A DNA stretch of 58,920 bases, counting the filler, from Diploschistes diacapsis (taxonomy: Eukaryota): assembly GCA_023645945.1 (NCBI GenBank). It is 5 parts of 5 records of this genome, joined end to end, with 100 filler letters (N's around TTAATTAATTAA, not from the genome) between each part and the next. Parts side by side here need not be neighbours in the genome. Positions count along the whole stretch, not along the records: positions 35,432 to 47,127 come from JALAIB010000809.1; 4 more parts are not named here. One strand, 5' to 3'. How positions within the stretch are numbered: the first letter of the stretch is position 1; each line of letters starts with the position of its first letter. Under the pieces are notes generated by a model. That model saw nothing but the letters and a program-made list of their open reading frames with translations, was not told the DNA's origin and did no database searches. This document shows positions 1 to 58,920 of the stretch, in pieces. The position numbers and the translations under genes are program-made.

Positions 1-379
1 TCAGGTCCACCGCCAGGTCCACCACCGCCAGGCCTGCCGGCGGCGGCGGCGGCGGCAGTGGTGGGGGCCGTGGGAACTTCAGACTCGTCCCGGCCCCGGC
101 CCCTGCTTCCCTTCCTCTTTCTTTTCCTCTTCCTCTTCCTCTTCCTCTTCCTCCTCCCCCTCCGCCAGCGTCCGGGGGCCACGGGGCGCTCTTTCTGGGC
201 CCCCCCGCCTTCCCACGCGTTTCGCTGCGCGCCGCGGCCGGGGCGGGTTGCGTGTGGGAGATTGTGGGCACGGCGCTGGTCGCGGCTTGGGGGGAAGGAA
301 AGGAGGAGGAGGAGGATGAGGAGGAGGATGATGACGACGTGAGGATGGGAGGACGGAGGAGGCGGATATAGAGGGGCAT
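1..379 (-). CDS. 5' end of a gene running off the window edge; possibly a Methyltransf_16-type protein methyltransferase with a low-complexity insert
   Basis: ATG at 379 in good context (AAGAAAC ATG), then 126 stop-free codons to the edge: MPLYIRLLRPP, poly-S, (GR)n, poly-P, AGLAVVDLAVDL. YIRLLRPP resembles an N-terminus I recall from fungal Methyltransf_16 proteins. Not in the ORF track because there is no stop. Confidence 0.4.
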   Translation of the reverse strand, partial: MPLYIRLLRPPILTSSSSSSSSSSSSFPSPQAATSAVPTISHTQPAPAAARSETRGKAGGPRKSAPWPPDAGGGGGGRGRGRGRGKERGREAGAGAGTSLKFPRPPPLPPPPPPAGLAVVDLAVDL

Positions 380-820
380 GTTTCTTGTGGATTTCGATAC
401 TTTTTGATTTTCCTTGTCTTTCTTGAGAGAGGGAAAGAGGGGGACAGGGGGAGAGGGGGGCCGCTTCTGCAAAGCGGAAAGGAGGGTTTGGGTTCTGGCT
501 AGCAAGTAGATTAAAATTTGAGATGGGTTTTGTTTGTTGCAACCTCTATCTGCTGCAAATCGCGTGATTCTTGAGTTTATAGACTGAAGTTTTCATATTG
601 GATGTAACGAACAGCTATTTTCAAGTACCGCAAGAAACTTTTCATGCACTAGAATAATTGCAAGCCGAAGAGGCTCCATCTCAAGCCTCCTCCCATCCTT
701 CCCGAACATCCTCCCCAGCTTCAAAAAGATCGTTAGCATCTTGCAAGATGAGTAATTTGCGCCGCTGGCCTAAAATGCATCTCTGCACTTGCTTCGAGCA
801 TTGTAGCGCACTTTTGATAC

Positions 821-2175
821 TCAGCAGTCTAGGATGGCCGACGCCCCGGGCTCGGAGCACACGTAAATCACATCATGGTTGTTGCTAAATCCGTTGAACC
901 TGGTCGCAGCGCAACGCGAGTAAGCACCCATCTCTTCAAAGTACAGCCAGTCGCCGATATCTAATAGTCGATCAAACACACATCTTTCCGTGATACGATC
1001 GATGCCATCGCATGTGGGGCCCCAGAGTGAGTACTCGACCGCATCCCGCCGAAGCTGCTGGTGACGTGCAGACAGAATTCGGGGCACAGGAGTCTGATGA
1101 TCGAAGATGACGCCCGAGAAGTTGCCATAGACGCCGTCGTTCAAATAGAGCATGTAGCTCGTGTCCGCCGTAACCGGGTTGTGTACGTCGCGGCGGGCGA
1201 TGACATTGCACGCAAGCGTATAGACGTTCGACACGAAATATCGACCGGGTTCTCCAATTATGCGAACGGAGGGCGGGAAGTGCGCCTCAAGTGCCTCATT
1301 TAGAGCGGCAGCCGCTACTTCAAAAAGTGGGCCGCACGTGAAGCCTCCTCCGATGTCGAGGGTCCTGAGGTTGTACCCAATGGCTGCAGCTTGATCGAAG
1401 ACCATACGAGAGTCACGAACGGCCTGAAGGAAGGAGTTTGGGTCAGAAGCCCCAGAGCCAACGTGGAAGCTGACACCAACGATGTTGAGGGAAAGGTCTT
1501 TGGCGAGCTTCAGAAGCCCTTCCGTGGAGCCCAAGGAGGCCCCAAACTTCAGACTCAGGCGACACAGGCTGGCGGAGTCATCGGTAAGGATGCGCAGAAA
1601 GAGCTCTGCGCCCGGAAAGAATTCCTTGACTTTGTACAATTCGTCGGCGTTGTCGAAGGTCATCTGTTTGACGCCCATCTTGGCTGCATGGCGAATGTGC
1701 GATATGGTCTTGCATGGTTGAGCATAAATGATGCGAGACGGATCAACGCCAAGCTCCAGCACGGAGTCAATCTCTGCCTTCGAAGCACAATCGAAACCGG
1801 TCCCAAGGGCGGCCAGGAGGCGAAGAATCTCCGGATCAGGGTTGCACTTGACAGCTACCGGACCAGTCAGCAACGCTCCAGCGGCAAGGGTCTGTTTCTC
1901 CAAGGCATACCATAGTGCGGCTTGACCCTCTTCAGATTCATCTTCCAGCGTAGGTGCTGACGGTAAACCTCGCCCATGTCGGCGACGAAGAAAGCCTCCT
2001 CTTCTCCAGCTTCGCAAGCATCCACATCGATGCTGCTAATCCTGCTCTTCAATGCATCGTGCACAATAGATCTTGCATTTTCTGCGCCATTGCTAATATT
2101 GTCCGGAAGATTATTACTCTTCAGAACAAATGGTGGACGATTATCGGTTGTAGTTGCAGTAAGCGACGGTGCCAT
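821..2175 (-). CDS. spe1: Ornithine decarboxylase (fold-type III PLP enzyme), 2 exons: 2175-1911, 1854-821
   Basis: A 56-nt GTATGC...GCTGAC...TAG intron (1910-1855) joins KPHY to AVKCN, restoring the PLP-lysine motif PHYAVKCN. Also GFDCAS, VGVSFHVGSG, DIGGGF, EPGRYFV, WGPTCDGID, MGAY. Confidence 0.97.
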
Positions 2176-2229
2176 GCCCTTGCTAGAAGAGCACGTAAGA
2201 GTTTTGATATCTGATACTCAAGAAGCCTG

Positions 2230-2463
2230 TTAAGGTGGCTTGAAAGTATCTCTTGCGACGCAAGCCCGACGAGATCGCCTCGACCCTTCCTCGGAAAGAG
2301 GAAGAACCACTAGGCTTGTCCTATGCGGCAGGTGGATGAGTGCGGCAACGACGGGAATCAGAAGCTCAAACACCGCGGGAGGGAAAGAGGCAACTCTGGG
2401 AGAGACAGGCAGCTGGGGGTGGAATGTCGTTGAGGGTATCTCGGTGTGGGCGTGTCGAGTGAT
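2230..2463 (-). promoter_or_regulatory. Non-AUG (AUC-initiated) upstream ORF, 77 aa ending FKPP-stop, in the ODC 5' leader (uCC-like)
   Basis: TTCAAA-ATC at 2463 opens 77 codons ending AAG CCA CCT TAA (2230), 54 nt before the ODC ATG. No ATG between the TATA box and the ODC start. Matches the described non-AUG uORFs of ODC-family mRNAs. Confidence 0.75.
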
Positions 2464-2555
2464 TTTGAAGGGAGAACAGTGTCAGGGCTTGGAAAGCCGT
2501 TTTGAAAGCTGGGGCAAAAGCTCTACAAGAGGATGAAGAGCAGCAGAAACCGGTC

Positions 2556-2603
2556 TTTTATAGCAGCTGAATAGGCGAACCCTATAACACACACGGTGAG
2601 TCA
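2556..2603 (-). promoter_or_regulatory. ODC core promoter: TATAAAA (2562-2556) and a Gcn4/CpcA-type TGACTCA (2603-2597)
   Basis: Exact motifs on the ODC sense strand, 34 nt apart, upstream of the leader. Confidence 0.55.
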
Positions 2604-2761
2604 ATGGGAAGCAGAAAGGCACAGCAGCACGTACACCACACCGTCTCTCTCAGGCGGCGCGTAGGTTATTTTTTCAAGAGTGTTGATGGTGGGGGAAGGG
2701 GGGGGCTGTGATGTGAGCAAGAGCGAGTCGGCAGGGCACGTCCACATATATATGTATGTGC

Positions 2762-2797
2762 AGTAGAAAGGTAGTAGAAAGGTAGTAGAAAGGTAGT
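2762..2797. repeat. (AGTAGAAAGGT)x3 tandem repeat
   Basis: Read directly. Confidence 0.85.
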
Positions 2798-3427
2798 CTA
2801 GGTAATGAGCAAGTTTCCGAGGCAGGTTTATAAGGCAAGAAGTTGGTGCTTCTGCTCCTGGTGGTGCGGGATTTATGGGTTTTTTCGTTTTTTCCTCTCT
2901 CTCTCTATGTAAATATGTAAATATGCGGACGAGTTATAGTATAGTAGCGAGGGGCAGCAACAAGGCTGACCGGGCAGGGGCGAAGAAGAACTTTCACTTT
3001 TCCACCTTCACCGCCACCCCTTTGATTCATCATCCACCATCATCATAATCCATCATCCACCATCCACCATCCACCATCATATCCACCAGACAGTCCCGCT
3101 GTAGACCGCTGTCCGTCCGTTCACGATTACTCATACACAAACAACATTATAGTGTGGGTGCAGGAGACGTCCTCGGCTTCATTATATCTATACCTATACC
3201 AAATACATTATCCGCGCCGAACTCGTCATCTTGTTCTCATTTATCATAATTCGTGCGCCCATTGCGCCCTCTCAAGAAACTGCAGTCGCCTTGATCGCTA
3301 GCAGCGAAATTAGTTCCGAGCCACCAAGGTAGAAGACGCCGAATCCCCCTCGCACCTGGACCCACAACGCCAACCCACGCCATGCAAAAAGCCACCACAT
3401 CGTATCTTCAAAGTGCTTGGAACACCC

Positions 3428-4762
3428 CTAAAAACCCTTTGTGTCTGGTGCCGGAGCCTCGGAAATTGTAGCCGGCGGAATAAGTGACTGCTCATGTGTG
3501 CCATCTGTATGTGACGAGCGTCCCGCGGCTAGCGGAGATGCCTCAAGCCCACGCTCATAGGCTACTTGCTGCGCCTCGTCCCGCTTGCGCTGCACCTCGG
3601 CTTCCTCCTCTTGTCGAACCTGCTCCTCCTCGTGATGGAGCTCCGCCATGCTTGGCAGGCCATGATCTTCATGCAGTTCCACTGACGGATCCCCAACGGC
3701 AGCGTCATCGCTTTCCGTACGGGTAACCACCGATGAAGGTGACTTTTCGCTTGATGCAACCGACTCTGTAACCGACATTGAAGGGGCCACCACTGAGCCA
3801 TGCTTTCTGGAGCTTCGGCCTGTGTGCGTTCTGGATAATGACGTTCGCCTCGTCCTCGAATGAGCCGTAGACTTTGACATCGACCGTGAAGACTTGGCTT
3901 TTCCCATCATGCCACTGCTGAAGTCGTCATTCGATGTGCTGCGCCTCGAGAGTGTTATGGCGAACTCGTCATCTAGCGGCACGGCGTCTGCGGCTTCGTC
4001 TTCACTTGGGAAGAGATCTCCCCGTGAGCTCAAGCTATTCATCGTACTCTGAGAGTTCACCGTTGCGCTTCGATTCCGTCTATGTCTCCTTTCACCGCCT
4101 TGCCTCTGATGTCTGCTTCTCTCATCCTCAGACTCTTCCAGCAACGCCGACGCCTCGGCATTATCCTCATCCTTTCTCGACTCGCCTGCCACGTCTTGCA
4201 AGCCTGCCGCGGAAGGTTTGTATCGTACGCCTCTGTTACCCAAATTCCATGGTAACCGCTCAAGAAATCCAAACATCGATGAGCCTGGAAGCAGTGTAGG
4301 ATCGCCCTCTCCACCTTTGCCCACGCCTGTACTCCTCCTCCTCCTTCTGCCTGCCCCTGTGCCATAGTTCATCTGATTCTGCCGTTTGGGCTGTTCGGCT
4401 CCGCTGCCGCCCGCCAGGAGCCGGTCTAGCTCGTCTGCCCCCCATCCGCTCAGTAGACCCGATTGTTCGGTTTCATCCTCTTCATCATCCCAGTCGGCAG
4501 TATAAAAGTCGAAGATGAACTCTGGCCTTCCTCGGTTGGCTGCTAACTGATTCCGCCGCTGCCGGGCGCGCACACGATCGCGACGGGCGCCGATACATGG
4601 ATAACAGGCGGACTCAAGACAGGAAGAGAAAGAATTGAGGCAGGGGGTAATATACCGTGCTGAGAAGGTGTAGAGTGAGGCTTGGGTATTCAATTGGGCG
4701 CTCTCAAAGGTGGAGGAGATGCGATCAAGGGTTTGCCGCACACGAGGGTCGTGGCGATTCAT
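3428..4762 (-). CDS. Conserved fungal hypothetical protein, 444 aa, largely disordered
   Basis: Long intronless ORF. MNRHDPRVRQTL N-terminus, FDFY..DW and GWG.DELDRLLAG blocks are typical of a Pezizomycotina hypothetical family. Confidence 0.85.
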   Translation of the reverse strand: MNRHDPRVRQTLDRISSTFESAQLNTQASLYTFSARYITPCLNSFSSCLESACYPCIGARRDRVRARQRRNQLAANRGRPEFIFDFYTADWDDEEDETEQSGLLSGWGADELDRLLAGGSGAEQPKRQNQMNYGTGAGRRRRRSTGVGKGGEGDPTLLPGSSMFGFLERLPWNLGNRGVRYKPSAAGLQDVAGESRKDEDNAEASALLEESEDERSRHQRQGGERRHRRNRSATVNSQSTMNSLSSRGDLFPSEDEAADAVPLDDEFAITLSRRSTSNDDFSSGMMGKAKSSRSMSKSTAHSRTRRTSLSRTHTGRSSRKHGSVVAPSMSVTESVASSEKSPSSVVTRTESDDAAVGDPSVELHEDHGLPSMAELHHEEEQVRQEEEAEVQRKRDEAQQVAYERGLEASPLAAGRSSHTDGTHEQSLIPPATISEAPAPDTKGF

Positions 4763-5569
4763 TATAGTATCCGGAAAGGGAAAATGTAGCTACTTCCGCT
4801 TTCCAAGTCAAGACGGTTTAATGTTGAGAGGTATTGCGTTTCTTCCCGATCCAGCTTGAGTTGTGGAAGGCCTTTTGGGCGAGGATTGAGAGGCGGCGCA
4901 AGACTTGGGTCTAGATGCGCAAGGCTGACAATGCAAGGAATAGCTCCGCATCACAAGAGCATTGCTCGCAACCTCGCCGCCATTTCGGCTTGGAGAAGGA
5001 TCGAAAACTGAGCGTTCCAATGTCTGGCATTGAATGTACAATGAATGAATTTGTGTAGAATGTGGGTAGGTTCAATGTCGACACCAAATAAAGGTGCTGG
5101 TTATTCTGACCGTTATCTTGGCAGTATGCAAACTCGGGTGTTAGACTTAGTAGTGGCGTAGTTAGCGGCGGGAGCAGCAAGCAAGATAAAATATATTTTG
5201 GGATTGCTCGTTTAGCAACACGATATAAGCAGCATTTAAAGCAGGATTTTTGGGTTAAAAAGAAGCGCAATATAAATCCTAAAGAATTATATAATGTTTA
5301 CTTTGGGTGGAGGGTATGTCAATTTCAATAGATACACATACAAATAAATCTTAGTAGTTCTGTATTGTCGAGGCACCTGAGCTTAGCGTCTGTAATCTAT
5401 TAAAATTAACAGTCATAATAACCGCTGCCCTAAATGGGCCGTAACAGCCATTTTCAAGAGCTACTGCGGCATTTAACGCAGCTTCTCTTTTGATTGGTTC
5501 GCTTATCTTAAGAAATGCTTTAGATAATTTAGGGCTATTCAAGTCTTTCTATCAACCTATATATATATA

Positions 5570-5679
5570 CAGTACTAGGCCAAAAGGAGTTAGGTACACC
5601 ATAAGCGGCAGTAAAGAGACAGTCAACTCTTTACTGCCGCTTATGGTGTACCTAACTAACTACTTTTGGCACCTGACTG
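5570..5679. mobile_element. 110-bp foldback MITE, Tc1/impala-like termini (TA|CAGT...ACTG|TA)
   Basis: Perfect 31-bp inverted repeat (5588-5618 / 5627-5657, 8-nt loop), extended by GCCAAAAG and terminal CAGT, flanked by TA-rich sequence. Confidence 0.75.
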
Positions 5680-6422
5680 TACATATATATAATACATCAT
5701 CCCCTGACATTCTCTTTATCCAATCCCAACTTTAATCCTCAAGACCATAGGGTACTCCTGAACATAACTATTCAGCAAACCACTATGGGTATTTATCAGC
5801 AAGTTGACCTTGTCCACAAGGTGCACTAAGTGTGAACCGCGACTTCTTTGTATCTGCCTCTCCAAAAGGGCGTGCATGCCTTTACACTCCTCCCTAAGAC
5901 TATGCTCTCTCGACGAAGTTGGCTTGCCAAAATCGAAGCAGGAGCAGCCTAACTACTTGCCCTCGTTGATGGACGATATGCTTCGGTTACTAACTCAACA
6001 TGATGCTTTTCGTCCCTGGCAGTATGGGTCCGATCCAGATAAGGTAAGTGGGCCGAGCTTCTCTCTTTGGATTTTCACCTGAGAGCAGGTGATTTTGCTC
6101 CGTTTCTATTTGTGGATGGGTTAGCTCTTGCATTCTTCGATATTAGAGTATAATAATAAAAAGCTTACCGCATCTCTTGAGTCGAGCATCAATGTACATC
6201 CAGTCTATGAATCAATTGAATGATTGGCACTCCATCTTGAGAAGCACCTTTCACACTACGAAACTCAAAGAGCCCTTTATTCTCTCTCAAAACTTCTTTC
6301 ATGCTGGACTGGTTCCATTTTTAATTTCGTTCAACTCTTGGTTCACATCCTTTTTCGCGAGCATCTCCTCCAGCCGAGCTTGCACTGTACCACTTTAGAT
6401 CTTGGTCGCATTGGCATTCGAC

Positions 6423-6941
6423 ATGCTTCTCGCCATCCTTCTCTGTCTAGCAGTTCTCCCACGGTCAATTCTCGCCGCGCCAATTAGCCTCGATGAGCGC
6501 CAGACTTCTCTGCTGGGAACGTTGACCGTCCAGAGCAGCCGCCAAGCGAACATTTACTTGCAGGTCGTTACGCAGCAGAATGGTCCTATGGAAATCATCG
6601 CACCCATGCAGGCATGGAGTCGGCAGTTTGAGGTTCTTCCGCTTGGTGGTGGTGGAGTGGCGGTGAAAATGCGCAGCAGTCCAGATCCAGCCATTGAACC
6701 TCTCCAAATGGAATACACCGTCGACCCTGGAATGAGCAAGGTGTTTTACGACGTGAGTACTATTGACGGAACTGGTGGATTCCCTCCAAACTGGACTTTG
6801 ACACCAGCACAAGTTTCCGACCCCGCCAACCCTACGTGCGTCGTCGTTGACATATCCGACGATTACTACGATGCCGGCGAAGGCAACGATGCTACTATGA
6901 GCTGTCACCTGAGCAACAACTTAACGCTTGTGCTGTATTGA
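6423..6941 (+). CDS. Small secreted protein (172 aa), Bys1/thaumatin-like
   Basis: Signal peptide MLLAILLCLAVLPRSILAAP, a pro-region ending ER, the QMEYT...VFYDVSTIDG motif, and a C-terminal DATMSC...NLTLVL with 2 mature Cys. Confidence 0.75.
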   Translation: MLLAILLCLAVLPRSILAAPISLDERQTSLLGTLTVQSSRQANIYLQVVTQQNGPMEIIAPMQAWSRQFEVLPLGGGGVAVKMRSSPDPAIEPLQMEYTVDPGMSKVFYDVSTIDGTGGFPPNWTLTPAQVSDPANPTCVVVDISDDYYDAGEGNDATMSCHLSNNLTLVLY

Positions 6942-8069
6942 GTTGTCAACAACGCTAGTCACCACATATCTGTGGCACCGTTTAATTCTAGACCATTTTT
7001 GGTGAGAGGATTTTTCGCGGCCGTTCATCTCTATCAGACGCCATATTCGCTTTTTGGACTGGGAACTTTCCCGGCTTCGACTATCATCGCTCTTTTCATG
7101 TGATATCTATCCTTGCAGCTGCTGCCATCCATAACCATATGCCGGCCGCTTTGTGAGATGATGTCAGACGCTCTTTGATGATGTATAACACGATATTGAC
7201 GACTGACGCGATACGGTATACGCTCCGGTCTGCCGATGGGCTCAAGCCAATCCGCTAATGCACACAGATTTTAAATGAAACGTCACTCGTTACTAGTGAT
7301 AGGGTGGCTGTTACGAGACCCCGAATCGGAAAGGAGGTGGTGTCCTTACTAGATCTTATCAACTGATTGCCTTCTCTTGGGAATGTTAGCGTCCATTACA
7401 GAAGGGGCCTCCTCATGCGATTATCGACTTTTAAGCTGGGGTTCAAAGGTGGTTTCCACTGTTGTACGTATGCCATGTCACACACGGATCAGAGGTTACG
7501 GCTCACAGCTTGGGGTCCTGAGCCGTTATATGGCTAGCGTGCAGTTACAGAACTATTCTACAACGTGCCACACTATCCTCGACAGTCATAATCATTCGTA
7601 TTTGGTCGCCCAAACTCTGGTAGATCTATTGGTGGATCCAGGAGGATACGTCTTTGCATGTTCATGCACTCGCAAGCTCTTAGACCGGCTTCATTAGCTG
7701 ACAATCACAATACTTGAACTGCAATACTATCTGCAAATAGTCTCGTGCTTTGAATTCGTAGCTATAGCGACAAGATACACATATACCAGTAGTCATTCGT
7801 TCATGAGCAACGTCTAAATCCGTACAAGTCTCAACAGGCATCAAATGTTCCGTCATTCTCCCTGGAGCTGCCTTTGTCAAGTCAATAGAGCTACATGGAC
7901 AACCAAGGACTATCGTCCAGTGTCCATAAGGCCAGCGGCGTGTGTCTTCCAGCACCAGAATCCCGTCCACGCCGTCTTTGATTCGAAGCTCCACAGCAAC
8001 AGCGGCCAGCAACCGGCTTGACAGATCTCGCCAATCATTCCTTCATAACCTCTGTCCCCACGTCGAAGT

Positions 8070-8442
8070 TCACGGACCATCCTTCGCGACGTCAGGAAAC
8101 TCGTTGGGGTCGCTCTTGTACTTGTCCCTGAGGAACTCTTGGATCTTCTCCGGGTGAGCTTCCCGAACGTCCGACTTGGAGGGGGCACTGCCGGAGCCGG
8201 TGCCGCTTTGATCGTGCGAGGACGTGGAATCCTGCCCGGTATCTGTTCCTTGGAGATAGCGCACTCCTGTCGGCTGCTGCATTAGTGTGCTGCTATCACG
8301 TTGTGGGACGCCCGTAGCAAAAGACGTCGGGTGTACCTGTGCTGACTACGTCGCCGAGGGCGCCCCCTTGCTGGCCCTCGCTCGAGCCTGAAGTGGTCGC
8401 GCTGGATATGATGGAGTTGGCGGTGTCTTTCACGGAGTCCAT
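8070..8442 (-). CDS. Small hydrophilic protein, 100 aa, 2 exons: 8442-8337, 8266-8070
   Basis: GTACAC...CTAAT...ACAG intron (8336-8267) gives an exact 303-nt CDS: MDSVKDTANSIISSATT...EKIQEFLRDKYKSDPNEFPDVAKDGP. Confidence 0.7.
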
Positions 8443-8967
8443 CGTTACCCAAGGCTGGTGCGAAGAATCGTGATCGGCGGAAGGAAGTGGATAATTACAC
8501 AGAATGCAGATTTATAATTGATATTGGGCAAAAACAAATTGTGCCTGCATTATATTTTATTCTATTCTACGTTGCCTTCATTGGTGATTATATGTAACAC
8601 ATTAATGTACTATAGAAAGTATAAGAGAGAGGGGATATAACACCACGTCAGTAGGCAGTTACCTTGTCTCAGTATATTTAATATAATATTATAATATGAT
8701 ATTGCTGATCACTAATAATAGCAATATAAGGAAACTAGCTCGCAGCTCTAATTAACTGATTGGTTATGTAGCTGACCAATTTATGGGAGGCGACTCCTCG
8801 GAAGTCCCTTGCCCTTTTTGGATATCAACATACTAAATGAGCCCACGTCTGATGTTTCCTCGCTTTCAGCTCAGCTCGCCCTCGTTCATCCATCGAAGAC
8901 GACGATACGAAAGGCCAGATCTTGAATACTCCAGTCTCCCTTTTCCCAAGCCCACACCTGCACAAAG

Positions 8968-11090
8968 ATGACCCTATCGCTCAGCAAGCGGCATCAAGCG
9001 CGCAATGAAAAGGCCTTACAGGAACTTATAAGTGATGTGCCAGGAAATGAACGTTGCGCAGATTGCCAGTTGCGCAATCCAGGTAAGATTGTCGATTCTT
9101 ATCACAGTGTTAGCCTCTAACAAGTCGTACAGGATGGGCTAGCTGGAGCGTGAGTGCACTCGTTTGGACGGAGAATCACTGAGCTGATTCAAAAGCAGCT
9201 AGGAATATTCTTATGCATGCGATGCGCCGCGTTTCATCGAAAATTGGGTACACATATTTCAAAAGTAAAGTCTTTGAGCATGGATAGCTGGTCGAACGAT
9301 CAAGTCGAGGCAAATATACCAATCACCTCTTTTGGTTGTACATTGACTTATTTGCGTTGCAGAACATGAAGAAGATGGGCAATACGAAATCAAACCTATA
9401 TTTTAACCCGAATGGTATAAAACCCTCAATACCGCTTGATGTCGACGAGGCCGACCCCGCAATGGAGCGCTTCATCAGGCAAAAGTACGAAAAAAAGGCC
9501 TACATGGCAGACGCCCCGCCGAAACTGCCCATAGAACCGATGCATGCCGAGAGTACAGGAAGCTCAGGCGATTACCCACCACCGCCTCCTCCAAAGCATG
9601 GACGTCGCTTCGGTTTTGGCCTTCGGTCTTCATCATCCGCCCTTGTTTTGGGCAGAAGCCAGGGGCCAAGAGAAAATTCACGAAAGGAAACAGATATAAC
9701 TTCCATACAAGTCAAGAAATCCTCCAACAAAGTCATCGGGGCAAGCATTGGCGTTACAGAGAGCGAGCAAGGCTTGGGGTGGAAATTGCTTCAACTGAAA
9801 GAGATGGGTTTCCAGGACGAGCAAAAGAATTCCAATATTTTGAAAGGCCTTGACGGAGATTTAGAACGGACAGTTGAGTCCTTGGTCAGATTGGGTGAGG
9901 GTACCAGGCCTGGTTCCATAAGGACACCAGCCTCATCCGAGTTTCCTGGTCGCCAACGGCCGCTCAGCCCACGCTTCACAGCCGGAGCAAGAGTAGTATC
10001 GGCACAAAACGCTTCTTATATTCCACATCCCAGCGCACCAGCCTCATCTTCGTCGAATAACCCATTTGACGTACTTGGGTCAGCAGCAAACCCTCAACAA
10101 TCCATTGAGTCTATATTTTCAAACATGAATGTCTCAACACAGCACACTCCGCAATCAACGCAAACATTGTTCCCACATGCTACTGGAGGCCACGCACGCA
10201 ATCCAATGCAGCAGACACAGATGGAGTCACAACATCCAATGCCACCACTAGAACCGCAAAGTTCCCAGCAGTTTCCACACCATACAAACCCGTACGCTCA
10301 ACAGCAGCAAACTAACAGTCCCTTTCTCCTATCACCGCAGCAAAATAACTTCATACAATCACCTACAAATCCATTTTCTTTGCGCCAATCGAACACTTCT
10401 CTACAAACCCCTTTCGACTACCAGCAAAATCCGAATAACCAAGTCCTTTTGCCATCGCAGGGACAATTCACTTCGCAGCAATTCTCGCAGCAATTCTCGC
10501 AGCAACTCCCACAGCAGCAGCAGCAGACACAGTCTTGGATGCAGCCTTCACAACTTGTCCAGCAGCAGGAGCATCTGCAATCTCCATACCAGCTCATAAG
10601 TCCGCCTCCTTTCCCACCAACTGCCCCACAGTCGTTCTATGCACCGCAATCTCCTTACGGACCTTTAAGCCCTTTGAACCTACAAAGCCCATATCAACAG
10701 CAGATGCCGCCGCTCAGCGCCCAGTCTACCGGAAGAATTGACAATGCTCGTATACTTGCGCTTTACAACCACCCTCAGTTAGCGCCCGCACCACCGGCTC
10801 CCAGCTCTCAAATATCCGATCAGACTAGCACAGACCTCGCGCCACAATCTCAAGCCGCGCAGACGCTTCAAGGCGCAAATGGTCCTCTACCGCGAAGCCC
10901 TCAGCGGAGCGTCACAATGCCAGTTTCTGCGTCTTGGAGTAAGAACCCATTCCTACCCGCAGGTGGCCCGCAGCAGCCCTCAGCAACTACCCGACCTGCT
11001 GGGCCATGGCCTGCGAGCCGAGAGAGCAGCGATAGCGGAAGGCAGAGTCCTGATGCGTTTGCAAGTTTGAGCGCAAGATATGTACGATGA
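8968..11090 (+). CDS. ArfGAP zinc-finger protein with UBA-like domain and Q/P-rich NPF-containing tail (Gts1-like); 4 exons
   Basis: [48 protein letters not shown] across 3 introns, FIRQKYE, UBA-like LKEMGF, several NPF motifs. Confidence 0.9.
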
Positions 11091-11612
11091 TCGCCATCAA
11101 GGGTTCACCCCCCTCTGATATACTTTGGATAGATATCAATGTAAGATACGAACAGACTGTATGGAATGCACTGAAGGTTGGTGTTCCGCTGTTGGGGCTT
11201 GGTAGCAATGCTCGCTTCAAAACTCAGGATATCCATACTTGCTGTGTATGATAACTCAATGGCCCACAATCTCAAAGAGAGAGTTTCTATATCAAACTCC
11301 AAGTTGCAGAAGAGCCGCTAAGCATGTAAAGTTTATTGGTGGCTCTGCCGTTGTTCTTGTCGTACTGTAGCGTCGCAACGGGGGGTTTGATGACTTCTTA
11401 TGATTGGACCTCGGCAACGGCAACAAAAGAAACATTGAGCTCTTCTCCAGCAGCCTCTAGGGAAACATCCTCGCACGACCCAAAGCCCCTTTCAAACCCT
11501 ACTTTTCCAGCTTGATTCCTTCCTTGTAACATACGGGAAAGCCCCTTCCAACTCTACTCTCCATTCAACCCAAAGAATCGTAAAATCAACAAACCCCCGC
11601 AATCCCCCCACA

Positions 11613-11715
11613 ATGTCCACCGCCACGCCCTCCGCCGCCACAGGCAGCGGGCCCATCACCACCCCGTTGACCAAGCTGCTCAATATCCAACACCCCATTC
11701 TCCTCGCCGGCATGG
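11613..11715 (+). CDS. N-terminus of nitronate monooxygenase (2-nitropropane dioxygenase family), truncated by contig end
   Basis: CACAATG context; MSTATPSAATGSGPITTPLTKLLNIQHPILLAGM matches the family start. Confidence 0.75.
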
Positions 11716-11815
11716 NNNNNNNNNNNNNNNNNNNNNNNNNNNNNNNNNNNNNNNNNNNNTTAATTAATTAANNNNNNNNNNNNNNNNNNNNNNNNNNNNN
11801 NNNNNNNNNNNNNNN
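11716..11815. other. Artificial contig spacer N44-TTAATTAATTAA-N44
   Basis: Identical 100-nt spacer with stops in all six frames. Confidence 0.98.
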
Positions 11816-12381
11816 TTTTTTTTTTTTTTTTTTTTTTCTCTCATGTCGGCCATCTCGGAAAAGAAAAAAAAAAAAGGAAGGATTCTGGAAAAAGGGACTG
11901 CCGTGCGGGTCCCGAGAAGATAGATGGTGCTGGCTTGATGGGACGAAAGGCATTGACCGTGGCGGCAAGGACGCCGCTGCATAGGCGGAATGGAGGGGAA
12001 GAGAGAAGGGTTTTGGGGGAAGAGAAGAAAGCGGTGATGGGTTTTGGGGGGGGAAAAAGCAAAAGGGGTGCATATGGAAGCAGTAGCACGGCCATGGCCT
12101 CTATGAACAGAAGTGAAGCTGGACACGGAAGTCGGCTGGACAGGAGAATCTACGCTCTTGCACTGGTCATCTGGCAACCCGCTCGTTCTTGTTTTAGAAA
12201 CATGGGTATTCGCGCCATCTGCTGCCTAGCCATCGCCTTGCCGCGCTCCATGCCTTCGCTCCCTCCTCCGTCTTCGGGAACGCGCAAAAACAGCAGCGCT
12301 TTTCAAACCCCATCTCCCCCTGCAGCTCGTCGCGTGAACTAAGCAAGCAGCGCGCGTCCGCATTCCTTTCCATCTTGCACT

Positions 12382-14531
12382 TCACCCACCTCCTTCTCCC
12401 CGAACCTCACCCTGGCTTCGGCCCTGCCTTTCGACCATCCCACCAGCCCTCTCTCCTCCTTTCTCCGGGTCCCAGTAGCCGTGTTGGAAAGCGTATTCCG
12501 CCGACATGTAGCTTTTCCACGGCCCTCTTGCTGATAGACCCTCATCTGCCCCTCCTCCTCCTCCTCCTTCGCCTGTACTGGCTGCCGTCGCTGGCCTCTG
12601 TGTGTTCTCTGTAAGCGCTGGGGTGGTTGGGGGACTGGGCGGGTGGCCCCTGGCTGTTGTGGGTCTCGAATTGTGAGCTGAGGGAGGGGATTGCGGGTTG
12701 GCGGAAACCAGAGGGTTTGGAGGTGGTTGGGGGTTTTTTTCGTATACGTAGCGGGGAGACGGTTGTTGTGCACGTCGGTGAGGAGCGGAGCTCTGATGAG
12801 GGGGATTGACATGAGGGCCCTTGGTCGAGGAGATGGTGAATACTGGCTGACTAGTGCTGCTAACAGATGCGTGCGTGCTTCGAGCATTGGGCCGAGCCTG
12901 ATGTAGTGTAGAGTCCTGATCCTGTGAACGAGGAAAAGCTGCAAACGCACCAACTTGGGTTGGTGGTGCCGGCTCAAAAGCATTCTGCTGGCTCGGAGGC
13001 GTAGGCTCAAAAGCCACACTCGTGGGAGATGTAGAGGATATGGAAGAGAGGAAGCCGCTCTCTGGACGTAGCTGAGGGTCCGGAGATGGCGCTTGGCTAC
13101 CGTTGCCCTCGCCAGGTTGGAACCGCATCGGTGCTTGCTCGGCAGCCATTGGCTGTGAGAGTGTTCTGGTGTCGCTCATGGATGGAGGCCGACTCCGTTG
13201 GAGTGACCCTCTGTTCCTAGCTGCGTCCAATGTGTGTATCCCCCTTGTCATCACTGTATCGTCAAGACTTGCGGGTACTTCCTCTGGGCCTGGAGGTCTG
13301 TACGCTTTGTAAGGAGAACCGCTAGCTGTCGGTATATGTGGCCGTACGTATGACATGGTCGAGACCTGTCGGCTATCCAGTTCTGGACTTTGTGCTTTGG
13401 TAGACGTATCGTCCAACTCTGACTGTCTTTGTACCTGAGAGTAACTATCTGGACCGTATGGTGCCGGTTTCTCTCTCGTGCCACTGCCAACTATACCGAG
13501 TCCATGGCCCCCATGTTTTTCACTTGCTAGGTTTTGGCTTGTGCTCACAGGAGCCAGAAGAGTATCTTGTTCGTACTTTGTATCCTGACCATTCTGATTA
13601 CCATTATTGAGCCAAGGGCCGGGCACGACAGCAACCCCGAGGGTACCTCGAGGATGATAATCTGTTCTACCGCTCTTGCGCTTTTTGATCAATGGCAGCA
13701 GGCCAAACACAATACAGAATGCTAACGCGCCGAGCACAAGGGCCGATACACCCACGCTTATCCCTGCAATCACTCCCGATGAGAGGGAGGAACCTGAGGT
13801 TGGTGAGCCCGTAATATTTGAACTTGAGGTCGACGAAGCTAACGAAGAAGCTGAACTATCTTCGCCTGTGGTAGTGCTGGATGAGGCTGCCCTGGAAGTA
13901 CTGGCAGAAGTGGAAGTAGAAGAGGGTGGATAGTCTGCCATGGACCCAGTGGTGATTGGATTCGAGTAGTGGGAGGTGAATGTCGTTGAAGTGTCGCTGC
14001 AGAACACCTCATATTGATGGGCAACGTCATTGGTAATCTCATAGCACGACGGAGAGGCCGGGTTCGAGCTATTGAATACTCGGTAAGGATACGTGATGTT
14101 TGATGCCCTCGACTCGGGATCCATAGGACTTACCATGACATGCAACCGCCATGGTCTATATCACACCCACTCACCCCTGGTGTATAGTTGATACATGTCG
14201 ATCTCGCGTAGCAGTCGGACCTATCGCTTCAGTAAGGTTGTGTGATAAAGGTCTCTCGCAACGAGCCTTACACTGTACAACAACCTATGTACCCATCGGG
14301 GCCTGTGTAGCAAGTTCCACTTTCAATAGGGCAGAAGACTGCTATGTTAGTGGCTCTGATAAATGCAACTGATAAGCAGTGCTCACCGTGGCTAGAGTTG
14401 TCGCAATTATACAATCCGCCAGGCACAGACAAGACCCTAGGTAGTACGGGAGCAGGAGTCGCCACGAATATCGTCTGAGGAACCACAGCTTGAAGCGAAA
14501 GCGAAAGAATCGTTGAGGGTGCCAGTGCCAT
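12382..14531 (-). CDS. Single-pass membrane protein: Cys-rich ectodomain, Ser/Thr stalk, TM helix, disordered tail (Mid2/Wsc-sensor-like architecture); multi-exon
   Basis: Cys-rich exons (FCPIESGTCYTGPDGYIGCC; DCYARSTCINY) with GT-AG introns, S/T-rich stretch, TM GVIAGISVGVSALVLGALAFCIVFGLL followed by KKRK. Confidence 0.75.
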
Positions 14532-15769
14532 TTTGAAAAGTGCAACTGAGAAAAGCTTTGGGCAATGAGATGATTTCGAAGGGAATCAGGGCCACCATGA
14601 AAAAGTTCTGTGTGCTTGAATTCACTCATGATCCATAGATAGTTCGAGAAAGAAAACTTGAAAGTTGAACGTCAATCCATTATTGTTTATGATTGTAATT
14701 AAAAGACCTTCTCTAGAGGAGGAATGGTGTGAGGTATAGGAAAAATAAGATGGCTAATTGACAACTAACTCCATACACGTGCATTTGTGCTACATATCAG
14801 AGGAGCAGCAGTCGGAGTATACCTTTGGTTTTCTCGGGCTTCCGGGGTGTTCGAGATGGAAGTTAGCAAAAGAACTGGGAAAGGTTTCCCACTGCATAGA
14901 TTTGTTTCTTTCTGCAGAACCCCGTCCGGGTTGCGGGTAGATGCTGCTGGAGTGAAACACCTGCACCAGTTAGCCAAAGAGAAAGGTCTATGTTGGCACT
15001 GGTTTCGGGGAAAGATGATGTTAAAAGGAAGTAACGATTCCGAAAGGGGGGAACTAGACTATAAGCCATCATACTGTTTGGGACAACCTGAACGTAGCAT
15101 TGTCAATGGGTCTAGCACTAATAATGCTTGTCTAGCTTGACTGACTGCAGCCTCTATCGTCGTCCAACTGTTAGATCGTCCCACTTTGTTTAGATCATTA
15201 ATCCTTGCTTCTTGACTCAGTTCTCACAAGAAGGAAAAGTGCGATGCGCTAACAAGGGCGATTGGGGCTATTTTATCTGAAAATAAAACCATATTGAGAG
15301 TCATTAACTGTAAGTAATCAGAAAAATTGATCAAGTAATATCTGCGTAGCTTTCATTCAAAATTATGGATTCATAATTGCCCCTTTTTGGGTCTAGCATT
15401 GCTTTTATTATTTAGGGAAATTCCTTTCACAAAATTCGAGTTTCACCAATCGGATATCTATTAATCAATGTAATTCATTAACGGACGTCATTTATGACAA
15501 TTAATCAAGGTTAATAGGCGCTAATCGTTAATTGATTAAAGAAGCCGTTAACATGTTGGGTACATGAAGATAAATATTGATGGCTTACATCAATACTGTA
15601 CAAGTAAAAGTATTTACCGACTTTGGTCATGCCCGGTTATCTCCTGGGACACAGAAAAACCATCGTAGTCTCGTTTAGATGCCCTGTGCTTGTAGAATAT
15701 GTAATGAAAGTATAAACTGAAACTACGCCAAAACTATCCTTCCCAAAGTTCACTCAGTCCCCATAGCAA

Positions 15770-17458
15770 CTACAGCCGAGGCCTTTCTCCTTTCATCTCC
15801 TTCGCAGCCTTCTCTCTCAAGAATTTTCTTAGGATTTTCCCTGACGGATTCTTGGGCACCTGGTCGACAAACCTCACGCCTCCCTTCAATCGCTTGTGTC
15901 TGCTCACGCGCTTTTCCACCCAAGACTGAATCTCTTCTGCGGTGGCGGATCCGCCGGCGTTGAGAACGATGTAAGCTCTAGGTGCCTCGTCTCCGTTGTG
16001 TGGGACTCCAATCACGGCAGCGTCATTCACGGCAGGATGGTCGAGCAGGAGAGCTTCCAGCTCGGCGGGTGCCACTTGGTTGCCCTTGACCTTGATCAGC
16101 TCCTTCCGTCGATCTACAATGTACACCAGCCCGTCCTTGTCGAAGTAACCGATGTCTCCTGATTTGAGCCAACCGTCGGGTGTCAAAGTCTCTTTCGTGG
16201 CCTTTTCGTTCCGCCAGTAGCCCTTCATCACGTTCGGTGCCTTCACCCAGATCTCGCCGTGCTCGTGGGGCGGCACCTCCGCCGTGCCGTCGTCGTTCAT
16301 AAACTTGAGCTCTGTGTTCGGAAGGGGCGAACCGACGGAGTAAGAGAGTGACTTCCTGGTCGGATCAAAGAAGACCAGGGTGCAAGTACCCTCTGTCATG
16401 CCCCAGCCCTGCTTGATGTTGATTTCTGTACTTGGTGATCTGTTCTGGTTGAACAAGCCGTCAAATTCCCGACATGCCTCACTGCCTAAAGGCGCAGCTC
16501 CGACTTGCACGGTTCGTACACTGCTGAGGTCCCACTTTCCCCGCCTGACATCCGGATGCTTTGCCATCGCCACCACTATCGGAGGCACGAGCGAGAGGCT
16601 TGTGACTCGGAACTTTTCTATTGCGTCCATCACCTTCTCAAATTCAAATTTGGGCATAACGTAGCATTTGGCGGCAAGGGTGGGGACGTAGACAACAAAC
16701 CACGTTTGGCCCAACGCATGATACATTGGTATAATGCCAAGGAAAGTCTCGTTCTCTTCCTCCTCCTTGGTCTTCACTTGTCTGTCTTGGTGGGCTTTCA
16801 CTTGCGTGCAGTTTGCTACGTAGTTTTTGTGCGTGATCTCGACCCCTTTCGGTGGCCCTGTTGTGCCGCTACTATAGTTCAAGGCAATCGTCCGTTCGCT
16901 TTCTTCGGGGCTCGTGCAGGGATCCCAGGTAAACCCTCGACCGTCTATCTCTGAAGCCAGGAGAGATGACCAATGCCTTGTTCCCTGGACAGGTTCCCCC
17001 CTGGATTGCCCATCAAATACAAAAACGCTTGACTTGGAAAGCCCGACTTGGGAGGCAGCCTCCAGTCCAGTGTCCAGGCTACTAGTAGCTACTAGCATGA
17101 ATTTCGCACCACTATCTTCTAGCTGATAAGCGACTTCACGGGCGACGTATGTAGGATTTGCTCCTGTGAAGATGCCTCCGGCCATGATGACGCCCATGAC
17201 AATGACAGGAAAGTAAATAGTGTTGCCGCTGTAGAGGAGCAGGCGGTCGCCTGGTTTGAAGCCATTGCGCCGAAGCCCAGCGGCCAGTCGCTGAGCGTAC
17301 AATCTGTACGCGTGGTGCGTGAGGAAATTCGAAGTATCGTTAGCGTCAATGTAAAGCGGCCTGTCCTTGGATAGGGGATGTGTTGGCGAAGTGAAGGTAT
17401 AGGAAACGATAGAGCAGTCGGGGATTTCGACCGAGGGAAAAGGCGATTTCAATGGCAT
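15770..17458 (-). CDS. 4-coumarate/phenylacetyl-CoA ligase-like adenylate-forming enzyme, likely peroxisomal
   Basis: YSSGTTGPPKGV, QGWGMTE, GWLKSGDIG, DRRKELIKVKG, PKNPSGKILRK; C-terminal -PRL is PTS1-like. Confidence 0.95.
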   Translation of the reverse strand: MPLKSPFPSVEIPDCSIVSYTFTSPTHPLSKDRPLYIDANDTSNFLTHHAYRLYAQRLAAGLRRNGFKPGDRLLLYSGNTIYFPVIVMGVIMAGGIFTGANPTYVAREVAYQLEDSGAKFMLVATSSLDTGLEAASQVGLSKSSVFVFDGQSRGEPVQGTRHWSSLLASEIDGRGFTWDPCTSPEESERTIALNYSSGTTGPPKGVEITHKNYVANCTQVKAHQDRQVKTKEEEENETFLGIIPMYHALGQTWFVVYVPTLAAKCYVMPKFEFEKVMDAIEKFRVTSLSLVPPIVVAMAKHPDVRRGKWDLSSVRTVQVGAAPLGSEACREFDGLFNQNRSPSTEINIKQGWGMTEGTCTLVFFDPTRKSLSYSVGSPLPNTELKFMNDDGTAEVPPHEHGEIWVKAPNVMKGYWRNEKATKETLTPDGWLKSGDIGYFDKDGLVYIVDRRKELIKVKGNQVAPAELEALLLDHPAVNDAAVIGVPHNGDEAPRAYIVLNAGGSATAEEIQSWVEKRVSRHKRLKGGVRFVDQVPKNPSGKILRKFLREKAAKEMKGERPRL

Positions 17459-17965
17459 AACTGCTGGCTGCGGTAATTACTTGCAGTTAAGCTGGCACAT
17501 GTCAGCATTATGCTCACATAGCGGTAAGGCAAATGAAAGGCGGAGTAAGACGAACAGTAGCTGACAATCCTCGGTGCAGCTGCTTTAGGATATGCAGGAT
17601 GGAAAGAGCTCAAAGCATGCTATTATCACCAGATATAAATCGTTCTCCTCTTAATAGTGAACTTGAGGTAATGAAGAAGCTTCGTGTCAGAGGAAGGAAG
17701 AAACATTAGAAATAGAGTCACCTTACCTCAGCTATGGGTTAGCGGAATTATACTCTCTCGAGCTCAAGCTGAATGATAGCAATCCCAGCTAAATCACATA
17801 ACAATCTATCCCTCTACTGCCAATGCGGTGTGGTTAGTGTGGGAATAGGTGCGCAATATAGTGGCTAAGAAACCTTTTGTAGACACCTTTTCACGCTAGT
17901 GATAATTAGTAATATTTTTTATGACTTGGGCTTTAAAAGAAAACTAGCCACACACAAGCATTCCA

Positions 17966-18078
17966 TACAGTCCTAACTTTGTGGGACTGTAACTTTTTAT
18001 TACAACCGTAGCTTTTTATTATAACCGTAACTTTTCTGTCCGTAACTTTTGACCCGAAATCTTTTTTTGGTCCGTAAT
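17966..18078. repeat. Cluster of degenerate CCGTAACTTT direct repeats with an 8-bp hairpin TACAGTCC/GGACTGTA
   Basis: About 5-7 copies spaced 14-19 nt. Confidence 0.6.
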
Positions 18079-18861
18079 AGGATGTTGTTCGATACTCGAA
18101 ACGGGATGATTAACCGTTTTAAGAATGGCCAGGTTGACAAGCCTAAAATAAAGAATTTTCGGGATGGTGGCAGCAGTGGGATTCAGGAAAAGGTCCGCCA
18201 GCAAGTTCCATGCCGCTATTATCTAGTGAAAATTATTTTGCATTATTCTAAGAAATTTCTTTTTCTGTTAGATTATTTTATTTACCCTCTAAAAATCTTT
18301 TAAAACATATTAGAGGCTTATTAGTTAATCAGTTGGACTAACGTAATTAGGGTAGTAGTCTAACAACCCGCGAATAAAGTAGAAACTAATATAGTAAAAA
18401 CTACCTGGTCTTGCATATCCTACACATCATCAAGTCTCTTTTCACTTTCGGTGAGGGGAGGGGAGGGGAGGGGCCTTGCTTTGCCTATTTTGCTTTTGAT
18501 TGTTCACCTTGCTCTTCCGTAATAACCGGGGGCTTTTCTTGGAACTTTTTTGGTTGATATTTCTTGCCGACCTGCTGGCCCTTTTTGTAGTATCCATCAT
18601 GATCTTGTTCATATCTATTCTTTTTGAAGTTCCTTCCTATGCAAAAGCAAAACGTTTTCTTTCTCTGCGCTTCTGATTCGGAGTGGGGGCTTTTTTTTTA
18701 ATTCCGCGTGTCAGATGTGTTAGCGAGTTGAGTGAGTCGGAGGCCAGACGGTCATGGCTGGATTGAATCCAACGATTTCGTAACAAAAAAAAGATTACAC
18801 TACCTATCCAATCAACGATAAGAAGAATATGCGTTATAAGCGACCGTCATCATCGACAGTA

Positions 18862-19071
18862 ACGTGTTTCACCACACAACGGAACACACCACCAAGCGGA
18901 ACACTACATTATAATGTAATTGCGCTAGATCGAGCGCTTCCATATTTGTACGAAGCTAAATCTGTTCTCAACTACACTACCCCGTTCTTCGGCCTTTAAG
19001 AAATACACTTTACGAAGGTGCAGGGATTGTGTTCCGCTTTGTGGTGTGTTCCGTTGTGTGGTGAAACACGT
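18862..19071. mobile_element. 210-bp MITE, Fot1/pogo-type (TA|ACGT...ACGT|TA), 43-bp TIRs
   Basis: Left ACGTGTTTCACCACACAACGGAACACACCACCAAGCGGAACAC versus reverse complement of the right end: 1 mismatch in 43. TA on both sides (18860-61, 19072-73). Confidence 0.9.
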
Positions 19072-19537
19072 TAAACCTAATGAAATTTGATGTGCAACAT
19101 GCGAGAAAAAGAAAAGAGACATTGCGTAGCAGCTTCGGGTCAACAGCTCCGTTCAACCCAGCCATACGGGAAGGTCCTTGAACTAATGATTAGCGAGCCC
19201 CAGACCCACCATCCCACCATCGCTGCTAGGTGGCGTACATAGAGCTCAGTACTAGAGTAGTACTCTGTAGTAGTTAGTACCTTTGCGTATCCCATGAGTT
19301 GTTCCCTGAGAGATTAAAGCAGGCTAGTCACAATCGCAGAAGGGGGCAGCAACTCATCGGAGACATCGAGGGCCCCCGCAGGAACAAAGTACGTTGGTGT
19401 GTACTTTGTATGCTGTTGGCATCAGCCGCTGGGCAGCCAGAGATCAATTGGCATGAAAATGATGGCTTCAGCGACCGTTGCCCCACCTGGTTGGCTTGAA
19501 TGAAGTTCAACAACGCCTCTAACGATGGGAATGAATG

Positions 19538-19540
<3 letters not shown>

Positions 19541-19572
<32 letters not shown>

Positions 19573-19581
19573 ACAACAACA
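19541..19581. repeat. (CAT)10(CAA)4 microsatellite
   Basis: Read directly. Confidence 0.9.
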
Positions 19582-19873
19582 ATTGATTGGCTACAGAATG
19601 AAAGGTTGTAAAGGGACATTCATTTGCAACTACAGAGATGACTGCATGGTAAGAACACCCTTTATGGCAAAGCAGTCGAGGTCGAATGATCTGGGCATGT
19701 ACTTATTCCCTCGAAGTAGAAGTGTTTCGTTAGGATTTCTATTTGGAGATGTCCCTCGGGCGGCGTTAGGAATCCGACGCTCTGTAACCCCAAGATTGAG
19801 TTCTAGTGAGGATGTCGCGCTCAGAATGCTATGCTCGTGGCGTCGTCGAGATCGTGAAGAAGCTGGTGGTCGC

Positions 19874-21586
19874 TCACCGTTTCTCGGTAGGCGATGCCAT
19901 CGAATCTGGCTTTATCATCCATAGAACGCTTCCCAGTGCCAGTAAACACGAAGCAACAGTCAGAAGCGCTGCTCCAACAGTATCGCCCATACCCATCACT
20001 TTCGACAGTGCAGGGTCATGCCACGGATCTGTGCTCCACGGGCCGGTACCCTGTACCCTTCCGGAACCCCAACCTCCACCTGTTCCGTTTCCTCTACTCG
20101 TCCCTCCGGTTACCAGAGTCACTGGCGCTCTTGCCGATTGTATCAATAGGCTTTGGAAGGCAGACATTGCAGACATTTGTTCGCCAACTCCAGACTGACC
20201 GTCCCATGTCGAAGCGTACCAGTCACGCCCGCAAACTGTGCCCGTCTGTTGGTTCGGAGCCTGGCCTGTGCACTGGCCAGCAGCACCTATGGCGGATGCG
20301 ACTATTCGAGGCATGATCCATGTGGCTGTGAATGGAGCGAGCTGAGTAGCTACCGCAAGCCAGCGTATGGCGAACCCTTTGAAGGACGGCTGGTCCGGGT
20401 CATTGGTTGCCCCCCACTCGATAGTAATCTCTGAGAGGATTTTTCCGTTTGCTGGCGGTGCTTTGCCTGGTCCAGACGAGCCGTTGAGCGGTAGAACGAA
20501 ATATTCCTCCATGCCATTCATCAAGGCAATCAATCGATCGTGCCATACGCTACTGCCGTTGGTGTAGTTGTACATGTACGCTGCGCCAGATATTCTAACC
20601 TCTGTTAGTTACCCGATCGAACTGGGGAGAAAGCGTACATACAAGGTAGCCGGATTGTAGGTAAACAAGGCCTGTTCCGGCACCGAGCAGTTCTCAACAT
20701 GTATACCGTCCCAGACCTGGAGCGACTGACTGGCATTGTTCATGCTGAAGATGGCGGAAGCATCGAGCCAGTCCCACATGGTGTCTGCATATTGGGCGTA
20801 GGTGGCATTCCCCGTGTAACGAGCAAGGCGGGCCGCAAGGTGGAAGAATCCGCCATTGGACTGAACATTTTTATAGTCCCAACCTTGGTTCCAGTAAAAT
20901 ATCTGCCATCGCATTCCTCCATCGCATGTAGCTTGGTCCCATACAGAAGCTTGATCGTTGAAGACAGCCTGAGCTAGAGCGAGCCATTGTGGCTGGCCTG
21001 AAGGTGGATTGGGAAAGCCAAGCTCTGCTGCATCCATTGCTGCGAATGCCCAAAACACTTGATCGTCGTTACCCTTCATCACGTTTAGCGCAGCGCAATG
21101 TAGAGGAAGTTGCTCTCGATGTTTACCAGGTCTTGCGTCTGATTATTAGGTGTAAAGTCGAGGTTATCTCCAACTTGATGCAGCATTGCTTCCGTGATGA
21201 TATCGTTGTAGGAATCGTTGCCCGTAGCCGACCAACGTTGTATCATCAAGCCCATGAAGCCACCACATTCCCACCTAGGTAGGGTTAGTTGCGCAGACAC
21301 TGTATCACGCTATAAACCCATCTATACCAGTAATATGGTGGAACCAGCAGGCCCGGTGTTTGCCCGGGCTGGTTCCCAACGTAGAAGGCGAATGCGTTAT
21401 CTGAAGCGATATTGACTGCATTTATGACGGAATCTAGTCACGATTAATTTACCTCCTGATGACTCTCTGAAGCAATTGTTCCTTACTCTTGTCATTTGGG
21501 CTCAGGTCTATGGCTTGAGCGACATTCCCGAACCGTGATAGGCACAGAAGTGCTCCATAAAGGGTAGAAAGATATAAACGAAACAT
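19874..21586 (-). CDS. GH76 alpha-1,6-mannanase/transglycosylase, Dfg5/Dcw1 family, GPI-anchor-like C-terminus; 5 exons
   Basis: Signal peptide, PPYYWWE, LGNDDQ.FW (catalytic DD), CDGGMRWQIF, YKN..SNGGFF.LAARLARYTGN, SFKG...RW, hydrophobic tail; four GT-AG introns. Confidence 0.93.
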
Positions 21587-23527
21587 GTTGGACGATGCTG
21601 CAGCGAGCGTGACTATCCCGGTGAAGTAGAGGCCCTCAGGGGTGAGGTGAGCTGCACAGCGTGGCCGTCCTTCTGCATGGGGCGGAATTGGTGATAGCGA
21701 CAGTAGCGGAAGAGCAAGGTCCGACGGGCACAAACGAGTTGGATTAACACTCCAAATCTCACCCTACAGGCCCAGCAATTCTAGCATTGTGAATCTCAGG
21801 TGAAGATTGAAAGTAAATACAAGTCCGGAGGATGATAGGGAGGTACAGAGGCAGCTTGTGTAGAGAAAGTAAACTGTTCAGAGGGAGCACCCTGGCCGCA
21901 GTAGTTTGCCGACGTGTTGGTTGGACATAGAGAGAGGATGGCCCTGGGGAAACAGAGGACATGAACACAACAGAAGTGAATTGCGCCAGAAGGAGTTTCG
22001 TAAGGATTGGTTCCAAAATTCCACCGGGGCAATCCTCCGTGATAAGAGCCCAGTGCCACTTCTGCCCACGTTCTTTATCACGAAACACACATGTCTGGCA
22101 GAAACTAAAGGCGCGCGAGAAGCTGGGGAGGCAGCGGAAGGGCCGGGAGATGGCGCAACCAATTACAAAGCAGCAATATCTAACTATAGAGAGACGTGTG
22201 GCTGGGCGATGGGCTCGCGGCGTCTAGGTACCCGGTCCGTAGAGGAAATCTTGGACCTGCACCTGCGTTGATATCGTCGTTATCATGTACACGGCCAATT
22301 CAATGACGTTAGGAAAACTCTAAGTATCTATTGGCTCGCCTATTACCAATGCTTGTGCAGTTGAAATTATTTGAACCCCATTTGTGAGCTGAAATAATTA
22401 ATATAAAATCGAAATAAAAGCTTAATATTTTATAAGGAAAGGTAATACGTCTTATATTATTATTTAATAATAAAAATTTCTTACTTCCTTTAACACATGA
22501 TTCATCAAAATTTATAACCGGTTTCGTAAACTAGTTTTTAATTAACTTAGAAAAATTTAAAAATTTCGATCATTATACATGACAAAGATTTCTTCTTATA
22601 ATCTAAAAACTATTTCAATTTAATATAAATTACTTGGCTTTTCTTATCGAATTTAATAGCTTACAAATCAGGTTTAAATTAATTTCTCATTGTACAAGCA
22701 AGGCCTATTGCGCATCATGGGAACTATCATGTTGTTGCTTCACGGACAGAGATGAAGACGGCCCGTTGAAACTTGCACGGCACATGGCTATGATGAAGTC
22801 ACCACTTTATACCTGGCGACTAAGGCCGAGTATCACAACTATCATTTAGGAGAAATTACGAGATAACGACGGACGAGGGGAGTTTGGAGGTTGAATCTGG
22901 ATGTGGAATCGAAGGTGCCAATTTGTTATTGCCCAAAAGCAAGGTAAATTCAGGTCGCAATTTCTTCGGTACCATGGCACCTGGTGGTATTGTATTGAAG
23001 TGTGCTCCAAGAATACCGGTGCACAGTCCAAAACACATGAAAAGTTTTGCACATTTCATAAAGCTTCCACCTCATCAATTAAAAAATTTAAAATAAGAGA
23101 CCTTTAAATTAAACCACGTGCAAAATACTCAAACCTTGTTGAGATTTGATTGTGCGATATTAAGAAATTTTGAAGTATTCGCGGCAGCGGTACGTTCTCG
23201 ATTTTCACATCGTGATCATTCTCACCACAGCTTTACTAGTTTCTAAAAAAAAAAAATAAGAAGTCTGAATAAGTATGTATCTCTTTGTAAGCGGCTTCCT
23301 AAAAAAACTTATTTAATATTTAAGAAAGCCTTATTGGTGGTATGACAGCTTCATGAAATGGGCGCATTTTGGTCTAATTCGGGGGAGGGCTCCCCTACTT
23401 TTAACCCAGTACCGTAGTCTTGTCTTCTGCACATCGCCAAGAGTGCAAGCACAAAACGCATCAGATCAGAAACCCGCTCCTCAAATATTCACGCACCTAA
23501 TCATCGAACCGCCCCTCATCCATCTCC

Positions 23528-23627
23528 NNNNNNNNNNNNNNNNNNNNNNNNNNNNNNNNNNNNNNNNNNNNTTAATTAATTAANNNNNNNNNNNNNNNNN
23601 NNNNNNNNNNNNNNNNNNNNNNNNNNN
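23528..23627. other. Artificial contig spacer
   Basis: N44-TTAATTAATTAA-N44. Confidence 0.98.
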
Positions 23628-24220
23628 ACTTTATTCGATTTATTAGACCCTTTTATTTTTATTTTACAGCCTTTTTTTAACCACGAATTAATTCGATTTG
23701 GATTTATTTTTATTATATAGTTTTTTATTAAATACGACCGAACTATGAAAGATTAATAAAGAATTTAATTAAACGTTGCGAGCCGTTCTAAAACTAATTA
23801 GCCCGATTCGACGTTATTCGAGTCGAATAACCCGTATGTTTAAATCGACGTATATTAAGTTTATAACGCTTCGTAAAGAAAACCGAAAGTAAAAAACGTT
23901 TCTTAATAATCGTAAGAAACGTAAATTAAGTAAACGAATCGAATTAGAAGGTCGTTTTATATTTAATATAAACGAAGTTCTTAAGATAATAATTCGGGTT
24001 AAATCGAGTCGGATAATTTCGAAACGACCTATAACGCGTAAAAAACGTCGTCGCGTTTTTAAAATCGAAAAGGATGAAAAGAAAGAAGATAGATTCAATT
24101 TAGATCGATTAAATTCTGATTACGACGAATAGGTTATATTTAAAAACCGTAGAATGTTAGCGGTAATGATTTAAGGTGGCCGGAATCTAGGGGTGGCCGG
24201 AATCCCCGTGAAACACGTTA
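23628..24220 (+). mobile_element. RIP-degraded 3' end of a Fot1/pogo DNA transposon with right TIR
   Basis: Very AT-rich, TpA-rich, CpA/TpG-poor, CpG retained. Decayed frame SPIRRYSSRITRMFKST...LRKENRK*...RKKRKLSKRIELEGRFIFNINEVL resembles pogo transposase C-termini. Ends GGTGGCCGGAATC x2 then GTGAAACACGT|TA (24208-24220). Confidence 0.75.
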
Positions 24221-24660
24221 GAGCTAATATCTTCGCGTCATACTTTATTTTAATTAAAACCGCCTCGTCCTTTATATCCTCGGATTAACTCCGTAATTCT
24301 ATTTTATTTTATTAAAGTTTATTAACCTCTATCATAATATTTCTTAATTATAAAATTTACGAAGTCATCGCCGGGTCCGTTAAGATTAATTATAGAAGAA
24401 AACGTTATCTTAAGTTTATTATATGTTATTAAATTTAATTTAATTTTCTTATAAAAAAATTAAGGAATTAAAAATTTATTAATCTTGCTATTTATAGCAT
24501 TAAAACGTTTTAATTAAAGTTAATAGACTATAAAGATAGAGAAAGAATGAACTAATTAATTTTATTAAGAATAAATAGATTAGAACGATACATCTATAAA
24601 GAAAAAACTGATCAAAAAGAATGTTTTATGAATATGAAAAGCAATTAATGAGCGAGTCGC
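24221..24660. repeat. Further AT-rich, RIP-like repeat remnant
   Basis: Composition only. Confidence 0.5.
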
Positions 24661-24999
24661 TTATATTCTAGTAGGGAAGGATGTGGTTTTATCACGGAAT
24701 TAAGCCCTAAGTCCGAAAAGACTTGGCAGAATACCTTTTATTTGTAAATCTGTAGCTAGACAATTTAAAACACACCATGCAATCGAATCACACACTAATC
24801 CGTCACCAATCACGTGCCTTACCCAGAGTCGATTTCAACAGCGACCAGAACTTCTTGTTCGCATAGAAAGGTATTAATACCGCCTCCCATGTTACTGGTA
24901 GACATCTCTTGTTCAATTAGTGGTCATCAGCTATAACTACCATATGTATCTGAAACCAGGCCCTATACCACTTCCTCTAGTTATCTGACTGTTTTTTTA

Positions 25000-26500
25000 T
25001 CATCTTCGGAAGAGACTGCCATACTTTCGGCCTGTGCCATCTTTGTGTTCTCGCGCATGAGGACCAAAACTTGGACACATACTCAATAGTGCAACGAGTA
25101 AACCAAAAGCTGCCGAGATCGACACCTTTTGACGACAGTACGATGCCTGACTTGTGGGAACTATGTTCGTTCCGAGCAACGGACCACATTGACCTATAGT
25201 TGCAAGAAAAGTATACGCTCTGGCACGCTTGGACTCGGTAGCACTGATATTAGCTACCCACGCCAGCGTCAACGCCACGCAGCAAAAGACTTGGACAGAC
25301 CAGAACATTGCAGAGTAGCGCACTGGACCTGACTGGACCGTAGCCGAAAGTATGAACCCAATTTGCAGCAACGAGAGACACAGCAGCACAAAAAGGTCCG
25401 CGTGCTCCCATGCAATCTGACAGTTAGCAAAATTATAACGATCATAAAGAAGCAGAGAAGATAAGGAGGTGCTCTTAGACCATTTAATTGGATCGAAGTG
25501 AAAGTCCCAATATGTGAGATAATCGGGGGTAGGAAAAGCGGTAGCTAGCGAGACGAATGTATGGTCAAGCACTCGACTCAGCGGCTTTATAATCCGAGTT
25601 AGCATACATTTAGTCTTTGAAAGCATCCAAAAACTCTTTGAATCGAATGCCGAGTTTCTTGGCATCGTCTATCCTCTGCTGACGGCTTAAATAGTACCTA
25701 ACTGTGGCTTTCTCGCTCTCTGTCAAGAATCTGGCAGATGAGAGTGAGTCCGGGAGGAAGAACCAAACGAAGATAGCCTCAAAACAAAGTTATGAACAGA
25801 ATCTGCCAAGGTGCGACGCGGCCATTGATCTGGGAAATGCCATATGCAAGGTCAATGCCGTATGCATTCGCCATTGCCGCTCCGGAAATAAATACACCCT
25901 AACGAAATCCGATCTTCGTACGAGGATAAAAGTAGGACAAGTACAATGGCACCGCAGGCCCATGTGCCGATTCTGCAATCCCAAGGAAGATCCGACAAAC
26001 TGGCAGACCTTCGTATGTGGTCACGGAAGCTTGGATAGTCGCTACAAAGCCCCAAAGGAAGACAACAACAGCGGCGTAAATAATGTGGTGGGAACTTGCT
26101 TCCATCCGATGAGCGTCCACTGCAAGAGCATGTCTGATATTTGTCAGAATGGGATTTCATAGTTAACAGGAGATTTATGGCGCTGGAAATCAAACCATCT
26201 CTTTGCGCGCCAAGCTCTACGGGTATCGGTGCATATATGCGATATAGAAAGCCCTTCCAAGCCAACTATACCAGGAATTTGAGACGTCTATGTCTTGTTC
26301 AAGCCCAGCAAGCCTCGCATTCCCTAGATTGGGTCTGTCCAAAATCGAGTAGAGGACGAAGACGAGTGGCAGCAGGCGATAGTCGAGCTTGCGAATCACT
26401 GCGGCCTTCTCTTCCGCCGTGAAATTGGGCTGTGACGAGTCTGTAAGCTCGACATCTTCAAGATGAGATGGGTCTTGGGCTTCTTTTTTTCAGAGTCCGT
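25000..26500 (-). pseudogene. MFS transporter pseudogene (Dal5/Tna1 anion:cation symporter family)
   Basis: Collinear pieces IRKLDYRLLP..LDR.NLGNARLAGLEQD, CRIFLGIAES..GPAVPLYLSYFYPR, W..LF, LAWVAN..TESKRA...IGQCG, with an in-frame stop (GFR*G), frameshifts and deletions. Confidence 0.8.
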
Positions 26501-26699
26501 TCTTAGGATACAACGCTTTTTCCTAATCCTGATACTGTCCCTTGCCTTTCTTGAATCTAGATTGGTTTGAAGACCGCTCACAACAACAAAACCAAGGCCA
26601 CATATTAGTTACATCGTCTAGCATGACATCTCCAAGCTCATGTTTACCGGAGCTGTCTAACGTTGGGTTCCAATCTTCTGTTCAAGTGCGCTAAAGGAT

Positions 26700-26882
26700 C
26701 AGTTGTACCAAACACCTTTTCTGCCATTTTAGTCCCACGCAAGAGCTTGAGAGATGCAAAGTCCTGGGGGATAGGGAGGGGGGAGCTTCAAGTAGCTCAG
26801 ACCTGTTTTGTATTAGATCCGAAGCATCCCTAAAGTTCTTGTATGGGCAGAAAGTGATGGAAGTTGTCTGGTGTTAAACGTC
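26700..26882. mobile_element. Degenerate copy of the ~203-bp palindromic element
   Basis: Right arm GGAGCTTCAAGTAGC...GAAGCATCCCT...TCTTGTATGGGCA.AAGTGATGGAAG.TGTCTGGTG closely matches 34430-34522; left arm partly retained. Confidence 0.7.
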
Positions 26883-27016
26883 GTCGATCAAGCCCGGAGT
26901 GAAGAATAGTGATCTGGGGTCAAGTTCGATATTATTAGCGTCTCTGAATCGAGCTGGACTTGCCTGGACGTTATACCAAAGGTCGATGCTATGGGAAGCT
27001 ATCAGGCAGTCTTAAC

Positions 27017-27219
27017 AATAGTTTACACACCGAATACCTCGTCCACCAATTATGCCCACTTGGGAGCTCAAAGGATGCTTCAGATCAACTTAAACACATC
27101 CGAAGTCCATGGGAGAGCTTCAAGTATCTCGGATTCGTCAAATAATTAATCTGAAGCATCCCTACGAGCTCTTTTGTGGGCATAAAGTGGTGGGAAAGGT
27201 ATTTGTTGTACAAAGTATT
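27017..27219. mobile_element. 203-bp palindromic (foldback) MITE-like element
   Basis: Inverted arms ...TTATGCCCAC..GAGCTC..GGATGCTTCAGAT / ATCTGAAGCATCC..GAGCTC..GTGGGCATAA; same length and centre (GGGAGAGCTTCAAGTA) as 34331-34533. Confidence 0.8.
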
Positions 27220-27384
27220 AATGATATCGTCTGGCTATATCTCGGTGCACCTGGATTCAGCTGTATCCAACAATCACTGGAGCTTCACGACGCACTCTTT
27301 GTGCATGTTCTAAGTCGCCTCTTCTTTTGCCCCTACTATCCTGGCTTGCGGACCTTGTTTCCCAGTATTAACCCTCAATGCCCG

Positions 27385-28045
27385 TTCTGATGCCGCCTTG
27401 CCAGCTATCCTTCCAAATACTGCCCCCAGCCGTGAGCCCACTGCCACCAGGGTAGTTCCCATAAAACAGGCCACCGACCATCTCTCCAGCTTCTCAGCCA
27501 ATTCTTGGACCGTATCGGCTAGCAACCGTTCCACAAACCCCTCCGCGTACTCCTCCCCTCTCAACCACTTTGCGCCCTCCGCATCTCAGACTTGGAACGC
27601 CACGCCACCCGGTTGCTTTTAGGATCTCCCTTCCGAACTTCGCATACGTATAGTTTCGCATGTCCACTCCCTCATCCACAAACCTTCTACCCTCCGTGTT
27701 CAACATCAAGCCCAATAGATATCCCGACTACGTATACTGATTCGTCAGCTCCTGACTCCCTGCGTCTGCCGGCGCATTAGCATCTCAAACCTAACCTCCA
27801 CACCCTTTCTCTGGGCCCCCCCCCAGAGCTTCCACCGCCCCTGGAGGCCGGAGAAGGATGCGCGGTAGGCGCGGAGGACGCGGCGGGTGCTGGCGCTGGT
27901 GCCGGAGGCAGACGAGGGGGAGGGGGGAAACGGGAAGGTGCTGGAGGGCCGACAGGGCAGCGGAGAAGCCGGCGTTGCCGGAGGCGATCACAATTACATC
28001 GTATACATTGGGCGAGGATGGAGTGGACGAAGACGGGACCCCATG
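27385..28045 (-). pseudogene. Internally deleted, frameshifted FAD_binding_2 flavoprotein (TcuA/CobZ tricarballylate dehydrogenase-like)
   Basis: YDVIVIASGNAGFSAALSA (FAD motif); GLMLNTEGRRFVDEGVDMRNYTYAKFGREIL, +1 frameshift, QPGGVAFQV*DA (TGA where Trp is expected); C-terminal GAVFGRIAGKAA. Only ~650 nt for a family I recall as ~500 aa. Confidence 0.75.
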
Positions 28046-28979
28046 TTGGGTAGGTTTCAGACAGCTAGAGGTGTCGCTGGGGTTGTTGAGCTGCGTCGGT
28101 ATCGCAGGCCTGCTACGTTAAAAGTCTTCTGGAACAGACCTGGAGCGATGGTCCTACTTTTTTTAAATAAAAAATAATTTAGGCCCTTGTTGTGGCCAGT
28201 GCGGAAAGGTAGATCGGGGGACCCGGCGAAGGATGTTGGGGATAACGGTTTATATCCCCGTTCACGATGCCAGAATGTTTCGTGTAACAATATCGCCAAC
28301 ATACCTAATTTACCCCTCGTTGCTCGCTCCTTTGTAAAGCTCGATCAAGCCAACTCCCCGAAACCCGTTTTTTGTATTTTGAAGATCTCTTCGTCACTCT
28401 CATCAAACCCTCGAAAGAAAAATGAGGTTGTGCGGTGATATAAGCTCGTCTGCAAGAGTTTACTTCCTCTACAAGACTGGGCTGGCCGTGGCTGTGATGG
28501 TGTTCGGACAGATGCCTTACGCCATGTATCCGTCCTAACCTCCACCAAGAAAGAATATGAATCATGTATTTTGCCACTTGCACGCCATGTATATTTCATG
28601 AACAAGAGTTTTTTTATTTATGTATTTTACAATCAAAAATGATCACGCTATACACATCCAGAGTCGAGCTCGCTAAACCTTCAATATCCAAAGCTATGAA
28701 ACGGGTTAAAATAAGAAGGAATGTGAGTTTGAAGAAGCGAAGAAGAAGAAAGAGGTCGTGCAAGTCGTGGCGTCGTGTTATCTGAAGGAGTGTTGTGTTC
28801 CTCCACCATCTCTGCTTCCTCTCCTCTCCTTTTACCATTTCTACCGCCGTCCCCAATCCACTTTCCCCACACCCATGCAGTTTCTACTATGCGAAATCCA
28901 ACCCCCCAACGCCTCGCTAAACATTAAAAAAATAACCCTTCAACTAAGCACACTCTTGTGCGAAAACGCTGTCTCCCTT

Positions 28980-30537
28980 CTAAGCCGCCAGTTCCGGCAA
29001 CATCAGATCCGGCAACCGATACGGGTCTAGCGCATCGAGGCGATTAATGCGGCAGCTCGTCGGCGAGGGCTCCTCCTCCTGCGGCAGCGACAGCATCGGT
29101 GCCTTATTGCGTTCCCCTGCCGTGTGCGGCCGGATGGCGGACGAGGACATGGGCGAGGGCGCGAACTGCGATGGGCTGATGTTGCGCTTGGGCTTGGCGC
29201 TGGCGTTTTCGCGCTGTCGCTGGGCCTCGCGGAGGAGGCGCTCGCGCTGGGCCTCGTCGATGGTGTATTGGAACGGGATGTTGGCTGTGGAACCCACGCT
29301 GGTGCTCATATTGAGGCCAGTGGTGGAAGTGGCGATGATGGCGGCGGCGCCACTTCGGTCGCTGCTGTTGTCGCGCGAGCGCTTGCCGTCTTTCTTGTTG
29401 GCGTTCTCAGAGCTCAGCAGACCGCTAGTGGAGCGCATCTTACGGAGGGATGGTCGCTGGCGCACAGAGGGCCGCTTTGCAGAGCCGTCGGTATTTTCCT
29501 TGCCGTCGGCGCTGCGGGATTTGATGCGGCGAAGCTCGCGGGCAATGCGCTCGAAGGTGCCTATGCTGACCTTTCGCTCGCCCATCTCGGGACGCCGCAC
29601 GGTGAAGTTTTTCTCCGAATCGGAGGAAGCCGCTGAGCTTCCTATGCTGGTTGATGGACGGGGCCCCAACGTCGGACGAATCTCTAGGATCGGTTGCCTT
29701 TCCAGAACGGGTTTGCGCCCAAGATCGGAACCGAAACTCACGCCAGAATCTGTCCGCTTGTCTTTGATGGCGGCCTCGAAGTCCTGGGGCCCTTTGACGC
29801 CCATGCAGTTTTCGATGACGGCGTTGGCTTTCCGGAGGTAAACGTCAACAATATCCTTCACCACAGGCCATCCGTTGGCGTCTCCTGGGCGACGACTAGC
29901 GTTCTCTAGGTTGATGAGGATTTCCTTGCCGTTCTTCTCCACGGCCTGAATGTACCGGAAGAAGGCATTACGCTGCGCATTCAGGACGTTCTCGGTTAAT
30001 TGGATCGTCGGCTGTGAGCCATAGCTTGGGGGGTACAGGTTGTTAAGCATAGCAATGCAATTCGGTTTGTTAAAGGGACTGAGCCGCATCTCATTGATAA
30101 GCGTCTGTTACTGTGTTAGTGGATGCATACCTCAAGCCCTCAGAATCACTTACCCATCGACGCAAACCAATGTATACTTGAGTATACAAAGCCTCGACCT
30201 TCTTCGACACTGTTTCTGTCGACGCGATCCAGTCGGCAATACCGGGGGCGCTGCTCTGGAGACCTTGTCTGTCCTGTTCGAGGGCCACAGGATTCGTGCC
30301 CAGCCTTCGAATGGCAGCGGACAGCTCGCGTCTCCTCCTGTCCTCGAGGATTCTGAGGTGGTCCATGGCCGTCAAGGCCTGAGTGAAGTCAACCTCGCAT
30401 AGGTCCTCGGTGAAGCACTCTCGGACGAAGGACGTGATATACAAGGGAGAATGTTCATCCTGTAGTAAGGGCTTCCTGCTGCTCCCTTGCTGTTGAGGGT
30501 ATGGCTGCCCTCGGGCTACCGGAGCCGAAGAGTCCAT
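28980..30537 (-). CDS. Conserved fungal hypothetical protein, at least 2 exons; start uncertain
   Basis: ITSFVRECF...VDFTQALTAMDHLRILEDRRRRE and YTQVYIGLRRW|TLINEM..PFNK.NCIAMLN joined by a GTAAGT intron near 30155-30105; disordered C-terminus. Confidence 0.8.
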
Positions 30538-33500
30538 GTCTTGTTATTGTATATGATTCACTGTTGTTATACTTTTCACTTCTGAAGCAGCAAAGCTATC
30601 AAAGCTACGAGTTTGCACCCTCTGCCAACCATTTACATGGAGGAATGCGAGAGAGAAGCGATGCTTGCTCAGGAGGATCGGGAAGGGTGGCTGGGCAATA
30701 TGTCAATTGAAATGAGAGGAAACGATGCAGTATTGAAAGTAACGGACAGTAGAGAAGAACCCGCGGATGTCGCATGGCTTCGAGTGGAGCATTGGCTGCA
30801 TAGCGTTGGTGTTGCAAGCAGGTTGGTAGTGGCCCGGCAAAGCAGTGACCGGTCCAGATTTGGTAGGATGCACAAGTAAGCTTGTTCTTGTGCCGGAGGT
30901 GGGTCGCATGGAAAAAGCCATGAAGGCCTTGATTGACATGTCAGCAGTCAGCAATCAGCAGTCGAGACTAAGGGAGCCCCTTACAGGAGGCCCAGTGAAT
31001 GGTGAGGAAAGCCGTTGGATTTCTTAATTCGACGATGCTACGGGGAAGTATTTGTGGATAGAGGATTGATTACATCATCGGGAAGGACTGGGAGTTGGAA
31101 AAAGTCACGGGACTTACCGATCTGCTAGGGAAATAGCCTGAATAGGTAATTATTGCCTAGTTGCTAGTTGAAGGATTTAAGGGGTCGACATTAACGGGGG
31201 AACCCAACGGGGGGGGCACAGCTGACACGAGGAAGCGAAGTGATAAAACCACGGCTTTAAGAGTTTCTTCTTGGGCTAAAGGCCGAGACTGCCATGTGCA
31301 CACTGCCCGGCACCCACCCAACGTGCTGGAAAGGAAAATTCAGTTCCCGCGATGTTGGATGCGAAGTTCCAAAGTTCGATCTGGGCTTCATTTGGCACCA
31401 GAGCGGGTAGGAAACACACAAAAAGACCCCAACCGTTCTCGCGTGGCGCAGCCCCCATTGACAACTGCTTGACTACCAACTGTTCGTTTGTTGACGAAGC
31501 AGCTGCCAGTTGTGCCACCTGTAGGATTGCAAGAGACTACTACTACCAACTATAACTATACCCCCTTCAGAGTGCAAGATGCGACCCCGCACACGCCGAG
31601 ATACCGAGTCGATCATTGGGCTTTGTGCGAACGATCAGCACGCATTGCTAACTACATGCTGTAGGTACTTGAAGCAAGCTCTGAAATGCAGGGGAAAGGA
31701 AAAAAGAACGTCGCCCGTCTGCCTGCGTCTTTACTACTTACTACGCACTCCTGGTGCTCTCCGGACTGCTCCGCAGGCCTTTGTTTGCAATGGGGAGTAG
31801 GGCCGTTTGTACTACTGCACGCTGCAAAACCACAGAGGTTGGCCCTTGGTTGAAGCGTGTTTGAAAACTGCAGCTACCATCTGATGACTTTTGTTTATTA
31901 AATCCGATACAACAGATAGCAGCAATGTGGATGGCCGCTGGGGACACCGAATGATCTGGATCGCTGCATGCATCCCAACGTGCCTGCCTCGGTGGACGAT
32001 CGATCTTACTATCATTAATGATATTTGGTTCCGTGTAGGAGTTGCACGCCTGAACCTGACACTCGGCTTGCTTCCTCCTCGTCAGAGAGGGAATGGGCTT
32101 GTAGTCGCTGTGAACGGGTACACGCCGCCTGCCTGGACTGGGCGAAAGTAGTAGAGATGCGAGGCCGCTGTTGATACCGGAAGCTTTACTCGGTACAAGG
32201 CACGAGGTAGGATTCCTCCCGGAACGTGGAACCAGAGTTTCGATACCCAAATCAAACGTGGCGAACGGCATCGAAAATCCCGATACTTGCTATACTGGGC
32301 ATAGAACCTAATAACCTTAAAGCCAACGCAACTCGAGGTTAAGTTGTGTCGGTCATATGTTGGCCGACTCGCGTTCATGATTTGGTGGATGGCAGTTGGT
32401 GGTGAAGGCGCAGCAGCAGGCGGAAGTCGTCAGATGAACAACCCTGCCCGATCGGGAAAAGCCTTAACAACGACTTGGATACTTGCACTTTTCTCGAGAC
32501 CGTTCCCGAAACAGGCCAAGCTGTTGAAACGAGCAGATTTTCTGGTGCCCTTGCATTTTCATGGAATTCCAGCACGGACAATGTGAGGTTGTTCGAGCGC
32601 TCGGCTATTCATCCGGAATAAATCGAGTGGTGTGAGTGGTGTGTCGTCGTGGAACTGGTGGGGTGGCAATGGAGGCCCTACCTAGTAGTAGTGGATGATC
32701 GACCGGCACATTTTGCTGTGCACATGCTTGTCCAAAAGGCGTACAGCTGTATGTCTTGCAGCTGAAACTTCCGTTCTCTTTCTCTTTCTCTTCTTGACCC
32801 CCACGATACTTACCTCTACTACTTGCCCTCTGCTCCCCAATTGCGAATGATGTACAGCCAGTGTGCCAATCCCTGCAGAGTCTAGAGTCTTGATTCCACC
32901 CATGCGGTTTCATATCTGGATGAAGTACAGACTTAGGCATGGTGACATAGGCAGGTAGTTAGTTTGCCGTAATGTATCTTAACGCTGACTGCGTATCAGG
33001 AGTGGAGACACTCCGTACGGACCTTGTCCGTATGGGAGGAAGTGCATCATCGCCAACGAGCATTTCACAGGCTCGAATGACAGAGCTTAGGAACTATACA
33101 GCCTAGCTTGTGGGACAATTCTACGACACTCAGGGAATATACTGACCTATCGCGGCGGAGACTGATTGCTTGCTATCCGACTCCAAGTTCCTGATCATAC
33201 TCTCTCGCGCCTGACTCTGTGATCCTTTGGCGCCATTGCTGTGAATAAAGTACAAGCTTAGACGTCCGATACGAGGTGGATTGCATGGCACAGCAAAGGC
33301 GCCCAAGCTTTCATTTAATCATTGTGGCTCGCTGTCGAACTTGTCGATATCGATGCGGACGATCCAAAGTCGCGCAATGTATCCTGAGTCCTGACGCTGC
33401 CGCCCTGCAGCCCTGAAGATCTCCGAGTTGTCGGTATCGACAAGACGTGGCTCGAGGCGGAACTGCAATTTTACCCCTTGTGATGCGGCTCCGCTTGATC

Positions 33501-34149
33501 GGCTCGCCCTGCGCAATACCCTTCCGTGTGGCTCTGTGGCATCTGCCTATCAGTCATGGTAGATTCTCATGCAGACAGTACCTCTCCGCACCGGATCGAT
33601 TGCTGATATGTCACCTTACTCCGGAGAGTCTTCGATTAAGGATGCGCATCAATTTGCGCGATCTTTTTTCCCTCATCGGCGGTTTGCTATCAGTCATATG
33701 CAAGGAAGTTGCAACACATAAGGCGCAATGTGGTATATATCACGCTCTCAAGTAATCCAGAGTTGTCCTGCGCATTGCCTGAGATAAGGCAAGGGCTGTG
33801 TTTCGCAGCAAGCATTCCCACCTTGGGTCCTCCATTGATACTCTTCGTGCACCCAGGACGGGCAGCATTGCAGACCCGCCGACCCAGCGGAATACCTGAG
33901 GATAAAGTATGAGGTCGAAGACCGGCTACAAATCTGACATGCAGGTTTCACACTCTGCAAATTGATGTCTTCTGATCCACCAACCTAGAGTGTGATGGAG
34001 TATAACAGTTATGAGATTTGAATCTCTCTGCACCAACACTGCTCCATGCACGTTACTTGGCCAGTCCGAAGGCGAAAGACGCTTGCATATTGTCGACCAT
34101 GATACATGAAGCGTGGTGTCGCCATGATTTATCCGCGCTTTTCGAATAT

Positions 34150-35040
34150 GGGATGATGGCTTGTCGGCCTTTCTGCTGCCCAAACTGTAAGTACGGCTTC
34201 GGACTATGTTTCTCCTATGATGTGATTGGCGTTTTTCTGATGTTAGTGTTCAGCCTTGGGCGGCGCCGTCAAGCTAAAGGATGTCACTTTATGGTGTTTT
34301 ATTATCTTGAAGTGGGCAGGTGATATTAAGAATAATTTGCGCACCCCATACCTTCTTCCGCCACTTTAGGCCCTAACTACAGCTCGAGGATGCTTCAGAT
34401 CAATTATAAAACAATTCTGAAAGTTCTGGGAGAGCTTCAAGTAGCCCAGGTCTACTTTGTAGTTGATCTGAAGCATCCCTCCAGCTCTTGTATGGGCATG
34501 AAGTGATGGAAGGTGTCTGGTGTGCAAATTATTGTGTATGTCAAGTTTTTGATTGTACCGCAAAGCTCGGGGGACCATAAATCAGCTAGCAGCCCGACAA
34601 TTTGAACTTGAACTTCATGTGTTTTCATACTCGGGTTCTATACCGTGGTTGGCATGCAACATTGCCCTGCAAAAGATTTGGCGGCAGCTTGCGGATACGT
34701 CTGCACAGTCCTGCTGGGGACGCCACAAGTACGGATTGTCTTCCAACATCTAGATGTTGCCTGAGAGCAGAGCCTCCGTTCCATTTCAAGTCTTGCACTG
34801 GCTTCATGCGCAGAGCGCCGCTATCGGCAGCTTGTCGGCAGCTTATCGTTCCCCTTTACTTAACCCTGACTTTCCAAAACGAAGCTTCTCTCATGTGGTA
34901 ATAAAGGATGAGGATGACCCCAGCGTGGATTTGGAGATTTGTTGTACTCGCAGCAACTATACCGGGGAGCTTTATGCATTCTCATCACGTCCCCAAAGCT
35001 GAGCCTGCACAAGTAAGAGAATCCCGGTTTGTCTCAGGTC
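34150..35040 (+). pseudogene. Possible very old Pho84-like phosphate:H+ symporter relic, interrupted by the 203-bp element
   Basis: Weak but collinear motif echoes across frames: GFGLCFSYDVI, RQFELEL, IWR...KYGLSSNI, QLIVPLYLTLTF, WIWRFVVLAATIPG. Confidence 0.3.
34331..34533. mobile_element. 203-bp palindromic (foldback) MITE-like element
   Basis: Termini AATAATTTGCGCACC / GGTGTGCAAATTATT (14/15 inverted); internal GGATGCTTCAGATCAA / TTGATCTGAAGCATCC perfect 16-bp inverted pair. Confidence 0.82.
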
Positions 35041-35331
35041 TTCCCCAGGTAAAACATTATGGGCCTGACGAACGTTATGCGCATTTCCTATTTCCTTCAG
35101 TAATTCTCAAATCATTTGGTAGCGCACACAAGCCACATACGCTCGTATCATGTGACAATAATGCATTATGCAAATCTGAATTTCACCTTTCTCCATAAAC
35201 ATTATAGAGCTCATTTTCAGAGCTTAATGCGTCTCGCTTTCCAGGCTATCTCAATCATCAATATCCAAACGGACCTTCTTCCGCCAGTATCAGCTGTGAG
35301 CTCGTATATATAAATATATATATATATATAT

Positions 35332-35431
35332 NNNNNNNNNNNNNNNNNNNNNNNNNNNNNNNNNNNNNNNNNNNNTTAATTAATTAANNNNNNNNNNNNN
35401 NNNNNNNNNNNNNNNNNNNNNNNNNNNNNNN
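35332..35431. other. Artificial contig spacer (preceded by a (TA)n contig end)
   Basis: N44-TTAATTAATTAA-N44. Confidence 0.98.
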
Positions 35432-35521
35432 GGGAAATAGTCTTGGGAGGGAGGTCGTGGGTTCCGAGGGCGGGAGAGGTGTGGCTTGTGGTAAATTTTT
35501 TGTCTAGGGCATTCGAGCGCT

Positions 35522-37045
35522 TCAAAGCTGGAACTTGGTCCGCACCCTGTCTGTTTTCCCCTTCCACTCCCACTCCTGCCCGCTGCTGCGCTGGATCCCT
35601 TTGTCGATCCTCCTCAGCTTCATTGTGAAGCGAGGGCCGAGTTCCTGCAGTCCAGCGCGGATTCCTTCCACCCCTTTGATCCCTTTCCCGTCCGGCCCTT
35701 GCAAGATCTTTTCCGTTGGCCTCTTATCTCGGAACACATAACGGTGACGGCGAACGAAGATGAAGTCCCTCTAAACCACCGGTTCACTTTCCCTCCAAGT
35801 TCAGGGGGGGGGTGGGGGTTGGACACGTACCTGGTTGTGCATCGTAACGCATTGTCTCCCCTCGAATTCGGGTAGGGGAGGGAACATGCTCCTGAACATG
35901 TGGGCCGTAAGTAAACCCAGCGGGGTGCGAAAGCTAAAGGACATGATCAAAAACCAGAGTAATACGCTGCGTAGGTACTCACTTGTTGAGTATGAGCTCC
36001 GGGTAGTGGTTCGTAGGCCGACCGTGGCCGGGCAGTTTTTTCCCTTCAATCCAGCTACTCGCGTTAGCGAGGATCTCAACAGCTGTTAGGCTAGCGGTCT
36101 ACTTCGTGATAGAGAAGTGAAACATGGGGCCATCCGGCAAATGCACGAAGTCCAGTCCATGGGGCTTCTTCTGGTCTTCATTCAAGATGATGACAGAGGT
36201 ATAGTCCCTGTTGGCGGCAAACTTGGAGATCTCTCTTACAGAGTACTTGTGGCCATATCTATGCGCTGAACGGGGGATCTGCCCTCATGAGTGACGTCCA
36301 GTTCATCGGTACAACCCAAGGCACTTACGTAGACGCTGTTGGGGAAAAGAGTTGTGAGAAGCTCGGCTTCGTAGTGGAGGGTAGAGTTGAGCGAGGTTGT
36401 AACCTTCTTAGTGTTCAGCGAAACTGGGCCTTGGCAGGAATAACAAGAACCTACCAGGACCTTGGGGACTCGCGGTTCTTGGGTAAACAGAGTAGGGAAT
36501 TTGGCGGCGAGGGCTTCAGGCATTAGGCTTAGGTTGGTGCTCGTCGTAGAACGGGTAGGGCTTGTGGCTCGATCTGTAAGAGTAGGTGGTTTCGTTCGCG
36601 ACGTTTCTTGCTCCTCGGCGCCGTCTTCCTCGATGTCTGTAGAGGAGTCGACCATGCTGTCCCGCTCGTCATCTTCTCCAGAAAGCTGGTCTTTCAGAGC
36701 GACCGTGTCGTCCACTCCGTGCACTCTATCCTCTTCGACGTCTTCGGGCTTCTGTTTCTTGATACGTTCGACATCGACGCTCCTGCCCAAGCCATCCTCA
36801 TTGTCACTATCGAAGTCGTCCCACGTCCGCTTGCGATCAATGGTCGACGGGACATTGCGCTTTCGTCGCTCGAGCCTTAGTCTTGGGTCCTTGTCCTCTT
36901 CCTTTTTTCTTCGAAACCTCTCCTCGCGCTTCAAGCTCTCTTTCGCCTTCTTGTGCTTTATGAATAACTCTTGGCGCTTCAACTTGTTTCCAGTCTGGAA
37001 CGGCAAAGCACCGTTTGGGGACGACTTGGAATTCCTCGACACCAT
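35522..37045 (-). CDS. RPF1: Brix-domain ribosome biogenesis factor Rpf1; about 6 exons
   Basis: GNKLKRQEL..K N-terminus, PKVL|VTTS, HLPDGPMFHFSI, GHGRPTNHYPELILNNFRTPLG, HNQRDFIFVRRHRY, LQELGPRFTMKLR. Confidence 0.92.
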
Positions 37046-37298
37046 GACGGACGCAATCTAGTACGAGACCTACTCCGGATGCTGTCAAGTCACGTTGATA
37101 GCTAAGGTATACTATATTCCTTTAACATCGGGAAATCCGCCGCCAAGCAAGTGCTCGAAGTGGAATTTGTGGGGCACGAACATAATTTCACATGTCGCAT
37201 TCGCGGGCAGACTTTCTGCAGTGTATACATTGAAGCATTGGCTCCCTGCTTATAGTATGCAAAGGTTCAACCTGTAATTCGGAACAGTCAACTCGTGA

Positions 37299-39456
37299 AT
37301 GACCAAACTCCCACATTCCCTACGCGCTTTCAATTCTCTTCTCCGCAGGCAGGTACCTGATCGGCAAGCCTTTTCAACATCGACACCCCTCCGGAAACTT
37401 CTCCTTCAAATCAAACCCAGCATGGCCACGGTAACAACAAAAGCTGGCCAAACGGTCGATAGAGCGAGGATCGAATCCGCGCTGCGGAGAAGGCTGTTCT
37501 ACACACCTTCATACGAGATCTACGGCGGTTACGCTGGGCTGTTCGACTACGGCCCGCCCGGCTGCTCGTTACAGGCCAACGTCGTTGAGCAATGGCGCAG
37601 GCACTTCGTGCTGGAAGAGGACATGCTGGAGGTAGATAGTCCTGCAGTGACGCCTCACGATATCTTAAAGACGAGTGGGCACGTCGACAAGTTCGCGGAC
37701 TGGATGTGCAAGGACCCAAAGAGTGGTGAAATATTCCGAGCAGATCATTTAGTCAAAGAGGTTCTCGAGGCACGGTTGAAGGGCGACAAAGAAGCGCGGG
37801 GCCAGAAAGTCGTGGTGGACGAAGAAAAAGAGGCTAAGAAAAGGAAGAAAAAGAGCCAGGAAACAAAGGCAGTCAAGCTTGATGATGCGGTGGTTCAAGA
37901 ATATGAGGAGACGCTGGCAAAGATTGACAACTACGACGGCCCAGAGCTCGGCGCGCTCATAACAAAACATGGCATCAAGAACCCAGGTACCGGCGGCGAT
38001 GTCCTGCCTCCGGTGGCATTTAATCTCATGTTCGAAACGATGATCGGGCCGAGTGGGCAATTGAAAGGCTACATGCGACCAGAAACAGCGCAAGGTCAGT
38101 TTGTCAACTTTGCGAAGCTGCTCGAGTTCAATCAACAGGGCATGCCGTTCGCCTCGGCATCCGTCGGTAAATCCTTCCGAAACGAAATCTCCCCCCGGTC
38201 TGGTCTGCTAAGAGTTCGAGAATTTCTCATGGCTGAGATCGAGCATTATGTCGACCCTGAAGGTGGCAAGAAACACCCGCGCTTCAACGAGGTGAAGCAC
38301 ATTGAGCTGGACTTTCTTGATAGACAAGTGCAGCTCGAAGGGAGGACAGAAATCAGGAGAATGACCATCGGTGAGGCTACATCGACGAAGCTTGTCGACA
38401 ATGAAACCCTAGGATACTTTCTGGCTCGGATCCAGCTATTCCTTGTGAAAATCGGTATTGACCCCACAAAAATCCGCTTCCGCCAGCACATGGCAAACGA
38501 AATGGCACATTACGCCGCCGACTGTTGGGATGCAGAATTACTAAACAGTTACGGTTGGATAGAGTGCGTAGGATGTGCCGACAGGAGTGCTTACGACTTG
38601 ACGGTGCACGCTAAGAAGACTGGTGCGCCGTTGCATGTCAGAGCGAGGCGAGAGGAGCCGTTGAGGGTGGAAGAGTGGCAGGCCGAGCTGGACAAGAAGA
38701 AGGTTGGGCCCAAATTCAAAAAGGATGCAAAGGCAATCGAAACGGCAGTGGAAAACCTCTCGCAGGAATTTCGGGAGAAACTGTCACTGGAACTAAGCAG
38801 CAAGGGCAGGATCGAGCTTGAAGTTCCCGGGATGAGTGACAAGGTTGAGCTGGAGAAGGACCTCATTGCGATCGAGAGGCGCACGAGGGTGGAGCACACG
38901 CGAGAATACACGCCGAATGTCATTGAGCCGTCGTTTGGTATCGGGCGGATCCTCTACACGCTGATGGAACACGTGTATTGGTACAGGGAGGGTGCAGAAG
39001 AGAGAGCGGTGAGGGTTTTGAGCGGCAGGCAAACTCTATATGCTCAAGTTGCTAATTCTGCCTTGCTTGCAGGTGCTGTCCTTCCCACCAACCGTTGCGC
39101 CTACCAAGGTGCTCCTCGTGCCGCTGTCGGGGAACCCGGCTTTCTCGCCACTACTGCAGAAGCTAGGAGCCAGGCTGCGGCAGCTGGGCGTGTCGAGCCG
39201 GGTTGACGACTCGAGCGTGAGCATCGGCAGGAGGTATGCAAGGAATGACGAGCTAGGCACGCCGTTCGGGGTGACGGTGGACTTCCAGTCGGTCAAGGAT
39301 GACAGCGTCACGCTGAGGGACAGGGACAGCACGAAGCAGGTCAGGTCGGACCTCGAGACGATATGTCAAGCGATCAAGAGCATGGTTGAGGACGTCAAGA
39401 CGTGGAAAGAGGTGCAGAGTGAGTTGCCGGAGTTTACGCAGCAAGAGGTTGATTGA
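37299..39456 (+). CDS. GRS1: Glycyl-tRNA synthetase (homodimeric class II), 2 exons (intron 39009-39072); upstream ATG adds a mitochondrial-type presequence
   Basis: IYGG..GLFDYGPPG, SGHVDKFADWM, MRPETAQGQF, SFRNEISPRSGLLRVREF, IEPSFGIGR, anticodon domain IGRRYARNDELGTPF. Confidence 0.97.
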
Positions 39457-40238
39457 GGGGGGGGGTGAAGGGGCAAAGTGGGATTGCAGGATTTACAACG
39501 CACAGAAGTTTATCTTCTAAAGTTGGTTGAAAAGCGGGGCTAGGCTACTACTCAAGACATGTATACTACATACCTTGGGCCGTTCAGAAGGTGGAAGTTT
39601 GTATGATGATTGTTTCCAAGTATGCAGGGTCGAGGGCAATAAGATATTCGTCGCTTGGGCTCGTCGCTGCACTGCTGCACTGCACTGCGGCTAGGAAAGA
39701 TGCATACGCAGTCCCAGTCAGTCCAATCCCGAGGATATGTAGCCGAGCTGCTGTTTGCATGACTTCCCGGGGAGGGGGGAGGGCTTACTTGGGTACCATA
39801 CAATCACTGGCAATGCAAATGCATATGCATATGCATATGCACAAAAAAAGAAGTACCTGGGTAAATCGGAGCAGAAAGAAGAGGGAGGGTTTTTCAGTTG
39901 TAGTTTGAATGAGGAGGGGATGGATACTGGGATTGATTTCCAGGGCAATGGATTGGGCTGTACGGTGGAGGAGGCGGGCCGGTATGATATGGATACACAT
40001 ACACAGTATTGAGTATTATTAGAACGGTATGGGTGCGGTATGGTATGGTATGGTATCCATATGGTATATATAGTATTGGGCATGGATGATGATGATGGAA
40101 ATGGATGGGTAGTTGGATACGGTACCTGAGGGAGGAGGACCCTCTGTGTCGGAAATTTGGAACACATCCGACGGGCACGTTTTCCCTTTCCCCTGATGGC
40201 TGATCCATTTATGGCTGTGGGTGTACGTTACCTACCTA

Positions 40239-40270
40239 TGTTACGTTACGTTACGTTACGTTACGTTACG
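40239..40270. repeat. (GTTAC)6 microsatellite in a low-complexity intergenic region
   Basis: Read directly. Confidence 0.85.
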
Positions 40271-41400
40271 TACATGTTTAGTACTTAGTACGTAAGTTAC
40301 CTTTCCGAGCAAGCACATTAGGTTAACAGAGTAGTAGTTATGTAACTACAACTATACTCGACATACCTTTTGGTAAACGGTTGGTAACCCCTCCATGTTC
40401 ACTTCCTGGAAAAGTGTCAGCCACGTGGGTGGGCTGTCTGTCCCGACACTCAGGTTAAAGCTGTTGAACGGTAAGCGTAACGGTAAGCATAACGGTAACC
40501 GTTATACAACTACAAATACACTACCGTACCAGGTACTTTTACCTTGAACTTTACCAACCCAGAAACCAAAGGGATCTCCTCTTTTGCTCGAGCATAGCCA
40601 GGGTCAGGAATAGCCTGCAGCAAAAGAGAGAGACCCGGCATGAGGGGGCATTAATTGATCGACAAGAGTTGACTCTTATCGTGGGGCATTATCAACTTAT
40701 CTTCATCTTCGTTACAACTTGGATAACAATCCATAATTCATAACAATACATAACAGTTCATAACAATTCATAACAATTCATAATAACTCGCGTCTCGCTC
40801 TGCTTATACCCGAAGACGCTGAGCCACAATAGAAAAGCACAATTTAAGTTGCAGCAGACACAAGCGATAGCCCGTGCCGTGGGCAAGGCGCTCTGTAAAT
40901 GGAACAGGAACTCTTTACGCAATAAAGTTAGTTGGTTCCCCCATAATAAACTCTTTCAAATTTGAAGACTAGACTGGGATAGAGAGCTAGACAGCCGAGA
41001 CAGCAGCACCAGGAATGATGAGCACCTCACTCTACTTCACTTCTCTACCGTTAATTACTCCAATACTCATTAGCAGTCCCCGTGGTGGCGGTAGGGTAGA
41101 GTAACGGGTAAACCAAAAATGTCCAAGGAATGTCTCAAAACTGATCGTCACTCGTTGTGAGGTTGGCTCCCGTAGTCGGTTCCCCACTACGGATGCAGGC
41201 AGCGGGCATAATTCCAGGACAACCTGTCAGAGCCCTTGTCTTCCACCTGCAACTTGGCCCAACATCGTGGTACGTGGTAGTAGCCCTTCTTTGATCAGCA
41301 AGAGTTAGTTCCCAGACGAACTTGAACAATCAATAGGAAAGAGATGGGCTGGTGCTAGTCTAGCGTTTTGCTTTTTGACCCGGTCCGCTGTACTTCGCCA

Positions 41401-41445
41401 CTCCTCCTCCTCCTCCTCCTCCTCCTCCTCCTCTTCCTCCTCCTC
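41401..41445. repeat. (CTC)n microsatellite
   Basis: Read directly. Confidence 0.9.
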
Positions 41446-41999
41446 AATTGTTATTCCGCTCCCCCTTGTTTGGGCGTCTAGTATCTGGTCTTGGTCGAGC
41501 CTACTGCAAGATGATTCGGACAACTGTCAGTACTTACTATAGTCCCACACAACTTGATTCGCTTTCGCTGTTGCGTTTCCATACCTTTTCCATTCCGCGG
41601 AACCAGTGTTGTTTTCTGTACTAAATGGGTAAGGGAAGAGTGAGAAAGTTTCACGTGGCCAGCTCCTGCATCCACGATGTTTACTTTGATACACTACCTC
41701 TCACGTGCACTTACAGTGTTTTATGCTCCGAACAGTAAAGCATGTCGCTTGCAGTAGCTCCATGCTTTGGACCTGTCAATTTCCCCCTGAACACTAACCT
41801 GAGCCAAACTCCTTGACCACTCAACAAACTATATCTTTAAAAGCTTCCACACCCGATTCGACCCTTTCGATGCTTGTCACGCCGTACACACGAGTCCTCC
41901 CTTACCGCAAGAAACCGTTCTGGAGAAGGAAGATTCCCCACATTACACATCTTAAGGCTTCCTTGTCCTGAAGGAAACCGGTGGCAGGTCTATTGAGAA

Positions 42000-43059
42000 A
42001 TGGGAAATGGAGATTCCATGGGAATTGACATTGACAGCGATGAGGACGCCGTTGCATCACGCCTTGACGAAATGCAGATTGAGACCCAGGGCTTTGCCCA
42101 TGCGCTGTCCGGCTCCTCACAGTCACAGTAGGTTGGGAAAAGAAAGCAGGGAAGCGTTGAGCTAACCGTTTAGGAATTCCACCAAGTCGATATCGGGCAG
42201 CTTCATCGAACCGATCGTCGAGAACGACCGAACCTATATCAACGATACCTATTATCTTCCCAACGACGACGCCGAGGCCACGAGTGACTCAATGTGCCAT
42301 CAGGTCTATATTGCGGCTCTATCGGGCCGACTGACCTTCCATCGCATGAAGCCGGACGTGTCTCGAATGCTCGACGTCGGTGCGAATCCCGGTGACTGGG
42401 CCATCGCCGTGGCCGAACGGTATCCGCAGGCCGAGGTGGTGGCTACTGACCTGGGCCCCTGCGAACTCGCTGATCTACCTCCGAACCTTGTCTTCCAGGT
42501 CGACGACGCTCGCGAAGAGTGGACATACGCCGAACCTTTCGACTACATTCATATCCGCGGCATGGCAGGCGCCTTTTCGGACTGGAAGTTCATATACGAT
42601 CAGGCTTGCAAGCATCTCGGAGAAGATGGGATCCTCGAGGTAGTCGATCGAGGTCCAGTACATCACAACACATCCGTACCAGATTCTTACCTCGACATCT
42701 ACAACGCCGCCTGCCAGCAGGCGGCTGAGCTCTCGGGAGTCAGTCTCGGGGCCGAGCATCTGCGGAGAGAAGTGATCGAGGAAGTGGGCTTGAGAATATT
42801 TCGCTCCGCAACCGTCGAGATACCCGTGGGTCAGTGGCATCCCGACAGACGACAAAAATCAGCTGGTCGAATGGCGCTTGTGGGCTCTCTGGAACGGCTG
42901 GAAGCGCAGAGCATGAGGCTGCTTACCAAGTATCTCGACTGGTCGGCCGAGGATGTCAAGGATCTGTGCGAGAAAGTCACGGAAGAGATCCTGCTCCAAG
43001 ACACGAAGCCGTCGATGACCTGCACCTTTGTCATTGCGAGAAAGTTTCCAGAGTCATGA
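42000..43059 (+). CDS. SAM-dependent methyltransferase, LaeA-like/Methyltransf_23; 2 exons (intron 42128-42173)
   Basis: YYLPNDDAE, MLDVGANPGDWAI, VVATDL, FQVDDA, FDYIHIRG, PVGQW; GTAGGT...GCTAAC...TAG intron keeps the frame. Confidence 0.88.
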
Positions 43060-43067
43060 CGACGATA

Positions 43068-43104
<37 letters not shown>

Positions 43105-43107
43105 TGA
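43057..43107. repeat. (GAC)n microsatellite starting at the methyltransferase stop codon
   Basis: Read directly. Confidence 0.9.
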
Positions 43108-43585
43108 TCTTCACAGCCGAGCCTGCAACCATGAATCTAATGGTTTTACGAGCCACGATACAGAATGTGGGACTTGCGATGCGGAGAAGGCTTCAGCGGG
43201 CAGCGAAGCGCTTCCAGAACGTAGAGAGAGGCAGGCTATGCTGGTATTCTATACCGTCTGTAACAATACGAACCTTTACTGCAGTTTATACCAAATGACC
43301 ACGCCCTTGAAGGTCGTTATATTTTTATATACATACTCTGGGTCTATATTGTGCTTCTACGTTATTATTCCCCGTCCACAGCTAATCCTGGAATTGCCGC
43401 TCCGCCAATAGGAGCTACGGCCGGCTTTTCCCATGCCGCGGTGTGAGGACAAGTTTCACCAATGACCTCACAGCCAACAACCACCTGTGTCAACTTTAAC
43501 TTGCTAACTTAGAACTGTACATTACCTACCTACCCTGCAGTAATTCCTATTCTTCTTCTTTTCTTTAAGCTCTCATTCAACTACA

Positions 43586-46500
43586 ATGGCTCCCCTTCCG
43601 CCCTCCGCTAGCATCACCCTCAGCTATCCTATCTACTCTTCAGACTTTGACCCCAACAATCATAGCTACCTGTTCGTTGGAGGTGGTGGAGGTGCAGGCC
43701 ATAGCGGTGTCAAGAACAAGATTGTAAGCACTCGTATGCATATTTGCCGAGCAGCCTAACCTCCATAAAGTCTCTGATCGATACCTCAAAGAAAACCGAA
43801 ATCAAAGAAGTTGTCGACATCGATCTTTCCAGCAGCGAGGACTCGGTGTCGTCGCTGGCCGTCGCGCGGTCGGACGAAGGTTCGGCCGTGGTTCTTGCAG
43901 GCATTAACTCGTCAATAGACGAGCAGAAGCAGGGGAAGAATGACCACCTACGATCTTTTGTCCTGAAATATCCACGACGGAAGAGTACCGAAAAGGAAAA
44001 GATCCCGGAGGGCCAGACCGTGGAGGTCCCGGATGACCTCAACGGAGCCATGACGGAGGCTCTGTGCAAGTCTCCACTCTTTACGCCCGATACACGACCC
44101 AACCCAGAGACGTATCAGCGGGTTTTGCGACTCTCTCGGCCGAACAGGGAGCGCAAAAGCCGGATCGGCGCCGTTACCACTGGCCTTGCGCCAATCGGAG
44201 AGGTTACGATCTTCGATGCCTCAAAATCAAAGATCGACCCGAGCGATGTGCGACAGCGTATCAATCTGGGCAAGGAAGAGGCAGGAGACGTTGACATCGT
44301 CGAGGCCAACGATCACGAGTACTACGTGGCCTATTGTACCGACTATGAGATCTACGTGTGCAAGGTGCCGTTCGATAGGTCGGAGCCAACCCAATCACCG
44401 TATCTACTCTACGAGACGCCGTTCCCCGACGCCTTTGCAAACGAGAAGAAAAGGCCGCAGTTTCGATCTTTGAGGTTTCTTACGCCGAAGTTGCTTCTGG
44501 TCCTGGTGAACCTGCCAAACAAGAGCGGCGTCGAGCTGTGCCTGCTGGAACTCTCCGAAATACCACGCGCAGGGACGGTCTCTCTCCGCAAAGCTCTCCA
44601 CAAAGGCATCAAGTCGGCAACTTCCCTTGCAATCTCAGTCCTTCGCGGGCCAACACCCTCTTCAGACGTCCAGCATGTCATCGCCGTCGCGGGTCAGGAT
44701 ATCTCCATCACAATCTTTACGATCGACCACGGCCCTCGTTCCCGCTCCGGCCTGGCTTTCAAGCAATACGCCTTGTTCCGCAACCCGCACCCCATCCAAA
44801 TGACCTCTCTAGCCTTTTCCCACTTCAGCCCACCCGCGGATCCTGCAAGAGCACAACCTCAGTACCTCAAGCTTGCCTCCACAAGCATGTCCTCCACCAT
44901 TGTCGTGCACACCTTCCCTCTGATACCTTGCCCCTCGGCAGTTGCCAAGCGGAGCCCCGACGGTCCCCCGACCCGCTATGTCCTTTCACAGCAGTCCAGC
45001 GTCCGTAACGAGGGGGGCTCGCTGGGTCTCGCCGCTCTCGTGGGAATCATCATGGTCGCCCTCGGTGCATTCTTTCTGCAAGCCGTCATCGAAATTCGCG
45101 GCGGCAGCCCCGAAATCATCGGCGCCAAGACATGGCTTAGCCAGCCACTGCGGGATAAGATTGCGCTGCCGTGGATGTTTGCGGACCAGCAGGCCCCTGT
45201 CCTGACGGACTCGCTGCCGCCCATCGAGTCACCGCTACGGAAGGCATACAAGGTTGTCGAGGACAGCGTGCCGACGCACACCGACCAGCTTAAAGGCACA
45301 GTCTACGACGCCGCAGAGGGGCTCAAGGGATCTGCGTATGATGCTACCGAGTATGCCAAAGACAAAGCCGACGATGCCAAGGAACGGGCGTATGATGCGA
45401 CTGATGATCTGAGAGATAGAGCCCATGACGCGAAGGAGGGCGTGAAAGACGGAGCATACACCGCCAGAGACAGAGCCTACGATGCAAAGGAGGCTGTCAA
45501 ACGCAGAGCCTATGACGCGAAAGAGGGTGCCAAAGACAGAGCTTACGACGCCAAGGAGGGTGTTAAGAACAGAGCCTATGGCGCAAAAGATGGTGTCAAA
45601 GATCGAGCCCACAACGTCAGGGACAAAGCTTACGATGCGAAGGAAGCGGTCAAAGGCAGAGCATACAACGCCAAGGACAGAGCCTATGATGCGGCTGGGA
45701 ACATTAGAGATAAAGCCTACAACGCTAAGGAATGGGCCTACGAAGCTACTGAAGATGTTAAAGACAAAGCCTATGACAAGGGCGAGGACCTGGTGGACAG
45801 AGCCCACGATGCCAGAGAGTCTGCCTATGAAACGACCGAAGATATCAAGGATGAAGCGTATGCCGCCGCCGAGGATGTCAAAGACAGAGGCTATGACGCC
45901 AAAGACTGGATCTACGAAACCACGGAAGACCTCCGGGATGGAGCGTATGACGCTGCTGAGGGTGCCAGAGACAAAATCTACGATGCCAAAGATTGGGTTT
46001 ACGAATCAGCAGAAGATATTCGGGATGGAGCATACGACACGGCCGAGAATGCCAGAGACAAAACCTACGATGCCAAAGATTGGGTTTACGAAACAGCAGA
46101 AGATATCCGGGATGGAGCGTATGATAAGGCCGAGGATCTCAGAGACTCGGCCTACCATACCGCGGAGAGGGTCAGAGGTAGGATTCCCACAGACACGGAA
46201 GAGCTCAGAGAAACTGGCCGTCAGGCAGCAAGAAAGGTAAAGCAAACAGCCAAGCACGGCCACCGTCGTATCCGCGATCTGCTGTTCCACCGCCTGAACG
46301 TTCTTGGAAACGGCCACGACGAGGAAGATGACCCAGACATCGACATGATAGACTACGAAGAACCATCCTACGTCTATGGCCGCAGAAATACTGAGTATAA
46401 CGTCCCCACGATCGTCATTCGCGACCGCACTCACGAGACCGACGACGGAGCCCTGACGCTTACTACCGAAGTGCACAGGTCGATGGGAGACATGTACGCC

Positions 46501-46698
46501 GCCAGCCGTGGGCGAGGCGTGAGGGCTGGCAAGTTGAGGAGGTGGGAAGATCTGAAGCCGCACGAGAAGAGGAGCTGGATGCGCAGACTCGAAGATGCGG
46601 GCGTTTGGACGCTAAGGGAGGGCGAGAGCGTGTTGAAGGGTGTGTTTTTCTCCGAGGTTGCTGGCGCTGTGGCCGGTGCGGTTAGGGCGGGTTTGTAG
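43586..46698 (+). CDS. SEC12: Sec12-like Sar1 GEF (N-terminal beta-propeller, one TM) with a large luminal LEA-like repeat insert; 2 exons (intron 43724-43770)
   Basis: LSYPIYSSDF...FVGGGGGAGHSGVKNKI (K-loop-like GGGGxxxxGxxN), NDHLRSF, HPIQMTSLAFS, TM LGLAALVGIIMVALGAFFLQAVI, C-terminal WEDL...W.RRLEDAG.W...GESVLKGVFFSE. Confidence 0.82.
45301..46183 (+). repeat. Coding tandem repeats: 11-aa and 7-aa units (AYDAKEGVKDR / AYDAKDW), with an 87-nt higher-order repeat
   Basis: GATGGAGC.TA.GA recurs at 45937, 46024 and 46111 (87-nt spacing). Confidence 0.92.
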
Positions 46699-46724
46699 AT
46701 TGCAAGATAAAAAGGATATCGGCG

Positions 46725-46810
46725 GTTGGCGGTGCATTGTTCTTCTTCGGTTGTCGGCTGTTGGCGGCGCATTTGTCCTTCTTCGGTTGTCGGCTGTTGG
46801 CGGTGCATTG
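46725..46810. repeat. Short imperfect tandem duplication (TTCTTCGGTTGTCGGCTGTTGGCGG) in the Sec12 3' region
   Basis: Read directly. Confidence 0.75.
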
Positions 46811-47127
46811 GGTTCTGTCGAAGCAAGATTCTGGTTAAGGAAGGCCCGGAGCAAGTGCGAACGCTACAGATGTATATTATCAGCCCGAATACTTCACTGG
46901 CGAGCTATTTGCTGTTCTGAGCGTCGCGTCATCTGAGTCGGTTACAGGCTTCATTTTGACTTCACAGCACAAAATGTCCAGATCTGAACCAACTCGGGTA
47001 TGTCTCTACTGCACAAGGCTTCCAACCGCTCACATCTTTCAACCATCTTCTATCAGCGATGTTGCCCCGCACAAACCACAGCATGCCCCTGCAGAAAAAT
47101 GAAAACGGTCACTCCACCCTCCCTTCC

Positions 47128-47227
47128 NNNNNNNNNNNNNNNNNNNNNNNNNNNNNNNNNNNNNNNNNNNNTTAATTAATTAANNNNNNNNNNNNNNNNN
47201 NNNNNNNNNNNNNNNNNNNNNNNNNNN
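47128..47227. other. Artificial contig spacer
   Basis: N44-TTAATTAATTAA-N44. Confidence 0.98.
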
Positions 47228-48684
47228 GAAGGGGCGGCGGGCATGGGTTAGGCGGGTTTTGGGCTGGAGGGTGGTTTTGTTGGAAAGACGGACTCGGTAG
47301 GAGAGGAGGGTTCCTGGTTGCAAGCTGCAGTCGCGGCCGAGGACGGCTTCGTCGGCGATGATGACCGAGTTGATGTTACAGTTGTCGCCAATAACCACGT
47401 CATCCCAGATGTAAGAATCGCGGATGTTCACGTTCTTGCCGATCTGGCAACGGCGGCCGATGACGCTGTTGGTGATCGTGCTGCCGTCGCCGACGCTCGT
47501 GTCCTTGCCGAGGATACTGCGCGCTTTGACAGTGCTACCACGCGCAAGGACCACGCCGGCTTCAAGGTAGATTTTGTTTTTGAGCAGGCGGTACTTGTGG
47601 CCGCGCATTAGGTTGCAGTCTGGAGTGAAGGGATACGTCCAGCGGGAGATTATGTCTTTTGTGACGGCATCGTAAGCGCGTAAGCTTGAGACGCGAGCGG
47701 CATAGCCCTCATCGACAATGTGGGTGTGTATGGTTTTGCCGTTCAGCTCATAGTCTTGAAGCACTCCGCGGAGGAAAGAAGACCGGATCGACTTGTAGTC
47801 GAAGTTGTCGGTCCAAAGGCCCAGGACATCGATGGTGCAGATATCAATGCTGCAGTCTACCAGATCGCCTCTGACGTCGATCTCTGGCTTTGCAAGTAGA
47901 TCCGAGTCCAAGTGAAAGCGTCTGTCGCGACGATCGTTCTTGGAGATTTCTTCGTAGTGCAGACATCGGTCGTGTTGCGGATCAATAAAGAAGAATGGCT
48001 TTCGCCCCCGTGGCTTGCTTCGATGGTCCCTACCAGATTCGCGAAGTACCATGGTCATGATAGCGTTGGGATCCTTTCCCCTCCTGGCCCGATGTTGGGC
48101 AAGCGCCGAATCCAGGTTGATATTGGAGATCAAGTCGCCTATGACGAGTACAAAATCCCCAGTGATTACATCGCGCTTGTCCAGATCCCTCATTGCATCT
48201 CCGACAGACGTCGCTGGGCACCGTAGGATGGTCAATCCGGCAAACGGGGAGGTGGAAGACATCCATGTTGAGTTTCTACATGGATCAGACAAAGATTAAA
48301 GCGGAACGAAGGGACTTTAGCCTACTTGATGTAATCCTCGACTTGTTCCTCGTGAGCTCCGACATAGAGATAGATGTCCCTAATGCCCGCATTGGCTAGA
48401 AACTCAAGGGTGTACTCTATAAGCACAACGTTGGCTACAGGGAGAAGACACTGCTGGTATTAGCAGGTAATCCCCAGCCTGAGGTATTTCTTGTGCTTAC
48501 TCTTGGCTTCTCCTGAGCAAATGGGGAGAACCCTCTATCATATGAGTCCGTGAGCACCTTCGAAAACTTTAGTAAACAAGGCAAGCGAGACCGAGTATAG
48601 GCTCACTACTGCCTGAAGAGTCGCTTCTCGCTGCTCTTCCTGGCCTTTTTGTTTCGATGGCCCTTTGGCTGCCTTGGGCGGCAT
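47228..48684 (-). CDS. GCD6: Translation initiation factor eIF2B epsilon subunit, 3'-truncated at contig end; at least 4 exons
   Basis: LQAV|VLTDSY..F.P...EKPR|CLLPVAN..LIEYTLEFLA, SVGDAMRDLD, DNFDY, YAARV...YDAV.KDII.RWTYP, left-handed beta-helix hexapeptide repeats. Confidence 0.95.
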
Positions 48685-48792
48685 TGTGATGGACAGCTAG
48701 CTCTATGTCTGCACTTTACAACACACTGGTTACAGCTAGTAGCCAATCTTTCACAACATCTCTCGTTTCAAATGGAAGCCTCCATGCCGTAC

Positions 48793-48865
48793 TGAGTCAT
48801 GGCGAAGCGAAAAGTCTTGGCAATACCGACTAAGGGTTTGACTAGTAGCCCAAAATCACGTGATT
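48793..48865. promoter_or_regulatory. ATGACTCA (Gcn4/CpcA-type, 48800-48793) and palindromic AATCACGTGATT E-box (48854-48865) upstream of eIF2B-epsilon
   Basis: Exact motifs 110-180 nt upstream of the ATG. Confidence 0.45.
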
Positions 48866-49640
48866 CTGATCTAGCCCAGCAAATCGGGTATGACGCCGTT
48901 GGCGCAATATGTCGGCATCACGGCCTTGGTTGTCTCGTGGTCTGGACAATTCTAGGGACTGCAAGGGGGCCCATCGAGATCCCTGGTATAGCGCAACGAG
49001 CGCAACGGTCGTTTTGGCAACAGCCTTGAAGTCGACTTCTGTGACACGGCCATGCCTGCATCGCCAACGGTCTAGATCTCTTACCAGCCTCACCAAACAA
49101 CACCTCGTCTTCCTCCTTTTTCCCACCGCTCTTTGCCCAATTCCCTCACTCACCTCCCTTCTTGTCTCGTTTACACATGCACGCCTCTTAGCCTCCTCGA
49201 CTTTCTCGCCAGAGCATGCTCTGGATATGCAGATCTAGGCATTACTACGATGGAGCAATCAACACTGACGATGTTTTCACGATAACGCCAATCTTCTGCA
49301 ATTTGATAGGAGAAACAACGTTTGCTTCCTGCCGAGGCCCTGCAACGTCCACTTCCACAACATTCGTTATAGAACAACCATCCGCCTGGGGTGGTCTATC
49401 AAACCTATATCTGCTGGCTTCGCTAAATATCATGTCGAAGCGCATAGTATCCCATCAGCTTGCTAATTCGCAGTTTCATCCAGCCTCCTGTTCCTATAAC
49501 CTGCGCCCTGGCTTAACCAAAACCATAAGCCGACATATGTACCCGAAATATAGCGAAACACTAAGAAGACGTCTTCTGCCCGTTGAGTTAAGTACGATCC
49601 GGGATGTTTATCCAAGTCATACTGGTATCAACGCGGCAAC

Positions 49641-51805
49641 CTATATTCGTCTCATCTGATTTATGGCGGTGTTGGTCGTTGCGTAAATACGCGCTCGCTT
49701 GGGATCGCTTCCCATTTCATCCGCGGTTATCTCAGACACTTGACGCCGGTGACCAGCACCTCGTGGCCCTGCCGAGATTGGTGATGGCTGCTGGTATTGC
49801 ATGCTGCCTTGCTCCATGGCATACTGAGTGTTGGCGGGTGGAATATATGGGTTGGACCCTGCCGGAGATATCCCCGGAAACTGGCTTGGCGAGTTCCAGT
49901 TCGACAGTGTCGCAGACGATTGACCGGGAGAAGCCTCGTCCTTGAGGGATGTCGTTGCATTCAATGACGATGCAGTGTTTGGCAAGACATCCAGTCCATC
50001 GGGCATCTTCTTCAAATGCCCGAGATGCTTCTCGAGCATGTTCAGCAGCCCTTCCTTGGTGAAGGGCTTGGGCAGGACATCATTCATACCTGTTGGTGTT
50101 AATTGAGATCAAAGGCTAACAATAGCAGGAAACAAACCATGTTGGAAGTACATGGATATATCATCACTCCGGATGTTCGATGTCATTGCGATAATTGGAG
50201 TCTGGTCTACTTGACGGATCAAGTGACTAGCCGATACCCCGTCAAGATTCGGCATGATGATGTCCATTAGGATGAGATCGTATCGAGAACCCTCGTTGAT
50301 CTTGTTTACGGCTTCCAAGCCGTCGAGCTGTTGCGGATCAATATTGCAGGACTATTCAACACAAGGAAACTCACTTACCGCATTGTCTATGTGGCAATGG
50401 AAAGAATACAGAAACTTACTGCCTATGCGACGGCAGGTCTGATCATCTTCTACGAGGAGAATTTGTGGAGGCCTTATCCATCCAGGATCAAGATGGGTGC
50501 TTCTCTTCCTACTGTCTGCGAACGTTGCTCGAGGGTCTGCTGATGTGTCCTTCGACGGCAGCGGATATGGAATGTTGGGAAGATGCTCGCTATACATGGG
50601 GTCTATACCGTTTGTGTGGCCGACAGGATAAACCAAATTGTCGAGGTCATGGAGTTTGGCATACGCCATTGAGGAGCTCGATGCGGCTGAGGTCGGGCCC
50701 CGTGCGCTTCGAGCGCTGTCAGGTGGAGGCGTGGTCAAGGTGAGTGTTCTGTTGTGCATCTCATTCATGTGTTCCAAGTTCTTATAGTTGAGTTGTATGT
50801 CTGCGTTGAATTCGCTCAAGAGTTTCGAAGCATTTGCAAGAGGGGACGCTGGGAGATCATCTAAAGGGGCAATGTCTGGTGCCGAGTTGACGGCACTATT
50901 TTCTCCTGCCTGGGCCGCGAATGGTCCCCCAGTCTTGCTATCCCTCCGGTGCTTCGCGTCCACTGAGTGTAAAAAATTCATGACGTTTTGCATAACATGT
51001 TCATGATTCACCACCGTTTTTTGTACTCCAATGAGCTCTTGCAGTAGCATCGAATGGTGCATGCTCAATTCATTATATCTTTCTTCCAGGTGACGCAGCT
51101 GTTGCTGGGTCGCAACAAGCTGGGTATTTACCAAATCCATTTGCTGTGCGGGAACGTTCTCGTCGAGGATCGCTGTTGGTTTTCGTGGAGCTGGAGCTTT
51201 TCGCCGAATGTTGTCAAGGGCATCTTTGTTGTTCGCCCTGAAATCTGGATGCTTGAATTCCCAGGCCTGTTGAATGTGGTTAGGCAGTATTCGTTGGCTA
51301 ACGCAAAATGGGTGATCTTACTCCCAGACCATATGGTGACACTCCTCCTTCTTCGTTGTTATGCCGAACTTTATGGAAATCGTACTTGTTGAGCTGTCGA
51401 ACAAAGCTCGCAAAGTTGCTATGCTTGAAATGCTTCGGAAGGATGGATTTTGTGAATTTCTCGTTCTAGAACTGGTCAAAATTGCGCGCAAGAAGTACGG
51501 TCAAGCGGTATCGCTCACCTCCAACACCACGAAGCTATCGAGCTCATCGCCCCATCTCACGACAGACGCATATGATGGATCTTCCAACATCCTATTTTAT
51601 CCTGTCAACATTGCACTTTCTCTAACGGGACGCGTCCCGCTCTGCCGACCGCTGGTGATTGCACATACTTGTATAATTTCCGCACCTAGAGAACAACGAT
51701 TATGTTAGTTCGGGGGAAATGATGCGTTATTGCTGCATTGCGACGTACAAAATCACTCGAATTACTTGCGCTTCCAGCCGCACCATTTTGACTCGTGTTG
51801 TCCAT
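49641..51805 (-). CDS. SKN7: Stress response regulator SrrA/Skn7 (HSF DNA-binding domain, coiled coil, receiver domain); multi-exon including a 17-nt micro-exon at 51669-51685
   Basis: [77 protein letters not shown]. Confidence 0.95.
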
Positions 51806-52309
51806 CTGTAGTCGGCCTTTGCCAAGTGTCGAAGCAGTCACCAAGAACAAGACTCGGTCGAAACGGTGGCAAGATCTCCGGATGGCGAAACCTAGGGCGT
51901 GCTCGAATTCATCTGCCGTACCGCGACAGGCAATGGTTGAGTACTGCTCTGTCGTGCAAAGCGTAAGCAGCTGCCCGGATGGGCTCGCAAGGTCTGTTCA
52001 GTCGGATATCGGTTAGCTCGAATGATGATGCGGGAGGGATGTCGAATAATTTTGATCGCAATTGCTGCAGACGGCACGCGCCGCGAAGCCTCAGAGTTTC
52101 AGGTAAAAAAAAGGCTCAAATGATGAAGATCGCTTATGCTGAGAAGCAGTATTAAAAGGGAGATGATGCGATGGCGTGCGAGAAGGGCAGCAGCCACCGT
52201 TGAAGGATCGCAATTTGCAAGAAGATAGGAACTGGAGAGGAAGTTCAAGATACGGCCCCCGGGGAAGGGGGGGCGGTGAGTGGAATCGAGCGAGCTGAGA
52301 GGTCGATCG

Positions 52310-52368
52310 ATAGTAATAGTAGTAGTAGTAGTAGTGCTAGTAGCGGTGGTGGTGGTGGTGGTGGTGGC
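52310..52368. repeat. (TAG)n/(GGT)n compound microsatellite in the SrrA 5' region
   Basis: Read directly. Confidence 0.85.
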
Positions 52369-53531
52369 GATGAGTAGAGTAGATGGGTGGGACAAGGGAC
52401 GATTCTGAGTGAGTTGACAGAGGACTCGGGCGAGGAATCGAGGACCAACTGCTCTTTTGGAGCGATCGGTGCTAAACCCTCCCCTAATACAACCTCACTA
52501 AGAGCTCACTACTGCGGACAATTCCAACTTAATCGTCGCAAAAGATCCCAGAAGTGCACGGGACAATCTGTTCTCTTCATCAACTATCTATGTTGAACTG
52601 TGCCAGGCGATCCTTCAAGGTTCCCTTTATCAATTTCCCTATACACTGTTATTCTTTGGTGGAGTATCAAGCTATCTAGTAGTTGTCGAATCAAGGCAAG
52701 GGCACTGGAGTGGCGCAACATCCAAGCCAACAACTTTTGCTTTTTCCTTGCTGCGGCGGGCTTATTCTTCGGGATCGCCAGGAAGGCTTTTACTAGTACT
52801 TCCACACGTTGAGAAAGCTGGCACGAACTACAGTGTATAACGCTTCTCAAACCAACTTCGAGAAGCTCGAATGATCTCCATCATGGTCTGCAATGGCTCT
52901 TCAGCTATATCTTAATGGTGAAGGTGATATTGCTTGATCTTACCCTACTATTTTCTATCTCTATATTGCAAAGGATTGTATGCCTCCTATATGTTCTGTA
53001 TTTGTGCCATTTCTCTCCCTTTTTTCAGAGGATATGTTTTGTTGAGTGTCCCCGAGAAGCCCGGGTGTTCAAGATTTATCATCTAACTGAATCATTGTAA
53101 AGATCTACTGAGCAAGAATCAATCTGCACAGTCGGGAAGATTCCAGAGGCCTACCAACCGAACAAGAGCGACAGGCCCCAAACCTGTAGCCTTTAAAACT
53201 CTTGGACATCAGGAGGGCTTCGGATACCTGCAATCCAGAAACGATTGTTGGATTTCTCACCGCTGGGTCAATACCTTCAGCATTCCCATTCACACTCTTT
53301 CGAGCAGTTTCTTAACGATTTACAGTGCTTCACTAAGGTAGGAAGATTCATTCCTGACCGTTCCAAGACCATATAGTATAGCAGCTAGCTATATTGACAT
53401 ATGAATAGTCCCGTCAAGAATGCACGTAAAAACCATCAAGTTCTTTGCAATAGAAATATTGACTTTCGCTTAAATAGCGCTGTGATTGGCTCGGTTCGGA
53501 TGCACACCGGAAGTGTGATCGCGCCTTCTAC

Positions 53532-53537
53532 ACGCGT
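53532..53537. promoter_or_regulatory. MluI cell-cycle box (ACGCGT) ~210 nt upstream of EXO1
   Basis: Exact motif; MCBs are typical of fungal DNA replication/repair promoters. Confidence 0.45.
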
Positions 53538-53742
53538 TCGCTCCCCTGCTTTTGCCCCTCAACCTCGTGTAGGGAATTCCATTTCCCTATAATGTATTGC
53601 ATGCTTTTATGATCGTAGCGGATACTTGCTTGATTGCATGCCCGTCCAAGGGTGCATTGCTCGACTTTTCATGGCTCATAGCTCTAACCGGGACCTCTGG
53701 TAAGACGACAAATCGAGAGGATTCATCACGGCTACAGCAGGC

Positions 53743-56095
53743 ATGGGCATCACAGGTGATGGTGACTGCAATTCCACCCTTGATCTTCGCTGACGACCGA
53801 AGGCTTGCTCCCGTTGTTGAAATCCATACAAAAGCCATGCCACCTCAAGAAGTTCCAGGGCCTCACGCTAGGCGTGGATGCCTACGGATGGCTTCATCGA
53901 GGAACTATAGCGTGCGCCATCGAGCTGGCCTTGGGCAAACCAACAACCAAGTAGCTACCAGTTCCATATGCCCCTTTTTGCTCCTGCTGATCGAAACCAG
54001 GTGGGTTGACTTCACAATGCACCGTGTACGGATGTTGATACACTTTGGCATCACTCCCTATCTTGTATTCGATGGAGATTATCTTCCTAGCAAAGCGGCC
54101 ACAGAAGACGAAAGGCAAAAGAGAAGGACGGAAAGTAGAAAACTTGGATTGGAGCTACATCGGCTAGGGAAAACGTCCCAGGCGCATCTTGAGTTGCAGA
54201 AAGCGATCGATGTGACACCCGAAATGGCGAGGCAGCTGATTGAGGAGTTGAAACGACATCACATCAAATACGTCGTTGCTCCTTACGAAGCCGATGCCCA
54301 ACTGGCATATCTCGAACGCAAAGGGATCATTCATGGGGTTCTGTCGGAGGACTCTGACTTACTTGTTTTCGGCGTTAAGCGACTTCTCACCAAGCTGGAT
54401 CAGTACGGCGAATGCGTGGAAATCAGTCGTAAAGATTTCACAGCGTGTAAAGATATCAGCTTGGTCGGTTGGACCGATGCTGAATTCAGGATGATGGCAA
54501 TCCTGAGTGGCTGTGACTACTTGCCGAATATCAACAAAATGGGACTAAAAACTGCATACCGACTTATACGGAAACACAAGACAGTCGAGAAGATACTTCA
54601 GATGCTGTCGTTTGATGGAACCTATAGAATCCCACCGGGATACCTGGAAAATTTTCGGCGGGCCGAACTGACTTTTCTTCACCAACGAGTGTACTGTCCT
54701 ACTAGACGGCAGGTTGTTTATCTTACTCCCCTGGATGGGCCTAGGCCAGATGACTTTGACTTTGTCGGTAAAGACATTGAGGCAACTATTGCTGTGAGGG
54801 TAGCTGTTGGCGATCTCAATCCCATAACAAAAGAACAAATCATCTACTATCCAACGCTTTGTCCTGCTGCCTCTCCTTCCCCTTGGGCGCTCACTAAGCA
54901 GAAAAACACCATCACACCGTCAGATCTGAAACCAAGGAAGCCTATAGGTGATTTTTTCAAACCCAAACGTGTGCCACTGGCGGAGCTAGACCCAAATAGT
55001 TTTACGCCTTCACCGAGCCAACAAAGGGTGCTACATCAACAAACCGGCTCAGTTGTCTCGACACCAGTCGTAGAAACACCTGCCTCGTTGTCGTTTTCCG
55101 CTAGAAACAATACAGACCATGTCAGCACTGGATCAGCCAATATTACCTCTGTCCGTTCCTTCTCAGCTCAACACCCACCAAAAAGACAGAGACTATGTGC
55201 AGAAGAGGAGAGTGACGGAAGCAACAATCATTCCCCAAATGCCAAGCAAAGTCGATTCTTCGGATCAACGCCTTTGGAGCCAAGTCCCTCTCTAAATCCC
55301 CGGTCAAGGAGAACTAGGACCACTAAGATCAATCTTTGGTCTGATGACTCCATTGAGAATGCCATGGCCGAGCTGTCTGAAACTCCCCATAATATTCATG
55401 AGCCTCCTACTAAAGTAGCGGTCTTATATGAATCAAGCAACGAGACAGGGAGCACGGTAACCCAGGAGACACCGAGTTTCCAGTCGGAGACGTCGACAGT
55501 TGCCACTCTTGTCACCGACACCTCCAGTGTATCGAAGTTAGAGACACCACCAAGTTCTATTGCGTGCACAGAGGCAGAAAATGATTGCAGCAGCCAAGTG
55601 GAGCTCTTTAGCCAAAAGTCCAAAAAGAAATTGACTAGCTCCTTCCAGACGCTGGCGAAGAGATACTCACTATCATCTACTCTCGAGCAGCACTGTCCTT
55701 CTAAAGCCCAAAGTTTGCCAAACCTCATTGCGACAAATTCTCTCACAAGACCGGTTCAGCGCACGGTATCCCGAATTCCTTGTCCAAGCACGCCCCACCA
55801 TAACAGCATATCTCACACAATGCCAAACAAGACGGTTTCCTATCCGCAACTTTTTCCTACATCCAAGACAGACTCACCGCTCAATCCAATATCCCACAAC
55901 TCTCAATCATCCCAGGAAGTTGTCCTACAGTCTCCGGATGCTCTTGTTCGACAGTCGCCACTTCCTCAAGGCAGCGAAGACTGCCTCGTCCCCTGCTCAG
56001 AGGTCGAGAGTGAAGGTGAGGACACGGTCGAAGTTGAAGAGGATGATATCGCTTCTAGAAGACTCAACCTAGGTCGGTTCGCGTTCGTGGCTTAA
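53743..56095 (+). CDS. EXO1: Exonuclease 1 (XPG/Rad2 family); 3 exons (introns 53756-53802, 53951-54000)
   Basis: Spliced MGITGLLPLLKSI...GVDAYGWLHRG, VFDG..LPSK, APYEADAQLAYL, SEDSDLL.FG, LSGCDYL. Confidence 0.96.
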
Positions 56096-57321
56096 CAGAG
56101 TGGAGGTTTGGTTTTAGCACACGGGAGAAGCCCTTTAATCTCTCCGAATGAGATTGGCTCAGCTCGCAGTGACCGCGCTATGGCCACAGCAGTGCGATAG
56201 CGACACGCATTTAAGCGATTCGCTATTCTCACGGTTCATGTGACTACGTGCTGCTATAGCCTACGATCGTTCAGATGTGTTTTCAGTGGCTTCCGACGAT
56301 GTATCTGCGTACTCTCCACAGAGTGTGTTGGGAAATTGCTCATGGCTCAGTTTTGCGTTGGTGATTAGCGCGGCGTTGCTCGGTGCAGTCAAGTTGAAGG
56401 CAAATCAATATACGAAGATATGAAGAGGTCGCTCTTGAATAGGCGAACAGAATTACCTAGCAGCGCAATGATTACACTGTGGGCTTCAGTTGAGCATGGG
56501 CCTTTGCTGGTAAAAAACAGGTATCGAAGCTTGCTCTCTTGGTAACCTGCTGTTTCCTTAGCCGCATATTGCTTGAGCTTGTACTTTTATTGGAGTTAGA
56601 GTAGCAAAGTGTTGACAGAATTCCTTCATTCTTATGCAAAGTGCCTGTGCATGTTGCCGATATGTAGGCAAATCTTTACTACATGCACCAAGTTATATGC
56701 AGCCTGTAGGGCCATGTGCACCTGGTCCGGGAACAAGTACGCTAGTCTGTTTGTAGCTGGTCGCTTATCGCTAGCGCGGTTGCTAGGTACTTGCTCGGTT
56801 AACGCCTTAGTAAACAAACGCAGCGTCATACACCAGCCTCATCCAGCCTCTCCCAACCACCTCCACAACCAGGGAAGAACTGATCTTTTCTGGATGGCTG
56901 CATGAACGATTCTGATATCCGAGCAAAGGGGTTTCTAGGTTTCTAGATTTCTAGCGAGAAAGACTTTGCTAAGTTACCTTCATTCTCTCCGAGTTACTTA
57001 CTTTAAGAAACCGAAACTCGTCATCCGGATCGTTCATTGAACACGGCCGGTTACTGACACTGTGAATAGCATCGTCGAGAAATTTCTTCTCATTCACATA
57101 CCATATCCCTCTTCTTCCACATTTCAACCTCATCTACCTACCACCTCTCGTTCGAGCCATCTTACATTCCTTGCCACTCCTTCTGAGCACCCAGCAACGG
57201 CCAAACCAGTACTGGTGCTCAACAACGACAAGCGTCCTCTCGGAGGACGAAGGCACGAAGAGGGTAGCGGAGGAAACAAAGCCAAGAGAATCATAGTAAG
57301 ACAGCTACTTACGCTGTCTAC

Positions 57322-58250
57322 ATGGCGACCCTCAAATTCTCCGTCGGAATGAAACGTGAGTTTCTCCCAGGTGCACCGAATTTCTCGAAGAATCTCTAAC
57401 AACATTCCAGGCTTTTTCCCCTTCATCGGCTACCACCATGTGCTCATGATCCTCCTCGCCTTATCCGTCATCCTGCTATCGCTCCTCTTAGCAGGCTGTT
57501 CCTCTTCCTCGCCCTTGATACCCGACATCTTCCTCATCTCCTTGTACTACCAACCCTACCCGCCAACCTACGACCCCGCGCAAGTGGATCCGGGCGTAAC
57601 GCAGGCAATAGCCAACATCGTCGGCCAGGCACAGCTAGAAGTGCGGGTGGGCTATTTCGGTATCTGCATTAACCCCCAGGGGGGAGCGTTCCTGTGCTCG
57701 AACAATGCATCTGCCCTGGCGGCGCAAGTGACGGTGGACCAAGACCCGCTAAATCTGATCTGGGTGGCCGAGACGTTTCAGGACAATATCGTCTTCCCTT
57801 ACCTGATGTAAGTCCTTTTCCGCTTTGCATTTTCCTGTGTTGGAAAGCATCGACTAACTCTTGTTTTCTAGAATTGTTGCCATCATCTTCGCATTCGTCT
57901 GCTTCATTATCCTAGCGACCTTCCCGGGCTGGCACGAGGAAATCGATGAGCGCGGCTCGGAGCACGACGTCAAACCATTCCCCAGCCGGCCGGTCTCGCA
58001 AGTCGCTCTGTCGTTGATCTTCGTCGCCTCCGTCTTCGTCCTCGTGTCGGTGCTGTGGCAGCATACGGCCTCCGTGGCAGCCAGCACCATCGCTTCCGAC
58101 CTAGGGAACGGATCGGTAGGGAGCGGAGTGGGCACGGCGGCCATGGTGCTTGGATGGTTTGGATTCGTGCTCTTCATTATCGTGACCATTGGGCTGCTGG
58201 TGATGATCTTGAGTATCAAGCTGCTGGACGAACTCGTGGATGAGGATTGA
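57322..58250 (+). CDS. FIG1: Fig1-family (Sur7/PalI-like) 4-TM membrane fusion / Ca2+ influx protein; 3 exons
   Basis: PFIGYHHVLM, LLLAGCSS, VRVGYFGIC, FLCSNNA, DPLNLIW, LATFPGWHEE, KPFPSR, WQHTASVA; introns at 57356-57410 and ~57808-57871. Confidence 0.85.
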
Positions 58251-58920
58251 TCGTGGAACATGATTGTACGAGTGGACGAGGACGGGTGGGGAACGGTCTC
58301 TGATGGGGGAACGTCAACCTACGAGGATTGAAATGCATTGGGCAACGTTCTTGCGGCGGACTTTTACCTCTTTGGTCGAAATATTGCATGCATGGCGAGC
58401 GACGGCTTTATGGGATCGATCGAGGAGATACTCCGGGGTCCAGGGACTACCACACTCGAATGGCGTTTTGCTTGCCGCCGATGATGATGTGCTGTTGGAA
58501 AGATAGACAGTCGGTGAGGAGATACCAAGCTATGGCTGCTTGCCTTGTTGTAAATAGATGCATGCCCCTTTGTTGTGGCGAACGAATAAGCGCACCCCCA
58601 CCCCCCGGGTCCGTGGGTTGCAAGAGAGATGTGAAGATGCTAAGAATGAAAATCAACATCTTGATCGACGAAAACTATGGTGTTTTTGCAATGGAAGTGA
58701 TGTGATGATGCCTGCTACCTGCGTACATCTGATATCTGGGCGTGCTCCGTAGAACGACATTATTATCAGCCTATTCCAGGGACCCGTCCCCGCAAGCATA
58801 AACGACCGTACCAGCACCCCGGCTTATCAAGCATACAGATCAGCACCGCCAGAAACTGAAACATCCGATCAACAACCCCAACGAATCAATAGTGCAAATC
58901 ATCCCCACCTCCATCATACC

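Follow-up and report, generated by a model that had tools for sequence, protein, structure and literature searches.

Two overlapping non-AUG upstream reading frames in the ornithine decarboxylase leader of Diploschistes diacapsis and its relatives: a candidate polyamine-sensing brake

Introduction

The window analysed here is a stretch of 58,920 nucleotides from Diploschistes diacapsis (GCA_023645945.1), made of five contigs joined by N spacers, and the first of these (C4148, 1-11715) carries on its minus strand a gene for ornithine decarboxylase (ODC) preceded by a leader that contains no ATG. This raises the question of whether such a leader encodes peptides from other start codons and whether these could adjust ODC synthesis to the polyamine supply. 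A sequence-only reading of the locus had proposed one frame of this kind, started by AUC and ending in Pro-Pro-stop.

There is a precedent in filamentous ascomycetes. The 2009 review in PMC2811004 describes for the ODC mRNAs of Pezizomycotina an upstream conserved coding region (uCC), ~100 codons long and with a pair of prolines at its C-terminus (Ivanov, Loughran and Atkins 2008, via PMC2811004), with AUU, UUG or ACG in good context as putative starts; according to that review, the fungal uCC was predicted by sequence comparison and had not been directly tested at the time. The same source gives ~30-fold repression by the leader region with the uCC in N. crassa, of which ~3-fold is translational, and which is partly relieved by polyamine depletion. 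For AZIN1, polyamines are described as inhibiting eIF5A, so that ribosomes stall at PPW and the resulting queue raises initiation at AUU, and for HOL1 the stall is one of termination at PS-stop, dependent on polyamine and eIF5A (PMC11550727, PMC8705083, bioRxiv 10.1101/2023.07.12.548609). As PMC8705083 has it, eIF5A both rescues polyproline stalls and aids termination.

Materials and methods

Relatives were sought in metagenome contigs, with ODC exon 1 as the query; of 149 confirmed stretches the best 80 were used. As the query was ODC exon 1 and not the uORF, the leaders were chosen blind to the uORF. One locus without an ATG and two with a leader of <100 nt were dropped from the 80, and the remaining 77, together with the window, gave 55 distinct Pezizomycotina-type leaders, cited below by number, none of them from a locus named as Eurotiales, Sordariomycetes, Neurospora or Aspergillus. 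Contig scans of genome and viral collections returned 1 and 8 weak non-fungal matches.

Seven of the 55 leaders were too short for the start-region alignment, which took in the 48 that extend 300 nt or more 5' of the stop. Forty-one typical leaders were selected on N..PP in the frame of a conserved ACG (uORF-A, below) and on the frame offset, and 23 representatives <80% identical were drawn from these 41. Values of pN/pS come from 16 pairs which are disjoint, yet not strictly independent because the sequences are related, and substitutions were counted by parsimony on a tree of ODC proteins whose 34 tips stand for 34 of the 41 leaders. In the null for start and stop codons the uORF-A peptide was kept and synonymously recoded in the 23 representatives; this ignores shared ancestry, and the numbers are indicative and not p-values.

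The ODC locus and its transcript

The ODC product is 432 aa long, matches PF02784 and PF00278 (Pfam) and is the sole PF02784 match found in its own genome. Its best named homologues are from lichen fungi, and a quick ML tree sets it among named Lecanoromycetes ODCs, in a clade with SH-aLRT 99. Full-length homologues begin MAPS.., and by this homology the ATG at 2175 is the true ODC start (Table 1). The genome also encodes eIF5A (PF01287, E 3.9e-14); the antizyme profile PF02100 matched nowhere in it, and the search control also matched nowhere.

Around the gene, an upstream neighbour of the same orientation (3428-4789, minus strand) is a 453-codon open frame with no Pfam match, and 5' of the leader, at ~2762-2797, an 11-nt unit, GTAGAAAGGTA, occurs three times, a near relative (X2) lacking 11 letters here. 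X2 also has an in-frame 18-nt insertion at 2095, in the variable N-terminus of ODC exon 1; among the matches listed for X2 there is no indel from 2096 to 2585 and there are at least three uCC substitutions (two third-position, one first-position).

Table 1. Features of the ODC locus in the window
Feature	Position	Strand	Remarks
N spacers	11716-11815, 23528-23627, 35332-35431, 47128-47227		only 1-11715 contiguous with the uCC/ODC locus
ODC exon 1	1911..2175	-	starts at ATG 2175
ODC intron	1855..1910	-	56 nt, GT..CTGAC..AG
ODC exon 2	821..1854	-
TATAAAA	2556..2562	-	putative TATA box
Hairpin 1, degenerate (GCTCT/AGAGC)	2520..2541	-	in window z -0.31, not significant
uORF-A	2366..2500	-	ACG-initiated, 44 codons + TGA (2368-2366); frame -1 relative to uCC
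ACG start of uORF-A	2498..2500	-	context TTCAAA ACG G (A at -3, G at +4)
N-D-I-P-P-P of uORF-A	2414..2431	-	PPP 2422-2414, predicted eIF5A-dependent elongation stall
TGA closing the uCC frame	2482..2484	-	six codons 5' of AUC
uCC (uORF-B)	2230..2463	-	AUC-initiated, 77 codons, ends FKPP-stop
AUC start of uCC	2461..2463	-	A at -3
CTG CCG CAT AG	2321..2331	-	nucleotide-invariant; LPH[RKS] in uCC frame
Hairpin 2, inside uCC	2285..2305	-	CTTCCTC / GAGGAAG, codons VLPLSEE
K-P-P-TAA	2230..2241	-	predicted termination stall

There is no ATG from 2747 to 2175, in keeping with the sequence-only reading, and the TATAAAA from which that reading had measured the leader is in place. TATAWA is found 40-100 nt 5' of the ACG in just 8 of 41 leaders, so its position is not conserved, and it falls within the intron-less contigs L023 and L037; for these reasons the supposed TATA box and transcript start are unsupported. 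The intron-less contigs themselves can be read as cDNA. L036 and L037 lack the ODC intron that is present in L035, with a leader common to all three, and L037 aligns with L035 without a gap over 482 nt, to 144 nt 5' of the ACG; the intron-less L023, L053 and L072 extend 157, 314 and 224 nt 5' of the ACG. Since L037 is intron-less, gap-free against L035 and holds all the elements described below, these would be part of the mRNA of that relative. The same gap-free alignment rules out a constitutive intron between the two frames for the species of L035 and L037, and no canonical splice donor is visible in the window.

The AUC-started Pro-Pro-stop frame

The 77-codon frame proposed earlier is present with exactly the residues quoted and its TAA; it lies on the minus strand, the strand having gone unstated, and the plus strand has stops. 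The start context TTCAAA ATC A and the in-frame TGA are likewise as described, and the ODC ATG follows the stop after 54 nt. All 55 distinct leaders have Pro-Pro-stop 39-133 nt 5' of the ATG, and the stop is TAA in every one except L057. All 23 representatives have PP-stop in the final 30-142 nt of the leader, where dinucleotide shuffles lead one to expect 0.69. On the tree, the third positions of the two Pro codons changed 9 and 11 times and positions 1-2 not at all. Residues L45, H47, P76 and P77 are invariant in the alignment, and from QLPHR to the stop pN/pS is 0.49 in this frame. Its length is 71-84 codons in relatives. The uCC is in frame with ODC in the window, and the spacing modulo 3 differs among relatives; as the stop-to-ATG distance takes all three values, the uCC is not an ODC extension, and read-through or N-terminal extension into ODC was ruled out. 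The uCC has no Pfam match, Rfam gave a single weak match below threshold (E 0.12), and its C-terminus has been called as hypothetical proteins in 8 entries (P0122-P0129), one of them from Aureobasidium melanogenum.

At the start column, 39 of 41 leaders carry a near-cognate codon (TTG 20, ATC 14, ATT 3, CTG 1, GTG 1), the exceptions being L016 and L046. By clade, it is AUC in the Lecanoromycetes-like loci (AUU in L017) and mostly UUG in the Dothideomycetes-like ones. Its first and third letters change together, so that the codon remains one mismatch from AUG, and its middle T shows no change on the tree, though in the ACG frame it falls at a third position. Of the 41 leaders, 39 have A at -3 of this start and 36 at -3 of the ACG, but none has it at -3 of the ODC AUG (G 27, C 12, T 2); a sub-optimal main start may thus be part of the leader design. 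On the alignment, AUC is a conserved start position in the Lecanoromycetes-like clade and the uCC AUC is a real start candidate despite its overlap with uORF-A. The proposal of a conserved non-AUG upstream coding region of fungal ODC has therefore held up, as the recommended alignment of related leaders returned both C-terminal conservation and a start position that is kept.

The overlapping ACG-started frame

What had been overlooked is that a stronger and better conserved start, the ACG at 2500, opens a second frame with a PPP of its own, which overlaps the first 33 codons of the uCC. In the window the ACG lies 37 nt 5' of the AUC, in the other frame, and the span from ACG to the uCC stop is 90 codons plus one base. 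The ACG was found in 43 of 48 leaders, 31-40 nt 5' of the uCC start, with the frame offset unchanged in 42 of 48 columns, and none of its three letters changes on the parsimony tree. In 21 of 39 leaders a stop interrupts the uCC frame between the ACG and the start of the uCC.

PPP is read by all 41 typical leaders, themselves selected on N..PP in this frame, and L045, L052 and L067, which have NxxPPP, bring the count to 44 of 48. Residues N24, P27, P28 and P29 are invariant (alignment A5), and the third positions of PPP changed 14, 14 and 8 times, the first and second never. Because Pro codons vary freely both at PPP and at PP-stop, it is the peptide that is kept there. The first Pro lies 72-81 nt from the ACG across leaders, and its distance to the uCC start column is 41 nt in all but two of the 41, a fixed spacing which could follow simply from dual coding. 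The frame is 28-62 codons long and its stop is always 3' of PPP. uORF-A of the window has no Pfam match; one of 23 members has a weak match to DUF6026 (E 0.017).

Which frame selection maintains

Selection changes frame at PPP. From the uCC start to PPP, pN/pS is 0.20 (0.12-0.27) in the ACG frame versus 2.14 (1.53-4.16) in the uCC frame, while 3' of PPP the uCC frame gives 0.57 and 0.49 versus 1.09 and 0.90 for the ACG frame; from ACG to the uCC start the ACG frame gives 0.48. Parsimony counts show the same switch of the variable codon position. The first 16 residues of the uCC peptide quoted earlier are therefore largely a shadow of the ACG frame.

This does not make the uCC start incidental. 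Against synonymous recoding of the 23 representatives, uCC-frame stops between the uCC start and PPP number 0 where an indicative 10.7-11.3 are expected, a near-cognate codon occupies the uCC start in 22 of 23 (6.9-10.1 expected, likewise indicative), and the uORF-A start is ACG in 22 of 23, where a Thr codon would be ACG in an indicative 4.1-4.5.

RNA structure and an invariant motif

Within the uCC, the columns of CTG CCG CAT AG show 0-2 changes each by parsimony, with the synonymous sites of CTG CCG CAT AR almost invariant (CTG/TTG in 23/23 representatives, CCG in 21/23, CAT in 23/23). Read in the ACG frame, the motif closes with a stop codon, and of the 41 uORF-A frames L078 alone extends that far. 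In the account of PMC6379720, CUG-CCG is an inhibitory codon pair in S. cerevisiae, and by this analogy our best guess is that the motif is a built-in slow site 5' of hairpin 2, which makes slow decoding here probable. A start at ATA or AGG within it was considered and dropped, as there is a C at -3 and the ATA frame has only 4 codons in the window.

Hairpin 2 is stabler than synonymous recodings in 23/23 representatives (median z -1.7), with p<0.05 in 8/23 versus 1/23 in each of two control windows. Its covariation was not above shuffles (392/500 reached the score), in an alignment that has register shifts and is without L059. Hairpin 1, degenerate in the window, takes the form GCCTTTG..CAAAGGC in relatives; 26 of 41 leaders have it, with its end 9-14 nt 5' of the ACG. 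Its covariation is modest (3/500 shuffles reached the score).

Leaders that depart from the pattern

L014, L040 and L047 are without uORF-A. In L040 and L047 a two-codon uORF, ATG-AAY-TAG, replaces it ~280-300 nt before the ODC ATG and hairpin 1 is missing; the uCC C-terminus of these two resembles P0125, the entry named Aureobasidium melanogenum. Compared with its close sister L041, L045 is missing 40 nt and with them the ACG and the UUG start, a deletion which may be an assembly variant. In L052 and L054 the ACG shares the frame of the uCC, which gives 86 codons up to PP-stop, and in L054, which lacks a second start, a FNNTPLP remnant is fused to QLPHR..PP; both are single contigs and may contain errors, and the 5' end of L054 resembles what we take to be a sequencing adapter. 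L024 has ACT in place of ACG. L067 has an intron-like insertion (GTACGC..CTGAC..TAG) within the uCC and ACG at both starts. As uORF-A is absent, has lost its ACG or has it in the uCC frame in several leaders, and as L016 and L046 are without a near-cognate uCC start, the ACG/uCC pair is not universal.

Discussion

Comparison of the leaders establishes the two frames, the conservation of their start codons, frame-specific purifying selection and the fixed spacing between them. By analogy with known systems we consider it probable that these two overlapping non-AUG uORFs act as a polyamine-sensing translational brake on ODC, in which the translation of both frames, the stalling, the dependence on eIF5A and polyamine and the repression itself would be as in AZIN1 and HOL1.

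The nearest of these systems is the Pezizomycotina ODC uCC. The frame described here shares with it the ODC leader of a filamentous ascomycete, a non-AUG start in good context, coding conservation at the C-terminus and adjacent prolines, and by these features would be one of its kind; it differs in its AUC start (AUU, UUG and ACG in the review), and it has 77 codons where the review gives ~100, a single round figure and no defining limit. Taken for this one genome, it is an ordinary further Pezizomycotina ODC uCC with an AUC start. The review's account of that uCC mentions no second, overlapping non-AUG uORF with PPP, whereas the window has one, and file 1 of its supplement shows AdoMetDC uORFs and does not contain 'ODC' (PMC2811004). 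In the literature surveyed, outside which the 2008 and 2018 primary papers (Ivanov) lie, no overlapping ACG/PPP uORF in fungal ODC is described. Since the ACG starts cited for the Pezizomycotina uCC may be the same ACG, perhaps from lineages in which it is in frame, a prior description is possible; we judge it somewhat more probable that this uORF has yet to appear in print.

The likeness to mammalian AZIN1 drawn by the sequence-only reading holds for a weak start and a proline stall upstream of an ODC homologue, and for queue-driven initiation as the proposed means. It fails in detail, as AZIN1 has PPW and PS-stop and the window neither, with PPP in one frame and [KRE]PP-stop, a predicted termination stall, in the other, and as the main ORF here is a catalytic ODC. 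The leader would thus work like an AZIN1-type uCC without being a member of that class, and PPP of uORF-A would be the closest counterpart of the PPW stall, which occurs in elongation. With the HOL1 uORF of S. cerevisiae it shares a proline beside the stop codon, there a polyamine-sensitive termination stall at PS-stop and here a predicted one at PP-stop; HOL1 is a transporter gene, and its uORF is short and AUG-started. In the plant AdoMetDC pair two conserved uORFs also overlap in an mRNA for polyamine biosynthesis, and the downstream uORF depends on its sequence and has proline as its penultimate residue. Both plant uORFs are, however, AUG-started, the overlap is one base and the first uORF is a permissive one of 2-3 residues, whereas both frames here are non-AUG, with ~100 nt in common and a PPP in the first, which sets the window pair apart from the AdoMetDC pair.

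The brake could operate as follows. At low polyamine, most scanning ribosomes would skip both weak starts and ODC would be made; some would initiate at the ACG (2500) and have to synthesise N-x-x-PPP at codons 24-29, and a smaller fraction would initiate at the AUC (2463) and have to terminate at PP-stop. Both steps would need eIF5A, which excess polyamine would inhibit. At high polyamine, an ACG-started ribosome would then stall at PPP, and queued scanning complexes would dwell over the AUC (41 nt 5' of PPP) and the ACG (78 nt 5'), increasing initiation at both. Ribosomes started at the AUC would first be slowed by CUG-CCG-CAU-AGG and hairpin 2 and would then stall at PP-stop, closing off the ODC AUG 54 nt further on; the mRNA level would probably be lowered too. 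Given that an 80S takes up ~30 nt and that the 48S footprint varies (bioRxiv 10.1101/2023.07.12.548609), 41 nt corresponds to 1-1.5 ribosomes and 78 nt to ~2.5, so that a queue behind PPP would cover both starts, in a geometry that is loose by about 15 nt. That a queue at PPP is what loads the AUC is speculative, and we put it somewhat below even odds. Slightly less probable again is a two-stage relay, of a kind absent from the literature surveyed, in which the PPP stall parks scanning complexes on the weak start 41 nt upstream and so launches the PP-stop uCC. Under such a relay one sensor would feed the next and sharpen the polyamine response, lineages would have rewired it by frame fusion (L054, L052) or by exchange for an AUG mini-uORF (L040, L047), and the second start would have been swapped among AUC, AUU, UUG, CUG, GUG and ACG.

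The shift of peptide selection from the ACG frame to the +1 frame directly after PPP would also suit a +1 frameshift, in which ribosomes start at the ACG, stall at PPP and pass into the uCC frame to make a 90-codon PP-stop fusion, the AUC being incidental. L052 and L054 fit this, having the ACG already in the uCC frame (86 codons) and, in L054, FNNTPLP fused to QLPHR..PP, as does the review's ~100-codon uCC with ACG among its putative starts (PMC2811004). The pair are nevertheless single contigs that may contain errors, and all four Pro codons are used at each PPP position, leaving no conserved slippery sequence. A frameshift, moreover, needs neither an open uCC frame 5' of PPP (0 stops against an indicative ~11) nor a near-cognate start (22 against an indicative 7-10), and we regard it as unlikely. 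We give similarly little weight to a bypass as in plant AdoMetDC, where a permissive uORF-A would ferry ribosomes past the uCC start at low polyamine for reinitiation at ODC. The overlap geometry resembles that of the tiny/small uORF pair in the review (PMC2811004), the uORF-A stop is well upstream of the ODC AUG, and L040 and L047 have their ATG-AAY-TAG mini-uORF at the uORF-A position. Against this, uORF-A has 28-62 codons and a conserved PPP, while the plant tiny uORF is AUG-started and has 2-3 residues. Long or slowly translated uORFs reinitiate poorly.

The leader might instead act mainly through mRNA level or RNA structure, by decay upon uORF termination or by hairpins that slow scanning, with no polyamine-specific queue. 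Two conserved hairpins and a nucleotide-invariant motif speak for this, as does the review's figure of just ~3-fold translational repression out of 30-fold in N. crassa (PMC2811004), but free variation of the Pro codons at PPP and PP-stop means that a peptide is kept, and selection for weak starts would be left unexplained, so that this too seems improbable. A chance open frame in a pyrimidine-rich leader, finally, has in its favour that an ATG-free stretch of 387 nt is in itself unremarkable (6.4% of shuffles produce one); it is refuted by conservation in 55/55 leaders, with the shuffle, pN/pS, recoding and parsimony results also against it, and we treat its probability as negligible.

What stands from this comparison adds AUC as a clade-wide conserved start codon. 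If uORF-A is real, half of the switch would escape reporters in which only the uCC start or its PP-stop is mutated, and one would take the N-terminal third of the uCC for a conserved peptide, though it is the shadow of another frame. The naturally fixed 41 nt from stall to weak start would then offer a direct test of how far behind a stalled ribosome the next scanning complex in the queue comes to rest.

What the first reader, a model, noticed from the sequence alone, without database searches (positions are those of the whole stretch)
45301..46183. Sec12-like ER GEF carrying ~290 aa of LEA-like amphipathic repeats in its luminal domain
Seen: between the TM helix and the conserved-looking C-terminal WEDL...GVFFSE block lie about 30 units of 11 aa (AYDAKEGVKDR) and 7 aa (AYDAKDW/R). 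They shift from K/R-balanced to acidic and end in an 87-nt (11+7+11 aa) higher-order repeat with high DNA identity, implying recent expansion. The frame is intact. Established: group 3 LEA proteins are built from 11-mer A/K/E/D/T-rich amphipathic repeats and protect membranes and proteins on drying; Sec12 is a type II ER protein with a variable luminal tail. Inference: a membrane-tethered LEA-like protectant or spacer at ER exit sites, potentially a desiccation adaptation. I do not know of this architecture being described. This is the best candidate for something new in the window.
Basis: partly seen in the sequence, partly recalled or inferred. Interest (0 to 1): 0.72.

Follow-up and report, generated by a model that had tools for sequence, protein, structure and literature searches.

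The report
Lichen Sec12 with expanded luminal helix
In a dryland lichen fungus, the protein that starts export from the endoplasmic reticulum has copied one of its own short helices about thirty times into a long stretch that resembles drought-protection proteins; other lichen fungi have independently done something similar, but a role in drying is unproven.

Summary
The single-copy Sec12 gene (43586-46698, one intron, 1021 aa) carries 30 in-frame units at 45301-46182: 21 of 11 aa and 9 of 7 aa. They lie between the TM helix and a Pezizomycotina-wide C-terminal block. Exon 2 matches an NCBI record labelled Diploschistes diacapsis (975 of 975 aa), and two other runs cover most of the repeat, so misassembly is unlikely. 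The repeat is a clean 305-aa insertion absent from the closest relatives (Thelotrema, Gomphillus clusters). It appears to have been amplified in place from a native 1-2-unit luminal helix rather than fused from a LEA gene. Units keep helical phase (3.63 residues per turn) and listed SNPs suggest purifying selection. The same slot has expanded independently, with different amphipathic units, in at least five other lineages. Most lichen orthologues, including Pleopsidium, stay short. Best reading: a length-variable luminal amphipathic helix that works like the long luminal regions of Sed4 and Pichia Sec12 (membrane-surface contact, clustering). Resemblance to group 3 LEA is real at motif level but probably convergent; a drying role is possible (about 0.2) and untested. 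I found no description in the searched literature. New variant of a known kind.

The parts
43586..43723 (+). Sec12 exon 1 (46 aa), first propeller strands
   Evidence: same N-terminus in P0275 / KAI4147688.1
43682..43717 (+). K-loop, matches GGGGxxxxG-phi-x-N, the diagnostic Sec12 GEF motif
   Evidence: motif from PMC8703528
43724..43770 (+). 47-nt GT-AG intron with CTAAC branch point
   Evidence: agrees with the NCBI gene model; no RNA evidence
43771..44982 (+). cytosolic WD40-like beta-propeller (Sar1 GEF domain)
   Evidence: AF2 pLDDT mostly above 90; Foldseek top hits 4h5i, 4h5j, 5tf2
45013..45093 (+). single transmembrane helix
   Evidence: Kyte-Doolittle windows up to 2.63; helix
45091..45267 (+). 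juxtamembrane luminal segment, conserved in its first 30 aa
   Evidence: invariant columns
45268..46182 (+). 305-aa lineage-specific insertion in the variable luminal slot
   Evidence: absent from 5 of 5 closest relatives aligned
45301..46182 (+). array of 30 amphipathic units (21 x 11 aa, 9 x 7 aa; 294 aa; 3.63 residues per turn; about 44 nm if one straight helix)
   Evidence: turn count and length computed by hand
45463..45616 (+). basic 33-nt (11-aa) tandem block, closest to the group 3 LEA motif
   Evidence: by-eye comparison with the motif in PMC7363813
45838..46146 (+). acidic 87-nt (11+7+11 aa) higher-order repeat, 3.6 copies
46183..46290 (+). retained ancestral amphipathic module ending in the conserved LRxLL motif
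   Evidence: aligns with P0002-P0004, P0020, P0148; R835, L837, L838 nearly invariant
46402..46698 (+). conserved C-terminal luminal domain with Gly-rich, moderately hydrophobic tail; no Pfam family, no HDEL; stop codon

Best explanation
This is the fungus's one Sec12 (Sar1 GEF). Lichen-fungal Sec12 proteins have a length-variable amphipathic helix in the ER lumen, between the TM helix and a conserved C-terminal domain. In the Diploschistes lineage that native helix was duplicated and amplified in place, first as 11- and 7-residue units and later as a 29-residue higher-order unit, into a 294-aa helix that keeps its hydrophobic face in phase. Shown: Sec12 identity, coding frame, insertion boundaries, phase, amphipathicity, recurrence. 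Inferred: the array is loosely folded when free and lies as a long, weakly hydrophobic helix along the luminal membrane face, or packs with copies of itself. It would then raise the avidity of Sec12 for curved ER and ER exit sites and promote clustering, the job done by the unrelated long luminal regions of Sed4 and Pichia Sec12. Its LEA-like look comes from convergence on the common 11-mer amphipathic helix.
For: Origin in place: the best BLASTP match of the insertion in the Thelotrema-cluster orthologue P0003 ends on that protein's own slot helix (E=0.004); by eye 46132-46179 matches P0003 477-492 at 7 of 16 identical and 7 conservative positions; both ends of the insertion resemble the ancestral module. 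The window protein nests among 58-63-aa-slot relatives (SH-aLRT 99, quick tree). Constraint: all 30 units are 7 or 11 aa; 294 aa over 81 turns = 3.63 residues per turn (hand count). Listed SNPs in the insertion are 12 synonymous and 12 non-synonymous, mostly conservative; by hand pN/pS is about 0.27 against 0.09 for the propeller. Recurrence: 22 of 23 slots of 100 aa or more have hydrophobic-moment z of 2.4 or more, whatever their composition; 11/22 periodicity recurs in P0122, P0124, P0126. Precedent: long luminal regions of Sed4 and PpSec12 drive tubule and ERES localisation and self-interaction without sequence homology (PMC11959615; PMC10184828). Weak 11-mer helices gain membrane binding with length (PMC5889406). 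AF2 models three long helices at pLDDT about 55-72.
Against: No experiment, no RNA holder listed, no localisation. Sed4-type luminal regions are disordered, O-mannosylated and end in HDEL; this one is helix-prone, has 17 Ser+Thr in 295 aa and no HDEL (0 of 267 proteins). The closest relatives manage without it. The z-scores rise with length, and many long slots are related, so 23 is not 23 independent cases. SNP counts rest on 39 coding rows of the 40 shown; 34 more were not shown, and no significance test was run. In-place duplication of an already amphipathic helix would keep phase without positive function. The origin match is short and compositionally biased.
Confidence: 0.45

Rival explanations
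1. Tolerated, near-neutral expansion. The slot is a permissive linker; slippage amplified an already amphipathic helix, and selection only removes frameshifts, helix breakers and aggregation-prone changes.
For: Slot length runs from about 30 to 363 aa with median 53 (112 measured); closest relatives lack the array; pN/pS about three times that of the propeller (hand calculation); luminal regions of Sec12-family proteins share no homology (PMC11959615).
Against: Copies differ by 15-30% in DNA yet no unit has lost phase and no proline has entered; pN/pS below 1; long slots of unrelated composition are amphipathic in 22 of 23 cases.
Confidence: 0.27
2. Membrane-tethered group 3 LEA-like protectant. 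The array is unfolded when wet, folds on drying and shields the luminal leaflet or Sec12 itself at ER exit sites, allowing fast restart of secretion on rewetting.
For: By eye 45517-45549 fits the midge group 3 LEA motif AKDXTKEKAXE (PMC7363813) at 4 identical, 4 same-charge and 1 small-residue positions of 9. The three nearest ESM Atlas clusters carry LEA_4 (score 0.85, a lead only). The named species is a gypsum biocrust lichen (listings of PMC7441164, PMC5377308), whereas the Thelotrema and Gomphillus clusters lack the array (their humid habitats are recalled). PvLEA1 and PvLEA3 are TM-LEA chimeras, PvLEA3 in ER or Golgi.
Against: LEA_4 18.1 bits against cut-off 51.1. One lineage gives one contrast. 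Most lichen orthologues are short, for example Pleopsidium flavum 33 aa (its xeric rock habitat is recalled). Other expansions are Ser/Ala-rich or Pro-punctuated, not LEA-like. A. nidulans Sec12 is too scarce to see by GFP, while LEA shielding is thought to need abundance (recalled). The acidic, Tyr/Trp-rich second half departs from the motif.
Confidence: 0.2
3. Luminal ruler. The in-phase helix forms a straight rod or coiled coil (11+7+11 = 29 residues in 8 turns), and the hydrophobic C-terminal tail touches the opposite membrane or a partner, setting luminal width or spacing at exit sites.
For: 3.63 residues per turn; about 44 nm if unbroken; conserved C-terminal domain with a tail of median best hydropathy 1.44.
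Against: The core positions are mostly Ala and Tyr, weak for a coiled coil; a sixfold length difference among close relatives would imply very different lumens; AF2 breaks the helix twice and confidence is moderate.
Confidence: 0.06
4. Artefact: misassembled or spliced-out repeat.
For: No RNA data. X2 contigs break at 45559-45586 with raised depth there, and X2 shows single-base deletions at 44931, 45012 and 46641; the one at 45012 is at full depth and would shift the frame before the TM helix.
Against: Two runs other than the possible source cover most of the array without gaps; no splice signals inside; open frame over 882 nt; the X2 deletions lie in or beside homopolymer runs, and similar depth peaks occur outside the repeat.
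Confidence: 0.02

Closest known systems
Pezizomycotina Sec12 (A. nidulans AN11127; PREB/Sec12 family)
   Same: K-loop, beta-propeller, one TM helix, luminal C-terminus, single copy (PMC8703528).
   Different: Luminal part is 539 aa against medians of 207 (114 of 127 close homologues measurable) and 169.5 (108 of 140 distant representatives); the longest measured.
S. cerevisiae Sed4, C. glabrata Sed4, Pichia pastoris Sec12 (long luminal regions)
   Same: Sec12-family protein with a very long, lineage-specific luminal region (Sed4 696 aa; PMC11959615).
   Different: Those are disordered and end in HDEL or NDEL, and Sed4 is an O-mannosylated paralogue without GEF activity. This is a regular amphipathic repeat, poor in Ser/Thr, with no HDEL, followed by a conserved folded domain, in the only Sec12 found in the genome.
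Group 3 LEA proteins (Pfam LEA_4), including the midge TM-LEA chimeras PvLEA1 and PvLEA3
   Same: Ala/Lys/Asp/Glu-rich 11-mer amphipathic repeats; the basic half fits the motif; a membrane-tethered ER/Golgi precedent exists (PMC7363813).
   Different: Below the Pfam cut-off; mixes 7-mers; Tyr/Trp-rich; apparently derived from a Sec12 helix; embedded in a housekeeping GEF rather than a stress-induced protein.
11-mer amphipathic helices of perilipins, apolipoproteins and alpha-synuclein
   Same: Long, weakly hydrophobic repeat helix; sub-threshold Apolipoprotein hits here and in P0122, P0124.
   Different: No homology claimed; luminal and TM-tethered rather than soluble; period averages 3.63 rather than 3.67.

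Membership tests
Sec12/PREB Sar1 GEF | K-loop motif GGGGxxxxG-phi-x-N near the N-terminus | tested here: met
   exon 1 translation; motif from PMC8703528
Sec12/PREB Sar1 GEF | WD40-like beta-propeller related to yeast Sec12 | tested here: met
   Foldseek ranks 1-5 are 4h5i, 4h5j, 5tf2 (E 7e-12 to 8e-8); family profile hits 4h5i and 6x90
Sec12/PREB Sar1 GEF | single TM helix after the propeller | tested here: met
   one run of windows above 1.6
Sec12/PREB Sar1 GEF | nucleotide exchange on Sar1 and ER localisation | not testable with these tools
   shown for A. nidulans AN11127 (PMC8703528); inferred here
Group 3 LEA (LEA_4) | tandem 11-mer with LEA pattern of apolar, basic and acidic positions | tested here: met
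   by-eye match of 45517-45549 to the motif in PMC7363813; holds for the basic half, less for the acidic half
Group 3 LEA (LEA_4) | Pfam LEA_4 score above curated cut-off | tested here: not met
   18.1 bits against 51.1 on the isolated repeat; no LEA_4 row for the whole protein. YtxH passes on the isolated repeat (46.1 against 37.5) but not on the whole protein (34.3)
Group 3 LEA (LEA_4) | common descent from a LEA gene | tested here: inconclusive
   evidence favours in-place origin; no closer LEA donor matched in the genome (only an unrelated repeat protein at E=2e-10); the LEA_4 genome search was uninformative because controls did not ring
Group 3 LEA (LEA_4) | disordered when hydrated, helical on drying, protective, stress-induced | not testable with these tools
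   AF2 gives helices at moderate confidence; no RNA holder listed
Sed4/PpSec12-type long-lumen Sec12 | luminal region of several hundred residues without homology to others | tested here: met
   539 aa
Sed4/PpSec12-type long-lumen Sec12 | C-terminal HDEL-type retention signal | tested here: not met
   0 of 267 proteins, the window's included, end in [HKRN]DEL
Sed4/PpSec12-type long-lumen Sec12 | intrinsically disordered, O-mannosylated luminal region | tested here: inconclusive
   17 Ser+Thr in 295 aa argues against dense O-mannosylation; disorder not predicted directly; AF2 helical
Sed4/PpSec12-type long-lumen Sec12 | lumen-dependent tubule/ERES localisation and self-interaction | not testable with these tools
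   needs microscopy and co-IP

The most novel reading that the evidence does not exclude
Lichen-fungal Sec12 has a tunable luminal amphipathic helix that has been lengthened independently at least six times, and in the dryland crust lichen Diploschistes it has converged on a group 3 LEA-type repeat. That would make it a LEA-like protectant evolved de novo from a housekeeping helix and tethered to the COPII-initiating enzyme, folding onto the luminal leaflet on drying and preserving ER exit sites for rapid restart of secretion.
Probability: 0.2. Interest if true: 0.75.

Novelty: new variant of a known kind. Interest (0 to 1): 0.43.

Why it matters
Long luminal regions on Sec12-family proteins are known in yeasts, but those are disordered and glycosylated. 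An in-phase amphipathic repeat is a different solution, and the natural series found here (slots of about 30 to 363 aa, with at least six independent long versions of unrelated sequence) gives ready-made constructs for an open question: how the luminal side of Sec12 senses ER shape and clusters at exit sites. It also offers a traceable case of a LEA-like 11-mer arising from an ordinary helix. LEA proteins in lichens are reported as scarcely studied and only in photobionts (PMC8073698, passages), so a fungal, ER-tethered candidate would matter if the drying assays were positive. If they are negative, it is a tolerated repeat expansion of modest interest.

Tried and rejected
No RNA holder was listed for the gene; this says nothing on expression. 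A single-sequence PDB search of the propeller without exon 1 found nothing; the family profile did. A search for shorter relatives with the luminal region gave 7 hits; the five sequences read are LEA/YtxH-like repeat proteins, not Sec12 fragments, and two were not read. No orthologue with an intermediate version of this array was found: none between 72% and 100% identity among the best 120 of 344 hits, none among 13 longer hits; both scored only 8000 candidates. The metagenome scan gave 3 loci; the two read (L004, L005) encode unrelated repeat proteins and L006 was not read. The C-terminal domain gave no Pfam family, no Atlas hit, no Foldseek match at E<=0.001 and VIA-align best Z 3.8 (rmsd 3.0, 54 aligned), mostly beta-grasp chains: inconclusive. 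A dimer prediction for that domain was not run. Earlier findings: nothing. Not computed: per-position unit composition, Fourier periodicity, and a significance test for the SNP contrast (script machine lost); the pN/pS values are hand arithmetic. The slot rule used the first LRxLL-like motif and undercounts some rows (P0028, P0006-P0008, P0013, P0119). A proper ecology test was not possible because most sequences are unnamed. Rejected: LEA gene fusion (boundaries fall inside a duplicated native module); a Sed4-like second paralogue (1 match in the genome; assembly is fragmented).
Full report
Gene and observation. The gene starts at 43586, has one 47-nt intron (43724-43770) and stops at 46698, giving 1021 aa (the 1022 printed there includes the stop). 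A Kyte-Doolittle scan finds one TM helix at about 45013-45093. Between it and the C-terminal block lie 30 units over 45301-46182, 21 of 11 aa and 9 of 7 aa; 27 come straight from the split, and I regrouped one 18-aa segment as 11+7 and completed the last 11-mer by eye. TRF reports a 33/66-nt array (71-79% matches) and an 87-nt array of 3.6 copies (80%). The main family of 10 copies has spacings of 33, 54 and 87 nt. The stretch is Ala 60, Asp 52, Lys 31, Tyr 27, Glu 27, Arg 25 of 295 aa, with no Pro and net charge -23, running acidic, basic, acidic. Counting three turns per 11-mer and two per 7-mer gives 294 residues in 81 turns, 3.63 per turn, close to a relaxed alpha-helix (pitch recalled); unbroken it would be about 44 nm.

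Is it real DNA? Four runs were laid. X1 may be the source. X3 has a contig from 44446 to 45739 and one from 45755 to 46035, X2 one from 44941 to 45559 and one from 45586 to 46626; none shows a gap inside the array, and they differ from the window by about 2%. Against: X2 breaks at 45559-45586 with doubled depth, so a copy-number difference there cannot be excluded, and X2 carries single-base deletions at 44931, 45012 and 46641. The 45012 deletion is at full depth in a run of seven G and would shift the frame; I take these as homopolymer errors but cannot show it. X4 barely covers the gene. No RNA holder was listed. The NCBI protein KAI4147688.1, labelled Diploschistes diacapsis, is in the same cluster and identical over all 975 aa of exon 2; it may come from the same DNA, so it supports the gene model and the species label, not independent assembly.

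It is Sec12. Exon 1 holds the K-loop motif that PMC8703528 calls diagnostic (part 1 of 3 and passages read). A profile of 113 homologues hits yeast Sec12 structures 4h5i and 6x90 (E about 1e-7). The AF2 model (mean pLDDT 72.9) has yeast Sec12 and human PREB as its five best Foldseek matches. One copy is found in the genome.

The repeat against orthologues. The nearest homologues, P0002 and P0003 (72%) and P0004 (61%), are 660-667 aa. P0003 clusters with Thelotrema lepadinum and P0020 with Gomphillus americanus; Thelotrema and Diploschistes share a tribe. Aligned with five such relatives, the window protein has one clean 305-aa insertion at 45268-46182. A quick IQ-TREE of 63 selected N-terminal regions (SH-aLRT only; the careful search did not finish) nests it among these short-slot proteins. 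The relatives keep a single amphipathic module at this place, and both ends of the insertion resemble it. The best BLASTP segment of the insertion in P0003 ends on that module (E=0.004), and by eye 46132-46179 matches P0003 477-492 at 7 of 16 identical and 7 conservative positions. I infer duplication of the native module and amplification of its core. The match is short and biased in composition, so this is likely rather than proven.

The slot is a recurrent expansion site. Measuring from the conserved PY/WMF motif to the first LRxLL-like motif worked for 112 of 127 proteins: median 53 aa, maximum 363 (the window's). Of the 23 slots of 100 aa or more, 22 have a helical hydrophobic moment at z of 2.4 or more against 200 shuffles; the other has 1.8. 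Units differ: Ser/Ala/Glu 11-mers in P0122 and P0124 (Lecanoromycetidae sp. Uapishka_2), Ser/Ala-rich 11/22-periodic sequence in P0126, Pro-punctuated 10-mers in the Bachmanniomyces cluster (P0089, P0290) and in Lasallia and its relatives (P0022, P0028, P0143), Lys/Glu/Ala/Gly-rich sequence in P0047, P0048, P0093, and an 18-mer in unnamed P0152. The first five groups sit on separate branches among short-slot neighbours; P0143 and P0152 were not in the tree. Many of the 23 are related, and z grows with length. Whole luminal length is 539 aa here against medians of 207 (114 of 127 measurable) and 169.5 (108 of 140 new distant representatives); 3 of 114 and 2 of 108 reach 300 aa (P0126 and P0156 fail the end rule and are left out). 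Six named non-lichen orthologues have 143-194 aa (Pseudovirgaria, Penicillium oxalicum, Chaetomium thermophilum, Thielaviopsis, Pseudogymnoascus, Cladophialophora; 10 looked up, 4 without an organism name).

Selection. Of the 40 variant rows shown (34 more hidden), 39 are coding. In 43771-44916, 11 are synonymous and 3 non-synonymous (all 14 differences of that X2 contig); in the insertion, 12 and 12. With the site counts, hand arithmetic gives pN/pS about 0.09 and 0.27; if all 9 unseen X2 differences in the two repeat contigs were non-synonymous and inside the array it would be 0.47. So the array is constrained, but less than the propeller. No significance test was run.

How LEA-like? Pfam on the isolated array: YtxH 46.1 bits (cut-off 37.5), Apolipoprotein 21.2 (90), LEA_4 18.1 (51.1). 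By eye, 45517-45549 fits the midge group 3 motif AKDXTKEKAXE (PMC7363813, passages) at all 9 defined positions, 4 identically. The ESM Atlas puts LEA_4 clusters first at 0.85 with low recognition, a lead only. The 11-mer amphipathic helix is also used by perilipins, apolipoproteins and synuclein, where weak helices gain membrane binding with length (PMC5889406, passages). The pattern therefore shows helix type, not family or drying function. PMC6559209 (passages) lists LEA3-type domains in bacteria, yeast, plant and nematode and added no usable consensus.

Ecology. D. diacapsis is a gypsum biocrust lichen (search listings and abstract starts of PMC7441164 and PMC5377308), and its named short-slot relatives are recalled as humid-habitat species. 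That is one contrast. Lichens in general tolerate drying (PMC8073698, passages), yet most lichen orthologues are short, Pleopsidium flavum at 33 aa among them.

Mechanism. In yeasts, long luminal regions of Sed4 (696 aa) and Pichia Sec12 direct tubule and exit-site localisation and self-interaction, share no homology, and can be replaced by some unrelated disordered regions (PMC11959615, parts 1 and 3 of 6; PMC10184828, passages; Soderholm 2004 seen only as cited there). I therefore rank first (0.45) a luminal amphipathic helix that contacts the membrane or itself and tunes Sec12 clustering, then tolerated expansion (0.27), LEA-like protection on drying (0.20), luminal ruler (0.06) and artefact (0.02). 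The first and third are not exclusive. All functional steps are inferred.

C-terminal domain. None of 267 proteins ends in HDEL.

Novelty. Searches for Sec12 with lumenal domain/Sed4, with A. nidulans/exit sites/luminal, with luminal domain/amphipathic/repeat/filamentous fungi (8 papers, none on this by title or abstract start) and with lichen (0 papers) showed no description of this array or of the expandable slot. Only the open library was searched, and no supplements were read; the S1 alignment of the 2019 A. nidulans Sec12 paper could show luminal variation and was not seen. Verdict: real, undescribed in what I could search, a new variant of the long-lumen Sec12 theme; interest 0.43.

Noticed in passing
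window 46402-46698: Conserved, Pfam-less C-terminal luminal domain of Pezizomycotina Sec12 (W..L......W...L..AG.W......LKG.FF) with a Gly-rich hydrophobic tail; AF2 pLDDT 75.9; only weak beta-grasp-like matches (best Z 3.8, rmsd 3.0, 54 aligned). No orthologue ends in HDEL, so it may serve retention or oligomerisation.
   Followed up: partly
window 37299-46698: Gene order glycyl-tRNA synthetase (37299-39206), SAM methyltransferase (42166-43059), Sec12 appears conserved: public models fuse these neighbours with Sec12 in Thelotrema (P0283), Gyalolechia and Flavoplaca (P0097, P0121, P0125) and Penicillium (P0127, P0306), which explains Sec12 records named 'glycine-tRNA ligase'. Probably annotation fusions.
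   Followed up: partly
L002 1-2784 (G000:C3830, minus strand): A second, unrelated protein in the same genome (open frame 1713 aa) has an acidic Ala/Asp/Glu/Thr/Lys 11-mer array followed by repeated Gly/Asp/Glu-rich units; it resembles large fungal LEA-domain proteins (recalled) and is a better stand-alone LEA candidate.
   Followed up: no
P0122, P0124, P0126, P0156, P0143, P0152, P0089: Independent amphipathic repeat expansions (11-, 10- and 18-mers) in the same Sec12 slot; P0122 and P0124 give sub-threshold Apolipoprotein hits.
   Followed up: partly
window 43058-43104: A (GAC)16 microsatellite begins at the methyltransferase stop codon, 480 nt upstream of the Sec12 start.
   Followed up: no
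window 46719-46809: 36-nt tandem repeat (2.6 copies) in the Sec12 3' region; run X2 has one copy fewer.
   Followed up: no
window 47128-47228: Scaffold gap of Ns with a short spacer; beyond it an ORF on the minus strand (47180-48295) looks like eIF2B epsilon (recalled, not tested). The window joins several contigs.
   Followed up: no
window 22001-25000: GC drops to 31-40% against about 50% elsewhere; possibly a RIP-degraded repeat.
   Followed up: no
P0279, P0281: Unrelated membrane proteins with N-terminal 11-mer units much like the array's, varying in copy number between the two; shows how readily this unit type arises.
   Followed up: no
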